DNA from: an uncultured Bacilli bacterium
Lineage (GTDB): Bacteria; Bacillota_I; Bacilli_A; RF39; UBA660
Length of the DNA stretch: 64,000 nt
Assembly (NCBI GenBank): GCA_947632595.1
Contig: CANRPY010000003.1
Location: 12,532 to 76,531 of the forward strand
Direction of reading: 5' to 3'
Shown: in pieces, positions 1 through 64,000 of the stretch
Layout of the letters: each line of letters starts with the position of its first letter
How positions within the stretch are numbered: position 1 is the first letter of the stretch
Notes under the pieces: generated by a model
Told to the model about the DNA's origin: nothing
Databases searched by the model: none
What the model saw: only the letters and a program-made list of their open reading frames with translations
Translations under genes and position numbers: made by a program

Positions 1-222
1 TGTAACAATAATCATGGATGCCCAATCCTTTGCTCTTATTCTTTCAATTCGATTTTTATTTTTTTCATTTTCTATATTTAAGATATAGATTTTATAAGTA
101 TCCGAGATTTTTTCTTTCTCTTCTTTTATTCTATATTCATAGTCTTCCTTCATCATGACTTTTTGAATGATGTTTTTTACTCTTATATAATCTTCTTCCT
201 CTTCAATTCTAAACTCTATCAT
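1..222 (-). CDS. Partial (runs off window) response-regulator receiver-like protein, probably LytTR/AgrA type, degenerate
   Basis: Manually translated, not in ORF track: ATG at 222 with AAGGTG RBS; MIEFRIEEEEDYIRVKNIIQKVM...YKIYILNIE...RIRAKDWASMIIVT resembles the receiver beta3/beta4 segments (IYILDIE / IR..D..S.IIFVT). Confidence 0.5.
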   Translation of the reverse strand, partial: MIEFRIEEEEDYIRVKNIIQKVMMKEDYEYRIKEEKEKISDTYKIYILNIENEKNKNRIERIRAKDWASMIIVT

Positions 223-272
223 TTTATCACGCACCTTATCCATCATATCATTTTTTTGATAAAAAAAAGAAA

Positions 273-1370
273 CTATTTTGTTTCTTTTTTCTTCTTTGGA
301 ATAATTTTTGATTCAATCTTTTTTAAGATTTCTGGGTTTTTATCAGAAATAATCGTTGTATGGAAGACAAACCAGGTTACTAATATAAAGATTACAATAA
401 ATAGAGCTTGTCCTATTTTTGGATCTTTTAAGACAAATATTAAAGTTGCGACTGCGAATAAAATATTGATTCCATAAATAATGAGTACTGTTACTACTTG
501 TGAAAAATTCATTCCTAATAATTGATGGTGGAGATGTTGTTTATCTGCTTGGAATGGTGGTTGTCCTTTTAATAATCTTCTTATGATTGCGAATAAGGTA
601 TCTAAGATTGGAATTCCTAAGATAGATACTGGTACAAAGAATGAGATTAAGGCAGGTCCTTTAAATTCGAGTAGGGATATTACTGCAATAATAAATCCCA
701 TGAATGTTGCTCCATCTCCTGCGAAGATTTTTGCGGGATGAAAGTTATGGAGTAAGAAACCCATTGTTGATCCTAACATGATTAGGGTAATTACCATTAC
801 AAGGCTTCCAAATCTGCCTTGGAAAAATCCAATAATTGCAATGGTAATATAAAAGATTGTACATATTCCTCCACTTAAACCATCTAATCCATCTATCAGA
901 TTAATAATGTTTGTACATGCTACGATAAAAAAGATGGTAATTGGATAAGATAAGATTCCGAAATCAAATGTATAGCCGAATGCTGTAATGACATCTAAGA
1001 TAATTCCACCATAGAAGACTATGACACAGGCTGCTACTATTTGTGCTAATAATTTATAGGTTGCTCTAATTGGTTTGATATCATCTACAATAGAAGTTAA
1101 AATGATGATAAAACTTCCTATTAGGATTGAATTCATTCGAATACTTTGTTCTCCAAATAACATATAACCGAATAGAAAAGATAAAAAGATTCCTACTCCA
1201 CCAAGTTTTGGAGTTGCTTTCTCATGAATATGTCTATGTCCTTCTTCTGATCTAGGGTTATCCATTGCATTGACATGCACAGCTACTTTTCTCATTAAGA
1301 ACATAATGATTGCTGAAAAGATAAAGGTTGTTATGACAATTTTTGATGCCGATAACAGTTGGACTTTCAT
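273..1370 (-). CDS. tagO: Undecaprenyl-phosphate GlcNAc-1-phosphate transferase (MraY/WecA/TagO family)
   Basis: Polytopic membrane protein with TPKLGGVGIF, VDD, NIINLIDGLDGL, NFHPAKIFAGD and DKQHLHHQLL motifs. Confidence 0.9.
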   Translation of the reverse strand: MKVQLLSASKIVITTFIFSAIIMFLMRKVAVHVNAMDNPRSEEGHRHIHEKATPKLGGVGIFLSFLFGYMLFGEQSIRMNSILIGSFIIILTSIVDDIKPIRATYKLLAQIVAACVIVFYGGIILDVITAFGYTFDFGILSYPITIFFIVACTNIINLIDGLDGLSGGICTIFYITIAIIGFFQGRFGSLVMVITLIMLGSTMGFLLHNFHPAKIFAGDGATFMGFIIAVISLLEFKGPALISFFVPVSILGIPILDTLFAIIRRLLKGQPPFQADKQHLHHQLLGMNFSQVVTVLIIYGINILFAVATLIFVLKDPKIGQALFIVIFILVTWFVFHTTIISDKNPEILKKIESKIIPKKKKETK

Positions 1371-1432
1371 AAAATTTCCTTCTTTCTACCAAGATTATAC
1401 CAAATTTTCTTTTATTGCAAAAGAAAAAACCA

Positions 1433-2431
1433 TTATTCTTGGTCTTCTTCCAGTTGTTTTCTATTTTCTAGTAAAACTCCTGTTCCTTCTACGACACATG
1501 TTAATGGTTCTTCGGCAATTAATGCAGGGATTGTTAATGCTTCTTCTAATACATCTACTAATCCAGTTAAAAGGGAGCCTCCTCCTGTTAGAATGACACC
1601 TTTTTCTACAATGTCTGCTGCTAGTTCAGGTGGTGTTTGTTCTAGTACTCCTTGTGTTGACTTGATAATTTTATTTACTCCATCCATTAAGGCTTCTTTT
1701 ATCTCTTCTTGATTTACTTCTATGGCACTTGGTAGTCCTGTTAATAAACTTCTTCCTCTTACTTCTAACTTTTCTTTTTTACTTGGTTTATATACGTTTG
1801 CAAAATGAATCTTTATATCTTCTGCTGTTGGTTCTCCTATTAATAATTTATATTTATCTCTTAAGTATTTAATAATATCTTGGTTTAGAGAATTTCCTGC
1901 TACTTTTACAGAGGCAGATGATACAATTCCATTCATGGATAATACTGCAATATCTGTAGTTCCTCCTCCAATATCTAATACCATATTTGCTTCTGGTTTT
2001 GAAATATCCATTCCTGCTCCAATGGCTGCTACTTTTGGTTCTTCTTCTATATATACTTTACTTGCACCCATTCTTTCTGCTGCTTCTTTGATGGCATTTC
2101 TCTCTACTGGAGTAATATTGGTTGGACAACAAATTAAAATTCTTGGTCTTGTAAATAATTTTCTTGCTTTAATTTTACGGATAAAGGAATCTAACATAAT
2201 TTCTGTTAATTCAAAGTCTGCGATTACTCCATCTTTTAAAGGTCTAATTGCTTTAATCTTTCCTGGAGTTCTTCCGACCATTTCACTTGCTTCACTTCCT
2301 ACTGCAATCACTTTTTTTGTTTCTGTTTCTATTACAACGATACTTGGTTCGTTTAATACAATTCCTCTACCTTTTACATAGATTAAAACGTTTGCCGTTC
2401 CTAAATCAATTCCAATGTCTCTTACTATCAT
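1433..2431 (-). CDS. mbl: Actin-like rod shape-determining protein (MreB family; Mbl by synteny with spoIIQ)
   Basis: DIGIDLGTAN, LDIGGGTTD and LTGGGSLL motifs; lies directly downstream of spoIIQ as in Bacillus. Confidence 0.9.
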   Translation of the reverse strand: MIVRDIGIDLGTANVLIYVKGRGIVLNEPSIVVIETETKKVIAVGSEASEMVGRTPGKIKAIRPLKDGVIADFELTEIMLDSFIRKIKARKLFTRPRILICCPTNITPVERNAIKEAAERMGASKVYIEEEPKVAAIGAGMDISKPEANMVLDIGGGTTDIAVLSMNGIVSSASVKVAGNSLNQDIIKYLRDKYKLLIGEPTAEDIKIHFANVYKPSKKEKLEVRGRSLLTGLPSAIEVNQEEIKEALMDGVNKIIKSTQGVLEQTPPELAADIVEKGVILTGGGSLLTGLVDVLEEALTIPALIAEEPLTCVVEGTGVLLENRKQLEEDQE

Positions 2432-2511
2432 AATCTATCTACTCCCATTTTTATTTTATCATATTTTCTATCTACTACTATTATATTTTCTTTCGATAAA
2501 AAAAAGAAGAA

Positions 2512-3141
2512 CTAATTCTCCTTCTTGTATTCTTTGTTTATATATAATTCTGGATTTACGGAACTTCCATTTACATAGATTTCGAAATGTAGATGATTTC
2601 CTAATTCTTTCTCCATTTCGTTTGTTCCACTTTTTCCAATTACTTGTCCCTGTCCTACATTATCTCCTTGTTTTACAGATACTTCACTTAAACTTTGATA
2701 AATAGAAATTAATCCATTTTTATGTTCAACTTCTACAATTTTTCCTAAGATATCATCTTCTTTTACTGTCTTTACGGTTCCATCTGCTATAGCAATGACA
2801 TCAAATACTTCTTTTTTTACAAAATCAATTCCTGTATTTTGATAATACGTATTTTCTTTTACTACGATGGAATTTTCTTGAGTTGTTTCTTCTCCTTTAT
2901 AATCGTAGTAAGATTTTCCTATCGTTACTCCACTATCTACATAAGGAGAAGTTATATAATTATTTTCACTCACTACTGGAAGTGTTTCTTGGTAATACTC
3001 ATTTGCTGTTGGATACTCTTCTGCTTCTATTTCTTCTCCACTCATACTTGTTGTTGCAAAAATGGCGAAGATTAATACGGGAACAAGGGTTAATACAAAG
3101 ATACCTAAAGGGAGTCCTTTTAAAAATGCTTCTTTTTTCAT
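2512..3141 (-). CDS. spoIIQ: Stage II sporulation protein Q-like M23 (LytM) domain protein
   Basis: N-terminal TM helix; M23 domain with degenerate motif I (YYQNTGIDF instead of HxxxD) and intact HLHFEI; upstream of mbl; sigmaF-like promoter. Confidence 0.8.
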   Translation of the reverse strand: MKKEAFLKGLPLGIFVLTLVPVLIFAIFATTSMSGEEIEAEEYPTANEYYQETLPVVSENNYITSPYVDSGVTIGKSYYDYKGEETTQENSIVVKENTYYQNTGIDFVKKEVFDVIAIADGTVKTVKEDDILGKIVEVEHKNGLISIYQSLSEVSVKQGDNVGQGQVIGKSGTNEMEKELGNHLHFEIYVNGSSVNPELYINKEYKKEN

Positions 3142-3157
3142 ACTTTCACCTCATTAA

Positions 3158-3186
3158 CATTTTGAGCAAAAAAAAAGGATTTATAC
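3158..3186 (-). promoter_or_regulatory. Putative sigmaF-type forespore promoter of spoIIQ
   Basis: - strand GTATA-N14-GCTCAAAATG, close to the sigmaF consensus GYATA-N15-GGnnAnAHTR; spacer is 1 nt short. Confidence 0.45.
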
Positions 3187-3192
3187 ATCCTT

Positions 3193-3393
3193 TTAAAAGA
3201 TATTTACGGATAAGACTAAATCGTAAATAAAATTAGTCACGAGATAAATCATTGATAATCCTAAGAAAAAATAAAATAGTTTTGCTTGGACTGGATTTAC
3301 ATTCTTTTTAAAGATATGATTAATATTTAGAGATGCCATTGTCCATATCACTAAAATTGTTACGATAAAATATAAAACGTATTTAAATGTCAT
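3193..3393 (-). CDS. DUF1146 (YwzB-like) small membrane protein
   Basis: 66 aa with two hydrophobic helices, IFKKN..QAKLFYFFL...YLVTNF pattern; murA/spoIIQ neighbourhood. Confidence 0.75.
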   Translation of the reverse strand: MTFKYVLYFIVTILVIWTMASLNINHIFKKNVNPVQAKLFYFFLGLSMIYLVTNFIYDLVLSVNIF

Positions 3394-3395
3394 GC

Positions 3396-3836
3396 TTATT
3401 TTTCCTCATATTCTTTTATTTTATTTCTTCTTCTAACATGCTTTTCTTCCATGGAACATGGAGTACTTATAAATGTTTTTACGATCTCATATGCTTTTTC
3501 TAAAGTCATTTTTTCGCCAAAGGCAACTATGTTAGAATCATTATCTGTTCTTGTTGCGATTGCTTCTTCTTTAGAGTCTACTTTTGCACAACGGATTCCT
3601 TTTACTTTATTACAGGCAATACTAATCCCAATTCCTGATCCACAGATGGCTACTCCAAAATCTACTTCTTTTTCTATGACTCCTTGTCCTAAACGAAAGG
3701 CATAGTCTGGATAATCTGTTGATTTCTCTTCATAGGTACCATAATCCTTGATTTCTATATTTTCTTGTTCTAATTTTTCTATTAATTCTTTTTTTAAATT
3801 AAATCCTCTATGGTCACTTGCAAAACCTAATTTCAT
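3396..3836 (-). CDS. rpiB: Ribose-5-phosphate isomerase B
   Basis: ASDHRGF, DYPDYA, ICGSGIGISIACNKVKGIR motifs; start moved to ATG 3836 (GAGGG RBS). Confidence 0.93.
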   Translation of the reverse strand: MKLGFASDHRGFNLKKELIEKLEQENIEIKDYGTYEEKSTDYPDYAFRLGQGVIEKEVDFGVAICGSGIGISIACNKVKGIRCAKVDSKEEAIATRTDNDSNIVAFGEKMTLEKAYEIVKTFISTPCSMEEKHVRRRNKIKEYEEK

Positions 3837-3885
3837 TGTATCCCTCTTTTCTAATTTTATTATAACACGAAAAAGAAAAAACTGC

Positions 3886-4101
3886 TTATTCTGCAGTTTC
3901 TTTATCAAATCCATATTTCTTGTTAAATTTATCTACACGACCAGCGCGCGATGCTCTACTTTGTTTTCCTGTATAGAATGGATGACATTCTGAACAAATT
4001 TCAACATTAATTTCTGATTTTGTAGATTTACAAGTAAATGTGTTTCCACATGCACAAGTTACTGTGCAATCTTTGATTTCTGGATGGATATCTTTTTTCA
4101 T
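3886..4101 (-). CDS. rpmE: 50S ribosomal protein L31 (zinc-binding type)
   Basis: [34 protein letters not shown]; start at ATG 4101 after AAGGAG. Confidence 0.97.
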
Positions 4102-4107
4102 ATTCTT

Positions 4108-4153
4108 CTCTCCTTCCGCCATGACATCCGTGATGTCATAGTAATTAAACGCG
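4108..4153 (-). promoter_or_regulatory. rpmE 5' leader hairpin, possible L31 autoregulatory leader
   Basis: Stem CUAUGACAUC-ACG-GAUGUCAUGG immediately 5' of the RBS. Confidence 0.45.
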
Positions 4154-4164
4154 TTATTAATATA

Positions 4165-4863
4165 TCAAATATTTTCTTGGTTTTCAAGTGTTTTTTGAAT
4201 TATTTTCCTTGATATTTCATAATATCCTAAACGATTTGGGTAATAACTATTCGGATTCGAGAAAAAGTTAGGGTCTCTTTTTAGAAGATTTTGTGTATCA
4301 ATATAAGTAATTTTTTGATTTTCTTTTAATATTTTATTTAATTCTAGGATTCCTTTTCTTTTATATTTTTCTGTACTATTGGTTTCACAGTATCCTACTA
4401 CGATGATTGAATTATGATAATATTTTGCTATTTCTTCTATACATTCTTCATAGTTTCTTTTGATTTCTACCATGATTTTTTCAAATTTTTGTTCTGTTAG
4501 AGATTCTTCTATCGATAGGGAGTACAATAAATCGTTATATCCTAATGTTATGATTAAGAGGTCAGACTCGGACAAAATCTTTTTTATTTTTGGGGTTTGT
4601 TTTATGAGTGTTGTGATGCTTTTTAGAGATTGTTCTTTTTTGGAATAGTCGGTATTGGTAACGACTTTATCATTTTGTTTTTTAAGTTCTTCTTCTACAT
4701 AGTCAATATATCCGTAGTCTTTGGATCCATAGGAATTGATTCCTAGTGAGAAGCTATCTCCTATACTTGTCATTTGATACATGGAGTGAGATGTTTCTTG
4801 ATAAATGATAAAAACAGATAAACTTAATAGTAGTAAAATCAGCAATTTAGTTTTTCGAGTCAT
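4165..4863 (-). CDS. Membrane-anchored/secreted SGNH/GDSL-family hydrolase
   Basis: N-terminal hydrophobic segment; block I SIGDSFSLG, block III ITLGYNDL, block V-like YYPNRLGY (catalytic His not evident). Confidence 0.7.
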   Translation of the reverse strand: MTRKTKLLILLLLSLSVFIIYQETSHSMYQMTSIGDSFSLGINSYGSKDYGYIDYVEEELKKQNDKVVTNTDYSKKEQSLKSITTLIKQTPKIKKILSESDLLIITLGYNDLLYSLSIEESLTEQKFEKIMVEIKRNYEECIEEIAKYYHNSIIVVGYCETNSTEKYKRKGILELNKILKENQKITYIDTQNLLKRDPNFFSNPNSYYPNRLGYYEISRKIIQKTLENQENI

Positions 4864-4893
4864 TTTCCCTCCCAAAAAAAGAAATATATTTTA

Positions 4894-6147
4894 TTATATT
4901 TCTTTAATGGTTATTTTAGCACCTACATTGGTTAATTTTTCTACGATTTGTTCATATCCTCTTAGAATATGTTCTACACTGGTTATGGTTGTTTTTCCTT
5001 CTGCTTTTAAGCCTGCTGCCACCATAGCGGCTCCTGCTCGTAAGTCTGTTGCGACAACTTCGCATCCTTTTAGTTTGGTTGGTCCTGCTATCGTTGCGGT
5101 TTGATTTTTTACCATGATGTCTGCTCCTAAATCTTTTAGATATGGAACATGCATAAAACGATTTTCCCAAATGGTTTCTGTTGTCTTACTCTTTCCTGTC
5201 ATTTGGGTTTGTAATACGGTAAATGGTTGTTGCAAGTCGGTCGCAAAACCTGGATAGACTGCTGTTTTAATACTTGTTGATCTATATTTCTCTTGTTTTT
5301 GTACGATAACGTAATCTGCCCCTACTTCTAGGCTGACTCCTGCTTCTTCTAATTTGGATAATAGGGCATCGATATGTTCTGGAATAATATTATCTATTTT
5401 TAGTGGATTTCCGCATAATGATCCAATAATGACATACGTTCCTGCTTCTATTCTATCGGGTATTACTTCATGGAAACACTTTCCTAGATGGTCTACCCCT
5501 TGAATTTTAATGGTAGAAGTTCCTGCTCCTGATATTTTTGCTCCCATGTTATTTAAGAAGGTTGCTACATTTACAATTTCTGGTTCTTTGGCTGCATTAT
5601 CAATGATTGTTTTTCCTTTGGCACGAACGGCTGCTAACATGATATTTATGGTTGCTCCTACAGATGCAATATCTAGGTAAATATTTGCTCCTTTTAGTTC
5701 TTCTGCCTCTACTGTATATTTATTTCCTTCACTAGTTACTTTTGCTCCTAGTGCTTCAAAACCTTTTAAGTGAAGATCAATTGGTCTTGCTCCTATAGAA
5801 CATCCTCCTGGAAAATACATAACTACTTTTTTATATTTTCCTAGAAGAGCTCCCATGAAATAATAAGACGCTCTTAATTTTTTAGAGAAAATTTCTCCTA
5901 TTTCTACATTCTTCATCTTTTCTGGATTGATTACAATACTTTCACTTGCTCTTTTATAGTCTACATTTAATTCTTTTAATATATCACATAAGGAATCGGT
6001 ATCCGTAATTTCTGGTACATTGCAGATGGTTACTTCTTCATCGGTTAAGATTGCTGCTGGAATTAAGGCTACTGTTGCATTTTTGGCTCCACTAATACGG
6101 ATTGTTCCGGTTAAGTCTTTTCCGCCCTCTATTTCCATTATTTTCAT
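4894..6147 (-). CDS. murA: UDP-N-acetylglucosamine 1-carboxyvinyltransferase
   Basis: SGAKNA, LRASYYFMGALLG, PGGCSIGARPIDLH, DRIEAGT, ATDLRAGAA. Confidence 0.97.
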   Translation of the reverse strand: MKIMEIEGGKDLTGTIRISGAKNATVALIPAAILTDEEVTICNVPEITDTDSLCDILKELNVDYKRASESIVINPEKMKNVEIGEIFSKKLRASYYFMGALLGKYKKVVMYFPGGCSIGARPIDLHLKGFEALGAKVTSEGNKYTVEAEELKGANIYLDIASVGATINIMLAAVRAKGKTIIDNAAKEPEIVNVATFLNNMGAKISGAGTSTIKIQGVDHLGKCFHEVIPDRIEAGTYVIIGSLCGNPLKIDNIIPEHIDALLSKLEEAGVSLEVGADYVIVQKQEKYRSTSIKTAVYPGFATDLQQPFTVLQTQMTGKSKTTETIWENRFMHVPYLKDLGADIMVKNQTATIAGPTKLKGCEVVATDLRAGAAMVAAGLKAEGKTTITSVEHILRGYEQIVEKLTNVGAKITIKEI

Positions 6148-6286
6148 TTAAAAACCTCCTAACAAAAATTTAAAATTTTTGCTGCTTTCTCTACTTAATC
6201 ATACGTTCTAAGTATTTTTTTGTCAATTAGCTTGGGCTTTTCTATGAATATTTGTCGTAAACTTTTGTTTTCTCTTCTATTTTATG

Positions 6287-6766
6287 TTAAAAAAGTTTAC
6301 TTATTGCTTCTTTTATCCAAGATTTATATTCTACGGGTTCTTCTTCCTCTATCATGCATAGGGGAGGAAATAAGATACACCAAAAATTATCTCCTCTACC
6401 TTCTCCTAGAGTGATTACTAGGGATTCATACATTCCTGCTTCATAAGTTTTTCCTTGATACTCTTTTTCTGGGAAATAATTTTCTCCATAATGAATTTGG
6501 AAAGGAGTTCCTATTTCGTTTGATATTCTATTTTCAAATGTTGGAATCATTTCTTTGATATATTTTTCCTCTTCTTCTTTGGTTTTGGCATTTCTATTTT
6601 GTAATTCTTTTTCCATGCTTTTTACAATTTTCTTTTTTGTCTCTTGATCTTCTACATTATTACTATTGGCAATGATTCGAAATCGTATGGTATCTTCTGG
6701 TAGAGTATCTTTCTTCATAGCTAAAATTCCTATGATTATGGCGATTATGATTACTGTTTTTTTCAT
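6287..6766 (-). CDS. spoIIR: Stage II sporulation protein R
   Basis: Signal peptide; IRFRIIANSN..EDQ..K, FPEKEY, YESLVITLGEGRGDNFWCILFPPLC; follows prfA-prmC as in Bacillus. Confidence 0.92.
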   Translation of the reverse strand: MKKTVIIIAIIIGILAMKKDTLPEDTIRFRIIANSNNVEDQETKKKIVKSMEKELQNRNAKTKEEEEKYIKEMIPTFENRISNEIGTPFQIHYGENYFPEKEYQGKTYEAGMYESLVITLGEGRGDNFWCILFPPLCMIEEEEPVEYKSWIKEAISKLF

Positions 6767-6800
6767 TTAAAAACCTCACTTTCGTATTTATAGTGAGGTT
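6767..6800 (-). terminator. Terminator-like hairpin after prmC that overlaps the spoIIR RBS
   Basis: - strand AACCTCACT-11nt-AGTGAGGTT followed by TTTAA-ATG; the 3' arm contains the GAGGT Shine-Dalgarno. Confidence 0.65.
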
Positions 6801-6812
6801 CTTTTTCTTTTT

Positions 6813-7637
6813 TTATTCCAAATTTTTAAAAATAAACATCATTCTATCTCTTTCCGATAGATCTTTTTTTACTTCTATTCGTACTCCATCTAGATTTTCT
6901 TTTACTAATTCTGTGATTGCTTGTGCTTGATCTTTACCTATCTCAAAGGCAATTAAGGCTCTTTCTTTTAAGTTTTCTTTTACGTGATTTAGTATCTTAC
7001 GATAACAATCTAGTCCGTCTTCTCCTGCATATAGGGCAATTGATGGTTCATTTTCTTTTACAATTTGTTCTACTTCTTCTGAATCTTTAATATAGGGTGG
7101 ATTACTGATAATGACATCATACTTTTTTACTTGGTTTTCTAACATGTCATTTTCTATTAAATTGGCATTTGATGTGAGTCTTTCTTTATTGATTTTGGTT
7201 ACTTCTAATGCTTGTTTTGAGATATCGATTAAATCCACAGAATTTGTGGAAACTTTTTTTTCTAATGTTAGACCAATTACTCCACTTCCACAACCTAAGT
7301 CAACTATATCTACAGGAGTTGTCCAATACTTTTTTATGTATTCTATGGTATGTTCTACTAATTCTTCTGTTTCAAAACGAGGAATTAGAACTCTTTCATC
7401 TACATAAAAGGAATTTCCATAAAAGTTCACTTTTTGTAATACATATTGTAGTGGTTTTCCTTCTTCTAGAGCAAGCACTGCTTTTTTATATTGTTCTTCT
7501 TTTTCTTCTGGAACGATTTCTTCTAAATGGTTATAGAGTTCTAATGGATTTTGATTTAGAAATTCTGCTAAAAGGATTTTGGCATGTGCGGAATGACAAT
7601 GACTTTTTCCAAATACTAAGCATTCGTCTATGGTCAT
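6813..7637 (-). CDS. prmC: Release factor glutamine methyltransferase
   Basis: VLIPRFETEELV, DLGCGSG, SNPPYI; adjacent to prfA. Confidence 0.96.
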   Translation of the reverse strand: MTIDECLVFGKSHCHSAHAKILLAEFLNQNPLELYNHLEEIVPEEKEEQYKKAVLALEEGKPLQYVLQKVNFYGNSFYVDERVLIPRFETEELVEHTIEYIKKYWTTPVDIVDLGCGSGVIGLTLEKKVSTNSVDLIDISKQALEVTKINKERLTSNANLIENDMLENQVKKYDVIISNPPYIKDSEEVEQIVKENEPSIALYAGEDGLDCYRKILNHVKENLKERALIAFEIGKDQAQAITELVKENLDGVRIEVKKDLSERDRMMFIFKNLE

Positions 7638-7651
7638 TTTGATTCCTCCTT

Positions 7652-8719
7652 TTATTCTTCGGTTTCTCCTTCTAGTTTTCTTTTTTGATCTTCTTGAATT
7701 AGAGCATCAATGATATCATCTAGGGCTCCGTCCATTACTCGGTCAAGACTGTTGGTTGTATACCCTATTCTATGATCGGTTACTCTGTTTTGTGGATAGT
7801 TATAAGTTCTAATTTTTTCGGCACGATCCCCCGTTCCTATCTTACTACGTCTTTCTTTTCCTTCTTTTTCTGCTTTTTCTTGCTCTTGTAATTCATAGAG
7901 ACGAGATTTTAGGACTTTCATTGCTTGTTCTCTATTTTGAATTTGGCTTCTTTCATTTTGACAAGTTACTACGATATTCGTTGGTAAATGGGTAATTCTT
8001 ACTGCAGAATCGGTTGTATTGACTCCTTGTCCTCCATTTCCACTGGAACGATAAATATCTACTCGAATATCATTTGGATTAATTTCAATTTCCACATCTT
8101 CGTCTGCTTCTGGCATTACCAATACCGTTGCGGTAGAAGTTTGTAGTCTTCCATTGGATTCTGTTACGGGTACTCTTTGTACTCTATGAGATCCACTTTC
8201 ATATTTTAATTTGGAATAAGCGCCTTTTCCTTTAATCATTAATTCAATTTGACTAAATCCTCCTGCTGTTCCATCAATTGAGTTATATACTTGATAGGTA
8301 AATCCTTGTTTTTCGGCATATCTTGTATACATACGGAATAGGTCTCCAGCGAAGATATTTGCTTCATCTCCACCTGCTGCTCCACGGATTTCCATAATAA
8401 CATTCTTGGAATCATTCGGATCTTTTGGTATTAACAAGACTTCTAGTTCTCCATCTAATTTTTCTTTTTCTTGTTCTAATTCTTTGATTTCTTCTTTTGC
8501 CATTTCTCCAAGTTCTGGATCATCTTTCATTTCTTTGGCATCTTCTAAGTCTTGCATAACTTTTTTATATTTTTTATAACAAGTTACAATATCTTCTAAA
8601 TCTGACATTTCTTTAGAATATTGTCTTGTTTTTTTTACATCACTTAAAACTTCTGGTTTCGTTAATTCTTGTTGTAAGTCTTCATACTTTTTTAGTGTTG
8701 CTTCTAATCTTTCTATCAT
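7652..8719 (-). CDS. prfA: Peptide chain release factor 1
   Basis: GGQ motif ([17 protein letters not shown]), PVT tripeptide anticodon (RVPVTE), [14 protein letters not shown]. Confidence 0.98.
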
Positions 8720-8784
8720 ATTTTCACCTAATCTTTCTTAAGACAGTCCTATTATATCATATATTTTTTATGAAAAAAACTAGA

Positions 8785-9237
8785 TTATCCTTCTAGTTCT
8801 AATTCATCTTCGTCAATAACGACTAAGTCTTTTAATTCTTCATTTGTCTCATCGTCATAGTCATCTTCTTCTTTATCATCATAGCTGTCTTCTTCATCCT
8901 CTTCATCGATTGACTCTTCTTCTTTTTCTGACTCTTCGTCTTCTTCCTCTTCTTCATCATCGTCCGTTGCAATCTTAATTACTTTGTCTGAGGTATGGTT
9001 GCTTCTTAAGTCCCATTTTCCATTATCTAATAAGATAAATCGTTTATCTGTTGCCAAAGAAGTATAGAAATCTGCAATTTTCTTTTCAAAAGCACTTTCT
9101 GGCAATTCTAACAACTTCATTATTTTCCGAAATAACTCCGCTGTATTTAATGTTCTTTTACTATTTTGTAGAATTAGTTCTGCAATATCCTTATTGGATA
9201 ACTGCTCTAATTCTTCCTTTTTCATTTTTAGGCTCAT
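8785..9237 (-). CDS. rpoE: DNA-directed RNA polymerase delta subunit
   Basis: IADFYTSLATDKRF...GKWDLR followed by a highly acidic C-terminal tail; start at ATG 9237 after GGAGG. Confidence 0.92.
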   Translation of the reverse strand: MSLKMKKEELEQLSNKDIAELILQNSKRTLNTAELFRKIMKLLELPESAFEKKIADFYTSLATDKRFILLDNGKWDLRSNHTSDKVIKIATDDDEEEEEDEESEKEEESIDEEDEEDSYDDKEEDDYDDETNEELKDLVVIDEDELELEG

Positions 9238-9349
9238 TTTTTTGTCCTCCTGTGTCAAAAAATATCTTATGTTTGGATAAGTATTTTGTGACAAATCATT
9301 TTTTCCAAGTTCTTTTATACCATATATATTACTCTATGGCAAGATTTTT

Positions 9350-11098
9350 TTACATTTTTTCTGGTACTTTCATACTTAGAATTTCTAATAAGAAATTATT
9401 TACCTTATACACAATCTCTGTTAAGACTAACCAAGACTCTTGTAATTCTTTATTTTCTTCCGTTAGAATCATATGTTCTGCATAAAATTTATTATATGCA
9501 GATGTTAAAACGTAAAGATATTCTGCAATGTCATTTAGACTCCTAGATTGTAGGGATTTTTCTAGGATATTTGGTAGTTCTAATAAGGTAAGAGCAATTT
9601 CTCTTTCTGTTGAACCTGATATTTGTTTGATTGTTTTTGCATTAAGGTTTTCTGCTTTTTTTAGAAGAGATTTCATACGGATTGTTGAATATAAAAGATA
9701 TGGTCCCGTTTTTCCTTCTAAGTCTGCAAACTTCTCTACTTCAAAGACATAATCGGTTTCTCTATATGGTAAAAAGTCTGCATATTTTAGAGCAGCAATT
9801 GCTACATCTTCGGCAATGGATGATTTTTCTTCTTCTAGTACAATGCTAGAATTGATTCTCTTTAAGGTTTCTTCTTTAACTAATTCAATTAGTCCTTTTA
9901 ATGACATTACTCCGCCATCTCTTGTTTTAAATGGTTTTCCATCTTTTCCATTCATCGTTCCAAAACCGATATGTTCTAGAGATACTTCTTTTCTTACTAA
10001 CTCGGCTTTTCTTGCAGAACGGAAAGTTTGTTCAAAGTGTAGGCCTTGTCTGCTATCTACTACATACCATATTTCATCTGGGTGATATTCCTTTTCTCTT
10101 TGCAGAATTGTTGCTAAATCGGTTGTTTCATAAGATAGCGTTCCATTGCTTTTTACAAATAATAATGGTGGCATTGGTGCTTTGTCTTCTTCTTCTGCTA
10201 CTTCTACTATCTTTGCTCCTTGGCTTTCTATTAATAGATGTTTTTCTTCAAAGATTTGTTCTAATTCTTGGAAATATTCTGCAGCATCACTTTCTCCTAA
10301 CCATAACTCAAATTCGGTATTAATTCTTTCATATACTTTTTTAATATCTTCTTTAGAAATTTCTACGATCTTTTTCCATAAATCGTAATATCCTCTTTCA
10401 TGGTTTTGGATTTTTGTTGTTACTTCTCTTCCTTCTTCTAGATAGGCTTCACTCTCTTTTGCTTTTTGAGATGCTAAAGGATAGATTTTTTCTAAATCTT
10501 CGTTTTGAATTGGTAGCGTTAATTCTTCATAATTTCCTGTGTAATTTTTATCAAAATAAGGAAGTTCTGGGTACATTTTTTGAATTTCTAGTACTACGAA
10601 CCCTAATGGTCTTCCATAGTCCCCTAAGTGAGCATCTCCTAATACTTCGTAGCCTAGGGCTCTTGCTAAACGTTTTAAGGCTTCTCCTAAATTAGCGCTT
10701 CTTAAATGCCCTACATGTAGTGCTTTTGCAACGTTTGCTCCTCCGTAGTCGATAATGATTTTTTTCTTCTCTTTTTTATCAATATTTGCGAAAAGATCGT
10801 TATTTATTTTATTTAAAAAGTCTTTTAAATAGTCTTCTGATAGACTAAAATTAATAAATCCTGGTCCTGCAATATTTACATTGATAAAACGTCCATCTTT
10901 TTTTAATTCTTCTGAAATTTTAGTTGCAATCTCTCTTGGATTTTCATGATATGTCTTTGCTAATTGCATGGCATCATTTAGTTGGTATTCGCCTAAATCT
11001 TTTCTATTAGATGGCTCAATTGCAAGGGTTTCTACTTCATAACCACTCTTTTTTACAATCTCTTTAATGTCTTCTATCGTCTTTCTTAAAATACTCAT
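9350..11098 (-). CDS. argS: Arginine--tRNA ligase
   Basis: AGPGFINF, HVGH (HIGH) motif, PFKTRDG, GKTGPYLLYS, C-terminal VPEKM. Confidence 0.97.
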   Translation of the reverse strand: MSILRKTIEDIKEIVKKSGYEVETLAIEPSNRKDLGEYQLNDAMQLAKTYHENPREIATKISEELKKDGRFINVNIAGPGFINFSLSEDYLKDFLNKINNDLFANIDKKEKKKIIIDYGGANVAKALHVGHLRSANLGEALKRLARALGYEVLGDAHLGDYGRPLGFVVLEIQKMYPELPYFDKNYTGNYEELTLPIQNEDLEKIYPLASQKAKESEAYLEEGREVTTKIQNHERGYYDLWKKIVEISKEDIKKVYERINTEFELWLGESDAAEYFQELEQIFEEKHLLIESQGAKIVEVAEEEDKAPMPPLLFVKSNGTLSYETTDLATILQREKEYHPDEIWYVVDSRQGLHFEQTFRSARKAELVRKEVSLEHIGFGTMNGKDGKPFKTRDGGVMSLKGLIELVKEETLKRINSSIVLEEEKSSIAEDVAIAALKYADFLPYRETDYVFEVEKFADLEGKTGPYLLYSTIRMKSLLKKAENLNAKTIKQISGSTEREIALTLLELPNILEKSLQSRSLNDIAEYLYVLTSAYNKFYAEHMILTEENKELQESWLVLTEIVYKVNNFLLEILSMKVPEKM

Positions 11099-11445
11099 TT
11101 TTCCACCTCTATCTTATATAGAAAATCTTGATTTTCTACTTGATATTTTATTTCAATTTCTTGATCTTTCTTTTCTATCTTTTTTGTTATTATGGGAAGA
11201 TTTATTGTTTTTTGATATTCTTTTATTTCTATCTGTCCTTCTGTTTTCTTCCCTTCTTGAAAGGAATACTGCATTCGTAGTTTATCATTTTCTCTTATTA
11301 GAGTATTCTCCTCATAATTATATATCACATGTGTTTGATTTTTTTCTACATATTTTATTTTATTTTCTTCAAGTATGGCTGTTGTCTCATAAGATGTATC
11401 TACTTCTTCGTTTTGTATTGTAATTTTTACTCTTATCTTAGACAC
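11095..11445 (-). CDS. DUF1934 (YwiB-like) beta-barrel protein
   Basis: Overlaps argS start as ywiB does in Bacilli; beta-rich 116 aa. Confidence 0.6.
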   Translation of the reverse strand: MSKIRVKITIQNEEVDTSYETTAILEENKIKYVEKNQTHVIYNYEENTLIRENDKLRMQYSFQEGKKTEGQIEIKEYQKTINLPIITKKIEKKDQEIEIKYQVENQDFLYKIEVEK

Positions 11446-11511
11446 ATTCCCACCTACTTCAAAGTTATGGTATGATTATACCACAAAATTCTTTTTTTAC
11501 TAGTTATTTGT

Positions 11512-11541
11512 ACATATTTTTCTTTTTTCTCTCTCATACTA
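11512..11541 (+). promoter_or_regulatory. Putative sigmaG/sigmaF forespore promoter of the PBP gene
   Basis: ACATA-N18-CATACTA versus sigmaG consensus GNATR-N18-CATNNTA. Confidence 0.45.
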
Positions 11542-11555
11542 TTATGGGTGATTTC

Positions 11556-13514
11556 ATGAAAATACTTAAAAAAATAATTCGTATTTTTCTTGTTTTTTTG
11601 CTTCTTATTGGTCTTTTTTGTGGGGGAGTTTATCTTTTTATTCGTTTTTCTCCTAAGATTATGATTAATAGCGCCAATAATATTACTTTATATGATAAAA
11701 GTGACCAGGCTTTTTTTACGGGAAGTGAAAAAGGAGAATGGACTTCTCTTGATGAGATTTCTCCTCATTTAATTCAGGCAACTATTTATACGGAGGATAA
11801 AAAATTTTATAAACATTTTGGTTTTGATATTCCTCGTATTGTGAAGGCTCTATGTTCTAATATTCTTACCCAGAGTCATTCTCAAGGGGCTTCTACTATT
11901 ACGCAACAGTATGCAAAAAATTTATTTTTAGATTTTGATAAAACTTGGAAGAGAAAATTTCTAGAAGCTTGGTATACGCTTCGAATTGAGGTTAATTACA
12001 GTAAAGATGAAATATTAGAGGGATACTTAAATACGATTAATTATGGGCATGGAAATTATGGGATTGAGAATGCTAGTCATTTTTACTTTAATAAAGATAG
12101 TTCTGATTTATCATTAGCAGAAGCAAGTATTCTTGCGGGGATTCCGAAATCTCCAAGTAATTATTCTCCTCTTGTTTCTTTGGATGCCGCTAAAGAAAGA
12201 CAATTGCTTGTTTTAAATAGTTTGGTACGAAATAAAATCATTACGGAAGAGGAAAAGGAAAAAGCATATCAGGAAGAACTTCATTTTGTTGGAGAGGAAA
12301 AAGAAGATTTATTAACTAGTATTCATTATTATCAAGATGCCATTATGAAAGAGTTAGAGAATATTCCTACGATTCCTTCTGATTATAGTGATATTGGTGG
12401 GCTTAAAATCTATACAAATTTTCAATATGATGTGCAAAAGAATTTAGAGAAGACGGTACAAGAGACTTTTCCGGATGACTCTAAATTACAGACTGCTGTC
12501 GTGGTGATGGACCCTAGTAATGGAGGTATTATGGCTCTTATTGGGGGAAGGGATTATCAGGAGTCTAGTTATAATCGAGCAACGGACTCTAAGAGACAGG
12601 TAGGTTCTACTATGAAACCTTATTTATATTATTCTGCTTTAGAAAATGGGTTTACTTCCAGTACTGCTTTTGTGAGTGAGAGAACTACGTTTCCTTTATC
12701 GGAAGGCAAGACTTATTCTCCTAGAAATTATAATGATGTTTATGGAGATAAGGCAATTTCTATGGCTACGGCTATTGCTTATAGTGATAATATTTATGCG
12801 GTTAAGACTCATTTGTTTTTAGGGACGGAAAGTTTGATTCAAGTTGCTAGAAGGGTTGGAATTGAAGAAAAATTAGATGAAGTGCCTTCTCTTCCTTTGG
12901 GAACTAGTGAAATCAATATTATGCATATGGCAAGTGGGTATGCTGCTTTTGCAAATACTGGGTATAAGGTTGATGCTCATCTCATTAATAAAGTAGAAGA
13001 TGGAAGTGGGAATGTTTTATATGAACACACTTCGGAAAAGGAACTTGTTTTAAATCCAAGTTTGGTCTACATTCTTAATAACATGCTTACTGCACCTTAT
13101 GATCCTTTATATGTGGATTATAATTACCCTACTGCGATTAGTTTATCGGGAAAACTTACTCATACTTATGCTTTAAAGAGTGGTACTACGAGTGGTGATA
13201 ATTGGAATATTGGTTTTAATCAAAAAGTACTATGCGCTGTATGGGTTGGTTATGATGATAATACAGAACTTGTGAAAAGCGATTATAAATATGCTCAAAA
13301 TATTTGGTATAAAACAGTAGAAGCTTATGAAGAAGGGATGAGTAATGAGGATGTTTGGTATGAAAAACCGAATAATGTTGTTGGCGTTTTGGTGGAACCT
13401 ATCTCAGGAAAACCTGCAAATGACGGGGATGAACATGTTAAACTTATGTATTTCTTAAAAGGAACAGAACCTAATGGGGATGAACCTGTATTTGATGAGA
13501 TTGAGAATCCTTGA
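11556..13514 (+). CDS. Class A (bifunctional) penicillin-binding protein, PbpG/YwhE-like
   Basis: Transglycosylase motifs EDKKFYKH, GASTITQQYAKN, RK..E; transpeptidase motifs STMK, SDN, KSG; divergent from ywiB-argS. Confidence 0.9.
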   Translation: MKILKKIIRIFLVFLLLIGLFCGGVYLFIRFSPKIMINSANNITLYDKSDQAFFTGSEKGEWTSLDEISPHLIQATIYTEDKKFYKHFGFDIPRIVKALCSNILTQSHSQGASTITQQYAKNLFLDFDKTWKRKFLEAWYTLRIEVNYSKDEILEGYLNTINYGHGNYGIENASHFYFNKDSSDLSLAEASILAGIPKSPSNYSPLVSLDAAKERQLLVLNSLVRNKIITEEEKEKAYQEELHFVGEEKEDLLTSIHYYQDAIMKELENIPTIPSDYSDIGGLKIYTNFQYDVQKNLEKTVQETFPDDSKLQTAVVVMDPSNGGIMALIGGRDYQESSYNRATDSKRQVGSTMKPYLYYSALENGFTSSTAFVSERTTFPLSEGKTYSPRNYNDVYGDKAISMATAIAYSDNIYAVKTHLFLGTESLIQVARRVGIEEKLDEVPSLPLGTSEINIMHMASGYAAFANTGYKVDAHLINKVEDGSGNVLYEHTSEKELVLNPSLVYILNNMLTAPYDPLYVDYNYPTAISLSGKLTHTYALKSGTTSGDNWNIGFNQKVLCAVWVGYDDNTELVKSDYKYAQNIWYKTVEAYEEGMSNEDVWYEKPNNVVGVLVEPISGKPANDGDEHVKLMYFLKGTEPNGDEPVFDEIENP

Positions 13515-13582
13515 TTCTCTTTTTTGTTATATTGTATATTTGCGATTTTCTTGTTATAATTTAGATGATAAGGAGGAATGCT

Positions 13583-14119
13583 ATGATAGAGACTATTTTA
13601 GGTATCGTTGTTGTTGTTAGTTTACTGCTACTTATTCTTACACTTATTAGTAATAAGTTTCAATTTGCTATCATCAAAATAGAACAAGCAGAAGAAGAAA
13701 TCTCTCTTTATTTAGATACGAAAAAGAATCTTTTAGATCGAACAAGACCGATAGTTACAAAAGAATTAAAATTAGAAGAATTCTTACCGGAGTTAGATCA
13801 AAATTTTGAAGAGATCTCTAATTTTGATGAGCATGATATTTTGAAGAAAGCTTATAATGACTTATACAAGATTATTGATGAGAATGATAAATTATTAAAA
13901 AGTGAAGCTCTGTCATCTATCTTAAAAGAATTAAATGATAATGAGGAAGATATTATAGGGGCTATTAAATACTATAATAATACGGTTGTTACCTATAATA
14001 AATTGGTTTTATCTTTTCCATCTAATATTATTGGATTTTTTAAGGGATGCAAGAAAAAGGCTTTTTATAATAATGAAAAGAAAGAAATGTTTGAAATATT
14101 AAACGAGAATAGAGGTTAA
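13583..14119 (+). CDS. LemA-family protein
   Basis: N-terminal TM helix, coiled-coil body, YYNNTV..YN..V.SFPSNIIG motif. Confidence 0.75.
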   Translation: MIETILGIVVVVSLLLLILTLISNKFQFAIIKIEQAEEEISLYLDTKKNLLDRTRPIVTKELKLEEFLPELDQNFEEISNFDEHDILKKAYNDLYKIIDENDKLLKSEALSSILKELNDNEEDIIGAIKYYNNTVVTYNKLVLSFPSNIIGFFKGCKKKAFYNNEKKEMFEILNENRG

Positions 14120-14121
14120 TT

Positions 14122-15114
14122 ATGAATTTTATTGAAACAATTAAGGATAGAGCAAAAAAGGATAAAAAGACAATTGTTCTTCCTGAAACTATGGATAGAA
14201 GAGTATTAGAGGCTGCTAGTAAGGTATTACAAGAAGGGATTGCTCATGTTATTTTGATTGGGAATTCTAAGAAGATTTTAGAGGAGTATGCTGATCTTTC
14301 TTTAGGAGAAGCTACTTTTATTGATCCTTTAGAATCTGATCTTACAGAAGAATTAATTCAAAAATTAGTAGAACTTCGTCGTGAAAAAGGTATGACTTAT
14401 GAAGAAGCTAAACGATTATTATTAGAAGATTATATGTATTTTGCTTGTATGTTAGTAAAGACTGGTCGAGCAGATGGTGTTGTATCTGGAGCTTGTCACT
14501 CTACTTCTAATACGTTAAGACCTGCACTACAAATCATTAAAACTAAGCCAGGTGTTCTTCTTGTATCCGCATTCTTCTTGATGGTTGTTCCTGATTGTGA
14601 ATATGGAGAACATGGTATCTTTGTTTTTGCAGATGCTGGATTGGAACAAAATCCTACTCCTGATAAGTTAGCTGCAATTGCTGCTAGTAGTGCAGATAGT
14701 TTTCAATTTTTGGTTCAAAAGGAACCTATCGTCGCAATGCTTTCTCATTCTACGGTTGGTAGTGCAAAACATGCTGATGTTGATAAAGTAGTAGAAGGCG
14801 TTCGTATTGCGAAGGAAAGTTATCCGGAGTATCAAATTGACGGAGAATTCCAGTTAGATGCTGCGATTGTTCCTGAAGTTGCTAAAAGCAAAGCTCCTGA
14901 TTCTAAGATTGCTGGTCATGCAAATGTATTGGTATTCCCAGACTTAGATGCTGGTAATATTGGTTATAAATTGGTTCAAAGACTTGCAAAGGCTGAAGCC
15001 TACGGACCTATTACTCAAGGAATTGCTGCTCCTGTTAATGATTTATCTAGAGGTTGCTCTAGTGATGATATTGTTGGAGTGGTTGCTATTACTGCTGTTC
15101 AAGCTCAAAAATAA
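14122..15114 (+). CDS. pta: Phosphate acetyltransferase
   Basis: IVLPE, LRPALQIIKT, DGEFQLDAA, FPDLDAGNIGYK, PVNDLSRGCS. Confidence 0.97.
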   Translation: MNFIETIKDRAKKDKKTIVLPETMDRRVLEAASKVLQEGIAHVILIGNSKKILEEYADLSLGEATFIDPLESDLTEELIQKLVELRREKGMTYEEAKRLLLEDYMYFACMLVKTGRADGVVSGACHSTSNTLRPALQIIKTKPGVLLVSAFFLMVVPDCEYGEHGIFVFADAGLEQNPTPDKLAAIAASSADSFQFLVQKEPIVAMLSHSTVGSAKHADVDKVVEGVRIAKESYPEYQIDGEFQLDAAIVPEVAKSKAPDSKIAGHANVLVFPDLDAGNIGYKLVQRLAKAEAYGPITQGIAAPVNDLSRGCSSDDIVGVVAITAVQAQK

Positions 15115-15145
15115 AAAAAATCCACAATTTTTGTGGATTTTTTTA
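15113..15145. terminator. Bidirectional intrinsic terminator between convergent pta and ung
   Basis: AAAAAAAATCCACAA-TTT-TTGTGGATTTTTTT inverted repeat with A/T tails on both sides. Confidence 0.85.
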
Positions 15146-15805
15146 TTCTACTCTCCAATCGATTTCTTGGATGCCATTTTTCTTTAGAAATTCGTTGGTT
15201 TTGGAAAATGGTTTGCTGCCAAAAAAACCATTATAAGCAGAAAATGGAGATGGGTGGGCAGACTCAATAATCAAATGTTTTGGGTTTGTAATCAAACTCT
15301 TTTTTTGTCTTGCATAGGCTCCCCAAAGAATAAATACAACAGGAGTCTCTTTTTCATTTATGATTTTGATAATATCATCTGTAAAATGTTCCCACCCTTG
15401 ATCTTTATGAGAAGTTGGTTTATGTTCTTCTACTGTTAAGACTGCATTTAGAAGCAATACTCCTTGTTTTGCCCACGGCTTTAAGGAGTTAGATTCTGGA
15501 AAAGGGATTCCCAAGTCACTTTCTAGTTCCTTAAAAATGTTTTTTAATGATGGTGGTTTTAATACTTCATTTTTTACAGAAAAAGATAGTCCTTCTGCTT
15601 GATTAGGTCCATGATAAGGATCTTGTCCTAAAATCACTACTTTTACATTATCATAGTCCGTGTAACGAAATGCATTCATGACTTCATTTTCTTTTGGATA
15701 TATTGTATGTGTTTTATATTCGTTTTTTACGAAATTCATTAGCTTTTGAAAATACTCTTGTTGATATTCTTCTTTTAATAATTCGTCCCATTTATTTCCA
15801 ATCAT
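15143..15805 (-). CDS. ung: Uracil-DNA glycosylase
   Basis: GQDPYHG, PPSLKNI, GVLLLNAVLTV, AHPSPFS. Confidence 0.97.
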   Translation of the reverse strand: MIGNKWDELLKEEYQQEYFQKLMNFVKNEYKTHTIYPKENEVMNAFRYTDYDNVKVVILGQDPYHGPNQAEGLSFSVKNEVLKPPSLKNIFKELESDLGIPFPESNSLKPWAKQGVLLLNAVLTVEEHKPTSHKDQGWEHFTDDIIKIINEKETPVVFILWGAYARQKKSLITNPKHLIIESAHPSPFSAYNGFFGSKPFSKTNEFLKKNGIQEIDWRVE

Positions 15806-15813
15806 AGATCCTC

Positions 15814-16269
15814 CTATTTATGATAACTTTCATTGTGATTAATTTTAAATGCTCGATAGATTTGTTCTAATAAAATTACTCGAAATAGTTGATGAGGGAA
15901 AGTCATTTTAGAGAATGATAAATGGATTTTTGCTCGATTCTTGATTCTTTCGTCTAATCCATAGCTTCCTCCTATTACAAAAGATATTCTACTATTTTCT
16001 ATTTGTATTCTTCGAATTTCTTCTGCAAACTCTAAAGAGGTATATTCTTTTCCTTCTATTTCTAGTGTTATGACATAATCTTTATCTTCTAGATGTTTTT
16101 CGATTCTTTCTGCTTCTAATTTCATGGCTTTTTCTGTTTCTAAAAGCCCTTCTTCTTTTACTTCTATTAGTTCTATATTGGTATATTTTTGAAGTCTTTT
16201 TTGATACTCTTCTATCGCATCTTTTAAGTATTTTTCTTTGATAGTTCCTACTGTAATTATTTTTATCAT
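15814..16269 (-). CDS. rlmH: 23S rRNA m3Psi1915 methyltransferase
   Basis: FVIGGSYGL, LSFSKMTFPHQLFRVILLEQIYRA, C-terminal YHK. Confidence 0.96.
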   Translation of the reverse strand: MIKIITVGTIKEKYLKDAIEEYQKRLQKYTNIELIEVKEEGLLETEKAMKLEAERIEKHLEDKDYVITLEIEGKEYTSLEFAEEIRRIQIENSRISFVIGGSYGLDERIKNRAKIHLSFSKMTFPHQLFRVILLEQIYRAFKINHNESYHK

Positions 16270-16270
16270 A

Positions 16271-17026
16271 TTACACCTCTATGAATGGTCCTACTTCGTA
16301 TTGGTCTGCGATTAGGATTTGAATGTCTTCTGGTAATTCTTGTTCTGCCATTGCTTCTAATGCTTTTTCTTTGGTATTGTTCTTCTCACTAAGATGCGCT
16401 AATATAATGGCTTTGGTATTTGGACCAATGATTTTTTTTAGATATTTCGCGGTTGTTGTATTGGATAGGTGGCCGCTATCACTGATGACTCTTTCTTTTA
16501 AGAATCTAGGATAGGGTCCATCCATTAACATAACTTCATCATGATTGCTTTCTATCATATAACAGTCTTTTCCAACCATTTTTTCTAAATATTTTCTATT
16601 GATATAACCGGTATCGGTTACATAGACAAAACTTTTTCCTTCATACTTCATGATATAGCCTACTGAGACTGGAGCATCGTGAGAAGTATGAATTAATTCT
16701 ATTTCAACATTATTTATGAAGAAGTCATCTTCTATAAATTTACATCTTGGGTATGGTACATCGTTTTTTAGACTCTCATACATTGTTTCTGGAATGTAGA
16801 CGTCTAAATTTGTTTTTTTGATTAGGGTCTCTAATCCTTTTGTGTGATCCCTATGACAATGTGTTATTAAGACTCCTGAAAAATCAGAAAAAGAAAGGGA
16901 ATTTTCTTCTAGAACTTTTTGGAGAGTCGTGAAGGAAATTCCCATATCAATTATTATTTTTGTTTCGTCACATAGCACAATTGTACAATTTCCTTTGGAA
17001 CCACTGGCTATTGGTTTAATCTTCAT
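16271..17026 (-). CDS. walJ: MBL-fold 5'-3' exonuclease WalJ/YycJ
   Basis: ASGSKGN, THCHRDH (HxHxDH), SHDA, TDTG, ESNHD, GHLSN, LAHLSEKNN; start ATG 17026. Confidence 0.88.
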   Translation of the reverse strand: MKIKPIASGSKGNCTIVLCDETKIIIDMGISFTTLQKVLEENSLSFSDFSGVLITHCHRDHTKGLETLIKKTNLDVYIPETMYESLKNDVPYPRCKFIEDDFFINNVEIELIHTSHDAPVSVGYIMKYEGKSFVYVTDTGYINRKYLEKMVGKDCYMIESNHDEVMLMDGPYPRFLKERVISDSGHLSNTTTAKYLKKIIGPNTKAIILAHLSEKNNTKEKALEAMAEQELPEDIQILIADQYEVGPFIEV

Positions 17027-17027
17027 T

Positions 17028-18551
17028 TTAATAGAATTGCATGGCATTTAGTACGGTTCCTCCTCGATAAGGGAATCCATACCAAATTGCGAAGTGTACG
17101 TGTACACCTGTTGCCGCTCCTGTCATACCCATACCACCAATGACTTGTCCTTTTTCTACATAATCTCCTACGCTTACTGCACGGCATCCAGGACACATGT
17201 GCGCATATAGGGAATAATATCCATTGTGGTGATCGATAACGATATATTCTCCATTGTCTCCATATCCACCAGGATAATTACCATATTTCTTTTCCGAAAC
17301 GACAACGGTTCCTGCTTGAGCAGCAAAGATATTGGATCCATATCCACAACCCGCAATATCTGTTCCATCATGGAAAGATCCCCATCTCCATCCAAATGGA
17401 CTACTGATAGATGCACAAGTTGCTGGCCATCCCCAGGCTCCTCCATAAGGAAGTGGAGAACCATATCCATAGTAGCCGGATTGCTTTCCACCTTTTACAA
17501 TGATTTCATTTACTGGTTCTTTGATTGTCTCTGTATTTAGTGGAGTTCTACTTTCTACAACACCATTTACTTTTAACACTTCTTGTGTTACAAGGTTTTC
17601 TCCTTTTACTCCTTGTTGAATTACTTCGCTCCAACCAACATATTTATCATTATCATACTGTGTTTCTGTTGAATAGTTTTTTTCTTCATAGAAACTTACG
17701 GTATCTTGTTCTACTACGCTAAATTGTGGTTTTAAAACTCCAAGTGTTACTTTTTGTCCTGGAGAAAGTAACGTATTTTCATCTTGTAAATCTGGATTTG
17801 CGATTAAAAATTCTTGTACAGAAATTTTATTATTAAAAGCAACATCTGAGATGGTATCTCCTACTTGAATCGTATACATTTTTTGTTTTTTTGTTGTTCC
17901 AAATAATAGGTATTTACTTAATTCTTCTTCTGTTTGATAAATCTTTTTATCTACCGGGATTAAATCTTTTTTGATGGTAATTTTATTTTTAATATAGATA
18001 TTTACAATATAGGTTCCTACATCTTCTATTTCTGGTTGTGTATCATTGGCATAATTATTATAATCTGTTTCATCGATAAAGGATTTTACTGTCTTTTCAA
18101 TGGAATTGGTAAAGACTTTTTTATCCAATACATATATTTTTTGTGTTGTTCCTTTTATGGTTTTTCCATCTGTTGTTTTGGTATCTAATCCTTTTAACTT
18201 AATGACATATCCACTGATGGTGAAAGGCGAAATGTCTTTAATTTCTTCATAGATTTCTTCTGCTGTTTTTACTCCTTGATCAAAGGTTGTTTCTTTCTCT
18301 ATATCTAGATCTGTTGGAACATATACTTTATTGACATGGTATTTTTTCTTGATTTGGTCTTGTTGTTGGTCGATATAGTCTTCTAATTCTTTTTTAGATT
18401 CTATTAGACCTAATGACTTTCCTTTTAGATAGACTCTATATAAATCTCGTGGTTTACTCGATATGGATTGGAAACCTGACATTAGAAGAAAAACTATCAT
18501 TACTAGGAAAGATAACTTTATTTTTTTATTCACTTGGTGATCCCTCCCCAT
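17028..18551 (-). CDS. Peptidoglycan DD-endopeptidase (M23) with LysM and G5 domains
   Basis: N-terminal TM/signal; LysM (YTIQVGDTISDVA); G5-like (VIQQGVKGE...KEPVNEIIVKG); intact HDGTD and HVH zinc motifs; true start may be GTG 18533. Confidence 0.88.
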   Translation of the reverse strand: MGRDHQVNKKIKLSFLVMIVFLLMSGFQSISSKPRDLYRVYLKGKSLGLIESKKELEDYIDQQQDQIKKKYHVNKVYVPTDLDIEKETTFDQGVKTAEEIYEEIKDISPFTISGYVIKLKGLDTKTTDGKTIKGTTQKIYVLDKKVFTNSIEKTVKSFIDETDYNNYANDTQPEIEDVGTYIVNIYIKNKITIKKDLIPVDKKIYQTEEELSKYLLFGTTKKQKMYTIQVGDTISDVAFNNKISVQEFLIANPDLQDENTLLSPGQKVTLGVLKPQFSVVEQDTVSFYEEKNYSTETQYDNDKYVGWSEVIQQGVKGENLVTQEVLKVNGVVESRTPLNTETIKEPVNEIIVKGGKQSGYYGYGSPLPYGGAWGWPATCASISSPFGWRWGSFHDGTDIAGCGYGSNIFAAQAGTVVVSEKKYGNYPGGYGDNGEYIVIDHHNGYYSLYAHMCPGCRAVSVGDYVEKGQVIGGMGMTGAATGVHVHFAIWYGFPYRGGTVLNAMQFY

Positions 18552-19887
18552 TTTTTTCTTTTCTTAAATTTAAAAAGGTTGATGTATTTTTCTTGAATAA
18601 CAATTCTATGGTTGCGGTAGGTCCATTTCTGTGCTTACCGATAATTAATTCACTAATACTATTATTATCTTCTGTTCTTGCTTCTTTATTGTAATAATCA
18701 TCTCGGTATAAGAAGGCAACGATATCGGCATCTTGCTCGATGGATCCGGATTCTCTTAAATCACTCATTAATGGTCTTTTATCATCTCTGGATTCTACTC
18801 CACGAGATAATTGAGATAGGGCAATGACTGGTACTCCTAATTCCATCGCTAGTGTTTTAAGGCTTCTTGAAATATCGGATACTTCTTGTTGTCTGTTACT
18901 TCCGTAATTTTTTCCACCTGAGATTAATTGTAGGTAGTCAATCACTACAAGAGCAAGGCCTTTTTCGCTACTGGCAAGTCTTCTACATTTTGCTCTGATT
19001 TCTCCGATGGTAATTCCTGGAGTATCATCCATGACTAGATTGGTATCGGCAAGTTGAGATGCTGCTTCATTGATTCTTTTCCAATCTTGATTTAATAGAT
19101 TTCCCGTTCTTAATTTAAATCCATCTAATTGTCCTAGAGATGACAAAATACGCATAGCTAACTGTTCTGCACTCATCTCTAAGTTAAACAAAGCAACTGA
19201 TTTTTCTTGTGTCATGGCAACATGGGTTGCTAGATTAAGGGCAAAAGCTGTTTTTCCCATTGCTGGACGCGCTGCGATGATAATTAATTCATTTGGATGA
19301 AGTCCTGTTGTTAGACGATCAAAATCATACCATCCTGTTTCTAACCCTGTGATTTCTCCTTTATTTTCTGATAATCTTTCTAGGTCAGACTTTGTTTTGG
19401 CAATGATTTCTTTCATACTTCTAAATTCTGAAGATGTTCTTCTTTTTACAACGTTTAAAATCTTCTTTTCTGCATTATCTAAGATTTCATTAATCGTTTC
19501 ATCTGGACTATACCCATCTTGAGCAATTTCTTCACAAGTCGTGATTAATCCTCGAATTACACTGGAATCTTCTACACTTTTAATATAATAGTCAATATTA
19601 CTTGCAGTAGGCACGTAGTCTAACACTTCTGTTAGGTATTCTACTCCCCCTACTTCTGTTAAACTATTTTTGTTTTTTAAATAACTGGTAATTGTTGTAA
19701 TATCAATTGGTGTATTTTCTTCTTGTAATGCAATCATCGCACTAAATATTTTCGCATTTTTGTCACTATAGAATGCTTCTGGGGTAAGAGATTCTGTTGC
19801 CTTTTGAAGAGCATATTTTGACAAAAAGCATGATCCTAGTACGGATTCTTCTGCTTCTAAATTGTTTGGTAATGTTCTTATCGGCAT
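18526..19887 (-). CDS. dnaB: Replicative DNA helicase (DnaB; DnaC in Bacillus nomenclature)
   Basis: EAEESVLG, AARPAMGKT, IDYLQL, LSQLSR, SDLRESGSIEQDAD, KHRNGPT. Confidence 0.98.
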   Translation of the reverse strand: MPIRTLPNNLEAEESVLGSCFLSKYALQKATESLTPEAFYSDKNAKIFSAMIALQEENTPIDITTITSYLKNKNSLTEVGGVEYLTEVLDYVPTASNIDYYIKSVEDSSVIRGLITTCEEIAQDGYSPDETINEILDNAEKKILNVVKRRTSSEFRSMKEIIAKTKSDLERLSENKGEITGLETGWYDFDRLTTGLHPNELIIIAARPAMGKTAFALNLATHVAMTQEKSVALFNLEMSAEQLAMRILSSLGQLDGFKLRTGNLLNQDWKRINEAASQLADTNLVMDDTPGITIGEIRAKCRRLASSEKGLALVVIDYLQLISGGKNYGSNRQQEVSDISRSLKTLAMELGVPVIALSQLSRGVESRDDKRPLMSDLRESGSIEQDADIVAFLYRDDYYNKEARTEDNNSISELIIGKHRNGPTATIELLFKKNTSTFLNLRKEKNGEGSPSE

Positions 19888-19897
19888 TCTCTCACCT

Positions 19898-20338
19898 CTA
19901 TTTAATTACATGTACTTTTATTTCTGCTGGAACTTCTGGATGCAAATGAAGAATTACGTTATGAAATCCTAATGATTGAATGGTATTTTGGATTTCTATC
20001 TGACTCTTCTCAATTTTATAGCCTTGCTTTTCTAATTCATCTTTGATTTGCTTTACGCTAATACTTCCAAATACTTTATCTCCTTCTCCTGTTTTTACTT
20101 TAAATTCTAGAGTTACTTTTGAAAGTTGTTCTTTTAAGGCTTTTGCATTCTTTTTATTTTCTTCTTCTTCTTTTTCTTTTCTTGCTAATTCATGGTTAAG
20201 TTTTGCTAAAGACTCTTTTGTCTTTTTTACGGCATAACCATTTTTTATTAGATAGTTTTCGGCATAGCCATCTTTTACATTTTTAATTTGCCCCTTTTTA
20301 CCTTGATTTTTTAAATCTTTGATAAAAATTACTTCCAT
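19898..20338 (-). CDS. rplI: 50S ribosomal protein L9
   Basis: MEVIFIKD...GKKG..KNVKDGYAENYLI, FGSIS; upstream of dnaB. Confidence 0.97.
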   Translation of the reverse strand: MEVIFIKDLKNQGKKGQIKNVKDGYAENYLIKNGYAVKKTKESLAKLNHELARKEKEEEENKKNAKALKEQLSKVTLEFKVKTGEGDKVFGSISVKQIKDELEKQGYKIEKSQIEIQNTIQSLGFHNVILHLHPEVPAEIKVHVIK

Positions 20339-20339
20339 T

Positions 20340-21326
20340 TTACTCTCCTTCTTCTTTAATTGCTTTTTTGACTTCTTGTTCTACTTTACTTATCGTTGTA
20401 TCTTCAAATCTTGCTGCTCCACTGGTATTGTCTCCTCCACCACCTATTTTTTCTAAGACACTTCCGATATCGTAGTTTCCAAGACTTCTTGCACTTACTC
20501 CTATCGTATCTTTTCCGATTTTTCCGATTACAAAGGATGCTTCAATATTATTAAAGAATAATAAGGTATCTGCTACTTTTGCTAAGTCTTCTCTTCTATA
20601 AATGGTATAGGGAGTTGCCTTCGTAAATGCAACATTTCCTGATAAAGTCTCTATGGATGCTAATAGTTTTTGTCTTTCTGTATACTCTTCTAGATTTTGC
20701 TTTAATAAATATTGTACTTTCTTAGCACTTGCTCCTAGGCTGGATAAATAATAGGATGTATAAAATGTCTCTGCTGTTGTGTTTAATGTATAGTTATTGG
20801 TATCTAGTACAATTCCTGATAAAATGATTGTTGCATAATAGGATTCTAATTCGACATCATAATATTCTATTAGATTTGCAATCATTTCACAAGTACTTGA
20901 TGTTTTGGTGTCTATGATTTTTACGGCATCTTCTATTGTTGTTTTGCCAATATCATGGTGATCAATAATTAGTTTGTTTTTTATTTTCTTTAATACTTCT
21001 TCATTTTGTACAAGTTCTTTTTTATTGGTATCTAGAATAATTAATAAATTTTTAGAGGCTCTAGGGTACATTTTCTCTTCTAATTCTTCTCCACGAATCG
21101 TTTCAATGCAGCCTTCTAACTCTCTTAATACTTTTTCTACTCCCATTTCGTGAGTTTTATCATCTACTATGATGTAGCATTTCTTCTTTTTTCTTTTTAG
21201 AATCATGTACATTCCTATTTGGCTACCTAAGGCATCTAAATCTAAATTCTTATGAGCCATTAAGAAGATGGTATTGGCATTTCTTACTGCTTTATTGAGT
21301 TTTCTACGTTCTTTAATGATTCCCAT
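20340..21326 (-). CDS. Stand-alone DHH/DHHA1 phosphodiesterase at the gdpP locus
   Basis: HKNLDLDALGS, IIDHH, SSTCE, GIVLDT, SARS, GGGG; lies between rpsR and rplI where gdpP normally sits, but has no TM/PAS/GGDEF region. Confidence 0.85.
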   Translation of the reverse strand: MGIIKERRKLNKAVRNANTIFLMAHKNLDLDALGSQIGMYMILKRKKKKCYIIVDDKTHEMGVEKVLRELEGCIETIRGEELEEKMYPRASKNLLIILDTNKKELVQNEEVLKKIKNKLIIDHHDIGKTTIEDAVKIIDTKTSSTCEMIANLIEYYDVELESYYATIILSGIVLDTNNYTLNTTAETFYTSYYLSSLGASAKKVQYLLKQNLEEYTERQKLLASIETLSGNVAFTKATPYTIYRREDLAKVADTLLFFNNIEASFVIGKIGKDTIGVSARSLGNYDIGSVLEKIGGGGDNTSGAARFEDTTISKVEQEVKKAIKEEGE

Positions 21327-21404
21327 ATTTCCTCCTATAAAGTCTCATAAATATTATATAATAAAAGTTAGTCTTTGTCTAATAAAACAAAGGTTTCCAA
21401 CAAC

Positions 21405-21432
21405 AAAAAAATGTAGAATTTTCTACATTTTT
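21405..21432 (-). terminator. Intrinsic terminator of rpsF-ssb-rpsR
   Basis: AAAAATGTAGAA..TTCTACATTTTT inverted repeat with U-tract on the - strand, right after the rpsR stop. Confidence 0.7.
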
Positions 21433-21646
21433 ATTTTGCAAATGGTAATAAGGCAATTGCACGTGCTCTTTTGATTTGTTTTGAAATAAATCTTTGATGT
21501 TCTGCACAGTTACCTGTTACACGTCTTGGTAAAATTTTACCTTTTTCATTGATATATTTTCTTAATGCTTCTGGATCTTTCCAATCAACGGTTTTTCCAG
21601 TACACATGATACATACTTTTTTCTTTCTTCTATTGAATTCTGCCAT
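21431..21646 (-). CDS. rpsR: 30S ribosomal protein S18 (zinc-binding type)
   Basis: [39 protein letters not shown]. Confidence 0.97.
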
Positions 21647-21670
21647 GTTCACTCCTCCTTTTCTTTGTTA

Positions 21671-22153
21671 CTAGAAAGGTAATTCATCATCACTGATTTC
21701 GATATTTGAACCGAAGTCTGCGAATGGATTACTATCTATATCGGTTCCCTTTGGTTCTGGAGTATCTCCAAAATCGTATGGGGTTGGTCCTGCATTGTTT
21801 GCAGAACTATTCATATTACTTGAATTACTTGAGGAATTCTTTGATCCTAAAAATTCAACATTGTCAGCAACTACTTCTGTTACATATCTTTTTTGACCAT
21901 TGTTGTCATCATAGCTTCTTGTTTGGATTCTTCCATCAATTGCTACTTGGCTTCCTTGTGTTAAATAATTTTTTACATTTTCTGCTTGTTTTCTCCATAC
22001 CACGATATTAATGAAGTCAGCTTCTCTTTCTCCACTTTGATTGGTAAAGGTTCTATTGACTGCGATGGAGAATGTTGCAACAGCGGTATTGCTTCCTGTG
22101 TATCTTAATTCTGGATCTCTTGTTAATCTTCCTATTAAAAATACTTTATTCAT
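21671..22153 (-). CDS. ssb: Single-stranded DNA-binding protein
   Basis: MNKVFLIGRLTRDPELRYT, READFINIVVWRKQAEN, acidic DDELPF tail. Confidence 0.98.
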   Translation of the reverse strand: MNKVFLIGRLTRDPELRYTGSNTAVATFSIAVNRTFTNQSGEREADFINIVVWRKQAENVKNYLTQGSQVAIDGRIQTRSYDDNNGQKRYVTEVVADNVEFLGSKNSSSNSSNMNSSANNAGPTPYDFGDTPEPKGTDIDSNPFADFGSNIEISDDELPF

Positions 22154-22174
22154 AACTTTTAACCTCTTTCATTA

Positions 22175-22462
22175 TTAGTCTTCTACTTTTACAACAATAT
22201 GACGTAATAAACTTTCGTTAATTCTAGCAACACGTTTAAATTCTTCTTCTGCAGCTGCAGTTGCTTCTACTACAAATAAGTAATAGTATCCTGTTGAAAA
22301 CTTCTTTACTTCATAAGCAAGTTCTCTTTGTCCCATTGGTTTTTCTTCTAGGATATTTGCTTTTGCATCTGTTAAAACCTTTTTCATAGATTCTGCTGTT
22401 TTTCTAATTTCTGCTTCCTCCATATCTGGTCTAACAACGAACATGATTTCATATTTATTCAT
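22175..22462 (-). CDS. rpsF: 30S ribosomal protein S6
   Basis: MNKYEIMFVVRP, GQRELAYEVKK, LLRHIVVK; start ATG 22462. Confidence 0.97.
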   Translation of the reverse strand: MNKYEIMFVVRPDMEEAEIRKTAESMKKVLTDAKANILEEKPMGQRELAYEVKKFSTGYYYLFVVEATAAAEEEFKRVARINESLLRHIVVKVED

Positions 22463-22467
22463 TATTT

Positions 22468-22515
22468 TCCACCTCCTTTTGGACATTTGACTGTTATAAA
22501 CAGTAAGGAGTATTT
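22468..22515 (-). promoter_or_regulatory. S6:S18 ribosomal protein leader
   Basis: - strand ACTCCTTACTGTTTATAACAGTCAAATGTCCAAAAGGAGGTG: CTCCTT pairs with the AAGGAG RBS around an inner ACTG/CAGT hairpin, as in the Firmicutes rpsF leader. Confidence 0.7.
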
Positions 22516-22568
22516 AAAATACTCGAAGGTATTATAACAAATTCTTGTTTTCTTTGCAAGTAATAATT

Positions 22569-23669
22569 CTATACATTAAAGCGGAAATGACAGATATCTC
22601 CATCTTGCATTAGATATTCTTTTCCCTCTAATCTTGCTTTTCCTGCTTCTTTTACTTTTAATTCGCTTCCACACTCGATTAAATCTTCATATGACATTAC
22701 TTCTGCGCGGATAAATCCTTTTTCAAAGTCTGTATGAATGATTCCTGCACATTCTTTGGCATTCATTCCTTTACGGAACGTCCATGCTCTTACTTCATCT
22801 TTTCCTACTGTGAAATACGTTGCTAATCCTAAGGTATCATAGGTTGCGGTTATTAATTGATTTAGTCCAGATTCTTCTACTCCTAAAGCTTCTAGCATTT
22901 CTTTTTTTTCTTCTTCTGTCATTTCACTTAAGTCTTCTTCTACTTTGGCACATAGACTTACTACTTTAGCATTTTCTTTTTGTGCATACTCTTTTACTTT
23001 TTTAACGTATTCATTATCTGGATTTCCTAATTCGCTTTCTTTGATATTTGCAAGATAAATCATTGGTTTTGCTGTTAAAAAACTATACGTTTTAATGACT
23101 TTTTTCTCTTCTTCTTTTAATTCTATTTGACGAATTGGTTTGTTTTCCTCTAAGGTTTTTTTACATTTTTCTAAGGTTTCTACTTCTAATAGATCATTTT
23201 TATCTTTCGTTGTTCGTGCTTTTTTTGCTACTTTTTCTAGTCTATTTTGAATGATATCTAAGTCTGCAATCGCTAACTCTAGATTGATGGTTTCAATATC
23301 TCTTATTGGATCAATATTTCCCTCTACGTGAATAATTTTTCCATCATCAAAACATCTTACGACTTCTACTATCGCATCTACTTCTCGAATATGAGATAGG
23401 AATTTATTTCCAAGACCTTCTCCTTTGCTAGCTCCTTTTACAAGTCCTGCAATATCTGTAAATTCATAAGCTGTTGGAATAAAACGATTCGGTTCATACA
23501 TTTCTTTTAATTTATCCATTCTTTTATCTGGTACAGTTACGACTCCTACATTTGGTTCTATGGTTGCAAATGGGTAATTTTCTGCTAAAATCTTTTGATT
23601 GGTAATTGCATTAAATAACGTAGATTTTCCTACATTTGGTAATCCTACTATTCCTGCGGTTAAACTCAT
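22569..23669 (-). CDS. ychF: Ribosome-binding ATPase YchF
   Basis: GIVGLPNVGKSTLFNA, NYPFATIEPN, DIAGLVKGAS, AGIIHTDFEKGFIRAE, FRFNV. Confidence 0.98.
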   Translation of the reverse strand: MSLTAGIVGLPNVGKSTLFNAITNQKILAENYPFATIEPNVGVVTVPDKRMDKLKEMYEPNRFIPTAYEFTDIAGLVKGASKGEGLGNKFLSHIREVDAIVEVVRCFDDGKIIHVEGNIDPIRDIETINLELAIADLDIIQNRLEKVAKKARTTKDKNDLLEVETLEKCKKTLEENKPIRQIELKEEEKKVIKTYSFLTAKPMIYLANIKESELGNPDNEYVKKVKEYAQKENAKVVSLCAKVEEDLSEMTEEEKKEMLEALGVEESGLNQLITATYDTLGLATYFTVGKDEVRAWTFRKGMNAKECAGIIHTDFEKGFIRAEVMSYEDLIECGSELKVKEAGKARLEGKEYLMQDGDICHFRFNV

Positions 23670-23752
23670 ATTTACACCTCTTTTTTCTACTTGTTTATTA
23701 TACCATATATCTTATTTTTTCGTATAAAAAAATCATATCTTTCAATATGATT

Positions 23753-25348
23753 TTATATTGTTGGTACAACACCTGGTCCAATTGGTAATCCTATTATGTA
23801 CCAAATGACTACAATTAGAATCCATGTTAGAGAAATGATTAGGAAATATGGGGTAATTAATCCTAAGGTTCCTCTAATCGTGTATGGTTTTTGTTTATTT
23901 AAGTTGTAGACATTTAAATATCCTATAAAGATGACAAAGGATGCCAGTAAAGGGGTATATCCTTTTGTCATGGAATCTGCTACTCTCATGACGATTTGAG
24001 CAAATTGTGGTGAAATATTTGATTGCATAAACATAGGGACAACGGCTGGAGAAAAGATTAACCACTTATTTGCAGGCGATGTTAAGAATATATTGGAGAA
24101 TGCGATTAATAATAAAGATACAATGATTAGTGGTATGCCACTAAATTGCATATTTTCTAAGGCAGTTGCTAACCAAGCTGTTATGACTACTCCAATATTA
24201 CTTTTTCTAAATACGGCAATGAATTGGGATACGACGAACATTAAGATAAAGATACTTCCAATATTATTAAAGTTCTTTCCTGCATTTTCTACGATGTTTT
24301 TATCATTTTTAATGGATTTACTTCCTACTCCATAAGCAATTCCACATAAAATAAAGAATAGGGATACGATATAGGTAAATCCATCTTGGAAGTATGCATT
24401 GGCACCAAATAATTGATTGACATATGCACTTTCTTTTAAGTCAAGTAATAATCCTGAAAATGGTAGACCTGGAATTAAGGCATAAATAAAGGCAATGGCA
24501 ACTAAGATTGCTACTACTAGTGCATATCTTAATCCTCTTTTTTCATATTTATCTTGTTCAATTTGTCTTTGTTCTTCCTCTTCTAGATCAAAAGAATGAT
24601 ATTTTTCTGTTTCAGAATATTCTTCATCCTTTTTATATTTTCCAATCCTTGGAGCAATAATTTTTTCTATGACAATCGTTCCGACTATCGATAGGATAAT
24701 GGATGCTGCAATAATGAAGATTAAGTTTGAAGTAAGAGCAATATGTGCTTTATCATCGATTAATCTTGCGGCATTTGTTGTGTAATTAATTAGTGATATT
24801 TCCATGGATCCTACAAAGACTGAGACTCCGTAACCAAAGGACACTCCACAAAAGGCTGTTACAATTCCTAATAATGGATTTCGATTGTTAATAAAGTATA
24901 TCAAGGCTACCATTGGTATTAGAATGGCATATCCTACTTCATTAATTAGAGATGACATTGTTGAAATAAAAATAACTAAGAAGGTAAATAGGAATTTAGG
25001 CATTTTACTAATATGTCTTTTTGTAATTGTTTGAATAAATCCTGTTCCTTCTGCTACTGTTAATCCTATTAAAGATAAGATTAATGTTCCTAATGGAGCA
25101 AAACTTAAAAAGTTTTTCGCTGCATCACTAATTATAAATTTTATTCCATCAAATGATAATAAGTTTTCTACCGTAACCAATACTGGTTCTAATTCGTTGG
25201 TGTTTGTATTCACAGTATTATATGTTGCTTGCATCTGTAGTAGAGAAAGAATCCAACTTGCAAATACTGTTAGAAAGGTTAGGGCAATAAACATGGTTAC
25301 TGGGTGAAAATAAAATTTCTTTAATCTAAGTTTTCCTCTTTCTTGCAT
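23753..25348 (-). CDS. AbgT-family transporter
   Basis: HPVTMF, NLLSFDGI, NF..FAPLG, RNPLLG...AFCGVSFG, SQFIAVFRKSNIG, RVADS, IGLPIGPG. Confidence 0.85.
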   Translation of the reverse strand: MQERGKLRLKKFYFHPVTMFIALTFLTVFASWILSLLQMQATYNTVNTNTNELEPVLVTVENLLSFDGIKFIISDAAKNFLSFAPLGTLILSLIGLTVAEGTGFIQTITKRHISKMPKFLFTFLVIFISTMSSLINEVGYAILIPMVALIYFINNRNPLLGIVTAFCGVSFGYGVSVFVGSMEISLINYTTNAARLIDDKAHIALTSNLIFIIAASIILSIVGTIVIEKIIAPRIGKYKKDEEYSETEKYHSFDLEEEEQRQIEQDKYEKRGLRYALVVAILVAIAFIYALIPGLPFSGLLLDLKESAYVNQLFGANAYFQDGFTYIVSLFFILCGIAYGVGSKSIKNDKNIVENAGKNFNNIGSIFILMFVVSQFIAVFRKSNIGVVITAWLATALENMQFSGIPLIIVSLLLIAFSNIFLTSPANKWLIFSPAVVPMFMQSNISPQFAQIVMRVADSMTKGYTPLLASFVIFIGYLNVYNLNKQKPYTIRGTLGLITPYFLIISLTWILIVVIWYIIGLPIGPGVVPTI

Positions 25349-25356
25349 ATAGACAC

Positions 25357-25557
25357 CTACTCCTTTATCTTCTTTAATTTCTTATTAAATTCTATTCTAG
25401 GAATGAGAACTGTTCTACCACAATTTAAACATTTTATTTTGATATCAGCTCCTACACGGACAATTTCCCACTCATTGGTTCCGCATGGATGTTGTTTTTT
25501 CATAATGACAATTGTTCCCAATCCATAGTTATTTTTTTCGTTTTCCATTGTCCTCAT
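25357..25557 (-). CDS. DUF951 (YyzM-like) protein
   Basis: MKKQHPCG..EWEIVRVGADIKIKCLNCGR. Confidence 0.9.
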   Translation of the reverse strand: MRTMENEKNNYGLGTIVIMKKQHPCGTNEWEIVRVGADIKIKCLNCGRTVLIPRIEFNKKLKKIKE

Positions 25558-25567
25558 CTTCCTCTTT

Positions 25568-26488
25568 TTATTTATCGATTGCGATATTCAATAATTCTAA
25601 GATACGATTAAGATCTTTTTCATTTACAAAATTAATTTCTATTTTATTTTTCTTAATAGATACTTTTGTTCCTAATTTATCGCTCATTTCTTCTTCTAAA
25701 TAAGAATATTCTCTATTTTCTTTTTTACGATGTTGTGGGTTTGTCTTGATAATTTTTGGTTCTTGTGTTAAAGATTCTAATTCTCTAACACTGATTCCTT
25801 CCTTGATAATTTTCTCTTCTAGTTCTTTTTGTTGTGTTTTATTATCTAATTTACTTAGTACTCTGGCATGTCCCATCGTGATTTTTTTTTGATTAATATC
25901 TTCTTGAATTTCGATTGGTAATGTTAAAAGACCTAGCATATTGGTAATATGACTTCTACTCTTTCCTAGGCGTTTTGCTAAATCTTCTTGCGTTAATGTT
26001 AGGGTTTCTTGTAATTTTTTATATGCGGTTGCTTCTTCAATTGCTGTTAAGTTTTCTCTTTGTAAGTTTTCTAGAAGAGCTATCTCCATCATCTGAGTAT
26101 CATTAAATTCACGGATAATAGCTGGTATTTCTTCTAATCCCGCCATAAGAGATGCTTTTACTCTTCGCTCACCAGCTATAATTTCATATCCTTTAATTGA
26201 TTTTTTAACAATAATTGGTTGAAATACTCCATGTTCTTTAATGGAATCTGATAATTCTTGTAAGGCCTCTTCATCGAAGACTTTTCTTGGCTGATAAGGA
26301 TTGCTTCTTAATTCACTTAATTTTATGTTTACAATTTCTTCTTTTGGCGTTTCGCTTACAATTTTTTCTTCCACCGTACTATAGTCTAGTACTTCATTGT
26401 TAAAAAGTTCTTCTAGTCCTTTTCCTAATGCTCTTCTTCTTGGAATTCCACTACTCGATATATTATTGTTGGTTTCCATTTCTTTCAA
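25568..26488 (-). CDS. parB: Chromosome partitioning CTPase ParB/Spo0J
   Basis: ALGKGL ParA-activating motif, NPYQPR, IIAGERR, ENLQRENL, HTH GKSRSHITN...MGHAR (parS-type residues). Confidence 0.96.
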   Translation of the reverse strand: MKEMETNNNISSSGIPRRRALGKGLEELFNNEVLDYSTVEEKIVSETPKEEIVNIKLSELRSNPYQPRKVFDEEALQELSDSIKEHGVFQPIIVKKSIKGYEIIAGERRVKASLMAGLEEIPAIIREFNDTQMMEIALLENLQRENLTAIEEATAYKKLQETLTLTQEDLAKRLGKSRSHITNMLGLLTLPIEIQEDINQKKITMGHARVLSKLDNKTQQKELEEKIIKEGISVRELESLTQEPKIIKTNPQHRKKENREYSYLEEEMSDKLGTKVSIKKNKIEINFVNEKDLNRILELLNIAIDK

Positions 26489-27254
26489 TCACTTCCTTTG
26501 CTAGATTGATATAGGCTTCAGCTCCCCTACTCTTTGGATCATATACAATAATTGGTTCTCCATGAGAAGGAGCTTCTGTTAGTTTTACTAATCTTGGAAT
26601 AATGGTATTGTATACTTTTTCTTTAAAGAAACTACGGATATCTTCCACAACTTCAAATCCTAAATTGGTTCTAGAGTCTAACATGGTTAGTAATACTCCT
26701 TCAATATCTAATGTTGGATTTAAGGATTTTTGTGCCATCATAATGGTTTTTAATAATTGTGTAATTCCTTCTAGTGCGAAAAATTCACATTGTACAGGAA
26801 TAATTACTGAATTGGATGCGGTTAAAGCATTCGTTGTAATGACATCTAATGATGGAGGACAATCGATGATAACATAATCAAACTCTTCTCTTAATTCTTG
26901 AAGACATATTTTTAATTGTTCTCCTTTTTTAAATCCTGCAATGGTTCTACTTTTTTCTAATAATTCGGCATTTAATCCTGCTAAATTAATGGTAGCAGGT
27001 ACTACATATAAATTTTTATATTTTGTTTTAATCATTGCTTGTTGCATTGTGCATTCTTCTATTAAAACATCATAGATACTTTTTTCAATATCTCCTTTAT
27101 TGATTCCTACACCAGTAGTTGTATTTCCTTGTGGATCTAGGTCTATTAATAATACTTTTTTCCCTAATACTGCTAATGATGCTGAAAGATTGATGCTAGT
27201 TGTTGTTTTTCCAACTCCACCTTTTTGATTTACTAATGATATAACCTTTCCCAT
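26463..27254 (-). CDS. parA: Chromosome partitioning ATPase ParA/Soj
   Basis: NQKGGVGKTTT, DLDPQGN, IDCPPSL, IPVQCEFFALEG, EAPSHG. Confidence 0.97.
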   Translation of the reverse strand: MGKVISLVNQKGGVGKTTTSINLSASLAVLGKKVLLIDLDPQGNTTTGVGINKGDIEKSIYDVLIEECTMQQAMIKTKYKNLYVVPATINLAGLNAELLEKSRTIAGFKKGEQLKICLQELREEFDYVIIDCPPSLDVITTNALTASNSVIIPVQCEFFALEGITQLLKTIMMAQKSLNPTLDIEGVLLTMLDSRTNLGFEVVEDIRSFFKEKVYNTIIPRLVKLTEAPSHGEPIIVYDPKSRGAEAYINLAKEVIERNGNQQ

Positions 27255-27346
27255 CTAATCACCCATTTTCATATTACTAGTTTATTGTACCAAATAATCT
27301 TTTTTTTTGAAACTCTTTTCCTCAAAAAAAAGTAGATTTCAAAAAT

Positions 27347-28645
27347 CTACTCTTTATCAATTTTAATAATAATTTGATATGACTTTGGAAAATTCATTTC
27401 ATCTGCATTTATGCTTACACCGTGATTCTTTAAGTCTTCGATTGTTTGCTTGATTTTTTTGGTTGCTTCTTCAATTGTATAATTGCCTGTTGTACTTTCT
27501 CCTAAACCAATTGGTGTGCTGTCTATTGATGGTAAGATACTTGGAGAAAGATTGTTTTGTTCTGGAAGACTTGTGTTTTCTATCTTGATAGATGCTAACT
27601 CTGGAGATGAGAAGTAATCTTCTTTTTCTGCTTTTTCTTCCTTACTCATTGTTGGAGGAGTTGATGTTGGAATATTTAACAAGTTATCAATTGCTGCCCC
27701 ACTGCTTGCTGCTTTGATATCGGTTGCATTTTGTCTTACTTCATTTACATTAATCGATGGAATCACATCTGGTAAGCCTGCTCCATTCATACCCATTCCT
27801 ATATTTTGTTCTTTATTGTTTTCTCCATAATTAATAAATTTATCCATGGTCTTTTCCTCCCCTTCTGGGTCTTCATCATCTGGGTTCGTTGGAGGTGCAA
27901 TTACCACTTTTCCATAATTTGATGTTTCTTCCTCAATTGTTGAAGAAGTTGGAATCAGTGGTGTAGAATCTAATAATCCTCCAATAGATGCAGAGGCATT
28001 TTGGTCAATTGGAATATCAGAAGCATCTTTTCCTTTTGGATATTTTTCTTTGATTTCCTCTTCTAGAGCTCTCACACTCATCTTTGTTGTAATAATTCTT
28101 TCTACCATTTCTTTTTGTACAGCGACATCTGGTACATTTAGTAATGCTCTTGCATGTCTTTCTGAGATTTGCTCTTTTAATAGAGATTCTTGAATTTCTT
28201 CTGGTAAAGATAATAATCTTAATTTATTCGCTACTGCAGATTGACTCTTTCCCATTGTTCTTGCTAATTCTTCTTGAGTCATCTGATCTAGTTCTAATAT
28301 TTTTTGATAAGTTCTTGCTTCTTCTATTGGGTTTAAATTTCTTCTTTGTAAATTCTCAAGCAATGCTACTTTAGAACTTTCTTTATCATCTAAATTGCGT
28401 ATAATTGCTGGTATTTTAGTCATTCCTGCCAAAGCAGATGCTTTATATCTTCTTTCTCCTGCAATGATTTCATATTTTCCATTGATGTTTCTTACAATAA
28501 TTGGTTGAATTACGCCATGTTCTTTAATAGATACTGCTAATTCTTTCAATGCTTTTTCATCAAACACTTCTCGTGGTTGAAATCTATTTGGAATAATATC
28601 ATCTAGATATAATTGTACTACTTCATCTTTATTTTCATCATACAT
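27347..28645 (-). CDS. noc: Nucleoid occlusion protein Noc (ParB paralog) with long internal insertion
   Basis: rsmG-noc-soj-spo0J synteny; IIPNRFQPR, GERRYKA, HTH GKSQSAVANKLRLL...SERHARALL; Noc-like C-terminal segment (IKQTIEDLKNHGVSINADE..F..YQIIIKI). Confidence 0.85.
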   Translation of the reverse strand: MYDENKDEVVQLYLDDIIPNRFQPREVFDEKALKELAVSIKEHGVIQPIIVRNINGKYEIIAGERRYKASALAGMTKIPAIIRNLDDKESSKVALLENLQRRNLNPIEEARTYQKILELDQMTQEELARTMGKSQSAVANKLRLLSLPEEIQESLLKEQISERHARALLNVPDVAVQKEMVERIITTKMSVRALEEEIKEKYPKGKDASDIPIDQNASASIGGLLDSTPLIPTSSTIEEETSNYGKVVIAPPTNPDDEDPEGEEKTMDKFINYGENNKEQNIGMGMNGAGLPDVIPSINVNEVRQNATDIKAASSGAAIDNLLNIPTSTPPTMSKEEKAEKEDYFSSPELASIKIENTSLPEQNNLSPSILPSIDSTPIGLGESTTGNYTIEEATKKIKQTIEDLKNHGVSINADEMNFPKSYQIIIKIDKE

Positions 28646-28744
28646 GATAATCCCTCACTTTATTCTTTTATTTTGCCTATATTATCATTATAATGTATTT
28701 TCTTTCTTCTTTCAACTTATTTTCATAGAAAAAGCATGTAAAAA

Positions 28745-29395
28745 TTACATACTTTTTTTTCTCATAACGACTAGTGTTCTTATACTATTTTCTTTTGGAA
28801 GATAAAACTTTTCTAGTTGATTTATTGTGTATTTTTTCTCTAATTTTTGTCTTACTTCTCTTGTTAATTCTTCTTCTACATTTGCTTTCATTGCAACAAA
28901 GATTCCTTCTTTAGCAACTAAATGCATCGTATAATTCACTAATTTTTCTATGTTGGCTACTGCTCTAGAAGTTACTACATCAAATTGTCCTTTATATTCT
29001 TCTCCTCTTGTATGAATTGCTGTAATGTCTTTTAAATCTAATTTTTTAATGACTTCTTGTAGATAATTTACTCTTTTTTGTAAGGAATCAATTAGTGTTA
29101 CTTTTAGATTAGGAAAACAGATTTTTAAGACTATTCCTGGGAATCCTGCTCCTGTTCCCACATCGCATAATGTTTCTACTTTATTTAGATTCACTACTTT
29201 TTGTATGGTTAAGCTATCATAAAAGTGTTTTAAATAAACTTCTTTTTCCTCTGTAATACGAGTTAAGTTTATCTTTTCATTCCATTCTAACATCATTGAG
29301 TAAAATTCTTGTAGTTTTTGCATCTTGTCTTCACTCATTTGAATTCCTAATTTGGTTACTTCTTCTATGAATTCTTCTTTATTCATTTTTTCCAT
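28745..29395 (-). CDS. rsmG: 16S rRNA m7G527 methyltransferase
   Basis: WNEKINLT, KHFYDSL, DVGTGAGFPG, FDVVTSRAVA. Confidence 0.97.
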   Translation of the reverse strand: MEKMNKEEFIEEVTKLGIQMSEDKMQKLQEFYSMMLEWNEKINLTRITEEKEVYLKHFYDSLTIQKVVNLNKVETLCDVGTGAGFPGIVLKICFPNLKVTLIDSLQKRVNYLQEVIKKLDLKDITAIHTRGEEYKGQFDVVTSRAVANIEKLVNYTMHLVAKEGIFVAMKANVEEELTREVRQKLEKKYTINQLEKFYLPKENSIRTLVVMRKKSM

Positions 29396-31247
29396 ACTCC
29401 TTTTTTAAGTATACAGATAAAATGGAAATATCTGATGGGTTTACTCCACTAATTCTTATTGCTTGTGCTATGGTTGTTGGTCTTACTTCTTTTAATTTTT
29501 GTCTTGCTTCACTCGCAATATTTCTTACTTTATCATAGTCTATGTTATCTGGAATTTGTTTTTTTTCTAATTTTAGTAGTTTTTCTGCTTCTTTATAGGC
29601 TTTTGCAATATATCCTTCATATTTTAAATTGATTTCTACTTGTTCTTTGATTTCTTTTTTATATGGAATTTCGATAAAGTTTTCTATCCATTTCATTGTT
29701 ATTTCTGGTCTTCTTAATAGTTGTTCATAAGTCATAGTTGCATTTGGTACTTGAAAACCTTCTTTTTGGAACGTTTCTTCTACTTCTTTTGTTATTTTTA
29801 ATTTGTTTTCTCTTAAGTATGCATGTAATTGTTGTATTTTTTCTTCTTTTTCTTGTAGTCGATTGTATTGTTCTTGATCAATGAGTCCTACTTCATATCC
29901 ATATTTTCTTAGTCTTTGATCGGCATTATCACTTCGTAATAAGAGGCGAAATTCTGCTCGTGATGTTAGTAAACGATAAGGATCTCTAATTCCTTTTGTA
30001 ATTAAGTCATCAATTAAGACTCCAATATAGGCTTCGTTTCTTTTTAAGACAAGAGGGTCTTTCCCTTCTAATTTCAAGGATGCATTGATTCCTGCCATTA
30101 ATCCTTGGCAAGCTGCTTCTTCATAACCACTTGTTCCATTAATTTGTCCAGCAGTAAAGAGATTTTCTAGTATTTTGGTCTCTAAATTGTTCTTTAACTG
30201 TGTTGGATAAATAGCATCATACTCAATGGCATATCCATATTTTAAGATTTTCGCATGTTCAAAACCAGGTAGAGAATGGACCATTTTTTCTTGCACTTCT
30301 TTTGGCATAGAAGTAGAAAAACCTTGTAAGTACATATCATCATAGTATCTACTTTCTGGTTCAATAAATAATTGATGTCTTTCTTTATCTGAAAAGCGAA
30401 CTACTTTATCTTCTATAGATGGACAATATCTTGGCCCGATTCCTTCAATATCATCTAAAGCGCCATACATGGAAGATTTTTCTAGATTCTCGCGAATAAT
30501 TCGATGAGTTTCTTCTGTTGTATAGGTTAAATGACATGGAATTTGATCTTCTATTTTATATTGTGGTTCTAAGTCGAAACTAAAGGTTAGGTATTCATTA
30601 TCTCCTGGTTCTACTCTTGTTTTGGAAAAATCAATGGTTTTTCTATCTATTCTTTGAGGAGTGCCTGTTTTTAAACGTATGATTTGAAAACCGTATTCTC
30701 TTAATTTATCACTTAGAAAATTAGATGGTCTTTCTCCATGTGGTCCTTGTCTTGTTCTTGTATTTCCTACTAAGATATCTGCTTTTAGATAGGTTCCTGT
30801 TGTTAAAATGACTATCTTTGACTCTATCTTTTCTCCATTTTCTAGGATAACTCCTTTTACTTGTCCTTCTTCTACGATTAAGTCTTCTACCATTGCTTCT
30901 TTTATTTCTAGGTGTTTTTGTTCTTGCAATGTTTTTAACATCTCTTTTGGATACGTGATTTTATCTCCTTGTGCTCTTAGGGATTGTACAGCAGGTCCTT
31001 TTGCCTTATTTAACATTTTTATTTGTAGATGGGTTTTATCGGCTATTTTTCCCATAATTCCACCTAAGGCATCGATTTCTCTTACTACAATTCCTTTTGC
31101 ACTACCTCCTATATGAGGATTACATGGCATATCTGCTATATTTTTTAAATTACTGGTAATAAGTAGTGTTTTATGATTTTTTTTGGCACTGGCATAGGCT
31201 GCTTCACATCCTGCGTGTCCTCCTCCTACTACTATAATTTCATACAT
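29379..31247 (-). CDS. mnmG: tRNA uridine 5-carboxymethylaminomethyl modification enzyme
   Basis: VVGGGHAGCEAA, MPCNP, RLKTGTP, GPRYCPSIEDK, AGQINGTSGYEEAA; start ATG 31247. Confidence 0.98.
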   Translation of the reverse strand: MYEIIVVGGGHAGCEAAYASAKKNHKTLLITSNLKNIADMPCNPHIGGSAKGIVVREIDALGGIMGKIADKTHLQIKMLNKAKGPAVQSLRAQGDKITYPKEMLKTLQEQKHLEIKEAMVEDLIVEEGQVKGVILENGEKIESKIVILTTGTYLKADILVGNTRTRQGPHGERPSNFLSDKLREYGFQIIRLKTGTPQRIDRKTIDFSKTRVEPGDNEYLTFSFDLEPQYKIEDQIPCHLTYTTEETHRIIRENLEKSSMYGALDDIEGIGPRYCPSIEDKVVRFSDKERHQLFIEPESRYYDDMYLQGFSTSMPKEVQEKMVHSLPGFEHAKILKYGYAIEYDAIYPTQLKNNLETKILENLFTAGQINGTSGYEEAACQGLMAGINASLKLEGKDPLVLKRNEAYIGVLIDDLITKGIRDPYRLLTSRAEFRLLLRSDNADQRLRKYGYEVGLIDQEQYNRLQEKEEKIQQLHAYLRENKLKITKEVEETFQKEGFQVPNATMTYEQLLRRPEITMKWIENFIEIPYKKEIKEQVEINLKYEGYIAKAYKEAEKLLKLEKKQIPDNIDYDKVRNIASEARQKLKEVRPTTIAQAIRISGVNPSDISILSVYLKKEYGKNE

Positions 31248-31260
31248 GGTTTCACCCTCT

Positions 31261-32622
31261 TTATTTTCCAAGGCAAAATCTAGAGAACATTTCATCTAAT
31301 AATTCTTCTTCATATGTTGTTCCATTAATTGTTCCTAGTTCTTCCCAGATGTTTTTAATATCCATCTCTATCATATCAATTGGCATTTCTTCTTGTAGGG
31401 ATTTTTCAATATCCTCTACTCTTTGTAAACATCTTTTCAATATACTGATGCTTCTAGAGTTGCTTAAATAAGTTGGATCTTTTGTCTCAATTTCTTGCAT
31501 ATGAAAGTAATCCTCTATTTTTTCTTTTAAGGTTTCTATTCCTTTTTGCTCTTTCATACTCATTTCAATTACTCTTGATGAATCTACTTCTAATTTTGTA
31601 CGATCTAATTTTGCCTCTAGATCTATTTTATTAATAATTACAATATATTTTTTCTCTTTGATTTTATCAAATAATTCTTTATCTTCTTCTGTTAATGGTT
31701 CATTGTTATTTAGTAAGAATAATATTAAATCTGCTTCTTCGATTGCTTTGATACTCTTCTCTACTCCGATTGCTTCGATTTTGTCTTCTGTCTCTCTGAT
31801 TCCTGCAGTATCAATCATATTTAATAAGATTCCATTTATCATGACTTGTCCTTCTACTATGTCTCTTGTTGTTCCCGCAATCTCTGTTACAATGGCTTTT
31901 TCTTCTTGTAAAAGGGTATTTAAAAGAGAACTTTTCCCTACATTTGGTCTACCGATAATTGCTGTTTTAATTCCTTCTTTGATGATTTTGCCATTTTCAG
32001 ACTCTTTTAGAATCTTTTTTATTTTTTCTTTTAATTTTGTAATTTTTGGAATTAAAACATCGTTGGTCATTATTTCTACATCATCATATTCTGGATAATC
32101 TATATTTACATTGATATTAGAAATAATTTGTACCATATCACTTCTTAATTCATTGATTAAATTAGAGGTTTTTCCATCTATTTGATTGGCTGCCATTTTT
32201 CTTTGAATTTCTGTTTTGGCATCAATCATATCCATCACTGCTTCTGCTTCTAATAAGTCAATTCTACCATTTAAGAAAGCTCTTTTCGTGAATTCTCCTG
32301 GTTCTGCCATACGGCAACCATTTTCTAATAACAATTCTAATACTTTATTGGTTGGAGCGATTCCTCCATGTGTATTTATTTCTACTACATCTTCTGTTGT
32401 GAACGTTTTTGGGGATTTCATTACTGATACTAGTACTTCATCGATTCTTTCTTCTTGATCTACAATATGACCATAATGAATGGTATGAGTTTCTACTTTT
32501 TCTAAGTCTTTTCCTTGAAAGATCTTATTTACAATCGCAATTGCTTCTTCTCCACTTACACGGATAATGGAAATTGCCCCTACTCCTTGACTTGTTGCAA
32601 TCGCACATATTGTATCATTCAC
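31261..32622 (-). CDS. mnmE: tRNA modification GTPase MnmE
   Basis: DTICAIAT, GRPNVGKSS, GTTRD, DTAG, NKID, FSRFCLGK; GTG start. Confidence 0.98.
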   Translation of the reverse strand: MNDTICAIATSQGVGAISIIRVSGEEAIAIVNKIFQGKDLEKVETHTIHYGHIVDQEERIDEVLVSVMKSPKTFTTEDVVEINTHGGIAPTNKVLELLLENGCRMAEPGEFTKRAFLNGRIDLLEAEAVMDMIDAKTEIQRKMAANQIDGKTSNLINELRSDMVQIISNINVNIDYPEYDDVEIMTNDVLIPKITKLKEKIKKILKESENGKIIKEGIKTAIIGRPNVGKSSLLNTLLQEEKAIVTEIAGTTRDIVEGQVMINGILLNMIDTAGIRETEDKIEAIGVEKSIKAIEEADLILFLLNNNEPLTEEDKELFDKIKEKKYIVIINKIDLEAKLDRTKLEVDSSRVIEMSMKEQKGIETLKEKIEDYFHMQEIETKDPTYLSNSRSISILKRCLQRVEDIEKSLQEEMPIDMIEMDIKNIWEELGTINGTTYEEELLDEMFSRFCLGK

Positions 32623-32690
32623 GGTATCCCTCCTTTTTCCTGGTAGTATTATAGCACATATCTTTTTTTTACGATATAAAAAAAGAAGAT

Positions 32691-33308
32691 TTATTCTTCT
32701 TCTTTTGGTTTTATTACTACGTAGCGGTTTGGTTCTTCTCCTTCACTTTCTGTATAAACTCCTTTAAAATTCGTTAATACATTGTGAATAATTCTTCTTT
32801 CATAGGAATTCATAGAATCTAATTTTGCCTCTACTTTTGATGTTCTTACTTCTCTTGCAATTCTCTTTGCTAAATGTTCTAATGATTTTTCTCTTTTTTC
32901 TTTATATTCATTTACATCTAACATGAATTTATAATTTCTACCAAGTACTTTACTTAAATGTCCACTTACAATCATCGTTAATGCTTTTAGATTTTTTCCA
33001 TTTTTGCCAATTAATAGTGCGTCGTTATCTGAATAAATAATGTATTTTGGGACTTCTTCTTTATTTTTTACTTCAATATTTACGCTTAGTCCCATATTTT
33101 TTAGGATTTGCATTAAGTAATCTTTAATATATTTGATAACTTCTCTTTTTTCGATTACTTCGATTTCTACCTTTTTACTCTTAAATAAACCACCTTTTGA
33201 TTCCCCTAATTCTTTAATGAATAAGTTTTCTTCTACTTCTTGTAATTCTTCTTTTGCTTTTTGAATCGCTTCTTCTTTGGTTTTTCCAAAATAACTATGC
33301 TTTTCCAT
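32691..33308 (-). CDS. jag: Jag/KhpB (EloR) RNA-binding protein
   Basis: Jag N-terminal domain, KH LIGKNGKNL, R3H MNSYERRIIH, SEGEEPNRYVVI. Confidence 0.93.
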   Translation of the reverse strand: MEKHSYFGKTKEEAIQKAKEELQEVEENLFIKELGESKGGLFKSKKVEIEVIEKREVIKYIKDYLMQILKNMGLSVNIEVKNKEEVPKYIIYSDNDALLIGKNGKNLKALTMIVSGHLSKVLGRNYKFMLDVNEYKEKREKSLEHLAKRIAREVRTSKVEAKLDSMNSYERRIIHNVLTNFKGVYTESEGEEPNRYVVIKPKEEE

Positions 33309-34224
33309 TTACTTCTTTACTCCTTTTCACTAATATATTTTGAACTATGGTGAACAAATTAGATGTTACCCAGTAGATTCCTAATCCTGTTGGCATAAAT
33401 AATGCTGTAATAATAATCATTCCTGACATCATCATTGGCATCATTTTCATGGTTGGATCTTCCATATTACCAGTGGAATTCATTTTAAATGAGAAGTATG
33501 TTGTTGCGGCAATGATTAACATTAATAGGATATAAGCATAAAAGGTTACACTTCCAATTCCTACTGATGGTGTTGTTCCTAGTTGTAGTCCTAAGAATTT
33601 ATCTTCGAAGATTACAGGTGTTCTTTGAACTGCTTCGAAGAATGCTACAAAGATTGGTAATTGAATGAATGCAAATAAGCATCCAGATAATGGACTAATA
33701 TGATATTTTTGATAAACCGCTAAGATTTCTTGATTTTGTTTCATCATGGATTCTTGATCTTGCTTTCCTTCATATTTCTTTTGAATTCTATTTAACTCAG
33801 GTTGTGCTTTTTTAATGATTTCAGATTGCATTGCTGTTTTTTTCGTTATTGGGAAAGCGATTAATCGAATGATTAAACTAATTAAAATAACCGAAATACC
33901 ATAATTTTTTACTAAATTTCCTAATTTTAGAAGGATGTAGGCTAATGGTTTTACAAAGATGCTTGTCCATAACCCTTCATATTTTCCTGATGTAATTTTA
34001 AATTTACTACATTCTGGAAGAGATTCTATTTTTACTCCATTTTTTTCATAGATTGATAATGTATCTTTATTTGTTGGTCTACAAATAATATTTTGTGTTA
34101 ATGTCTGACCTGTCTTTTGGTTTTTTACAACCTTATTATTACTATCCGTTAATGTTTTTGTACATCCTGTTGAAAGTATTAATAATATTAGGATAATAAT
34201 TACTTTCCATTTTTTATTTTTCAT
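33295..34224 (-). CDS. yidC: Membrane protein insertase YidC/SpoIIIJ (lipoprotein)
   Basis: Lipobox LSTGC, NYGISVI, QPEL..IQKKY, GCLFAFIQLPIF, GLGIYWVTSN. Confidence 0.95.
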   Translation of the reverse strand: MKNKKWKVIIILILLILSTGCTKTLTDSNNKVVKNQKTGQTLTQNIICRPTNKDTLSIYEKNGVKIESLPECSKFKITSGKYEGLWTSIFVKPLAYILLKLGNLVKNYGISVILISLIIRLIAFPITKKTAMQSEIIKKAQPELNRIQKKYEGKQDQESMMKQNQEILAVYQKYHISPLSGCLFAFIQLPIFVAFFEAVQRTPVIFEDKFLGLQLGTTPSVGIGSVTFYAYILLMLIIAATTYFSFKMNSTGNMEDPTMKMMPMMMSGMIIITALFMPTGLGIYWVTSNLFTIVQNILVKRSKEVNGKA

Positions 34225-34561
34225 AATGTTCCTTTCTGTTGCTACTATTGAAAAGCTCTATCCAGTCTTTTTCTAATTCTTGATAGTTTTTTTCTAGTGC
34301 CCCTTTCCTTAATATTATAATATAATCTGTTCCATTAATATAGTCTTTTTTATTATTATCAATCATACTGCGAATTCTTCTTTTATATTTATTACGAAAA
34401 ACTGCATTTCCAAGCTTTTTACTTACAGAGATTCCATAACGATTATATGGTAATTTGTTTTCTTGTTGATAAACGACAAAACTACGATTTTTAAGACATC
34501 TTCCCCTACTCATTATTTTTTCAAAATCCTGAGTATTTTTTACGATATATAGTTTTCTCAT
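34214..34561 (-). CDS. rnpA: Ribonuclease P protein component
   Basis: RYGISVSKKLGNAVFRNKYKRRIR. Confidence 0.96.
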   Translation of the reverse strand: MRKLYIVKNTQDFEKIMSRGRCLKNRSFVVYQQENKLPYNRYGISVSKKLGNAVFRNKYKRRIRSMIDNNKKDYINGTDYIIILRKGALEKNYQELEKDWIELFNSSNRKEHYEK

Positions 34562-34583
34562 AAAAATCACTACCCTTTTAAGT

Positions 34584-34613
34584 AAAAAACCACTGTTTTA
34601 GCAGCGGTGTTTT
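34584..34613 (-). terminator. Terminator-like hairpin after rpmH
   Basis: - strand ACCGCTGC-TAAA-ACAGTGGT followed by TTTTT. Confidence 0.6.
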
Positions 34614-34734
34614 ATTTGCATAAACTTTTACGTCCTTTGCGACGACGACGATTTAATACATTTGTTTTTTTACGTGCAAAAAATCCTAGTCTTTTTGATT
34701 TTTTACGATTATTTGGTTGATATGTTCTTTTCAT
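34612..34734 (-). CDS. rpmH: 50S ribosomal protein L34 (40 aa)
   Basis: MKRTYQPNNRKKSK..GF..R...VLNRRRRKGRK; GGAGGTG RBS; divergent from dnaA. Confidence 0.95.
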   Translation of the reverse strand: MKRTYQPNNRKKSKRLGFFARKKTNVLNRRRRKGRKSLCK

Positions 34735-34814
34735 TGCTTCCACCTCCCGACATAAATCTACATTATTATAATAATAGATTCCTTGTTTTGTCAAATAAAA
34801 CTTTTCTAATTTTC

Positions 34815-34995
34815 TTTTTTCCACTAATCCACAGGTATGTGGAAAACAGTTATCCACCCTGTTTATTGAAAATTTGTGGAAAATGTGGATAACTTTCTTA
34901 TTCTCTTAATTTATCCCCAAAAAAATTGTGGATAACTTTGTGGATAAACGGTGGAAAAAACTTTTTCCATAAAAATTGTTTATTTTTTCAACAAA
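34815..34995. other. oriC part 1: DnaA-box cluster in the rpmH-dnaA intergenic region
   Basis: Perfect TGTGGATAA at 34884-34892, 34927-34935 and 34939-34947; near-perfect boxes at 34825-34833, 34838-34846, 34850-34858, 34875-34883, 34911-34919. Confidence 0.93.
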
Positions 34996-35044
34996 TTAAT
35001 GTAGAATAAAACGTGATTAATGAATCTTGTGGGGAGATGGTAAT

Positions 35045-36448
35045 TTGAATGTAGATATCGTATGGTCAAAATTACTAAGTAATCTTAAAGATAAGCTTAC
35101 ATCTCTGTCCTATAATACTTGGTTCTGTGAAACGGAATTATATCAATTGATTGATGGAAAAGCAATTATCATTGTTCCTATGCCTATTCATAAAAGACAT
35201 TTATCTGAGAATTATTCTGATATGATTTCTAACTTATTATATGAAATAACTAATGAAAATTATGATTTAATCTTTACTTTAAAAGAGGAAATCGAAGAGG
35301 AAAAAAAGAAAGAATTAGAAGAAATCGAGAGAAAGAAAGAGAGTGAACTTAGCGTTGATTCTGTTGATATAGAACGAAAAAATACAAAAATCTCTTCTAA
35401 TTTGAACCAAAATTATACTTTTGATAACTTTATTGTTGGAAATTCCAATCGTTTTGCACATGCTGCTGCATTATCTGTTGCGGAAAATCCTGGTAAAATC
35501 TATAATCCTTTATTTTTATATGGAAATAGTGGAGTAGGGAAGACGCATTTGATGCACGCAATTGGAAATTTTATCCAAGAAAACTCCAATAAACGTGTTT
35601 TATATGTCACCAGTGAACAGTTTATTGATGAATTTGTTAAAACAAATCGGAAGGACGAGGGAGGAACAAACTTCAATTATGTTGAGTTTTTTAAAGATAA
35701 ATACCGAAATATCGATGTCTTAATTATTGATGATATTCAATATTTAGGAGGTGCTCAACAATCTCAACAAGAATTTTTCCACACTTTTAATAATTTATTT
35801 AATGATAGTAAACAAATTATTGTATCTTCTGATCGTAGTCCTGATGACTTAAAACTATTAGAAGAGCGTTTAATTACAAGGTTTAGTTGGGGATTACGAG
35901 TAAATATTTCTCCTCCTGATTACAATTTAAGACGAGATATTCTTAAAAAGAAAATTATTGCGAATAACTTTGAAAAAGATATTCCTGATGATGTAGTAGA
36001 GTATATTGCTTCTAATATAGGTCCTGATGTAAGGCATTTAGAGGGCGCTATTACAAGATTGGTTGCTTATTCCACAATTATGGGTGGAGAAAAAATAACT
36101 TTAGATCTTGCTATAGAAGCATTAAAGGACTTTAATACTAAAGGAGTAGGGGAAAAGAATGATGTTCATCGTATTCAAAAAATTGTATCTGAATACTTTC
36201 AGATTTCCGTAGAAGATATTCGAAGTAAGAAAAGAAGTTCTAATATCTCATTTCCAAGACAGATTGCTATGTACCTCTGTAGGGATTTAACAAATGAGTC
36301 TTTTCCTAAGATAGGCATTGAATTTGGTGGAAAAGATCATTCTACTGTCATGCATTCCGTAGAAAAGATAGAAAAAGAGATTCGTGAAAATAAAGATTTG
36401 GCTAATATTATTGAAAAATTAAAGAAAGATATCGGGATTGTGCAATAA
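35045..36448 (+). CDS. dnaA: Chromosomal replication initiator DnaA
   Basis: SYNTWF, YTFDNFIVGNSN, YNPLFLYGNSGVGKTHL, IDDIQ, RQIAMYL, GGKDHSTV; likely TTG start at 35045 after GGGGAG. Confidence 0.98.
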   Translation: MNVDIVWSKLLSNLKDKLTSLSYNTWFCETELYQLIDGKAIIIVPMPIHKRHLSENYSDMISNLLYEITNENYDLIFTLKEEIEEEKKKELEEIERKKESELSVDSVDIERKNTKISSNLNQNYTFDNFIVGNSNRFAHAAALSVAENPGKIYNPLFLYGNSGVGKTHLMHAIGNFIQENSNKRVLYVTSEQFIDEFVKTNRKDEGGTNFNYVEFFKDKYRNIDVLIIDDIQYLGGAQQSQQEFFHTFNNLFNDSKQIIVSSDRSPDDLKLLEERLITRFSWGLRVNISPPDYNLRRDILKKKIIANNFEKDIPDDVVEYIASNIGPDVRHLEGAITRLVAYSTIMGGEKITLDLAIEALKDFNTKGVGEKNDVHRIQKIVSEYFQISVEDIRSKKRSSNISFPRQIAMYLCRDLTNESFPKIGIEFGGKDHSTVMHSVEKIEKEIRENKDLANIIEKLKKDIGIVQ

Positions 36449-36560
36449 TTTGAATTATTAACAAATTATCCACAAGTTAAATATTCATTTATGCTTACCA
36501 TTTATAAGAAAAAATGACATTTTTAACAATTTCCACAGTAATAATAAAAATAATTTTAAA
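36449..36560. other. oriC part 2: dnaA-dnaN intergenic DnaA boxes and putative unwinding region
   Basis: Perfect TTATCCACA 36466-36474; weak boxes at 36455, 36520 and 36529-36537, followed by GTA-ATA-ATA-AAA-ATA (DnaA-trio-like) and an AT-rich stretch. Confidence 0.8.
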
Positions 36561-36577
36561 GAAAGAAGGAATATAAT

Positions 36578-37705
36578 ATGAAATTTACGATTAAGAAGGA
36601 TTTATTACTTGATGCCTTAATAAAAGTATCTAAGGCAATCTCTACTAAGAATTTAATTCCAGTACTTGGAGGAATTAAATTTGATTTAAAAAAGAAAAAA
36701 TTGGTTTTAACTGCTAGTGATAATGATATTACGATTCAAACTGTTATAGAAAGTAATTCAGATGATGAATTTAAGATTGATAGTGAAGGTAGTATTATAA
36801 TATCTGGAAAGTATATTTTAGATATTGTTAGAAAATTACCTGATGAATATATTAATATAGAAGTTATAGATGAGTTAAAGATTTTGATTTATACAGAAAA
36901 TAGAGAATTTAATTTAAATGGTATTAGTGAATCTGAATATCCTAATATTGGTCTTGAAGAAAGTAAAAAGAAAATTGATTTAAAAGCAGGTACTTTAAAA
37001 GCTATTGTTAATCAAACTGCTTTTGCTACTTCTAATGAGGAAAGTAAACCTATTCTTACTGGTATTAACTTTAATATAGTAGGGGATATGTTAGAATGTA
37101 ATGCTACAGATTCTTATCGTTTAGCTAGAAAGATTGTTAAATTAGATAAAGTTAGTGATGAAAATTATAATATTGTTATTCCTAGTCATAATCTTTTAGA
37201 ATTTGTTAAGATTTTAGGAGATGATGAAGAAGTTGTTGAATTACATATCTTTAGTAATAAGATTTTATTTAAAAATGGTAATTTAAAATTCGAATCTCGT
37301 TTAATTAATGGTGCTTATCCTAATACTTCTAATTTATTACCAGATGATTCTATGCTTGTTGTTAGTACTAATTTAAATGATTTCTATAACGTTATTGATC
37401 GTGTTAGTATTTTAACTAGTGATAAAGAGAAAAATATTGTTACTTTAGAAACGAATGGTAATACTTTAATTTTAAAGAGTAGTTCTGTTGAGATTGGTAG
37501 AGTAGAGGAGAAAATGAATATTGTTAAGAATAATGATGAAGATATTAAAATCTCCTTTAGTGCTAAATATATGATGGATGCTTTAAAAAGTTTTTCCACA
37601 GAATCTGTTGATTTACATTTTGTAGGAGAAATTAAACCAATTTTAATTAAATCTACAGAAGATGAGAGTTTAACTCAATTAGTTTTACCAATTCGTACTT
37701 ATTAA
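36578..37705 (+). CDS. dnaN: DNA polymerase III beta sliding clamp
   Basis: MKFTI, PILTGINF, ATDSYRLA, SRLINGAYP, QLVLPIRTY. Confidence 0.98.
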   Translation: MKFTIKKDLLLDALIKVSKAISTKNLIPVLGGIKFDLKKKKLVLTASDNDITIQTVIESNSDDEFKIDSEGSIIISGKYILDIVRKLPDEYINIEVIDELKILIYTENREFNLNGISESEYPNIGLEESKKKIDLKAGTLKAIVNQTAFATSNEESKPILTGINFNIVGDMLECNATDSYRLARKIVKLDKVSDENYNIVIPSHNLLEFVKILGDDEEVVELHIFSNKILFKNGNLKFESRLINGAYPNTSNLLPDDSMLVVSTNLNDFYNVIDRVSILTSDKEKNIVTLETNGNTLILKSSSVEIGRVEEKMNIVKNNDEDIKISFSAKYMMDALKSFSTESVDLHFVGEIKPILIKSTEDESLTQLVLPIRTY

Positions 37706-37738
37706 AAAGAGAAATCAAAAGAATTTCTCTTTTTTTTT
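37704..37738 (+). terminator. Intrinsic terminator after dnaN
   Basis: AAAAAGAGAAAT-loop-ATTTCTCTTTTT plus T-run. Confidence 0.75.
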
Positions 37739-37748
37739 GCAATAAATC

Positions 37749-37781
37749 TTATTTATCGACAAAAATAGATTATTTTCGACA
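37749..37781. promoter_or_regulatory. Tandem Spo0A-box-like sites upstream of comK
   Basis: TTCGACA at 37775-37781 (perfect reverse complement of TGNCGAA) and ATCGACA at 37755-37761 (1 mismatch), 20 bp apart. Confidence 0.5.
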
Positions 37782-37841
37782 TTTTTGTTTGTTATTTTAG
37801 TAGGCAAGAACTTTTTATTAGGTTCTGAAGGGGGATTTTTT

Positions 37842-38294
37842 ATGATTCATAAATATGAATTTAGTAAAGGAACTTTAGCAATTGTTCCAAATGATGAAGA
37901 AACTAGTTTAGTTTTAGAAGATAAGGAGAGGTATATTGTTCAAGAAAAGCCATTTCGTATTATGGAAGATAGTTGTCATTACTTTGGAAGTAGTTATGAA
38001 GGAAGAAAAGAGGGAGCTAAGGCTATTTTAGGTGCTGAATATAAAGTACCAATTGTTGTTGAGGATTCTTCTAATTTGATTGCTTTTCCAACGACATCGC
38101 CATATGCTGATGATTGTGCTTGGATTTCTTTAAAAAGAGTCTTCAATATTTATAAGATTGATAACTATCACACGAAAATTGTGTTTGATAATCAAGAAGA
38201 AATCATTGTTCCATGTTCCTTTCGATCTGTTGAAAATCAACTATCGAGAGCTTCTCGTTTAGATTTAGTTTTACAAAACCGAAAAAATAGTTAA
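37842..38294 (+). CDS. comK: Competence transcription factor ComK family protein
   Basis: YE....TLAIVP, KPFRIMEDSCHYFGSSYEGRKEG, YKVPI, FPTTSP...CAWIS, SFRSVENQ match recalled ComK hallmarks; ATG 37842 after AAGGGGG. Confidence 0.85.
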   Translation: MIHKYEFSKGTLAIVPNDEETSLVLEDKERYIVQEKPFRIMEDSCHYFGSSYEGRKEGAKAILGAEYKVPIVVEDSSNLIAFPTTSPYADDCAWISLKRVFNIYKIDNYHTKIVFDNQEEIIVPCSFRSVENQLSRASRLDLVLQNRKNS

Positions 38295-38406
38295 AAAACT
38301 ATTTTTTTCGTGCTTTAAAAGCTCATATATGGTATAATATTACTGTATGTATAGGAATACCACATTAGGGGATAGGTGAGAGTATGTGTCTTTTAATCGG
38401 GTTTAA

Positions 38407-39519
38407 ATGAAAATTAATAAAATAAATCTTGTTCATTTTCGTAATTATTTAAAATTAAATTTATCTTTAGGTCCTCAAATGAATATTTTTGTTGGGGATA
38501 ATGCACAAGGAAAGACTAATATTTTAGAAGCAATTACGATTTTAGCACTTACAAAATCACATCGAGTAGGAACAAGTCCTAATATTATTATGTTTTCTAA
38601 GAATAAATGTAGGATTGGTGGGACAGTCCAAAAAGATAAAATTCTTACCAAATTAGATGTGGAAATTACTGAAGATACAAAAAAATTAAGTGTGAATCAT
38701 ACGAATATCAAAAAAGTAGCGGATTATTTATCTCATTTAACTATTATTGTATTTACTCCAGATGATTTAGAGATTATTAAAGGATCTCCTAGTGAGAGAA
38801 GAAATTTATTAAATATTCAGTTATGTCAATTATCTAGAGAATATGTAAAAGTTTATAATGAATATAATCGTTTATTAAAAACTAGAAATGAGTATTTAAA
38901 GATTTTATTTCAAAATAGTATTGCAGATACTAATTATTTGGATATTATTACGGATAAGTTAATTGAAAAAGCTATTTTTATTTATCAAAAAAGAAAAGAG
39001 TATCTTGATTTCATTAATTTACATATTAATGAATATTTTCAAAAGATTACAAATGATGATGGTATTCGAGTTTGTTATCTACCAAATGTTATTTTTGATG
39101 ATTATGAATATGAGACTATTCGTAAAAAATTAAAGCATACATTTAAGAAAAATTATATGAAAGAACTTAATTATGGTATGACAATATATGGTCCACATCG
39201 AGATGATTTTGTTTTTGAATATCGTGGAAATGATTTAAAATATTATGGTTCTCAAGGACAACAAAAGGTAGCAATTTTATCTTTTAAATTATCAGAAATT
39301 CCTATTTTTCAAGAGATTACGGGGACTTTACCTGTTTTACTTCTTGATGATATTTTTAGTGAATTAGATATTAAAAAGAGAAATCAACTCCTTAGATTTA
39401 TTCAAATTGATGGTATTCAAAGTATTATTACTACTACAGATTTGCGAAATATTCAAAAGAAATATATTAATCAAGCAAATGTTTATGTTGTAAAAGATGG
39501 AAATATAGAAAGAAGGTAA
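38407..39519 (+). CDS. recF: DNA replication and repair protein RecF
   Basis: [49 protein letters not shown]. Confidence 0.97.
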
Positions 39520-39523
39520 GAAT

Positions 39524-41449
39524 ATGGAAGAAAAAGTAAAAAATGATTATGATTCTTCGGCTATACAAGTCTTAGAAGGGTTAGAAGCTGTTCGAAAAAG
39601 ACCTGGTATGTATATTGGTACAACTAGTTCTAGAGGACTTCACCATTTAGTTTGGGAGATTGTGGATAATTCTATTGATGAGGCATTAGCTGGATATTGT
39701 ACCCATATCGAAGTAACAATTTGCAAAGATAATAGTATTATTGTAAAAGATGATGGTAGAGGGATTCCTGTTGATATTCATCCAAAGACTGGTAAAAGTA
39801 CGGTAGAAACTGTTTATACGGTTCTTCACGCTGGAGGAAAATTTGGTGGTGGAGGATATAAAGTATCTGGAGGACTTCATGGTGTTGGTGCAAGTGTTGT
39901 TAATGCTTTATCTGACTGGTTAGAAGTTAAGGTATATCGTAATGGAAACGTTTATTATCAAAGATATAGTAATGGTGGACATCCTGATGATGAATTAAAG
40001 GTTATTGATCATTGTGATTTAGAAAGAACAGGTACGGTTGTTCATTTCTTACCAGATGATGATATTTTTACAGAAACTACTGTTTATGATTATGATATTT
40101 TAAAAAATCGTTTAAAAGAATTAGCTTTTTTAAATAAAGGACTTAGAATTTCTTTATATGATGAGAGAGAAGCAGATAAAAAAGATTCTTTCTGTTATGA
40201 AGGTGGACTTGTAGAATATGTACAAATGCTTAATAAAGCAAAGAATCCTATTCATGAGACGATTGTGGATATTGATGGTGAAGATAGTGATATTCGTGTA
40301 GAAGTAGCTTTACAATATAATGAATCTTATAATGAGAGTATTTATTCTTTTGTTAATAATATTACAACTCCTGAAGGTGGTACTCATGAAGATGGTGTTA
40401 GAAGAGCTTTAACTAGAATTCTTAATAAATATGCTTCTAATGCTGGTATTTTAAAAGAAAAAGATGATCCATTATCTGGAGAAGATGTACGTGAAGGTTT
40501 AACAATGATTATTTCTGTTAAACATCCTAATCCTCAATTTGAAGGACAAACTAAGACTAAATTAGGAAATAGTGAAGTTCGTGGAATTGCTGATAAAATC
40601 TTTTCTGAGACATTTGAAAGATTTTTAATGGAAAACCCTGATCAAGCTCGTATTATTGTAGATAAAGCTATGACTGCTAGTAGGGCAAGAGTTGCTGCTA
40701 AAAAAGCACGTGAACTTACTCGTAGAAAGGGAGACTTAGATGTTACGAATTTCTATGGAAAACTTTCTGATTGTAAAAGTAAAGATGCAACTGTTTCTGA
40801 AATCTTTTTAGTCGAGGGAGATTCTGCTGGAGGATCTGCTATTAAAGGTAGAGATTCTATGACGCAGGCTATTTTACCTTTACGTGGTAAGATTTTAAAC
40901 GTAGAAAAAGCAAGACTTGATAGGGCTCTTAGTAATGAAGAAATTCGTACGATTATTACGGCTTTTGGAACTGGAATAGGGGAAGAGTTTGATTTATCTA
41001 AACTTCGTTATCATAAAATTATTATTATGACAGATGCTGATGTAGATGGTAGTCATATTCGTGTGTTGTTACTTACTTTATTCTATCGTTTCTTCCGTCC
41101 TATTGTTGAAGCTGGACATGTTTATGCTGCTCAACCGCCATTATTTTGTATAAAACATGGAAAAACGATTAAATATGTTCTTAATGAAGAAGAAAGAGAT
41201 GAGTATCTTGCTACTTTATCTCCTAATACCAAATATGATATTGCTCGTATGAAAGGTTTAGGAGAGATGGATGCAGAAGAGTTAAATGAAACGACTATGG
41301 ATATTCATAAACGTGTATTAAGACAAATTACTGTAGATGATGCTATGGCAGCAGATGAGGTTTTCTCTAAGTTGATGGGTGAAGAAGTTGAACCTAGACG
41401 AGAGTTTATTGAAACGAATGCAACTTATGTTGAAAACTTAGATGTTTAG
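39524..41449 (+). CDS. gyrB: DNA gyrase subunit B
   Basis: [47 protein letters not shown]. Confidence 0.98.
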
Positions 41450-41458
41450 GAGGTTTAT

Positions 41459-43984
41459 ATGGATCGATTAGAAAAAAATAATATTGTTAAAGAAGTCCAA
41501 GATTCCTTTTTGGAATATTCAATGAGTGTTATTGTTGCTCGTGCTTTACCTGATCTTAGAGATGGTTTAAAGCCTGTTCATAGACGTATTTTATACTCTA
41601 TGTTTGAATCTTGTTATACTCCTGATAAACCGCATAAAAAGAGTGCTAGAATTGTTGGAGATGTTATGGGTAAATATCACCCACATGGAGATTCTTCTAT
41701 CTATGAAGCTATGGTTCGTATGGCTCAAGATTTTTCTTACCGTTATATGTTAGTTGATGGACATGGTAATTTTGGTAATATAGAAGGTTATGGGGCTGCT
41801 GCTATGCGTTATACTGAGTCTCGTCTTTCTAAGATATCTTTGGAATTGCTTCGAAATATCAATAAAGATACGGTTAATTTTATTCCTAACTTTGATGAGA
41901 GTGAAAGAGAACCTGAAGTTTTACCTTCTAGATTTCCTAATATTTTAGTAAATGGTACAACGGGTATTGCTGTTGGTATGGCAACGAATATTCCTCCTCA
42001 TAACTTAGGGGAAGTCATTGATGGTTGTGTTGCTTATATTGATAATCCTGATATTACTTTAGATGAAATGATGAAGTATATTAAAGGTCCTGATTTCCCT
42101 ACTGGTGCTATTATTCTTGGAAATAGTGGTATTAGACAAGCTTATGAAACGGGTAGGGGAACTATTACGATACGTAGTAAGGCTACTATAGAGGAATCTA
42201 ATGGCAAACAATGTATTGTTATTGATGAGGTTCCTTATGGTGTTAATACTTTAGAGTTAAAAAATAAAGTTGCTGAACTTGTTCATAATAAAATTATTGA
42301 TGGAATTGCGGATTATCATTCTGATTTAAAAGATGGAATTAAAATTACAATTACTTTAAAAAAGGATGCGAATGCTCAAGTTGTTTTAAATAAGTTATAT
42401 AAACATACGCAATTTCAAACAACTTATGGTATTATCTTTTTAATGCTTGATCAAGGAGTTCCTAAAACTCTTGGTTTAAAAGATATTATTGTTAAGTATA
42501 TTGATTATCAAAAAGAAATTATTATTCGTAGAACACGCTTTGATTTAGATGTTGCGGAAAAAAGAGTTCATATTTTAGAGGGTTTAAAGATTGCTCTTGA
42601 TAATATTGATGCTGTTATTAAAATTATTCGTGGTGCTGATTCTGATGATGAAGCTCGTGATGGTTTGATGAAGAACTTTGGTCTTACGGATGTTCAAGCA
42701 AATGCTATTCTTGAGATGAAATTACGTCGTTTAACGGGCTTAGAGCGTGAAAAGATTGAAAGTGAACTAAATGACTTGTTAAAGTTAATTGAAGAATTAA
42801 AGGCTATTTTAGCTAGTGATCAGAAGATATTAGAAGTTATTAAAAATGAATTATTAGAAATTAAACAAAAATATGGTGATGAGAGACGTACTCATATTGA
42901 TATGACTGCTATTGAGTATATTGAAGATGAGTCTTTGATTCCTGAGGAAGATATCATTATTAATCTTACTAAGAATGGTTATATTAAACGTTTAAGAACC
43001 GATACTTATAAGACACAAAATCGTGGTGGTGTAGGTATTAAAGGTATGTCTACTAACGAAGAAGACTTTGTGGAAAGAATTTTATCGATGAGTACCCATG
43101 ATTATCTATTATTCTTCTCGAATCGTGGTAGAGTCTATCGAATGAAGGGTTATGAGGTTCCTGAATTTTCTAGACAATCTAAAGGAATTCCTGTTATTAA
43201 TTTATTGCCACTTGAAAAAGATGAGAACATTCGTTCGATATTGAGTGTTAAACCGAATGATGGATTTACTAAATATTTATTATTTGTTACGAAGAATGGT
43301 ATTGTTAAACGTACTGCTATTGAAGAGTTTGATAACATTCGTAAGAGTGGTAAAATTGCTATTGTTTTAAGGGAAGATGACGAATTAATTACTGTTAAAA
43401 AGACCTGTGGAAAAAATGAAATTGTCATTGGTGCAAGTAATGGACGTATGGTTCGATTTGATGAAAATGAGATTCGAAGCATGGGTCGTAGCAGTTCTGG
43501 TGTTAAGGGTATTGAACTAGAAGGTGCTATTGTTGTTGGTGCTGATGCTGTGGAATCTGGCCATATGGTATTAATTGTTACAGCTAATGGTTATGGAAAG
43601 AAATCTTATATTGATGAGTATCGTTTAACTCATCGTGGTAGCAAAGGTGTTAAGGCATACAATGTCACAGACAAGAATGGTATTTTGGTATCTCTTAAGT
43701 GTTTTAATCCTGATGCTTTATTAGATCTTATCTTAATGACAGATAGTGGTACTATTATTAAACTTCCTCTTGATCAAGTTTCTACGTTAAAGAGAGCTAC
43801 TCAAGGTGTTCGGTTAATGAATTTAAAGGATGAACAAAAAGTTTCCACTGTTGCTTTGGTAGAAAAGGATAAGAACGAAGAAGAATCCACAGAAAATGTG
43901 GAGGATTCTGATAATGAATTTCAATCAGATGAAAATAATCACAATGACATTGCTGATGAAGAAACAAAAGAGGAAAATGAATAA
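41459..43984 (+). CDS. gyrA: DNA gyrase subunit A
   Basis: [16 protein letters not shown], GyrA-box QNRGGVG, acidic C-terminal tail. Confidence 0.98.
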
Positions 43985-44035
43985 TTTTCCTCTTTTCTTT
44001 TTTATATTTAAAGGTCTAATTTAGGCCTTTTTTTG
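43965..44035 (+). terminator. Tandem terminator hairpins after gyrA
   Basis: AAAAGAGGAAAAT...ATTTTCCTCTTTT and AAAGGTCTAA-T-TTAGGCCTTTTTT. Confidence 0.7.
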
Positions 44036-44086
44036 ATATTAAAGGGAATTGTTACCTGTGGATAAAATGTTTTTGTTGTGAAAAAT

Positions 44087-44100
44087 ATTTCCCGGGAAAT
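44087..44100. promoter_or_regulatory. Noc-binding site (NBS) 1
   Basis: Perfect palindrome ATTTCCCGGGAAAT, the B. subtilis NBS consensus. Confidence 0.88.
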
Positions 44101-44109
44101 AATTTTTAG

Positions 44110-44125
44110 TGTTTCACGTGGAACT
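44110..44125. promoter_or_regulatory. parS site 1
   Basis: TGTTTCACGTGGAACT versus consensus TGTTNCACGTGAAACA. Confidence 0.88.
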
Positions 44126-44144
44126 AATAGAGTGTTTGGGAAAT

Positions 44145-44158
44145 ATTTCCCGGGAAAT
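44145..44158. promoter_or_regulatory. Noc-binding site (NBS) 2
   Basis: Second perfect ATTTCCCGGGAAAT, within a repeated AAATATTTCCCGGGAAATAA. Confidence 0.88.
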
Positions 44159-44202
44159 AAAATTTTATTTTTCAACTAATTTTGTGTATTTTAAAATTCT
44201 TA

Positions 44203-44218
44203 TGTTTCACGTGAAACT
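44203..44218. promoter_or_regulatory. parS site 2
   Basis: TGTTTCACGTGAAACT, 15/16 match to consensus. Confidence 0.92.
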
Positions 44219-44317
44219 TTTTTCCACAAAAAATGTTAATTTCTATTTAATTTACTTTTCTATCATTTTTATTTTTTCTTCTTTTTTTTGCTAAAAAGCG
44301 ATTTTAGTTTATTCATT

Positions 44318-44333
44318 TGTTTCACGTGAAACA
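44318..44333. promoter_or_regulatory. parS site 3
   Basis: Perfect palindrome TGTTTCACGTGAAACA. Confidence 0.95.
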
Positions 44334-44419
44334 TTTATCCACAATTTTTGTTTATAATTAGATTTTTTTCTCTTTTTTATTCACAAATATTTACTTTTTA
44401 TCCACTTTATAATAAAATA

Positions 44420-44501
44420 ATAAACGTGCAATGAAAGTGATTGAACCAGGTCAGGATCGGGAGATAGCAGCCTTAAGGTCCGCCTTTCATGTGCACTTTT
44501 T
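44420..44501 (+). ncRNA. ffs: Signal recognition particle RNA, small 4.5S type
   Basis: Single long hairpin GTGCA ATGAAAG...CTTTCAT GTGCAC with helix-8 signature GGTCAGG-ATC-GGGA-GAT-AGCAGCC; TATAAT upstream; next to tadA/dnaX as in Firmicutes. Confidence 0.88.
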
Positions 44502-44519
44502 CTATTTATGGAGGAATTT

Positions 44520-44969
44520 ATGGATAAACAGTACTTTTCTGTTGCTTTTCTTGAAGCAAAGAAAGCTTTTGAACAAGATGAAGTTCCAATTGGAGCTGTT
44601 ATTGTGAAAGATGGCAATATTTTAGCTTCTGCACATAATCAAAAAGAAAAAGATTGTTGTTGCACTTCTCATGCAGAGATTTTAGCAATTCAACAAGCTT
44701 CTTCTAAATTACATAATTGGAGACTTGAAGATTGTGATTTATATGTTACTTTGGATCCTTGTCCTATGTGTGCAAGTGCGATAAAACAAGCAAGAATTCG
44801 TAATGTCTATTCTTGTTTAAACAATAACGACTTTCATAATCTTGAGTTAATTCAATCTATTTTTCAAACAGATTCTGTTAATCCTGAAGTACATTTTGAA
44901 TCTAATTTAGAAGTTCAAAAAGGAAAAGAAATCTTAAGTGAGTTCTTTAAAAAGCAAAGAAAACGTTAA
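44520..44969 (+). CDS. tadA: tRNA adenosine(34) deaminase
   Basis: EVPIGAVIV, HAEILAI, WRLEDC.LYVTLDPCPMCA; ATG 44520 after GGAGG. Confidence 0.9.
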   Translation: MDKQYFSVAFLEAKKAFEQDEVPIGAVIVKDGNILASAHNQKEKDCCCTSHAEILAIQQASSKLHNWRLEDCDLYVTLDPCPMCASAIKQARIRNVYSCLNNNDFHNLELIQSIFQTDSVNPEVHFESNLEVQKGKEILSEFFKKQRKR

Positions 44970-45015
44970 TTTCTTTGCTTTTATGTTATAATAAATCATG
45001 AATGGGAGGTTTCTT

Positions 45016-46794
45016 ATGTATCATGCTTTATATCGTAAATATCGTCCTTCTGATTTTGATTCTGTTGTTGGACAGGACGCTATTATTAAAACATTAAAAA
45101 ATTCTATTAAAAATCATAATTTTTCACATGCCTATATGTTTTTTGGTCCACGTGGAACTGGTAAAACAACGGTTTCTAAAATTTTTGCAAGAAACGTGAA
45201 TTGCTTGTCTCCTGTTGATGGAATTGCGTGTCAAAAATGTGAAGCTTGTCAAGTTTCTTTTTCACATGATTGTATTGATATTATTGAGATTGATGCTGCT
45301 TCTAATAATGGTGTTAATGAGATTCGGGAATTAAGAAATAATGTTAATTTGGTTCCTAGTTCCTTACATTATAAGGTTTATATTGTTGATGAAGTTCATA
45401 TGCTTTCGGATGCTGCATTTAATGCCTTACTTAAGACTTTAGAGGAACCACCTGAACATATTATCTTTATTCTTGCTACTACAGATCCTCAAAAGGTACC
45501 TGAAACGATTATTTCCCGTTGTCAATGTTTCTCTTTTAAAAGAATTTCTAATGAAATGATTCGAAAAAGATTAGAATATGTTTGTAAAGAAGAAAAAATT
45601 AAAATTGAAGATTCTGTTTTAGATCGTATTGCAGTTATGTCCGATGGTGGATTACGAGATGCTTTGGGTTTACTTGATAAAATGGTTTCGTATACAAACG
45701 ATAAAATTACTTTAGAAGATTTCAATGAAGTGAATGGTATTTTATCAGATGATGATTTATATCAATTTATTTCCCATGTTATAAATGGTTATATTCAAGA
45801 GGTTTTATCTGATATTTCTAATTTTAATAACAGTGGAAAAAATCTTATTCAAATTATGATTCAGTTAGCTGATTTTGTTCGTAATATGATTGTGGACTCT
45901 TATTTGTCTCATAAAGAATGTTCTTTTGATCTTGATTTTCTTCAAGAATTTGAAAATCAATTAAATGATAAAATGTTTGATATTAAAAAGAGTAGCAATA
46001 CCAAAGTTTTTATTGAGATGTTTTTATTAAAGTTTATTAATGATATTATTTTGCATCATTCTGTTCATAATGTGGTTGTGGAAAAAAACAATTCATTAGA
46101 TGTTCCAGTTAAAACTTCTAGTGTCGTTCCTAAAGATACTCTATCACAAAAAGAATCTATTGAAAGTAAAAGTGATTTAAACAATAACGACTTTTCTGAT
46201 AAAAGTGATGATGTCGTTAGTGAAAGTGGTTTAAACAATAACGACTTTTCTGAAAAAAATGAAGATGTTGTTAGTGAAAGCAATTTAAACAATAACGACT
46301 TTTCTAATTTTGTTCCAAAAGTTTTGAATTTATCTGAAATTATGGATGTTCGTATTAATAATACTATGGCGACTGCAGATAAGAATTTATTGAAGTTAGA
46401 ACTTAATAATTTTGATTTACTTAGAGATTATTCTTTTGATCAAGAAATAGGGTATTTGGTCAATTCTATCCTTGATTCTAAGATAAGAGCTGTTGGTCCT
46501 GATTATCTAATTATTTCTTATGATAGTGATGCCAGTGTTGAACAAAATCTTGCTCAATTATTTAAACTTAATGAGGTATATTCTTCTATTACAAATTCTA
46601 ATAAGAAACTTGCAATCGTTTCTGATGATAAATGGGATCAAATTAGGAATGAATATATTGAAAATTTAAAAAATAAAGTAAAATATGAACTGAAGGAAGA
46701 ACCTGAAGTTATCTTGGAAGAAATTAAGAATGATGATATAATATCTAGTAGTGCGATATCTTTATTTGGTAAAGATATTGTAGAAATTGAGTAA
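45016..46794 (+). CDS. dnaX: DNA polymerase III subunit gamma/tau
   Basis: ALYRKYRP, GPRGTGKTT, zinc-binding Cys cluster, EIDAASNNGV, DEVHML, NALLKTLEEPP, SRCQ. Confidence 0.97.
   Translation: MYHALYRKYRPSDFDSVVGQDAIIKTLKNSIKNHNFSHAYMFFGPRGTGKTTVSKIFARNVNCLSPVDGIACQKCEACQVSFSHDCIDIIEIDAASNNGVNEIRELRNNVNLVPSSLHYKVYIVDEVHMLSDAAFNALLKTLEEPPEHIIFILATTDPQKVPETIISRCQCFSFKRISNEMIRKRLEYVCKEEKIKIEDSVLDRIAVMSDGGLRDALGLLDKMVSYTNDKITLEDFNEVNGILSDDDLYQFISHVINGYIQEVLSDISNFNNSGKNLIQIMIQLADFVRNMIVDSYLSHKECSFDLDFLQEFENQLNDKMFDIKKSSNTKVFIEMFLLKFINDIILHHSVHNVVVEKNNSLDVPVKTSSVVPKDTLSQKESIESKSDLNNNDFSDKSDDVVSESGLNNNDFSEKNEDVVSESNLNNNDFSNFVPKVLNLSEIMDVRINNTMATADKNLLKLELNNFDLLRDYSFDQEIGYLVNSILDSKIRAVGPDYLIISYDSDASVEQNLAQLFKLNEVYSSITNSNKKLAIVSDDKWDQIRNEYIENLKNKVKYELKEEPEVILEEIKNDDIISSSAISLFGKDIVEIE
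46170..46305 (+). repeat. In-frame 54-bp tandem repeat (about 2.5 units) in the DnaX linker
   Basis: TTTAAACAATAACGACTTTTCT at 46176, 46230 and 46284; peptide (S.LNNNDFS.K..DVVSE)n. Confidence 0.92.
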
Positions 46795-46802
46795 AAGGAG
46801 AA

Positions 46803-47105
46803 ATGTATATGAATATGCAAGCTATGTTAAAGCAAGCTCAAGCTTTACAAAAAGATATGATGAAAGTAAAAGAGGAGATTGACCAAACAGATTTTGTTGG
46901 AGAAAGTTCTCTTGTAAAAGTTACTATGAAAGGTACAAAAGAAGTTACTAAAGTTGAGATTCAAGCAGAAGATAGTATGGATAAAGATGATATCGAAATG
47001 CTTCAAGATATGATTGTTGTGGCTATTAATGATGCTAATAAAAAAGTAGATAAAATGATGGAATCTAAAATGAGCAAATTTGGTAATATTCCAGGTCTAT
47101 TCTAA
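46803..47105 (+). CDS. YbaB/EbfC nucleoid-associated protein
   Basis: MNMQAMLKQAQALQK, DDIEMLQDMIVVAINDA, C-terminal IPGLF; between dnaX and recR. Confidence 0.93.
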   Translation: MYMNMQAMLKQAQALQKDMMKVKEEIDQTDFVGESSLVKVTMKGTKEVTKVEIQAEDSMDKDDIEMLQDMIVVAINDANKKVDKMMESKMSKFGNIPGLF

Positions 47106-47106
47106 G

Positions 47107-47703
47107 ATGTATCCTGATAGTTTAAAAAATTTAATTGAATCTTTTAAATATTTACCAAGTGTTGGTGAAAAATCGGCAGAAAGATTTGCTTTTTCTGTTT
47201 TTGATTTAGATGATGAACAGGTTGAATTATTTAAACAAAGTTTAGATGATGTAAGAAAAAGAGTTCATCCTTGTAAAACTTGTAATGTTTTGACAGAAGA
47301 AGAGTATTGTTCTATTTGTTCTGATGAGAAAAGGGATTCTAGTGTTTTATGTGTTGTAGAAGATGTTAAAAGTGTTTTCTTATTTGAAAAACTTGGTATG
47401 TTCCACGGTAAATATCATGTATTGAGTGGTTTGATTTCTCCTCTTGATGGTGTTAACCCTGAAGATATTGGTATTGATAAATTGCTTGATAGAATTCATC
47501 AAGAAAAATTTGATGAGATTATCTTTGCTTTTCGTCCTAGTATTGAGGGAGAAACCACTGCTTTATACATTAAAAAAATCATTGATGATTTGCCAATTAA
47601 AATTACTAAGATTGCTAATGGGGTTCCTATTGGTGCTGATATGGAATATATTGATAGTTTAACTTTAGAAAGAGCATTAAGTGATCGAAAAGAAGTTTCA
47701 TAA
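47107..47703 (+). CDS. recR: Recombination mediator RecR
   Basis: LPSVGEKSAERFA, C4 zinc finger, YHVLSGLISPLDG, EGETTA, GVPIGADMEYID. Confidence 0.97.
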   Translation: MYPDSLKNLIESFKYLPSVGEKSAERFAFSVFDLDDEQVELFKQSLDDVRKRVHPCKTCNVLTEEEYCSICSDEKRDSSVLCVVEDVKSVFLFEKLGMFHGKYHVLSGLISPLDGVNPEDIGIDKLLDRIHQEKFDEIIFAFRPSIEGETTALYIKKIIDDLPIKITKIANGVPIGADMEYIDSLTLERALSDRKEVS

Positions 47704-47745
47704 AAATTGTTCTTATTCATATAGTTTAGTGAAAAGGATGATTCT

Positions 47746-47931
47746 ATGAAATTTATCTTTAAAATTATTAAGAGAGTAATTATTAGTTCCTTTTTGTTAT
47801 ATCTTTTTAATTATTTTTTTGGAACTTATCATATTTTAATTCCTATTAATCTTTATACAGTATCTTTTGTTTCTTTCTTTGGTTGGATAGGATTGGTAGG
47901 TTTAATTTTATTTAAGTGTTTACTATTGTGA
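47746..47931 (+). CDS. bofA: Pro-sigmaK processing inhibitor BofA family
   Basis: Small two-TM protein with IPINLYT...FFGWIG motif, downstream of recR as in Bacillus; sigmaE-like TCATA...CATATAGT at 47698-47725. Confidence 0.75.
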   Translation: MKFIFKIIKRVIISSFLLYLFNYFFGTYHILIPINLYTVSFVSFFGWIGLVGLILFKCLLL

Positions 47932-47938
47932 GGGTTTT

Positions 47939-48772
47939 ATGGGTGAAATTTCTAGTATTCAATCTCGATTTATTCAGTATATTAATGGTATTATTCATAA
48001 CCATAGGGTTTCTCATGCATATTTAATTGAATTAAATAATTATGAGCAGGATCTTACGTTTGTTTATTCTTTTATTAAAATGATTTTATGTAATATTTCG
48101 TATGAAGAATTAGAGTCTTGTCAAAATCCTATTCTTACTTTGATTGATGATGGAAATTATCCTGATATTCGTGTTATTTCTTCGGATACTGGTGTTATTC
48201 AGAAGTCCTTTATAACGGATTTGCAAAAAGAATATAGTAATAAGTCTTTATTAAATGAGAAAAGGATTTATTTGATTCGTGAGGCTGAAAAATTAAATGG
48301 TTTTTCTGCTAATACGATTTTAAAATTTTTGGAGGAGCCTGAAGATGATATTATTGCTTTTCTTTTAACGGATAATCGTTATCATGTGTTAGATACCATT
48401 TTATCGAGATGTCAGGTTTTATCTTTAAAAGAAGAAAAAGGTTCTTATCAAGTAGATGATTCGTTATTGGATATCTTAGATTGTATCTTAAATCCTAGAC
48501 AATTCTTTTTAAAATATCGTTCTTATATGGATGATATTTTCTTGGATAAAAATGTTATGAGAAATCAGTTACGAGAAGTTGAGAATGTTTTGATTGCTTA
48601 TTTAGAAGGAAATTTAATTGAAAAAGATGAGTTATCTTTCCTTTCTTCTAAAACAAGTGATGAAGTTATTCATATTTTGTCTGTTATTGAAGATGAAGTT
48701 CCTAAACTTGATTTTAATGTTAATTTTAAATTATGGGTAGATGCTTTATTTTCTAGATTGATTGGAGGTTAG
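47939..48772 (+). CDS. holB: DNA polymerase III delta-prime subunit
   Basis: SHAYL, GNYPD, EAEKLN..SANTILKFLEEP, LDTILSRCQ; upstream of yaaT. Confidence 0.88.
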   Translation: MGEISSIQSRFIQYINGIIHNHRVSHAYLIELNNYEQDLTFVYSFIKMILCNISYEELESCQNPILTLIDDGNYPDIRVISSDTGVIQKSFITDLQKEYSNKSLLNEKRIYLIREAEKLNGFSANTILKFLEEPEDDIIAFLLTDNRYHVLDTILSRCQVLSLKEEKGSYQVDDSLLDILDCILNPRQFFLKYRSYMDDIFLDKNVMRNQLREVENVLIAYLEGNLIEKDELSFLSSKTSDEVIHILSVIEDEVPKLDFNVNFKLWVDALFSRLIGG

Positions 48773-48776
48773 TTTT

Positions 48777-49589
48777 GTGTTTGATGTTGTGGTTGTAAGT
48801 GTTCCTGATACCAAGAGTTATTATTTTTTATCTCCTAATGAACTTGAATTAAAAAAAGGTGATCAGGTATTATTTGAAAGTGATAATGGTCCTTTTGTTG
48901 GTACTGTTTGTAAGGAGGTTTATTCTGAAAAGAAGAGTAATCTTGTTTTGCCGTTAAAAAAAGTTATTCGTCATATAGGAGAAACGGATCAAAAAACGAT
49001 TACTAAGAATGCTAATCTTGCAAATAAGGCATTAGAGGATGCGAAGAAGTTTAGCAAATCTTTAAACCTAGAGATGAACTTTGTTGATTCTTATTTAAAT
49101 TTTGATGGTTCTCAAATGTTTTTATCTTTTTTATCCGATGATCGTGTAGATTTTCGTGATTTGGTTAAAAAACTTGCTCAAAAATACAAAATGCGTATTG
49201 AACTTCGTCAGATTGGAGTTCGTGATAAATCTAAGAAAATTGGTGGTTTAGGGCCTTGTGGATTATTTCTTTGCTGTAATTCTTTTTTAACAGATTTTAA
49301 TAGTGTTTCTATTAATATGGCTAAGAATCAAATGCTTGCTTTAAATCCATCTAAAATTAATGGTATTTGTGGACGTTTATTGTGTTGTTTGGGATATGAA
49401 AATGAAACGTATACGGAATCAAAAAAATCTTTACCTAAGGTTGGTTTTGTTATGGATACTCCTGAAGGTATGGGTAAAGTTGTTGATATTGATGTTTTTG
49501 GAAATACTTATTCGGTTGATTTAGGGGATAAGGGAATTATGAAGTTTCCTGGAGAAAAGAGAATTGAGAAAAATGGAAAGAATAGATGA
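48777..49589 (+). CDS. ricT: Stage 0 sporulation / RicT (YaaT, PSP1) Fe-S protein
   Basis: RVDFRDLVK, RIELRQIGVRD, GGLGPCG..LCC.SFL, SINMAKNQ, KINGICGRLLCCL; GTG start after GGAGG. Confidence 0.92.
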   Translation: MFDVVVVSVPDTKSYYFLSPNELELKKGDQVLFESDNGPFVGTVCKEVYSEKKSNLVLPLKKVIRHIGETDQKTITKNANLANKALEDAKKFSKSLNLEMNFVDSYLNFDGSQMFLSFLSDDRVDFRDLVKKLAQKYKMRIELRQIGVRDKSKKIGGLGPCGLFLCCNSFLTDFNSVSINMAKNQMLALNPSKINGICGRLLCCLGYENETYTESKKSLPKVGFVMDTPEGMGKVVDIDVFGNTYSVDLGDKGIMKFPGEKRIEKNGKNR

Positions 49590-50307
49590 TATATTAGGGT
49601 ATTCTCATTTAAAGATTTATCAGAATTCTTCTTATTTTTCTTTTTCTTTAGATAGTATTATTCTGGCAAATTATTCTACTATTCGGTTACGAGATAAAAA
49701 AATTCTTGATTTTTGTACAGGGAATGGGGTTGTTCCGTTGATTTTGTCACGAAGATGTGATAAAAGTATTGAGGGCGTTGAAGTCCAAGAAAAATTATGT
49801 GATTTAGCAAGAAAGTCTGCTATTTATAATCATTTAGAGGATCGTATTCAGATTCATTGCATGGATGTTAAAGAGTTTGCTTCTAATCCTGTTCATTATA
49901 ATCAATATGATTTGGTTTTATGTAATCCTCCTTATTTTAAAAATCATGAGAAGAGTTCTAAGAATCTTTCTTATGAGAAGATGATTGCAAGACACGAAAT
50001 CCTTATTGATTTAGATGGTATTTGTGATTGTGCAAAAAAAGTTTTAAAAGAACATGGTACATTCTGCATGGTTCATAGAACGGATCGTTTATTGGATGTT
50101 TTATTTGCTTTTCGTAAGCATGATTTGGAGCCTAAAAGAATTAAATTTATTTATGAAACTTTAGAAAAAGAGTCTTTTTTGGTTCTTGTAGAGGGGCAGA
50201 GAATTGGAAATAGTGGTCTAAAAATTGATAAGCCTCTTATTTTGTATCAAGAAGATGGTTCTATGACAGATGAGTATGCAAAATTACAAGTGGAAGTGAT
50301 AAAATGA
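49573..50307 (+). CDS. tRNA1(Val) adenine(37)-N6-methyltransferase (YabB-like)
   Basis: FSLDSIILA, LDFCTGNG, CNPPYF, IARHE, MVHR..RL. Confidence 0.9.
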   Translation: MERIDDILGYSHLKIYQNSSYFSFSLDSIILANYSTIRLRDKKILDFCTGNGVVPLILSRRCDKSIEGVEVQEKLCDLARKSAIYNHLEDRIQIHCMDVKEFASNPVHYNQYDLVLCNPPYFKNHEKSSKNLSYEKMIARHEILIDLDGICDCAKKVLKEHGTFCMVHRTDRLLDVLFAFRKHDLEPKRIKFIYETLEKESFLVLVEGQRIGNSGLKIDKPLILYQEDGSMTDEYAKLQVEVIK

Positions 50308-51140
50308 TTCAAAAAAGTTATGATGGTTCTCCCTGTCTTTATTTAATTCCAACTCCTATTGGTAATTTAGAAGATATTACCATGAGAGCTCTTACTGTTT
50401 TAAAGATGGTGGATGAGGTTTTATGTGAGGATACTAGGGATACTGGGTTATTGCTTAGTCAATATGATCTTCATAAAAAATTAGTTAGTTGTCATGAGTT
50501 TAATGAAGAAAAAATGGTCGATTATGTTCTTACTCGTTTAAGAGAGGGACATACTTTAGGTCTTGTTACGGATCAAGGGACTCCTATCATTAGTGATCCT
50601 GGTTTTTTGATTTCTCGAGGAGTTATTGATGCTGGATATCCTGTCGTTAGTCTTCCTGGTGCTACTGCTTTTGTTCCTGCCCTTACTTCCTCTGGGATTT
50701 TACCTTCTCCTTTTTTGTTTTATGGATTTTTAAATGCAAAAAAGAGTAAGCAAATTCAAGAATTAAATCGTTTAAAAGATTATCCCTTTACGATTATTTT
50801 TTATGAAGCTGTTCACAGAATTCAAAGTACATTAGAAAATTTATTAGAGGTTTTTGGAGATCGTCAAATATCTGTTGCGAGAGAACTTTCTAAAGTACAC
50901 GAAGAATATATTCGTGGTAAAATAAGTACAGTTCTTTCTATGATTGATTGTTTAAAAGGGGAATTTGTTCTTGTTGTAGAAGGTGATCTTCAAAAAATTG
51001 ATTATAGTAATTTAGATGTTGTAGAACATGTATCTATGTATTTAGAAGATATGAGTGAAATGGACGCGATTAAGAAAGTTGCAAAAGAACGTGGCGTTGC
51101 CAAATCCGTTATTTATCAAGAATATCATAATAGGAAGTGA
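50304..51140 (+). CDS. rsmI: 16S rRNA C1402 2'-O-methyltransferase
   Basis: LYLIPTPIGNLEDIT.RA, CEDTR, GTPIISDPG, ARELSKVHEE, KGEFVLVV. Confidence 0.96.
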   Translation: MIQKSYDGSPCLYLIPTPIGNLEDITMRALTVLKMVDEVLCEDTRDTGLLLSQYDLHKKLVSCHEFNEEKMVDYVLTRLREGHTLGLVTDQGTPIISDPGFLISRGVIDAGYPVVSLPGATAFVPALTSSGILPSPFLFYGFLNAKKSKQIQELNRLKDYPFTIIFYEAVHRIQSTLENLLEVFGDRQISVARELSKVHEEYIRGKISTVLSMIDCLKGEFVLVVEGDLQKIDYSNLDVVEHVSMYLEDMSEMDAIKKVAKERGVAKSVIYQEYHNRK

Positions 51141-51144
51141 TTAT

Positions 51145-51714
51145 ATGAAACTTATTGTTGGTCTTGGAAATCCAGGGGCTGATTATGAAAAGACAAGACA
51201 TAATGTTGGGTTTTCTTTTCTTGATTATTATTTGAATTCTAAGAATATTTTAGAAAAATGGTCTTCTAAGTTTGATGGCCTTTATTTGCAAACGATGATA
51301 GCTGGAGAAAAAGTTTTATTTTTAAAACCACAAACTTTTATGAATCTATCAGGTGATGCGGTTCGTAAAATTATGGACTATTATTCTATTTCTATTTCTG
51401 ATTTATTGGTTATTTCTGATGATTTAGACTTAAAACTTGGAAATTTTAAATTAAAAAGAGATGGTTCTTGTGGAGGACACAATGGACTACGAGATATTGA
51501 GAAGAAAATTGGTAGTTCTGAGTATAAAAGATTAAAGATTGGAATTTCTAAAGATTCTTCTTTTGATACTAAGGATTATGTTTTAGGTCGTTTTTCTAAA
51601 GAAGAAGAAAAGGTACTTCAAGAGTTATTTTCTTTCTTATGTGGAGTACTTGATGATTATTTATCTCTTCCTTTTTCTCAATTGATGAGTAAATATAATC
51701 GTAAGAATCTATAG
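51145..51714 (+). CDS. pth: Peptidyl-tRNA hydrolase
   Basis: MKLIVGLGNPG..YEKTRHNVGF, KPQTFMNLSG, DDLDL, GGHNGL, RLKIGI. Confidence 0.97.
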   Translation: MKLIVGLGNPGADYEKTRHNVGFSFLDYYLNSKNILEKWSSKFDGLYLQTMIAGEKVLFLKPQTFMNLSGDAVRKIMDYYSISISDLLVISDDLDLKLGNFKLKRDGSCGGHNGLRDIEKKIGSSEYKRLKIGISKDSSFDTKDYVLGRFSKEEEKVLQELFSFLCGVLDDYLSLPFSQLMSKYNRKNL

Positions 51715-51722
51715 GTGATAAC

Positions 51723-54700
51723 ATGAATTTCTTTCAAGATTATATACAATTTGATTTCAAAAAAGACATGGGTCTCTATGGTATGACCGATGAATTTTTT
51801 TGTTTCTTATTAAAATCATATTTTCAACAGCACAAGAAGAATCTTTTAATTGTAGTGGATAGTTTATTTGAAGCAAACCAATTATATTCTAATTTATCAA
51901 ATTATGAAGAAAATGTTTATTTGTTTCCTATGGATGACTTTTTAACAAGCGAAGCTTTGGCAATTTCTCCTGATTTAATGATTACTCGATTAGAGACGAT
52001 TCGTATGATTCTTAGTAGGGAGTCTTCTATTGTTATTACGAATTTAATGGGATATTTACGGTTTTTACCTAATAAAGAAACATATTTCAATCATATTTTA
52101 TCCTTAAAAGTAGGGGATGTTATTTCTCCTGAGAAGTTAGTAGAAAAACTTATTTCTATTGGTTATACTAGAGATACTATTGTTAATAAAACGGGAGAAG
52201 TTGGCGTTCGTGGATTTGTCATTGATGTTTTTCCTATTGATGAAGAGAATCCTGTTCGTATTGAGTTTTTTGATGATGAGATTGAATCTATTCGTTTTTT
52301 TGATGCGGATACACAAAAGTCTATTTCTAAGGTAGATTCTATTCAAATTTATCCTTATTTTGAATTTATTACTTCTAAAGAGGTTTTGCCAGAACATTTT
52401 AATAAACAAAAATATTTACCTTATTATGATTCTGTTCAAAATATTGGTCAGTATTTGGGAGATGTTATTACTTTTTTTAAAGATTATGAGCAGTTAGAGG
52501 TTTCTTATCGTGATATTTTAGAACAAATTCTTACTTATCGTGAGGATAAGGATTCTCAGTTTACTTCTCCTTATTTATTTTCTTTTCCAGATTTATCTGT
52601 TGATTTTCCCGTCTATTATTATTCTATGAATAATCTTTCTACAAAGCGTAGAATTACTTCTTCTTATTCTTTTCCTATTCATCCTGTTCCTATTTTTCAT
52701 GAAGATGTGGATCGTATTCAAGAATATCTTTCTTCTATGTTGAATCAGAATAAAACTATTATTCTTTGTGTTAAGAAATATCAATTTCGTACCTTATACA
52801 AGTTTCTTAATTTTAAGACGTATGAGGCTACGTTTTCTACCATTCATTCCCAATCTATTAATTTAGTTGATTGTGATTTATCACAAGGTTTTTGTTATGA
52901 GGATGTTGTTGTTATTACGGCACATGAGTTATTTCATGTTTCTACTTCTAAAAAGAAATATCATACAAAATATAAATATACTTCTACTATTCATGATGTT
53001 AATAAACTAGCTATTGGAGATTATGTTGTTCATAATGTTCATGGAATTGGTGTTTATAATGGAATTAAGACTCTTACTTTAAATGATATTACAAAAGATT
53101 ATTTAGAAATTTTATATCAGGGTACGGATAAGATTTATATTCCTGTTGAGAAGATTGATTTAATTTCTAAATATTCTGGTAGAGAGGGTGTTGTTCCTAA
53201 GGTTAATAAACTTGGTGGTGTGGAATGGCAAAAGACAAAGAATCGTGTTAAGAGTCGTATTACGGATATGGCAGATCAATTGATTCGTCTCTATGCAGAA
53301 AGGGAGGTTCGAAAGGGTTTTGCTTTTTCTAAGGATTCTGAATTATCTTCTGAATTTCAAAAGGATTTTCCTTATGAATTAACGCCTGATCAGGTTCGTG
53401 CGATTTCTCAGATTAAAGAAGATATGGAGTCTAGTGTTCCTATGGATCGATTGCTTTGTGGAGATGTTGGTTTTGGAAAAACAGAGGTTGCTTTTGTTGC
53501 GGCTTTCAAAGCTATTTTAGATTCTAAACAAGTTTTATTTTTGTGTCCTACAACGATTCTATCGAATCAACATTATGAGAATGCTTTGGTTCGTTTTCAA
53601 AACTTTCCTGTTTCGATAGGATTACTGAATCGTTTTACGACTCCTAAGGAAGTTAATCGAATTCTTACGGGATTAAAAGAGGGAACGATTGATATGGTAA
53701 TTGGTACTCATCGTTTGTTAAGTGATGATATTCATTTAAAGGACCTTGGGTTATTAATTATTGATGAGGAACAGAGATTTGGTGTTGCCCATAAAGAAAA
53801 AATTAAACAATATAAGACAAATGTTGATGTTTTAACGCTAACTGCTACTCCTATTCCACGTACTTTACAAATGTCTTTGGTTGGAATTCGAAGTTTATCT
53901 CTTATTGAAACTCCTCCTGTTAATCGTTATCCTGTTCAAACTTATGTTGTGGAAGAAAATAAACAAATTTTAAAAGAAGCGATTTATAAAGAAATTTCTA
54001 GAAATGGGCAAGTCTATATTCTTTATAATCGTGTTCAATCTATTGATGAGTTTGCAGATCGTATTCGCCTTATTGCACCGGATGCGAAGGTTGCGATTGC
54101 TCATGGTCAAATGAATAAGAATCAGTTAGAAAATACGATTATGGATTTTATTCAACATGAGTTTGATATTTTGATTTGTACTACCATTATTGAGACTGGA
54201 ATTGATATTCCTAATGTCAACACTTTAATTATTATGGATGCAGATCGATTTGGTCTTAGTCAGTTATATCAAATTCGTGGTCGTGTTGGTCGTAGTGATA
54301 AGTTTGCGTATGCCTATTTAATGTATCAACCTTTTAAATCTTTAACAGAGACCGCTATTAAGAGACTAAATGTGATTAAAGAATTCACGGAGTTGGGTAG
54401 TGGATTTTCTATTGCGACTAGAGATTTATCGATTCGTGGTGCAGGAGATATCTTGGGTAGTGAACAAGCTGGATTTATTGATACTGTTGGAATTGATCTA
54501 TATTTAAAAATGTTAAATGACGAGGTTAGAAGAAGAAATCATGAAATTGTACCAGAAGAGGATACTATGGAGGATACGAAACCTTTTATTGATGTTACTA
54601 CTCATATTTCGGATCAATATGTTTCTGATGATGATTTAAAAGTAGAGATTCATAAAAAGATTAATTCTATTGATAGTTTAGAGTCTTTTGAAAAGGTAAA

Positions 54701-55040
54701 GGCAGAACTAGAAGATCGATTTGGTAAGTTATCAGAAGAGATTCTTATTTATATGTATGAGGAATGGTTTGAAAAACTTGCGAAAAAAATTTCCTTGACC
54801 AAGGTCCATCAAACAAGAAATTCTATAGAACTTGTTTTCTCTCCAGAACTTGTTTCTAAATTGGATACCGAACAAATCTTTATGGATGCTTTTCATATCT
54901 CTAACATGTTTCGTTTTATTAGTAGAGGAGATCATTTTATTATCGTGTTAGATATTATTAAACTGGAGAAACATCCTATCTATTATTTGGTAGAATTGCT
55001 TAGTAAAATTTATGACAATTTAGAAAATTCTATTGACTAA
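51723..55040 (+). CDS. mfd: Transcription-repair coupling factor
   Basis: GDYVVHNVHGIG, DRLLCGDVGFGKTEVA, DEEQRFGV, TATPIPRTL, QLYQIRGRVGR, RDLSIRGAG. Confidence 0.98.
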   Translation: MNFFQDYIQFDFKKDMGLYGMTDEFFCFLLKSYFQQHKKNLLIVVDSLFEANQLYSNLSNYEENVYLFPMDDFLTSEALAISPDLMITRLETIRMILSRESSIVITNLMGYLRFLPNKETYFNHILSLKVGDVISPEKLVEKLISIGYTRDTIVNKTGEVGVRGFVIDVFPIDEENPVRIEFFDDEIESIRFFDADTQKSISKVDSIQIYPYFEFITSKEVLPEHFNKQKYLPYYDSVQNIGQYLGDVITFFKDYEQLEVSYRDILEQILTYREDKDSQFTSPYLFSFPDLSVDFPVYYYSMNNLSTKRRITSSYSFPIHPVPIFHEDVDRIQEYLSSMLNQNKTIILCVKKYQFRTLYKFLNFKTYEATFSTIHSQSINLVDCDLSQGFCYEDVVVITAHELFHVSTSKKKYHTKYKYTSTIHDVNKLAIGDYVVHNVHGIGVYNGIKTLTLNDITKDYLEILYQGTDKIYIPVEKIDLISKYSGREGVVPKVNKLGGVEWQKTKNRVKSRITDMADQLIRLYAEREVRKGFAFSKDSELSSEFQKDFPYELTPDQVRAISQIKEDMESSVPMDRLLCGDVGFGKTEVAFVAAFKAILDSKQVLFLCPTTILSNQHYENALVRFQNFPVSIGLLNRFTTPKEVNRILTGLKEGTIDMVIGTHRLLSDDIHLKDLGLLIIDEEQRFGVAHKEKIKQYKTNVDVLTLTATPIPRTLQMSLVGIRSLSLIETPPVNRYPVQTYVVEENKQILKEAIYKEISRNGQVYILYNRVQSIDEFADRIRLIAPDAKVAIAHGQMNKNQLENTIMDFIQHEFDILICTTIIETGIDIPNVNTLIIMDADRFGLSQLYQIRGRVGRSDKFAYAYLMYQPFKSLTETAIKRLNVIKEFTELGSGFSIATRDLSIRGAGDILGSEQAGFIDTVGIDLYLKMLNDEVRRRNHEIVPEEDTMEDTKPFIDVTTHISDQYVSDDDLKVEIHKKINSIDSLESFEKVKAELEDRFGKLSEEILIYMYEEWFEKLAKKISLTKVHQTRNSIELVFSPELVSKLDTEQIFMDAFHISNMFRFISRGDHFIIVLDIIKLEKHPIYYLVELLSKIYDNLENSID

Positions 55041-55082
55041 AAAACTTTGAATTGTTACATTTAAAATACTGGAGGTAAGATC

Positions 55083-55748
55083 ATGCAGGAACAAGAATCT
55101 CAAACGATTTTAGAACAACATAAAAGTAGTTATCGCCAAGCAGTTCTTGATATTATCGAGAATAATACCGAGGTTTTAGTGAAGCAGGATATTATGTCTT
55201 TATTAAAGAAGCCTCCTCTTGACTCTATGGATTTAATTCGTACTAAATTTTTAGATTTGGCAAAGAAAAATAAAATTGTTTTAAATACGAATGAACTTAG
55301 TACTTTATTAGATACTTATCGTAATTTTTTAATGAATTGTTGTGATGATATTAAAAATATACGGGTATTGGAGTTGAGTTCTAAAATAGAAAAAGAAAGT
55401 CTTTGTAAGATGAATGATACGTTTAAAATTAATAAAAAAGACTTTGTTACGATTAATAAAAAGATTAAGAAATTATTAAAAGATAGATTGGTTGAGGGAT
55501 ATGATACTTGTATTCTTAAATCTATTGATGGTATTTTTCAAGATAGTGTAGGGCAAGAAGTTAGAGAAAAGATTGTGGATGATATTTCTAAGTATGTTAA
55601 GGGAAATTATCAAAAACAATTGATGGAGAATTTTGATATTAAAATATTGGTAAAAGATACTACTTTAATTAATGGTACAAAGGAACAGGGAGAACGTTAT
55701 TTATTTACTTTGAATCATTCTCATTTATTTCAAGATTTAGATTCTTGA
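55083..55748 (+). CDS. Hypothetical helical protein
   Basis: 221-aa ORF with GGAGG RBS and its own sigmaA-like promoter (TTGACT-N17-TACATT, 55033-55061); no recognised motif. Confidence 0.75.
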   Translation: MQEQESQTILEQHKSSYRQAVLDIIENNTEVLVKQDIMSLLKKPPLDSMDLIRTKFLDLAKKNKIVLNTNELSTLLDTYRNFLMNCCDDIKNIRVLELSSKIEKESLCKMNDTFKINKKDFVTINKKIKKLLKDRLVEGYDTCILKSIDGIFQDSVGQEVREKIVDDISKYVKGNYQKQLMENFDIKILVKDTTLINGTKEQGERYLFTLNHSHLFQDLDS

Positions 55749-55779
55749 TTCTTTTCTTCCTTTGTGTTATAGTATGGTC

Positions 55780-56010
55780 ATATTTGAAATGTTGTGATGA
55801 AGAGCGCTTTCTTCCAAAATCTATTTTTAGAGAACTCTGATGGTGAAAATGAGTATAGATGGAATTAAGCTGTATGGCTTTTGAACTTCTATATCGATAG
55901 GTAGGTATAGGCGTAGTCGGCGTTAACGAATGAAGTGTATAATAGAAATTATTATAAAATAAGGTGGTACCGCGAGAAATCGTCCTTATGTTTATAATAA
56001 TTTTTTTTTA
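55780..56010 (+). ncRNA. T-box riboswitch leader (Met specifier) upstream of NUDIX-metG
   Basis: Promoter TTGATT-N17-TATAGT (55745-55773); AGAGA and GGTGAAA boxes; candidate specifier ATG 55874-55876; T-box AAGGTGGTACCGCG at 55961-55974 pairing with CGTCCTT. Confidence 0.88.
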
Positions 56011-56021
56011 GGAGGTTTCTT

Positions 56022-56486
56022 ATGAATAAAATGGGAATTGGCGTAGGCGTTCTTGTTTTAAACGAAGAAGGTAAGGTTTTACTTTTACTGCGTAACTCTG
56101 ATTTTCAAAAGGCTGATAGTGATATGCGATTAGAAGGAACCTATACTCTACCTTCTGGAAAGGTACTGTATCAGGAGACTTTTGAAGAGGCTGCTGTTCG
56201 AAAGTTAGAGGAAGAAGCAGGACTTCATACAACAACAGAAGATGTTCAAGTAATTTCTTTGTCTAATGATATTAATTCCTATGCTCATTATGCAACGATA
56301 GGACTTTGGGCTAAAAAGTATGAGGGAGAGGTTAGGTTGAAAGATTCTTCTGAGTTTGTATCTTGTGGATTTTTTGATCTAGAACATTTACCAGAGAATA
56401 CTTGTATCCCTAGTTTAAAAATTATTAAAAATTATAAAGATAAGATTATTTATCAAGATAAGGAGTGGATTGATTATGAAAGATAA
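56022..56486 (+). CDS. NUDIX hydrolase
   Basis: IGVGVLV, Nudix box GKVLYQETFEEAAVRKLEEEAGL. Confidence 0.85.
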   Translation: MNKMGIGVGVLVLNEEGKVLLLLRNSDFQKADSDMRLEGTYTLPSGKVLYQETFEEAAVRKLEEEAGLHTTTEDVQVISLSNDINSYAHYATIGLWAKKYEGEVRLKDSSEFVSCGFFDLEHLPENTCIPSLKIIKNYKDKIIYQDKEWIDYER

Positions 56487-57999
56487 ATATTATATTACAA
56501 CAGCAATTGCTTATACATCAGGAAAACCTCATATTGGTAATACATATGAGATTGTTTTAGCAGATGCGATTGCGAGATACAAAAGACAACAAGGGTACGA
56601 TGTTTATTTTCAAACAGGTACTGATGAACATGGAGAAAAAATAGAATTAAAGGCAAAAGATGCTAAAAAGACTCCACAAGAGTTTGTAGATGAGAAGGCT
56701 GCTGAAATTAAACGTATTTGGGATATTATGAATACGAGTTATGATAGGTTTGTTCGTACTACGGATCCTAATCATGAAAAGGTTGTTCAACATATTTTTA
56801 AATATATGTATGATAAGGGAGATATTTATAAAGGATCTTATAAGGGACTTTATTGTACTCCTTGTGAATCTTTTTGGACGGAGTCTCAATTAGTAGATGG
56901 AAAATGTCCTGATTGTGGAAGAGAAGTTGAAGAGAAATGTGAAGAAGCTTATTTCTTTAAACTAAGTAAATATCAAAAACCATTAGAGGAATATATTGAA
57001 TCTCATCCTGATTTTATTCAACCTGTTGCTCGTAAAAATGAAATGATTAATAATTTTATTAAACCAGGTCTTCAAGATTTATGTGTTTCTCGTACTTCTT
57101 TTTCTTGGGGAATTCCTGTTGATTTTGATTCTAAACATGTTGTTTATGTTTGGTTAGATGCTTTGACTAATTATATTACTAATATTGGGTATGATGTTGA
57201 GCAAACTACTGATCAGTTTCAAAAATTATGGCCGGCTGATTTACATTTAATTGGAAAGGATATTATTCGTTTTCATACGATTTATTGGCCTTGTTTTCTA
57301 ATGAGTTTAGATATTCCATTACCAAAACAAGTATTTGGACATCCTTGGTTAATTATGAGTGATGGTAAGATGAGTAAGTCTAAAGGTAATGTGATTTATG
57401 CCGATGATTTAGTAGAAGAATTTGGAGTAGATGCTGTTCGTTATTATTTCTTACATGAAATTCCTTTTGCTTCTGATGGTGTTTTTACAAGAGATTTATT
57501 AATTGAGAGAATTAATGGAGATCTTGCGAATATTCTTGGTAACTTAGTGCAAAGAACGATTTCTATGGGAAATAAGTATTTTGATGGAAAAGTAGTTGAT
57601 AAAAAGGTAGAGGATTCTATGGATGAAGCATTTCTTTCTACGATTCAAGCTCTTAAGGCTAAAGTAGATGAGAAGATGGATGCTTTACAAATTAGTGATG
57701 CGATTACTGAAATTTTCAATGTTTTAAGAGCAAGTAATAAGTATATTGATGAGACAACTCCTTGGATTTTAGCAAAAGATGAGGCCTCTAAGGATCGTTT
57801 AGAGACAGTTATTTATCATTTATTAGAATCTATTCGTGTTTGTGCTGTCCTTCTTGAGTCTTTTATGCCTGATACTAGTCTTTCTATTTTCCAACAACTT
57901 CAAACAGAGGATAAGACTCCTACTTATCAAGAGAAAACTTCTTATCAACTTGGAAAACCAACTCCATTATTTATGAGAATTGATGTTTCAAAAGAATAA
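56476..57999 (+). CDS. metG: Methionine--tRNA ligase, short form lacking the C-terminal dimerisation domain
   Basis: YYITTAI.Y, HIGN, GTDEHG, zinc knuckle CTPC...CPDC, YVWLDAL, KMSKS. Confidence 0.97.
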   Translation: MKDKYYITTAIAYTSGKPHIGNTYEIVLADAIARYKRQQGYDVYFQTGTDEHGEKIELKAKDAKKTPQEFVDEKAAEIKRIWDIMNTSYDRFVRTTDPNHEKVVQHIFKYMYDKGDIYKGSYKGLYCTPCESFWTESQLVDGKCPDCGREVEEKCEEAYFFKLSKYQKPLEEYIESHPDFIQPVARKNEMINNFIKPGLQDLCVSRTSFSWGIPVDFDSKHVVYVWLDALTNYITNIGYDVEQTTDQFQKLWPADLHLIGKDIIRFHTIYWPCFLMSLDIPLPKQVFGHPWLIMSDGKMSKSKGNVIYADDLVEEFGVDAVRYYFLHEIPFASDGVFTRDLLIERINGDLANILGNLVQRTISMGNKYFDGKVVDKKVEDSMDEAFLSTIQALKAKVDEKMDALQISDAITEIFNVLRASNKYIDETTPWILAKDEASKDRLETVIYHLLESIRVCAVLLESFMPDTSLSIFQQLQTEDKTPTYQEKTSYQLGKPTPLFMRIDVSKE

Positions 58000-58053
58000 A
58001 GACTTCTTTATTCTTTTTTTAATGGTATAATACATTTAAAAGTAGGTGGTTAC

Positions 58054-58818
58054 ATGTATATTGATACGCATTGTCATTTATCTTCTCAGGATTATTCGGA
58101 CATTCCTGCTGTTATAGAGGATAATAAAAAAGCAGGGGTTGATAAAATGATTTTATCTGGTTGTACAAGGGAGTCTATTCTTGAGTCTTTGGAACTTGTT
58201 GAACAATATCCTGATTTATATGTAACGATTGGTTACCATCCAAGTGAAGCGGATATTACTACGGAAGATGATCTTCTTCTACTAGAAAAACAGCTTCAGA
58301 ATCCTAAAGTTGTTGGGATAGGAGAAATTGGTCTTGATTATCATTATGGGAAAGAGAATATTATGTTGCAGAAGAATTTATTCTACCAGCAGATGAAATT
58401 AGCCTCTCGCTATCACATGCCTGTTGTTATTCATAGTAGGGATGCAACGGAGGATACCATTTCTATTTTAAAAGAGTTTTCTGATGTGATTGGTGATATT
58501 CATTGTTTTAGTGGTAGTTTGGAGACTGCTAAGATTTATCTTTCTATGGGGTACTACTTAGGAATAGGTGGGGTTGTTACTTTTAAAAATTCTAAATTAG
58601 GAGATGTGGTTTCTAAAATTGGTCTTCATTCGTTACTTTTAGAGACAGATAGTCCTTATTTAACTCCAGAACCTTACCGAGGAGGTCAGAATAGTTCTAA
58701 ATATCTTCCTTATGTAGCTTCTAAAATTGCAGAACTTTTAGGTGTTTCTGTAGAAGAGGTTGCTTCTCAAACCCTTCAGAATACTGAGGCTTTGTTTGAC
58801 TTGGACCATAATTTATGA
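58054..58818 (+). CDS. tatD: TatD-family DNase
   Basis: IDTHCHL, GEIGLDYH, VIHSRDA, HCFSG, LLETDSPYL. Confidence 0.95.
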   Translation: MYIDTHCHLSSQDYSDIPAVIEDNKKAGVDKMILSGCTRESILESLELVEQYPDLYVTIGYHPSEADITTEDDLLLLEKQLQNPKVVGIGEIGLDYHYGKENIMLQKNLFYQQMKLASRYHMPVVIHSRDATEDTISILKEFSDVIGDIHCFSGSLETAKIYLSMGYYLGIGGVVTFKNSKLGDVVSKIGLHSLLLETDSPYLTPEPYRGGQNSSKYLPYVASKIAELLGVSVEEVASQTLQNTEALFDLDHNL

Positions 58819-58852
58819 TATGTTATAAGAGTATAATGGGTTGGTGATTTGG

Positions 58853-59437
58853 ATGTCTAAGAAAAATGTACGCTATATTATTTTCTTACTAGTCATTATT
58901 TTTATTTTATTTCTTTGTAGTGTCTTCTTTATTGTTCTTGTAAAGGATCATAATGATAAAAAGATTGCTCCTGTTGATCCAGAGGATGTTTCTCTTGTTG
59001 CAGATTCTAATACCATTATCATGAAAAATATTATTTCGGTATCTGATGATTTTGGTAGAAATATTTATGAAGACAATGCAGGCGCTTTTGGTTATTTAGA
59101 GTTTGATATTAAAAATAATACGAATGTAGATCGTGACTTTCAAATTTATATTACAAAACTAGAGTCTCCTGTTAAGGAAATTAATCCTAATTATATTACT
59201 TTTTATTTAACAAATTATGCTAATGTTGCTTTTGATGAGTTTACTGGTAATAAATTACCTTCTTATGATGATTTTCATTATTTGGAGGATAAGGCGGATA
59301 GTAAGAGAATTCATGAAGGTAGTCTTGCTCCTAATGAAGAGAAACATTTTATTTTAAGAACTTGGATTGCAGAAAATTATGTTGTTGATAATACGGAAGA
59401 GAGTTTCTCTTTTGAAATTCATGCTAGAGCAGTATAG
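58853..59437 (+). CDS. N-terminally anchored/secreted beta-rich protein, TasA/CalY-like (paralog 1)
   Basis: Basic N-terminus plus hydrophobic helix; shares blocks with the next gene (YLEFDIK, ITFYL, FILRTWI, FEIHA); lies upstream of sipW. Confidence 0.5.
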   Translation: MSKKNVRYIIFLLVIIFILFLCSVFFIVLVKDHNDKKIAPVDPEDVSLVADSNTIIMKNIISVSDDFGRNIYEDNAGAFGYLEFDIKNNTNVDRDFQIYITKLESPVKEINPNYITFYLTNYANVAFDEFTGNKLPSYDDFHYLEDKADSKRIHEGSLAPNEEKHFILRTWIAENYVVDNTEESFSFEIHARAV

Positions 59438-59446
59438 GAGGTCTTT

Positions 59447-60052
59447 ATGAGTAAGAGTAAAAAGGAAGAAGGTCTATCTAAAGACTTTTGGGTTGTTGCG
59501 ATTAGTATTTCATCTTTCTTATTTCTTGTGATTTTGATTGGTATTATTTGTTTTGTGAATCGAAAACCTGATGTTGATTTCAAAGAAGATAATCAAGGAG
59601 GAAATGTTTCCTTGCATTATTCTACTTCTACTAAGGGATTAAGTTTAGTAAATGTTAGTCCTACTACAGATGATGTTGGTATGAAAAATATGACTCCTGA
59701 TCAATATTTTGATTTTTCTGTTCAGGTAGATATGGAAGATGCTCCCAAAGTTAATTATGAAATTTCTCTTTTAAAAGATGAGGATTCTACGATTTCTGAT
59801 GATGATATCCGTGTTTATTTGGAAAGAGAAGATCAAGGCACATATGAAAAGGTTTTTGGTCCGGAGAAGTTTGTTCCTTCTAAGAATTATTCTTCTGCTG
59901 GGTCTGAAATTGGAAGTATGGTACTTGCGAATGTAAAAAAGATTAAATCTGGTACAGATAACTATCGATTACGAATTTGGTTGAGTGAAGATGCGCAAGT
60001 ATCTGGGGGAACTTATTCTGTAGAAGTTGATATTCATGCTGTTGCAAAATAA
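59447..60052 (+). CDS. N-terminally anchored/secreted beta-rich protein, TasA/CalY-like (paralog 2)
   Basis: Hydrophobic helix; YFDFSVQ, IRVYL, YRLRIWL, VDIHA blocks align with paralog 1. Confidence 0.5.
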   Translation: MSKSKKEEGLSKDFWVVAISISSFLFLVILIGIICFVNRKPDVDFKEDNQGGNVSLHYSTSTKGLSLVNVSPTTDDVGMKNMTPDQYFDFSVQVDMEDAPKVNYEISLLKDEDSTISDDDIRVYLEREDQGTYEKVFGPEKFVPSKNYSSAGSEIGSMVLANVKKIKSGTDNYRLRIWLSEDAQVSGGTYSVEVDIHAVAK

Positions 60053-60080
60053 AAGAAGTGTAAAGTTTACTTCTTTTTTT
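60051..60080 (+). terminator. Intrinsic terminator after the paralog pair
   Basis: AAAAGAAGT-loop-ACTTCTTTT plus T-run. Confidence 0.7.
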
Positions 60081-60144
60081 TGTCTTCTTTTGCTCTAACT
60101 TTTTATTCAATATTATAATAAGATTAGAATAGGAGGTAGTTAAA

Positions 60145-60744
60145 ATGACAGATAGTGCTCGTTTTTTTAGCAAAGTACAGTATTTTAGTTATTTTGCTTT
60201 TAAGGCTTTCTTGCTTGCTATTTTTGGCATTTTAATTTTATTTGCTATTTTATGTGCTGTTTATTTTGGAGATTTATTTTTAAATGTAAAAACGGGTCAT
60301 TATGATAGTCCTTTATTCAATGGATATGTAATCGTTTCTGAGAGTATGGTTCCTACCATTCAAATTAATGATGCCATTGTTATTAAAAGAGAAAAGGATC
60401 AAAATTATCAAGTAGGAGATATTATTAGTTTTTATTCTACAGAATATAATCAAAATGGAATTGTAGTTACTCATAGAATTATCGATAAAAAGAATGTTAC
60501 GAAAAATCAATCTAATTATCGTACAAAGGGGGATCATAATTCTCGTGCAGATCGCTCTATTGTAGGGACTCCTAGCATTTATGGAAAAGTTTTATTTATT
60601 ATTCCTAAGTTGGGAAATTTTCAAAAATTTATATCCGATCCTCTCCATTTTTCATGTTGTATTATTATTCCTGCAGTGATTGTTATTTTGTATGATATTT
60701 TTAGAATTTTAAAAGCATTCCGACAAAGAAGAGAATTTTCCTAA
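60145..60744 (+). CDS. sipW: Signal peptidase I, SipW (S26B, Ser-His) type
   Basis: VIVSESMVPTI, GDIISF, VTHRII, TKGDHN..AD, GKVLFIIPKLG; N- and C-terminal TM helices. Confidence 0.88.
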   Translation: MTDSARFFSKVQYFSYFAFKAFLLAIFGILILFAILCAVYFGDLFLNVKTGHYDSPLFNGYVIVSESMVPTIQINDAIVIKREKDQNYQVGDIISFYSTEYNQNGIVVTHRIIDKKNVTKNQSNYRTKGDHNSRADRSIVGTPSIYGKVLFIIPKLGNFQKFISDPLHFSCCIIIPAVIVILYDIFRILKAFRQRREFS

Positions 60745-60801
60745 AAACTTTCTTTTCTTTTTTTTTATGGTGGTTTATAATAAAAATCAATTGGTGGTTT
60801 T

Positions 60802-61602
60802 ATGGAAAAATATGATGTAAAATTTAAGAAGAAATTTGGGCAAAATTTTTTGAAAGATAACCGTATTGTGAAGAGAATTGTTGATGTTAGTGGAGTGAAT
60901 TCTCATTCTTTGGTTATTGAAGTTGGACCTGGTGGGGCTATTATGACAAAAGAACTTGCTCGTGTTGCGAAGCAGGTTGTTGCTTATGAAATTGATAAAG
61001 ATTTGGCTAGTGAATTAGAAAGCAAATTGGATGGATTTGATAACGTTGATATTATTTTTCAAGATTTTTTGGAGGCAGATCTTTCGCTTGATCTTTCTCA
61101 TTATTCTTATGATACACTATATTTTGTTAGTAATGTTCCTTATTATATTACTACACCAATTATTTTAAAATTAATTAAAAGTGGTTTAAAGTTTCAAAAT
61201 ATTGTAATGATGGTTCAAAAAGAAGTAGGGGATCGTTTTAGTACTTCTCCTGGGAATCGGGAATATGGTTCGATCACGGTTTTATTAAATTATTTTTTTC
61301 AAATTCATAAAGAGTTTGTTGTTTCTAGAAAACAATTTATCCCAGAACCAAATGTCGATAGTGTTGTTGTGTCTTTCCATGAAAGAGAAGAAAAAGTTGA
61401 AATTCCTAATTTTGACTTTTTTGAGACGATTATACGAGATAGTTTTCAATTTAAGAGAAAGACATTACGTAATAATTTAAAAAAGTATGATTTAAAGATT
61501 ATTGAAGAAGTTCTTGCTCCGTATGGATTTGATTTATCTGTTCGGGCAGAAAATCTAAGTGTAGAGATCTTTGCGAAAATTAGTATGGCTTTATGGAAAT
61601 AG
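60802..61602 (+). CDS. rsmA: 16S rRNA m6,2A dimethyltransferase
   Basis: KKKFGQNFL, IEVGPG.G, NVPYYITTPI, MMVQKEV, P.PNVDS, RAENL. Confidence 0.97.
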   Translation: MEKYDVKFKKKFGQNFLKDNRIVKRIVDVSGVNSHSLVIEVGPGGAIMTKELARVAKQVVAYEIDKDLASELESKLDGFDNVDIIFQDFLEADLSLDLSHYSYDTLYFVSNVPYYITTPIILKLIKSGLKFQNIVMMVQKEVGDRFSTSPGNREYGSITVLLNYFFQIHKEFVVSRKQFIPEPNVDSVVVSFHEREEKVEIPNFDFFETIIRDSFQFKRKTLRNNLKKYDLKIIEEVLAPYGFDLSVRAENLSVEIFAKISMALWK

Positions 61603-61643
61603 AGATTCTATTTCCTTTTTTTTTGCATATATTTCTATGGGAG

Positions 61644-62432
61644 ATGAGACTTATTCAATTTCATTTAGGAGATATTGTTAGTAGAAATTCTTATCATAAT
61701 GATATTATCTTTAAAATTATTCAGATTCATCAGGATGTTGCGGTTTTAAAAGGAATGGATTATCGACTATATGCAGATGCTTTATTGAGTGATTTATCTA
61801 AGGTAGATGAGTTTTCTACTCAAGATCATGATATTATTGAGCGGAATTTAAAAGAAATACCGGTAGATCGAGATGAATATTTTTATTTACCGGGGAAGAT
61901 CTTACATATTGATGGGGATCAGGAGTATTTAGACCGATGTATGAATTTTTATCAAAACCTTGGTATTAAAGCAAATGGGATTGCATTAAAAGAAAATGAA
62001 ATTTCTTCTTCTATTATTCAGTTACTGCAGGATTTTCATCCTGATATCGTGGTTATTACTGGACATGATGCTTATTATTCTAAAAAAAATCAATTGCATG
62101 ATCTTCATAGTTATCAAAATTCTTCTAATTTTGTACATGCGGTACGAGAAGCTAGAAAGTATGAGCATAACCAGGATAAATTGATTATTATTGCAGGAGC
62201 ATGTCAATCTAATTATGAGAGTTTGATTCGTGCAGGGGCCAATTTTGCTTCTAGTCCTAAGAGAATCAATATTCATGCTTTGGATCCTGCAATTGTTGCT
62301 TCTTCTTTGGCTTTTTCCGACCGAGGACAAAGTATTGATTTAAAGAATGTTTTAAATAAAACGAAGTATGGTAGTGAAGGGATAGGAGGAATTATTACGA
62401 ATGGAACTATGTATGTGGGGTATCCACGATGA
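61644..62432 (+). CDS. yabG: Sporulation-specific protease YabG
   Basis: GDIVSR.SY..DI.F, RLYADA, PGKILHIDGD, VITGHD, AGACQS, AGANFASSP.RINIHALDP; CATATATT mother-cell -10 at about 61626. Confidence 0.95.
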   Translation: MRLIQFHLGDIVSRNSYHNDIIFKIIQIHQDVAVLKGMDYRLYADALLSDLSKVDEFSTQDHDIIERNLKEIPVDRDEYFYLPGKILHIDGDQEYLDRCMNFYQNLGIKANGIALKENEISSSIIQLLQDFHPDIVVITGHDAYYSKKNQLHDLHSYQNSSNFVHAVREARKYEHNQDKLIIIAGACQSNYESLIRAGANFASSPKRINIHALDPAIVASSLAFSDRGQSIDLKNVLNKTKYGSEGIGGIITNGTMYVGYPR

Positions 62433-62641
62433 ATCTTCAAACGATTAGAAGTCAACTTACTTCTTTTTTGGATGAAGAACATACTTTTATTTATTATGGT
62501 ATGAGGGGACAAAATGAAAAGTTTATAGGAAAAATTGTCCATATTTATCCTAGAATTTTCCTTATTTTAACCAATAAGGGGGAAATTAAGTCATTTAGTT
62601 ATAGTGATTTTGTGATTCATTCTTTAAAAATAGTGGGATAA
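62429..62641 (+). CDS. veg: Veg protein
   Basis: G.I...YP.IF and SFSYSD motifs; directly after yabG as in Bacillus. Confidence 0.85.
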   Translation: MNLQTIRSQLTSFLDEEHTFIYYGMRGQNEKFIGKIVHIYPRIFLILTNKGEIKSFSYSDFVIHSLKIVG

Positions 62642-62724
62642 ATTGAAAAAATATTGCATTTTCAACGATTTTGATATAGAATTGACTTATAAAGTGGTTA
62701 CGCTTTAAGAGGGAGGAATTTCTT

Positions 62725-63006
62725 ATGAAAATTACATCTGTAAATGTACGTAAGATTGAAAAAGAAGGATCTCGTATGAAGGGAATCGCATCCGTATTAT
62801 TGGATGACAGTTTTGCTGTACATGATATTCGAATTATTGAAGGAGACAACGGACTATTTATAGCTATGCCTAGCCGAAAGACAGCTACAGGTGGTTATCG
62901 TGATATCGCTCATCCAATCAATCCTGAAGTACGTGCAATGTTTGAAGAAGCAATTTTAGAAGCTTATGAAAACGCTGAAGATGCACCTGCAGAAGAAGAG
63001 GAATAG
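62725..63006 (+). CDS. spoVG: Septation regulator SpoVG
   Basis: [41 protein letters not shown]. Confidence 0.97.
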
Positions 63007-63008
63007 TT

Positions 63009-63035
63009 AAAGAAGATGCTTAGGCATCTTTTTTT
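63009..63035 (+). terminator. Intrinsic terminator after spoVG
   Basis: AAGATGC-TTAG-GCATCTT followed by TTTTT. Confidence 0.8.
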
Positions 63036-63080
63036 GTTCTTAATTTTTTTTCTTTTCATATAATTTCTTAGGAGGAATTT

Positions 63081-63374
63081 ATGGATAAGAATGATGCAGG
63101 AATTAATAATTTTAATCATAGTGTAAGTTTACTTGAAAAAAAGACTTTGGTGATTACTGGTGTTAAGAAAATTGATAATTTTGATAAAACTCATTTTATT
63201 TTAGATACTACGATGGGGTTTATGGTTATTAAAGGGGAAGAATTAGAATTAATTAAATTAGATACTTTTGCAGGAAATGTTACGATAAAAGGAACTATCC
63301 ATAATATGGACTATGTTTTAGAGAACAATAAAAAGAACGAGGAAGGTATTTTTAGTAGATTATTTCGAGCATGA
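63081..63374 (+). CDS. yabP: Sporulation protein YabP
   Basis: H...L..KK.L.ITGVK.I..FD, L.T.MG...IKG..L, GIFSRLF; CATATAAT sigmaE-like -10 at 63057-63064. Confidence 0.9.
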   Translation: MDKNDAGINNFNHSVSLLEKKTLVITGVKKIDNFDKTHFILDTTMGFMVIKGEELELIKLDTFAGNVTIKGTIHNMDYVLENNKKNEEGIFSRLFRA

Positions 63375-63634
63375 ATTTAAAGACTCAGCTTTTCTGTTTG
63401 TTTTTTTCTTTCCTTTATGGAGTTGGTCTGTTTTTTATTTTTAAAATGTATTATCGTTCTTTTTTTCTAAAGAAGGGAATTTCTAAATATTTCTTTCAGT
63501 TCTCTATTACTTTTTTGTTTTCTTTTCTTTACTTTTTTATTTTAAATTTTTTAAATCAGGGGATTCTTCACTACTATTTTTTATTGTTAATTGCATGTGG
63601 TTTTTTAGTTTCCTACCAATTTACAAAGAAGTGA
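63371..63634 (+). CDS. yabQ: Spore cortex protein YabQ, short form
   Basis: MNL.TQ start, hydrophobic helices, N.G.L..Y motif; lies between yabP and divIC. Confidence 0.65.
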   Translation: MNLKTQLFCLFFSFLYGVGLFFIFKMYYRSFFLKKGISKYFFQFSITFLFSFLYFFILNFLNQGILHYYFLLLIACGFLVSYQFTKK

Positions 63635-63648
63635 CGTAAACTTTTTGT

Positions 63649-63678
63649 AAATCCTGTGAAAACTCGACAGGGTTTTCT
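63649..63678 (+). terminator. Terminator-like hairpin after yabQ
   Basis: AATCCTGT-GAAAACTCG-ACAGGGTT followed by TTCT. Confidence 0.55.
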
Positions 63679-63730
63679 CTTATTTCTTGTTAAATATAGT
63701 ATAATATATTGTGAATAGGTAGGTGATGTT

Positions 63731-64000
63731 ATGGCAAAATATCAAAAGAAGCTGCGTCCTAAGAAACGAGCTATTTTTCTTGCACTTAGTTCGATTGCGG
63801 TGATTGTTGTTGTAACATTATCGGTTGGAAAGTATTGGGTTGAGATCTTTGATAAATATCAAGAAAAAAAAGAATTAGAAAAAGAACTTACTTCTTTAAT
63901 GGAAAAAGAAGAGGAACTTCAAGTGGATGCCAAAAAATTGCAGAATCCTGATTATGTTGCAAGATATGCTAGAGAAAAATATCTTTATTCTAAGGAAGGA
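63731..64000 (+). CDS. divIC: Septum formation initiator DivIC/FtsB (partial, runs off window)
   Basis: Manually translated MAKYQKKLRPKKRAIFLAL...TM...coiled coil...KLQNPDYVARYAREKYLYSKEG; AGGTGA RBS. Confidence 0.88.
   Translation, partial: MAKYQKKLRPKKRAIFLALSSIAVIVVVTLSVGKYWVEIFDKYQEKKELEKELTSLMEKEEELQVDAKKLQNPDYVARYAREKYLYSKEG

Follow-up and report, generated by a model that had tools for sequence, protein, structure and literature searches.

Noc is the textbook nucleoid-occlusion factor of Gram-positive bacteria, and its accepted mechanism needs many chromosomal sites and a membrane helix. MipZ of Caulobacter, an origin-anchored regulator, rides on ParB. Noc-binding sites (NBS) are described as scattered around the Bacillus subtilis chromosome (Jalal 2021) and were reported at 41 loci in Staphylococcus aureus (Pang 2017, PMC5540599). 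An N-terminal helix was predicted in every Noc homologue examined by Adams 2015, and a helix-less Noc variant is reported to be impaired in nucleoid occlusion (Jalal 2021, citing Adams 2015). In S. aureus, Noc has been described as a brake on DnaA-dependent initiation, with small peaks around dnaA, and species-specific Noc contacts with replication or division factors have been proposed (Pang 2017, PMC5540599). Initiator sites have also been described within centromere regions, including DnaA boxes in the parS region of Caulobacter (review PMC6399470, citing Mera 2014) and ParB2/RctB at rctA-parS2 in Vibrio cholerae (review PMC6399470). B. subtilis DnaA-box clusters outside oriC are reported to restrain initiation, with synergy with Spo0J (Okumura 2012, PMC3245932), and the KorB clamp is described as being locked by KorA. 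A mixed ParB/Noc/DnaA layout was not found described in the literature searched. Here, such a layout is presented from an uncultured Bacilli bacterium, in the spacer behind gyrA in the window, that is, the whole 64,000-nucleotide stretch of DNA that was analysed.

Site layout and uniqueness of the gyrA-ffs spacer

The composite element fills the gyrA-ffs spacer (43985..44416, no strand assigned; 432 bp, 22.7% GC), which is bordered on the left by the gyrA stop at 43984 and on the right by the small SRP RNA gene ffs (44417..44507, plus strand; RF00169, 53 bits, E 1.1e-10). Two terminator-like hairpins lie behind gyrA (43966..44030, plus strand) and a promoter-like site for ffs at 44390-44418. 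The three parS sites and two perfect NBS claimed in the earlier note are borne out by direct reading and by the genome scan; they carry no strand assignment. The NBS palindrome (ATTTCCCGGGAAAT) is present as two perfect 16-mers 58 bp apart, NBS1 (44086..44101) and NBS2 (44144..44159), both reading TATTTCCCGGGAAATA. The parS sites all lie within one 230-bp stretch: parS1 (44110..44125, TGTTTCACGTGGAACT) has two mismatches, parS2 (44203..44218) has one, its last base T, and parS3 (44318..44333, TGTTTCACGTGAAACA) is perfect and the sole perfect parS of the assembly. Six DnaA boxes had been counted, of which five stand at one mismatch or fewer. One, perfect and on the minus strand, lies 20 bp before NBS1 (44057..44065, TGTGGATAA), and the other four are on the plus strand, one of them 1 bp after parS2 (44220..44228, TTTTCCACA, one mismatch), one 1 bp after parS3 (44335..44343, TTATCCACA, perfect) and two in the ffs promoter-like region (44377..44385, TTATTCACA, and 44398..44406, TTATCCACT, one mismatch each). 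The remainder is weak, consisting of matches with two mismatches at 44077 (TGTGAAAAA) and 44349; the former is the match adjoining NBS1, and the claim of a box 1 bp from NBS1 is weakened accordingly. It was further noted that a single T separates both parS2 and parS3 from a DnaA box behind them, which is correct, and that this geometry repeats. The repeat is present and stems from one old duplication, the parS-T-box arrangement belonging to one 64-nt unit duplicated at 115-bp spacing with 72% identity. NBS1 and NBS2 likewise lie in the copies of a 34-nt duplicated unit (85% identical). Because duplicated units carry them, the spacer's internal repeats are not independent events.

The DnaA-box cluster is real and above chance: against the five boxes in 432 bp, dinucleotide shuffles gave a mean of 0.12, and 0 of 2000 reached five. 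In the 1,398,357-base assembly, parS occurs three times at two mismatches or fewer and NBS twice at one mismatch or fewer, in each case exclusively in the spacer (3/3 and 2/2), the corresponding means for 40 composition-matched control palindromes being 0.8 and 0.4. Degenerate NBS number three at up to two mismatches and 53 at up to three, against control means of 5.75 and 70.7; at frequencies no higher than those of the controls, they conceal no dispersed set. The earlier statement that the 64 kb hold no further perfect NBS or parS extends to the whole 1.4-Mb assembly, and the genome-wide abundance of NBS that would have spoken against a dedicated element is not found, with none outside the spacer and degenerate sites at control level. 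A chance origin of the sites was ruled out by the genome scan, the control palindromes and the shuffles. An assembly artefact was also ruled out, a contig from run X4 matching the whole stretch apart from a single difference and a one-base gap. A contig of run X5, from another study, covers 43900-44503 with 12 differences. The differences listed for other-run contigs include none inside NBS1, NBS2, parS2, parS3 or the five boxes, NBS1 being free of them in contigs of four other runs, and in the contigs of runs X5, X7 and X9 two changes in parS1 (44121 G>A and 44125 T>A) yield the perfect consensus.

Conservation in the genus and family

Of 24 congeners, 20 have interleaved parS/NBS arrays in this spacer; in the remaining four, contigs break at the spacer or the spacer is missing from the assembly. 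Perfect NBS are found in 19 of the 24, always at one locus, and the twentieth congener has one-mismatch NBS interleaved with parS. The flanks at 18 of these 19 loci are gyrA, ffs or tadA. Among the matches listed, congener parS lie at the same loci, save for the single sites G001:C33, G001:C4 and G009:C1. Across the family, perfect NBS occur in 128 of 149 genomes at 1-10 copies each (reversed control pattern, 0), and strict parS-NBS pairs at 4-34 bp are present in 48 of 301 genomes and 40 of 214 genera (control, 0). The co-location of parS and NBS, put forward from the window, is thus conserved genus-wide and recurrent in the family. At 7 of the 19 congener loci, every NBS lies more than 40 bp from the nearest parS. 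Outside the genus, solitary NBS are also found at other positions up to about 12 kb from dnaA, one of them within dnaX itself. Given this strict-pair frequency and these solitary NBS, interleaving is frequent and not obligatory. The centre-to-centre distances between parS and NBS form an unbroken range of 17-39 bp in which no phase is favoured, and a fixed helical phasing of the two is thus ruled out.

The association of parS with DnaA boxes has a narrower distribution. In the genus, boxes abut 19 of 61 distinct parS sites, at 10 of the 19 congener loci (null mean 1.7), with gaps of 0-3 bp, and boxes abutting NBS are not enriched (2 of 66 sites, null mean 2.0). The strict parS-box form is found in 4 of 301 genomes family-wide. 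The fixed 1-bp spacing expected to be kept in relatives is therefore not, and the genus gaps and the family count rule it out as a family trait. The abutment is largely a genus-level trait, and it could reflect inheritance instead of independent selection.

The ParB, ParA and Noc-clade proteins

The genome encodes only two ParB-family proteins, in the gene order rsmG-noc-parA-parB, all three of the latter on the minus strand. ParB/Spo0J (25568..26488; 306 aa) has the specificity residues R-M-T-G and an N-terminal LGKGL-type peptide, and is preceded by a ParA/Soj ATPase (26463..27254). The second ParB-family gene (27347..28645) encodes a Noc-clade paralogue of 432 aa with the specificity residues Q-K-S-R, a disordered insert of about 190 aa and a Noc-type C-terminal domain. 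Its best structure match is Noc (7NFU, E 4.5e-61; best ParB, 1e-49), and it falls in the Noc clade of a tree in which the Noc/ParB split has support of 100/100 and the host-family clade 100/99; the base of the Noc clade is a trichotomy without resolution. The insert interrupts the match to the NCBIfam Noc model, and the score of 284 bits therefore falls short of the 315-bit cut-off. The CTP-binding motifs GERR and ENLQR are retained in both ParB and the paralogue. Jalal 2020 reports that Q173 and R201 together with one lysine at 179 or 184 are enough for NBS preference; across the sample, Q-K-x-R is present in 26 of 27 Noc-clade proteins and R-x-x-G in 24 of 27 ParB rows. Both cognate proteins of the two proposed clamp paralogues are thus encoded with matching specificity residues. 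SMC and FtsZ are also present in the genome, and no MinD scored over the cut-off.

The paralogue starts with MYDENKDEVVQ and is without the N-terminal amphipathic membrane-targeting helix. Its residue 5 aligns with residue 24 of Geobacillus Noc (7NFU), and its open frame of 435 codons extends just three codons upstream of the start. The same helix-less start is seen in 18 of 18 aligned homologues and in seven sampled family members (the G045 start is longer and uncertain), and all seven family genomes examined carry this Noc-clade protein type. Helix-type N-termini were found in families f6, f9 and f15 and in one f24 member. Because helix-less Noc-clade proteins are also found in four other families, helix loss alone does not define the system. 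Genomes with a helix-bearing Noc have 16-22 imperfect NBS-like sites along the chromosome, versus 7-11 for the control. A hydrophobic-moment scan for a replacement membrane helix gave KTMDKFINYGE as the best linker window (0.60), which separated no better than controls.

In an AlphaFold2 model, residues 1-201 and the C-terminal domain are predicted to fold, and residues 205-390 have pLDDT below 50 with three short helices; the model of the insert gave no structural clue to function. Conserved motifs of the insert are SNYGKVxIAPP, KFINYGEI, ALDNLLNI and EDYF. A phmmer search with the insert returned only 10 proteins at E <=0.001 among 1.84 billion representatives, and Pfam scanning of seven of the 10 gave three ParB domains, three without a match and one PKD-repeat protein, the last taken as spurious; no outside relatives hinting at a partner were found among these matches. 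A Protein Atlas look-up with residues 205-432 gave no usable match, and a four-chain complex prediction of the insert (205-390) with FtsZ, ParA and DnaA domain I gave no answer (0.00 in both runs).

Interpretation and comparison with known systems

It is probable that the spacer is the single centromere-type loading zone of the chromosome, used by two paralogous CTP-dependent clamps. ParB would load at the three parS and act with ParA and SMC in origin segregation, and the Noc-clade paralogue would load at the two NBS, 24-34 bp from parS. Sliding from there over the same DNA near the origin, the two clamps would form a mixed ParB/Noc domain beside oriC. The Noc-like protein would most likely travel with the segregating origin, bringing whatever its conserved disordered insert binds, and at the parS-abutting boxes DnaA occupancy probably affects, and is affected by, the loading or sliding of ParB, through titration or a roadblock. 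Since the helix is absent and the sole sites lie beside parS, the Noc-like protein would be unable to act as a nucleoid-wide membrane-tethering division block as in B. subtilis. The spacer system is something other than classical nucleoid occlusion and has the look of an origin-proximal centromere served by two clamps. The single loading hub near oriC envisaged in the earlier note is retained here in that sites for two CTP-clamp paralogues and DnaA boxes are co-located close to the origin, at about 9 kb from the oriC box cluster at 34825-34947 and not the ~8 kb given there.

A rather unlikely reading, which nonetheless deserves weight, is that the spacer is a shared safe harbour in which ParB, Noc and DnaA sites with separate jobs gather in a roomy spacer and are co-amplified by tandem duplication, their proximity being without mechanistic meaning. 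Array periods differ between species (about 51, 56, 62, 105-115 and about 250 bp), which is what separate slippage or duplication events would produce, and this reading also accommodates the lack of a preferred parS-NBS phase, the duplicated units of the window's own repeats, the lone NBS of other genera in other spacers and in dnaX, and the position of the boxes at 44377 and 44398 within the ffs promoter-like site, where these two of the five may simply regulate transcription. The close parS-NBS spacing itself may have come from tandem co-duplication in one roomy spacer near oriC and not from selected contact. Separate jobs leave unexplained, however, why all NBS of the genome are origin-proximal when those of genomes with a helix-bearing Noc are dispersed, why as many as 40 of 214 genera have parS and NBS paired at no more than 34 bp, with none in the control, and why boxes abut parS about tenfold over the local null.

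NBS and parS differ at only two positions per half-site, and the NBS palindromes might be bound by some other factor, or by ParB itself with NBS as a further class of site, the Noc-like protein having a different or no DNA target. This is very unlikely given that the Noc-like protein has Q and R at the switching positions with a permissive K, that ParB has R and G, and that the same residues mark 26/27 Noc-clade proteins and 24/27 ParB rows. Moreover, Jalal 2020 describes exquisite mutual specificity among 17 ParB and 4 Noc proteins, and in the host family perfect NBS (128/149 genomes) accompany a protein type found in 7/7 genomes examined. Less credible still is the suggestion that the spacer is an auxiliary or secondary replication origin, with DnaA at the five boxes unwinding the AT-rich DNA. 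The box cluster is genuine, tiles with four or more boxes occurring at three places only in the genome (oriC, the gyrA-ffs spacer and C13), and the spacer is 77% A+T. However, the cumulative GC skew reaches its lowest point at 32-36 kb, that is, at dnaA (35027..36448, plus strand), and is still rising through 44 kb, and gene orientation switches at rnpA/dnaA (34-36 kb) and not at the spacer. The densest box cluster of the genome lies upstream of dnaA, at oriC (34825..35026, no strand assigned; eight boxes at one mismatch or fewer, three perfect), and many relatives retain parS and NBS in the spacer with no box abutting parS (9 of 19 congener loci, 24 of 30 family loci). Because skew and gene orientation switch at dnaA, an auxiliary origin is not supported, the boxes alone speaking for it.

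A wider and more tentative proposal, which we would entertain without expecting it to hold, is that Noc in the large host family of small-genome gut Bacilli is a second centromere protein and not a nucleoid-wide occluder, loading beside ParB, riding with the segregating origin and delivering a regulatory activity through its insert. Candidate activities are inhibition of division from the origins, MinD not having been found, or a brake on DnaA as in S. aureus Noc, and the DnaA boxes abutting parS might gate the ParB clamp or stand in its way as a roadblock. In a bolder evolutionary form, the place where Noc first arose would survive in the interleaved parS/NBS arrays: once parB had duplicated, parS would have turned into NBS where they stood, and only later would Bacillales have gained the membrane helix and dispersed their sites. 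Such an origin is allowed by the tree because the base of the Noc clade is left as a trichotomy. The host family keeps Noc and its exact NBS but has neither the dispersed sites nor the membrane helix of the accepted mechanism, its NBS being concentrated at the centromere and often alternating with parS. It thereby offers a natural experiment in what a ParB paralogue can do after its DNA specificity has switched, in how two sliding clamps share one loading zone, and in what links DnaA-driven initiation to ParB-driven segregation, and possibly to division, in minimal genomes in which MinD was not found. Such compact, naturally orthogonal parS/NBS arrays would also be useful for work on clamp traffic.

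Compared with the Noc-NBS systems of B. subtilis and S. aureus, the host has the same 16-bp NBS, a Q-K-x-R Noc paralogue with CTP-binding motifs and a Noc-type C-terminal domain, and the rsmG-noc-parA-parB order. It differs in that its protein is without the amphipathic helix and helix alpha-2 and adds a disordered insert of about 190 residues with conserved short motifs, and in that its two perfect NBS lie at one locus. The S. aureus Noc, as described, further differs from the host's in its many chromosome-wide sites and its membrane binding. With Firmicute ParB/Spo0J-parS centromeres the host shares consensus parS, an R-x-x-G ParB, ParA, SMC and the position near oriC; unlike these, its parS are all within 230 bp and interleaved with the sites of a second clamp, and its relatives have tandem arrays of mixed parS/NBS units. 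MipZ and KorA-KorB follow the same logic, in that a ParB-family clamp at a particular locus carries another factor or is trapped by it; the parallel is an analogy only, with no sequence relationship. In the Caulobacter and V. cholerae cases, initiator sites are likewise embedded in the centromere and are described as coupling initiation and segregation there, whereas the host boxes abut parS (0-3 bp) and lie among the sites of a third protein. The spacer also resembles the B. subtilis clusters in being an oriC-proximal group of DnaA boxes outside the origin; those clusters are described apart from parS (PMC3245932), whereas in the host a single 400-bp stretch is both box cluster and centromere.

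Sites of the gyrA-ffs spacer

The origin region of the draft genome (1.40 Mb, 31% GC, 51 contigs) is contained in the window, where Pfam assignments give the order ychF, an abgT-type transporter gene, parB, parA, a second ParB-family gene, rsmG, mnmG, mnmE, jag, yidC and rnpA on the minus strand, and dnaA, dnaN, comK, recF, gyrB, gyrA, the spacer, ffs, tadA, dnaX, ybaB and recR on the plus strand. The ComK-family gene (37785-38294, plus strand; Pfam E 2.9e-42) lies between dnaN and recF, inside this conserved origin gene block. The spacer (43985-44416; 432 bp, 22.7% GC) begins behind gyrA with two terminator-like hairpins, followed by a perfect DnaA box on the minus strand (44057), the Noc-binding site NBS1 (44086-44101), parS1 with two mismatches (44110-44125), NBS2 (44144-44159), parS2 (44203-44218) and a perfect parS3 (44318-44333), the latter two each continued by a T and a DnaA box (TTTTCCACA and TTATCCACA, respectively), and two boxes with one mismatch each (44377 and 44398) within the ffs promoter-like region. 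The earlier note had counted six DnaA boxes, of which five are good whereas the sixth, placed 1 bp from NBS1, is a two-mismatch match. The repeated geometry that it described is present at parS2 and parS3, but the two are 72%-identical copies of a 64-nt unit, 115 bp apart, and NBS1 and NBS2 lie within a duplicated 34-nt unit, so that one event was copied rather than repeated independently.

The restriction of both site types to the spacer, originally observed in the window, holds across the assembly for parS up to two mismatches and for NBS up to one. There are 1, 2 and 3 parS at 0, 1 and 2 mismatches, all within the spacer, and 2, 2 and 3 matches to the 14-bp NBS core; the sole match outside, at up to two mismatches, is one two-mismatch NBS-like site on contig C4. 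Forty control palindromes with permuted half-sites averaged 0.4, 5.75 and 70.7 matches at ≤1, ≤2 and ≤3 mismatches, compared with 2, 3 and 53 for NBS. The two perfect NBS stand out from this expectation, and no degenerate NBS population beyond that of the control palindromes was detected assembly-wide to ≤3 mismatches.

Against the five DnaA boxes of the spacer, dinucleotide shuffling gives 0.12 on average, none of 2000 shuffles reaching five, and tiles with at least four boxes occur at three places genome-wide, namely upstream of dnaA, in the spacer and on contig C13. The C13 cluster (about 27.4-27.6 kb; 1928-2081 of extracted locus L062) comprises five boxes with ≤1 mismatch, two of them perfect, inside a radical-SAM/SPASM gene between uvrB and uvrA. 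The spacer boxes are the sole point in favour of the auxiliary origin that had been suggested there; the cumulative GC skew reaches its minimum at 32-36 kb and goes on rising steadily through 44 kb, gene orientation switches at rnpA/dnaA and the strongest box cluster is that upstream of dnaA, all of which speak against it.

Four metagenome runs, belonging to three studies, have contigs that cover the spacer. One contig shows one difference and one single-base gap across the whole stretch, and a contig of another study shows 12 differences over 43900-44503; NBS1, NBS2, parS2, parS3 and the five boxes are free of the differences listed for the four runs. In parS1, two changes (44121 G>A and 44125 T>A; three runs, two studies) lead to the perfect consensus and, since both mismatches read as consensus in these runs, sister strains carry three near-perfect parS. 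The pattern, although based on small numbers, fits purifying selection on the sites.

The two ParB-family proteins

The genome contains two ParB-family genes only. The 306-aa product is an ordinary ParB with an N-terminal RRRALGKGLEELF peptide and the GERR and ENLQR motifs, and carries R, M, T and G at the four positions described as setting parS versus NBS preference (RTAG in ParB, QKKR in Noc); specificity was switched by Q173 and R201, with one lysine, at 179 or 184, being enough (Jalal 2020). The 432-aa product has Q, K, S and R at these positions and is encoded between rsmG and parA, as is Bacillus noc. Its closest structures are those of Noc (7NFU/7NG0, E about 5e-61, compared with 1e-49 for the best ParB), and its last 38 residues resemble positions 218-255 of the NCBIfam Noc model, at the C-terminus of the model (E 0.007). 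In a maximum-likelihood tree of sequences from the class, 27 of them hits to the Noc model and 27 hits to ParB, a 100/100 split divides Noc from ParB, and the 432-aa protein groups with Noc. By these sequence comparisons, the protein is a predicted Noc. It starts with MYDENKDEVVQ, residue 5 pairing with residue 24 of Geobacillus Noc; the N-terminal helices are absent, and only three open codons lie upstream.

An insert of about 190 residues separates the DNA-binding from the C-terminal domain. It is disordered in the AlphaFold2 model (pLDDT <50), and its motifs PLxPT, SNYGKVxIAPP, KFINYGEI, ALDNLLNI and EDYF are kept in 18 homologues (404-523 aa). Searching the insert against 1.84 billion representatives returned 10 proteins at E ≤0.001; the seven scanned with Pfam include three with ParB domains, three without a Pfam match and one PKD-repeat protein, which was taken as spurious.

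Distribution in the genus, family and class

Perfect NBS are found in 19 of the 24 other species of the genus (1-11 copies each; reversed control pattern 0 throughout), always at a single locus or split between two contig ends. In a twentieth species, G017, the three NBS have one mismatch each and alternate with the four parS at 62-66 bp; in the remaining four, the contig breaks at the spacer (G006, G024) or the ffs-tadA region is absent from the assembly (G018, G011), and none of the 24 has an assembled spacer without the array. gyrA, ffs or tadA adjoins the sites in 18 of the 19 loci and, among the matches listed, parS share the NBS loci except for single sites on G001:C33, G001:C4 and G009:C1. 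parS and NBS alternate and in many cases form tandem units, with a period that depends on the species (about 51, 56, 62 or 109 bp). The centre distance from NBS to the nearest parS is ≤40 bp in 12 of the 19 loci, with no preferred phase, distances being even over 17-39 bp.

In the family, 128 of 149 sampled genomes contain perfect NBS (1-10 per genome; control 0). Among the matches listed, 11 of 18 multi-NBS genomes have all sites on one contig within 22 kb, the other seven having them on separate contigs. All three mapped genomes of other genera have their main parS array in the gyrA-tadA spacer; it is interleaved with NBS in two, the spacer of G175 being without NBS. Extra single NBS in these three genomes occur at mnmE-mnmG, behind recR, at recF-gyrB and inside dnaX, most of them no farther than about 12 kb from dnaA and the most distant about 17 kb away. 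The single perfect mnmE-mnmG sites (G086:C1 and G150:C5, both of another genus) lie across oriC, and NBS flank the origin on both arms in these genomes. Strict parS-NBS pairs (perfect 12-bp cores, 4-34 bp apart) were found in 48 of 301 family genomes and 40 of 214 genera (control 0); the window's own genome lacks such a pair because parS1 is imperfect.

Within dnaX, one NBS each is present in G150 and G175, and one congener (G012:C12; 1440-1620 of locus L013) has two perfect 16-bp NBS in frame inside the low-complexity linker, which encode ..KNISREI.. twice as parts of a 57-bp repeat; a perfect DnaA box lies a short way upstream. Selection for the DNA site seems to operate here inside a coding region. 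The linker of the window's dnaX (44998-46794; residues about 380-440) has a threefold ..LNNNDFS.K..DVVSES.. repeat. The DnaX linker is a hotspot of short tandem duplications in the clade of this genome.

Of the 61 distinct parS contexts in the genus, 19, spread over 10 of the 19 loci, have a DnaA box (≤1 mismatch) at 0-3 bp. A local shifted-position null averaged 1.7 and never exceeded 5, which makes the abutment a real enrichment; boxes adjoining NBS are at null level (2/66, null mean 2.0). The box is on the tadA side of parS in all nine loci with readable orientation. The fixed 1-bp spacing proposed in the earlier note is not conserved, the gaps in the genus being 0 (five), 1 (eight), 2 (four) and 3 bp (two), and the strict form, a perfect box 0-4 bp from a perfect parS core in the window's orientation, being limited to 4 of 301 family genomes. 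Adjoining boxes were seen in 6 of 30 family loci, which had been picked for parS-NBS pairs, and in several the box lies between parS and NBS. The abutment is mainly a trait of the window's genus, with loose spacing and counts inflated by kinship.

A long Noc lacking the N-terminal amphipathic membrane-targeting helix is present in 7/7 family members examined. Adams 2015 predicted this helix in every Noc homologue they studied, and nucleoid occlusion is impaired in a variant from which it is missing (Adams 2015, as cited in Jalal 2021). Noc-clade proteins outside the family measure 250-296 aa, apart from two of 362-369 aa in family f24. Helix-type N-termini (MFNIF, MNLF, MGLFDF) are found in families f6, f9, f15 and one f24 member, and in none of the Noc-clade proteins of f5, f11, f14 and f23. 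The latter (L069-L080) are short (251-260 aa), with Q-K-x-R and no N-terminal hydrophobic helix motif, and Noc without the helix is therefore wider than the window's family; the sampled genomes of these four families have 0 or 1 perfect NBS. Three helix-type-Noc genomes contain no perfect NBS and 16-22 imperfect NBS-like sites along the chromosome (control 7-11), as in the published pattern of dispersed Noc sites (Jalal 2021), reported at 41 loci in S. aureus (Pang 2017, PMC5540599).

Proposed working and relation to known systems

The analysis shows that the sole predicted loading sites of two ParB-family paralogues adjoin one another near oriC, and that both predicted proteins carry the residues that confer CTP-dependent clamping and a mutually exclusive choice of site on the homologues tested. 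ParB and Noc may both load at the spacer and slide outwards along shared flanks, which would result in a mixed ParB/Noc domain near the origin. Because the helix and dispersed sites are absent, this Noc would be unable to anchor the bulk of the nucleoid at the membrane, and the conserved disordered insert is the obvious candidate for a new output. The genome encodes FtsZ (contig C17) and SMC (contig C5); no MinD was found above the family cut-off in the 95%-complete assembly, the sole hit being ParA itself. Noc could act as an origin-anchored division inhibitor, following a logic like that of MipZ on ParB. Alternatively, it could be a brake on DnaA, perhaps at the boxes, as described for S. 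aureus Noc (Pang 2017, PMC5540599).

The spacer boxes themselves could titrate DnaA, as reported for B. subtilis DnaA-box clusters, in synergy with Spo0J (Okumura 2012, PMC3245932), or could halt or gate ParB clamps, an idea comparable to DnaA at the Caulobacter centromere (PMC6399470) and to the clamp-locking described for KorB. A full-text literature search, mostly at title level and covering main articles, returned no interleaved parS/NBS, origin-restricted NBS set or helix-less Noc. The proteins and the sites are rated as known, and their architecture and site logic as new.
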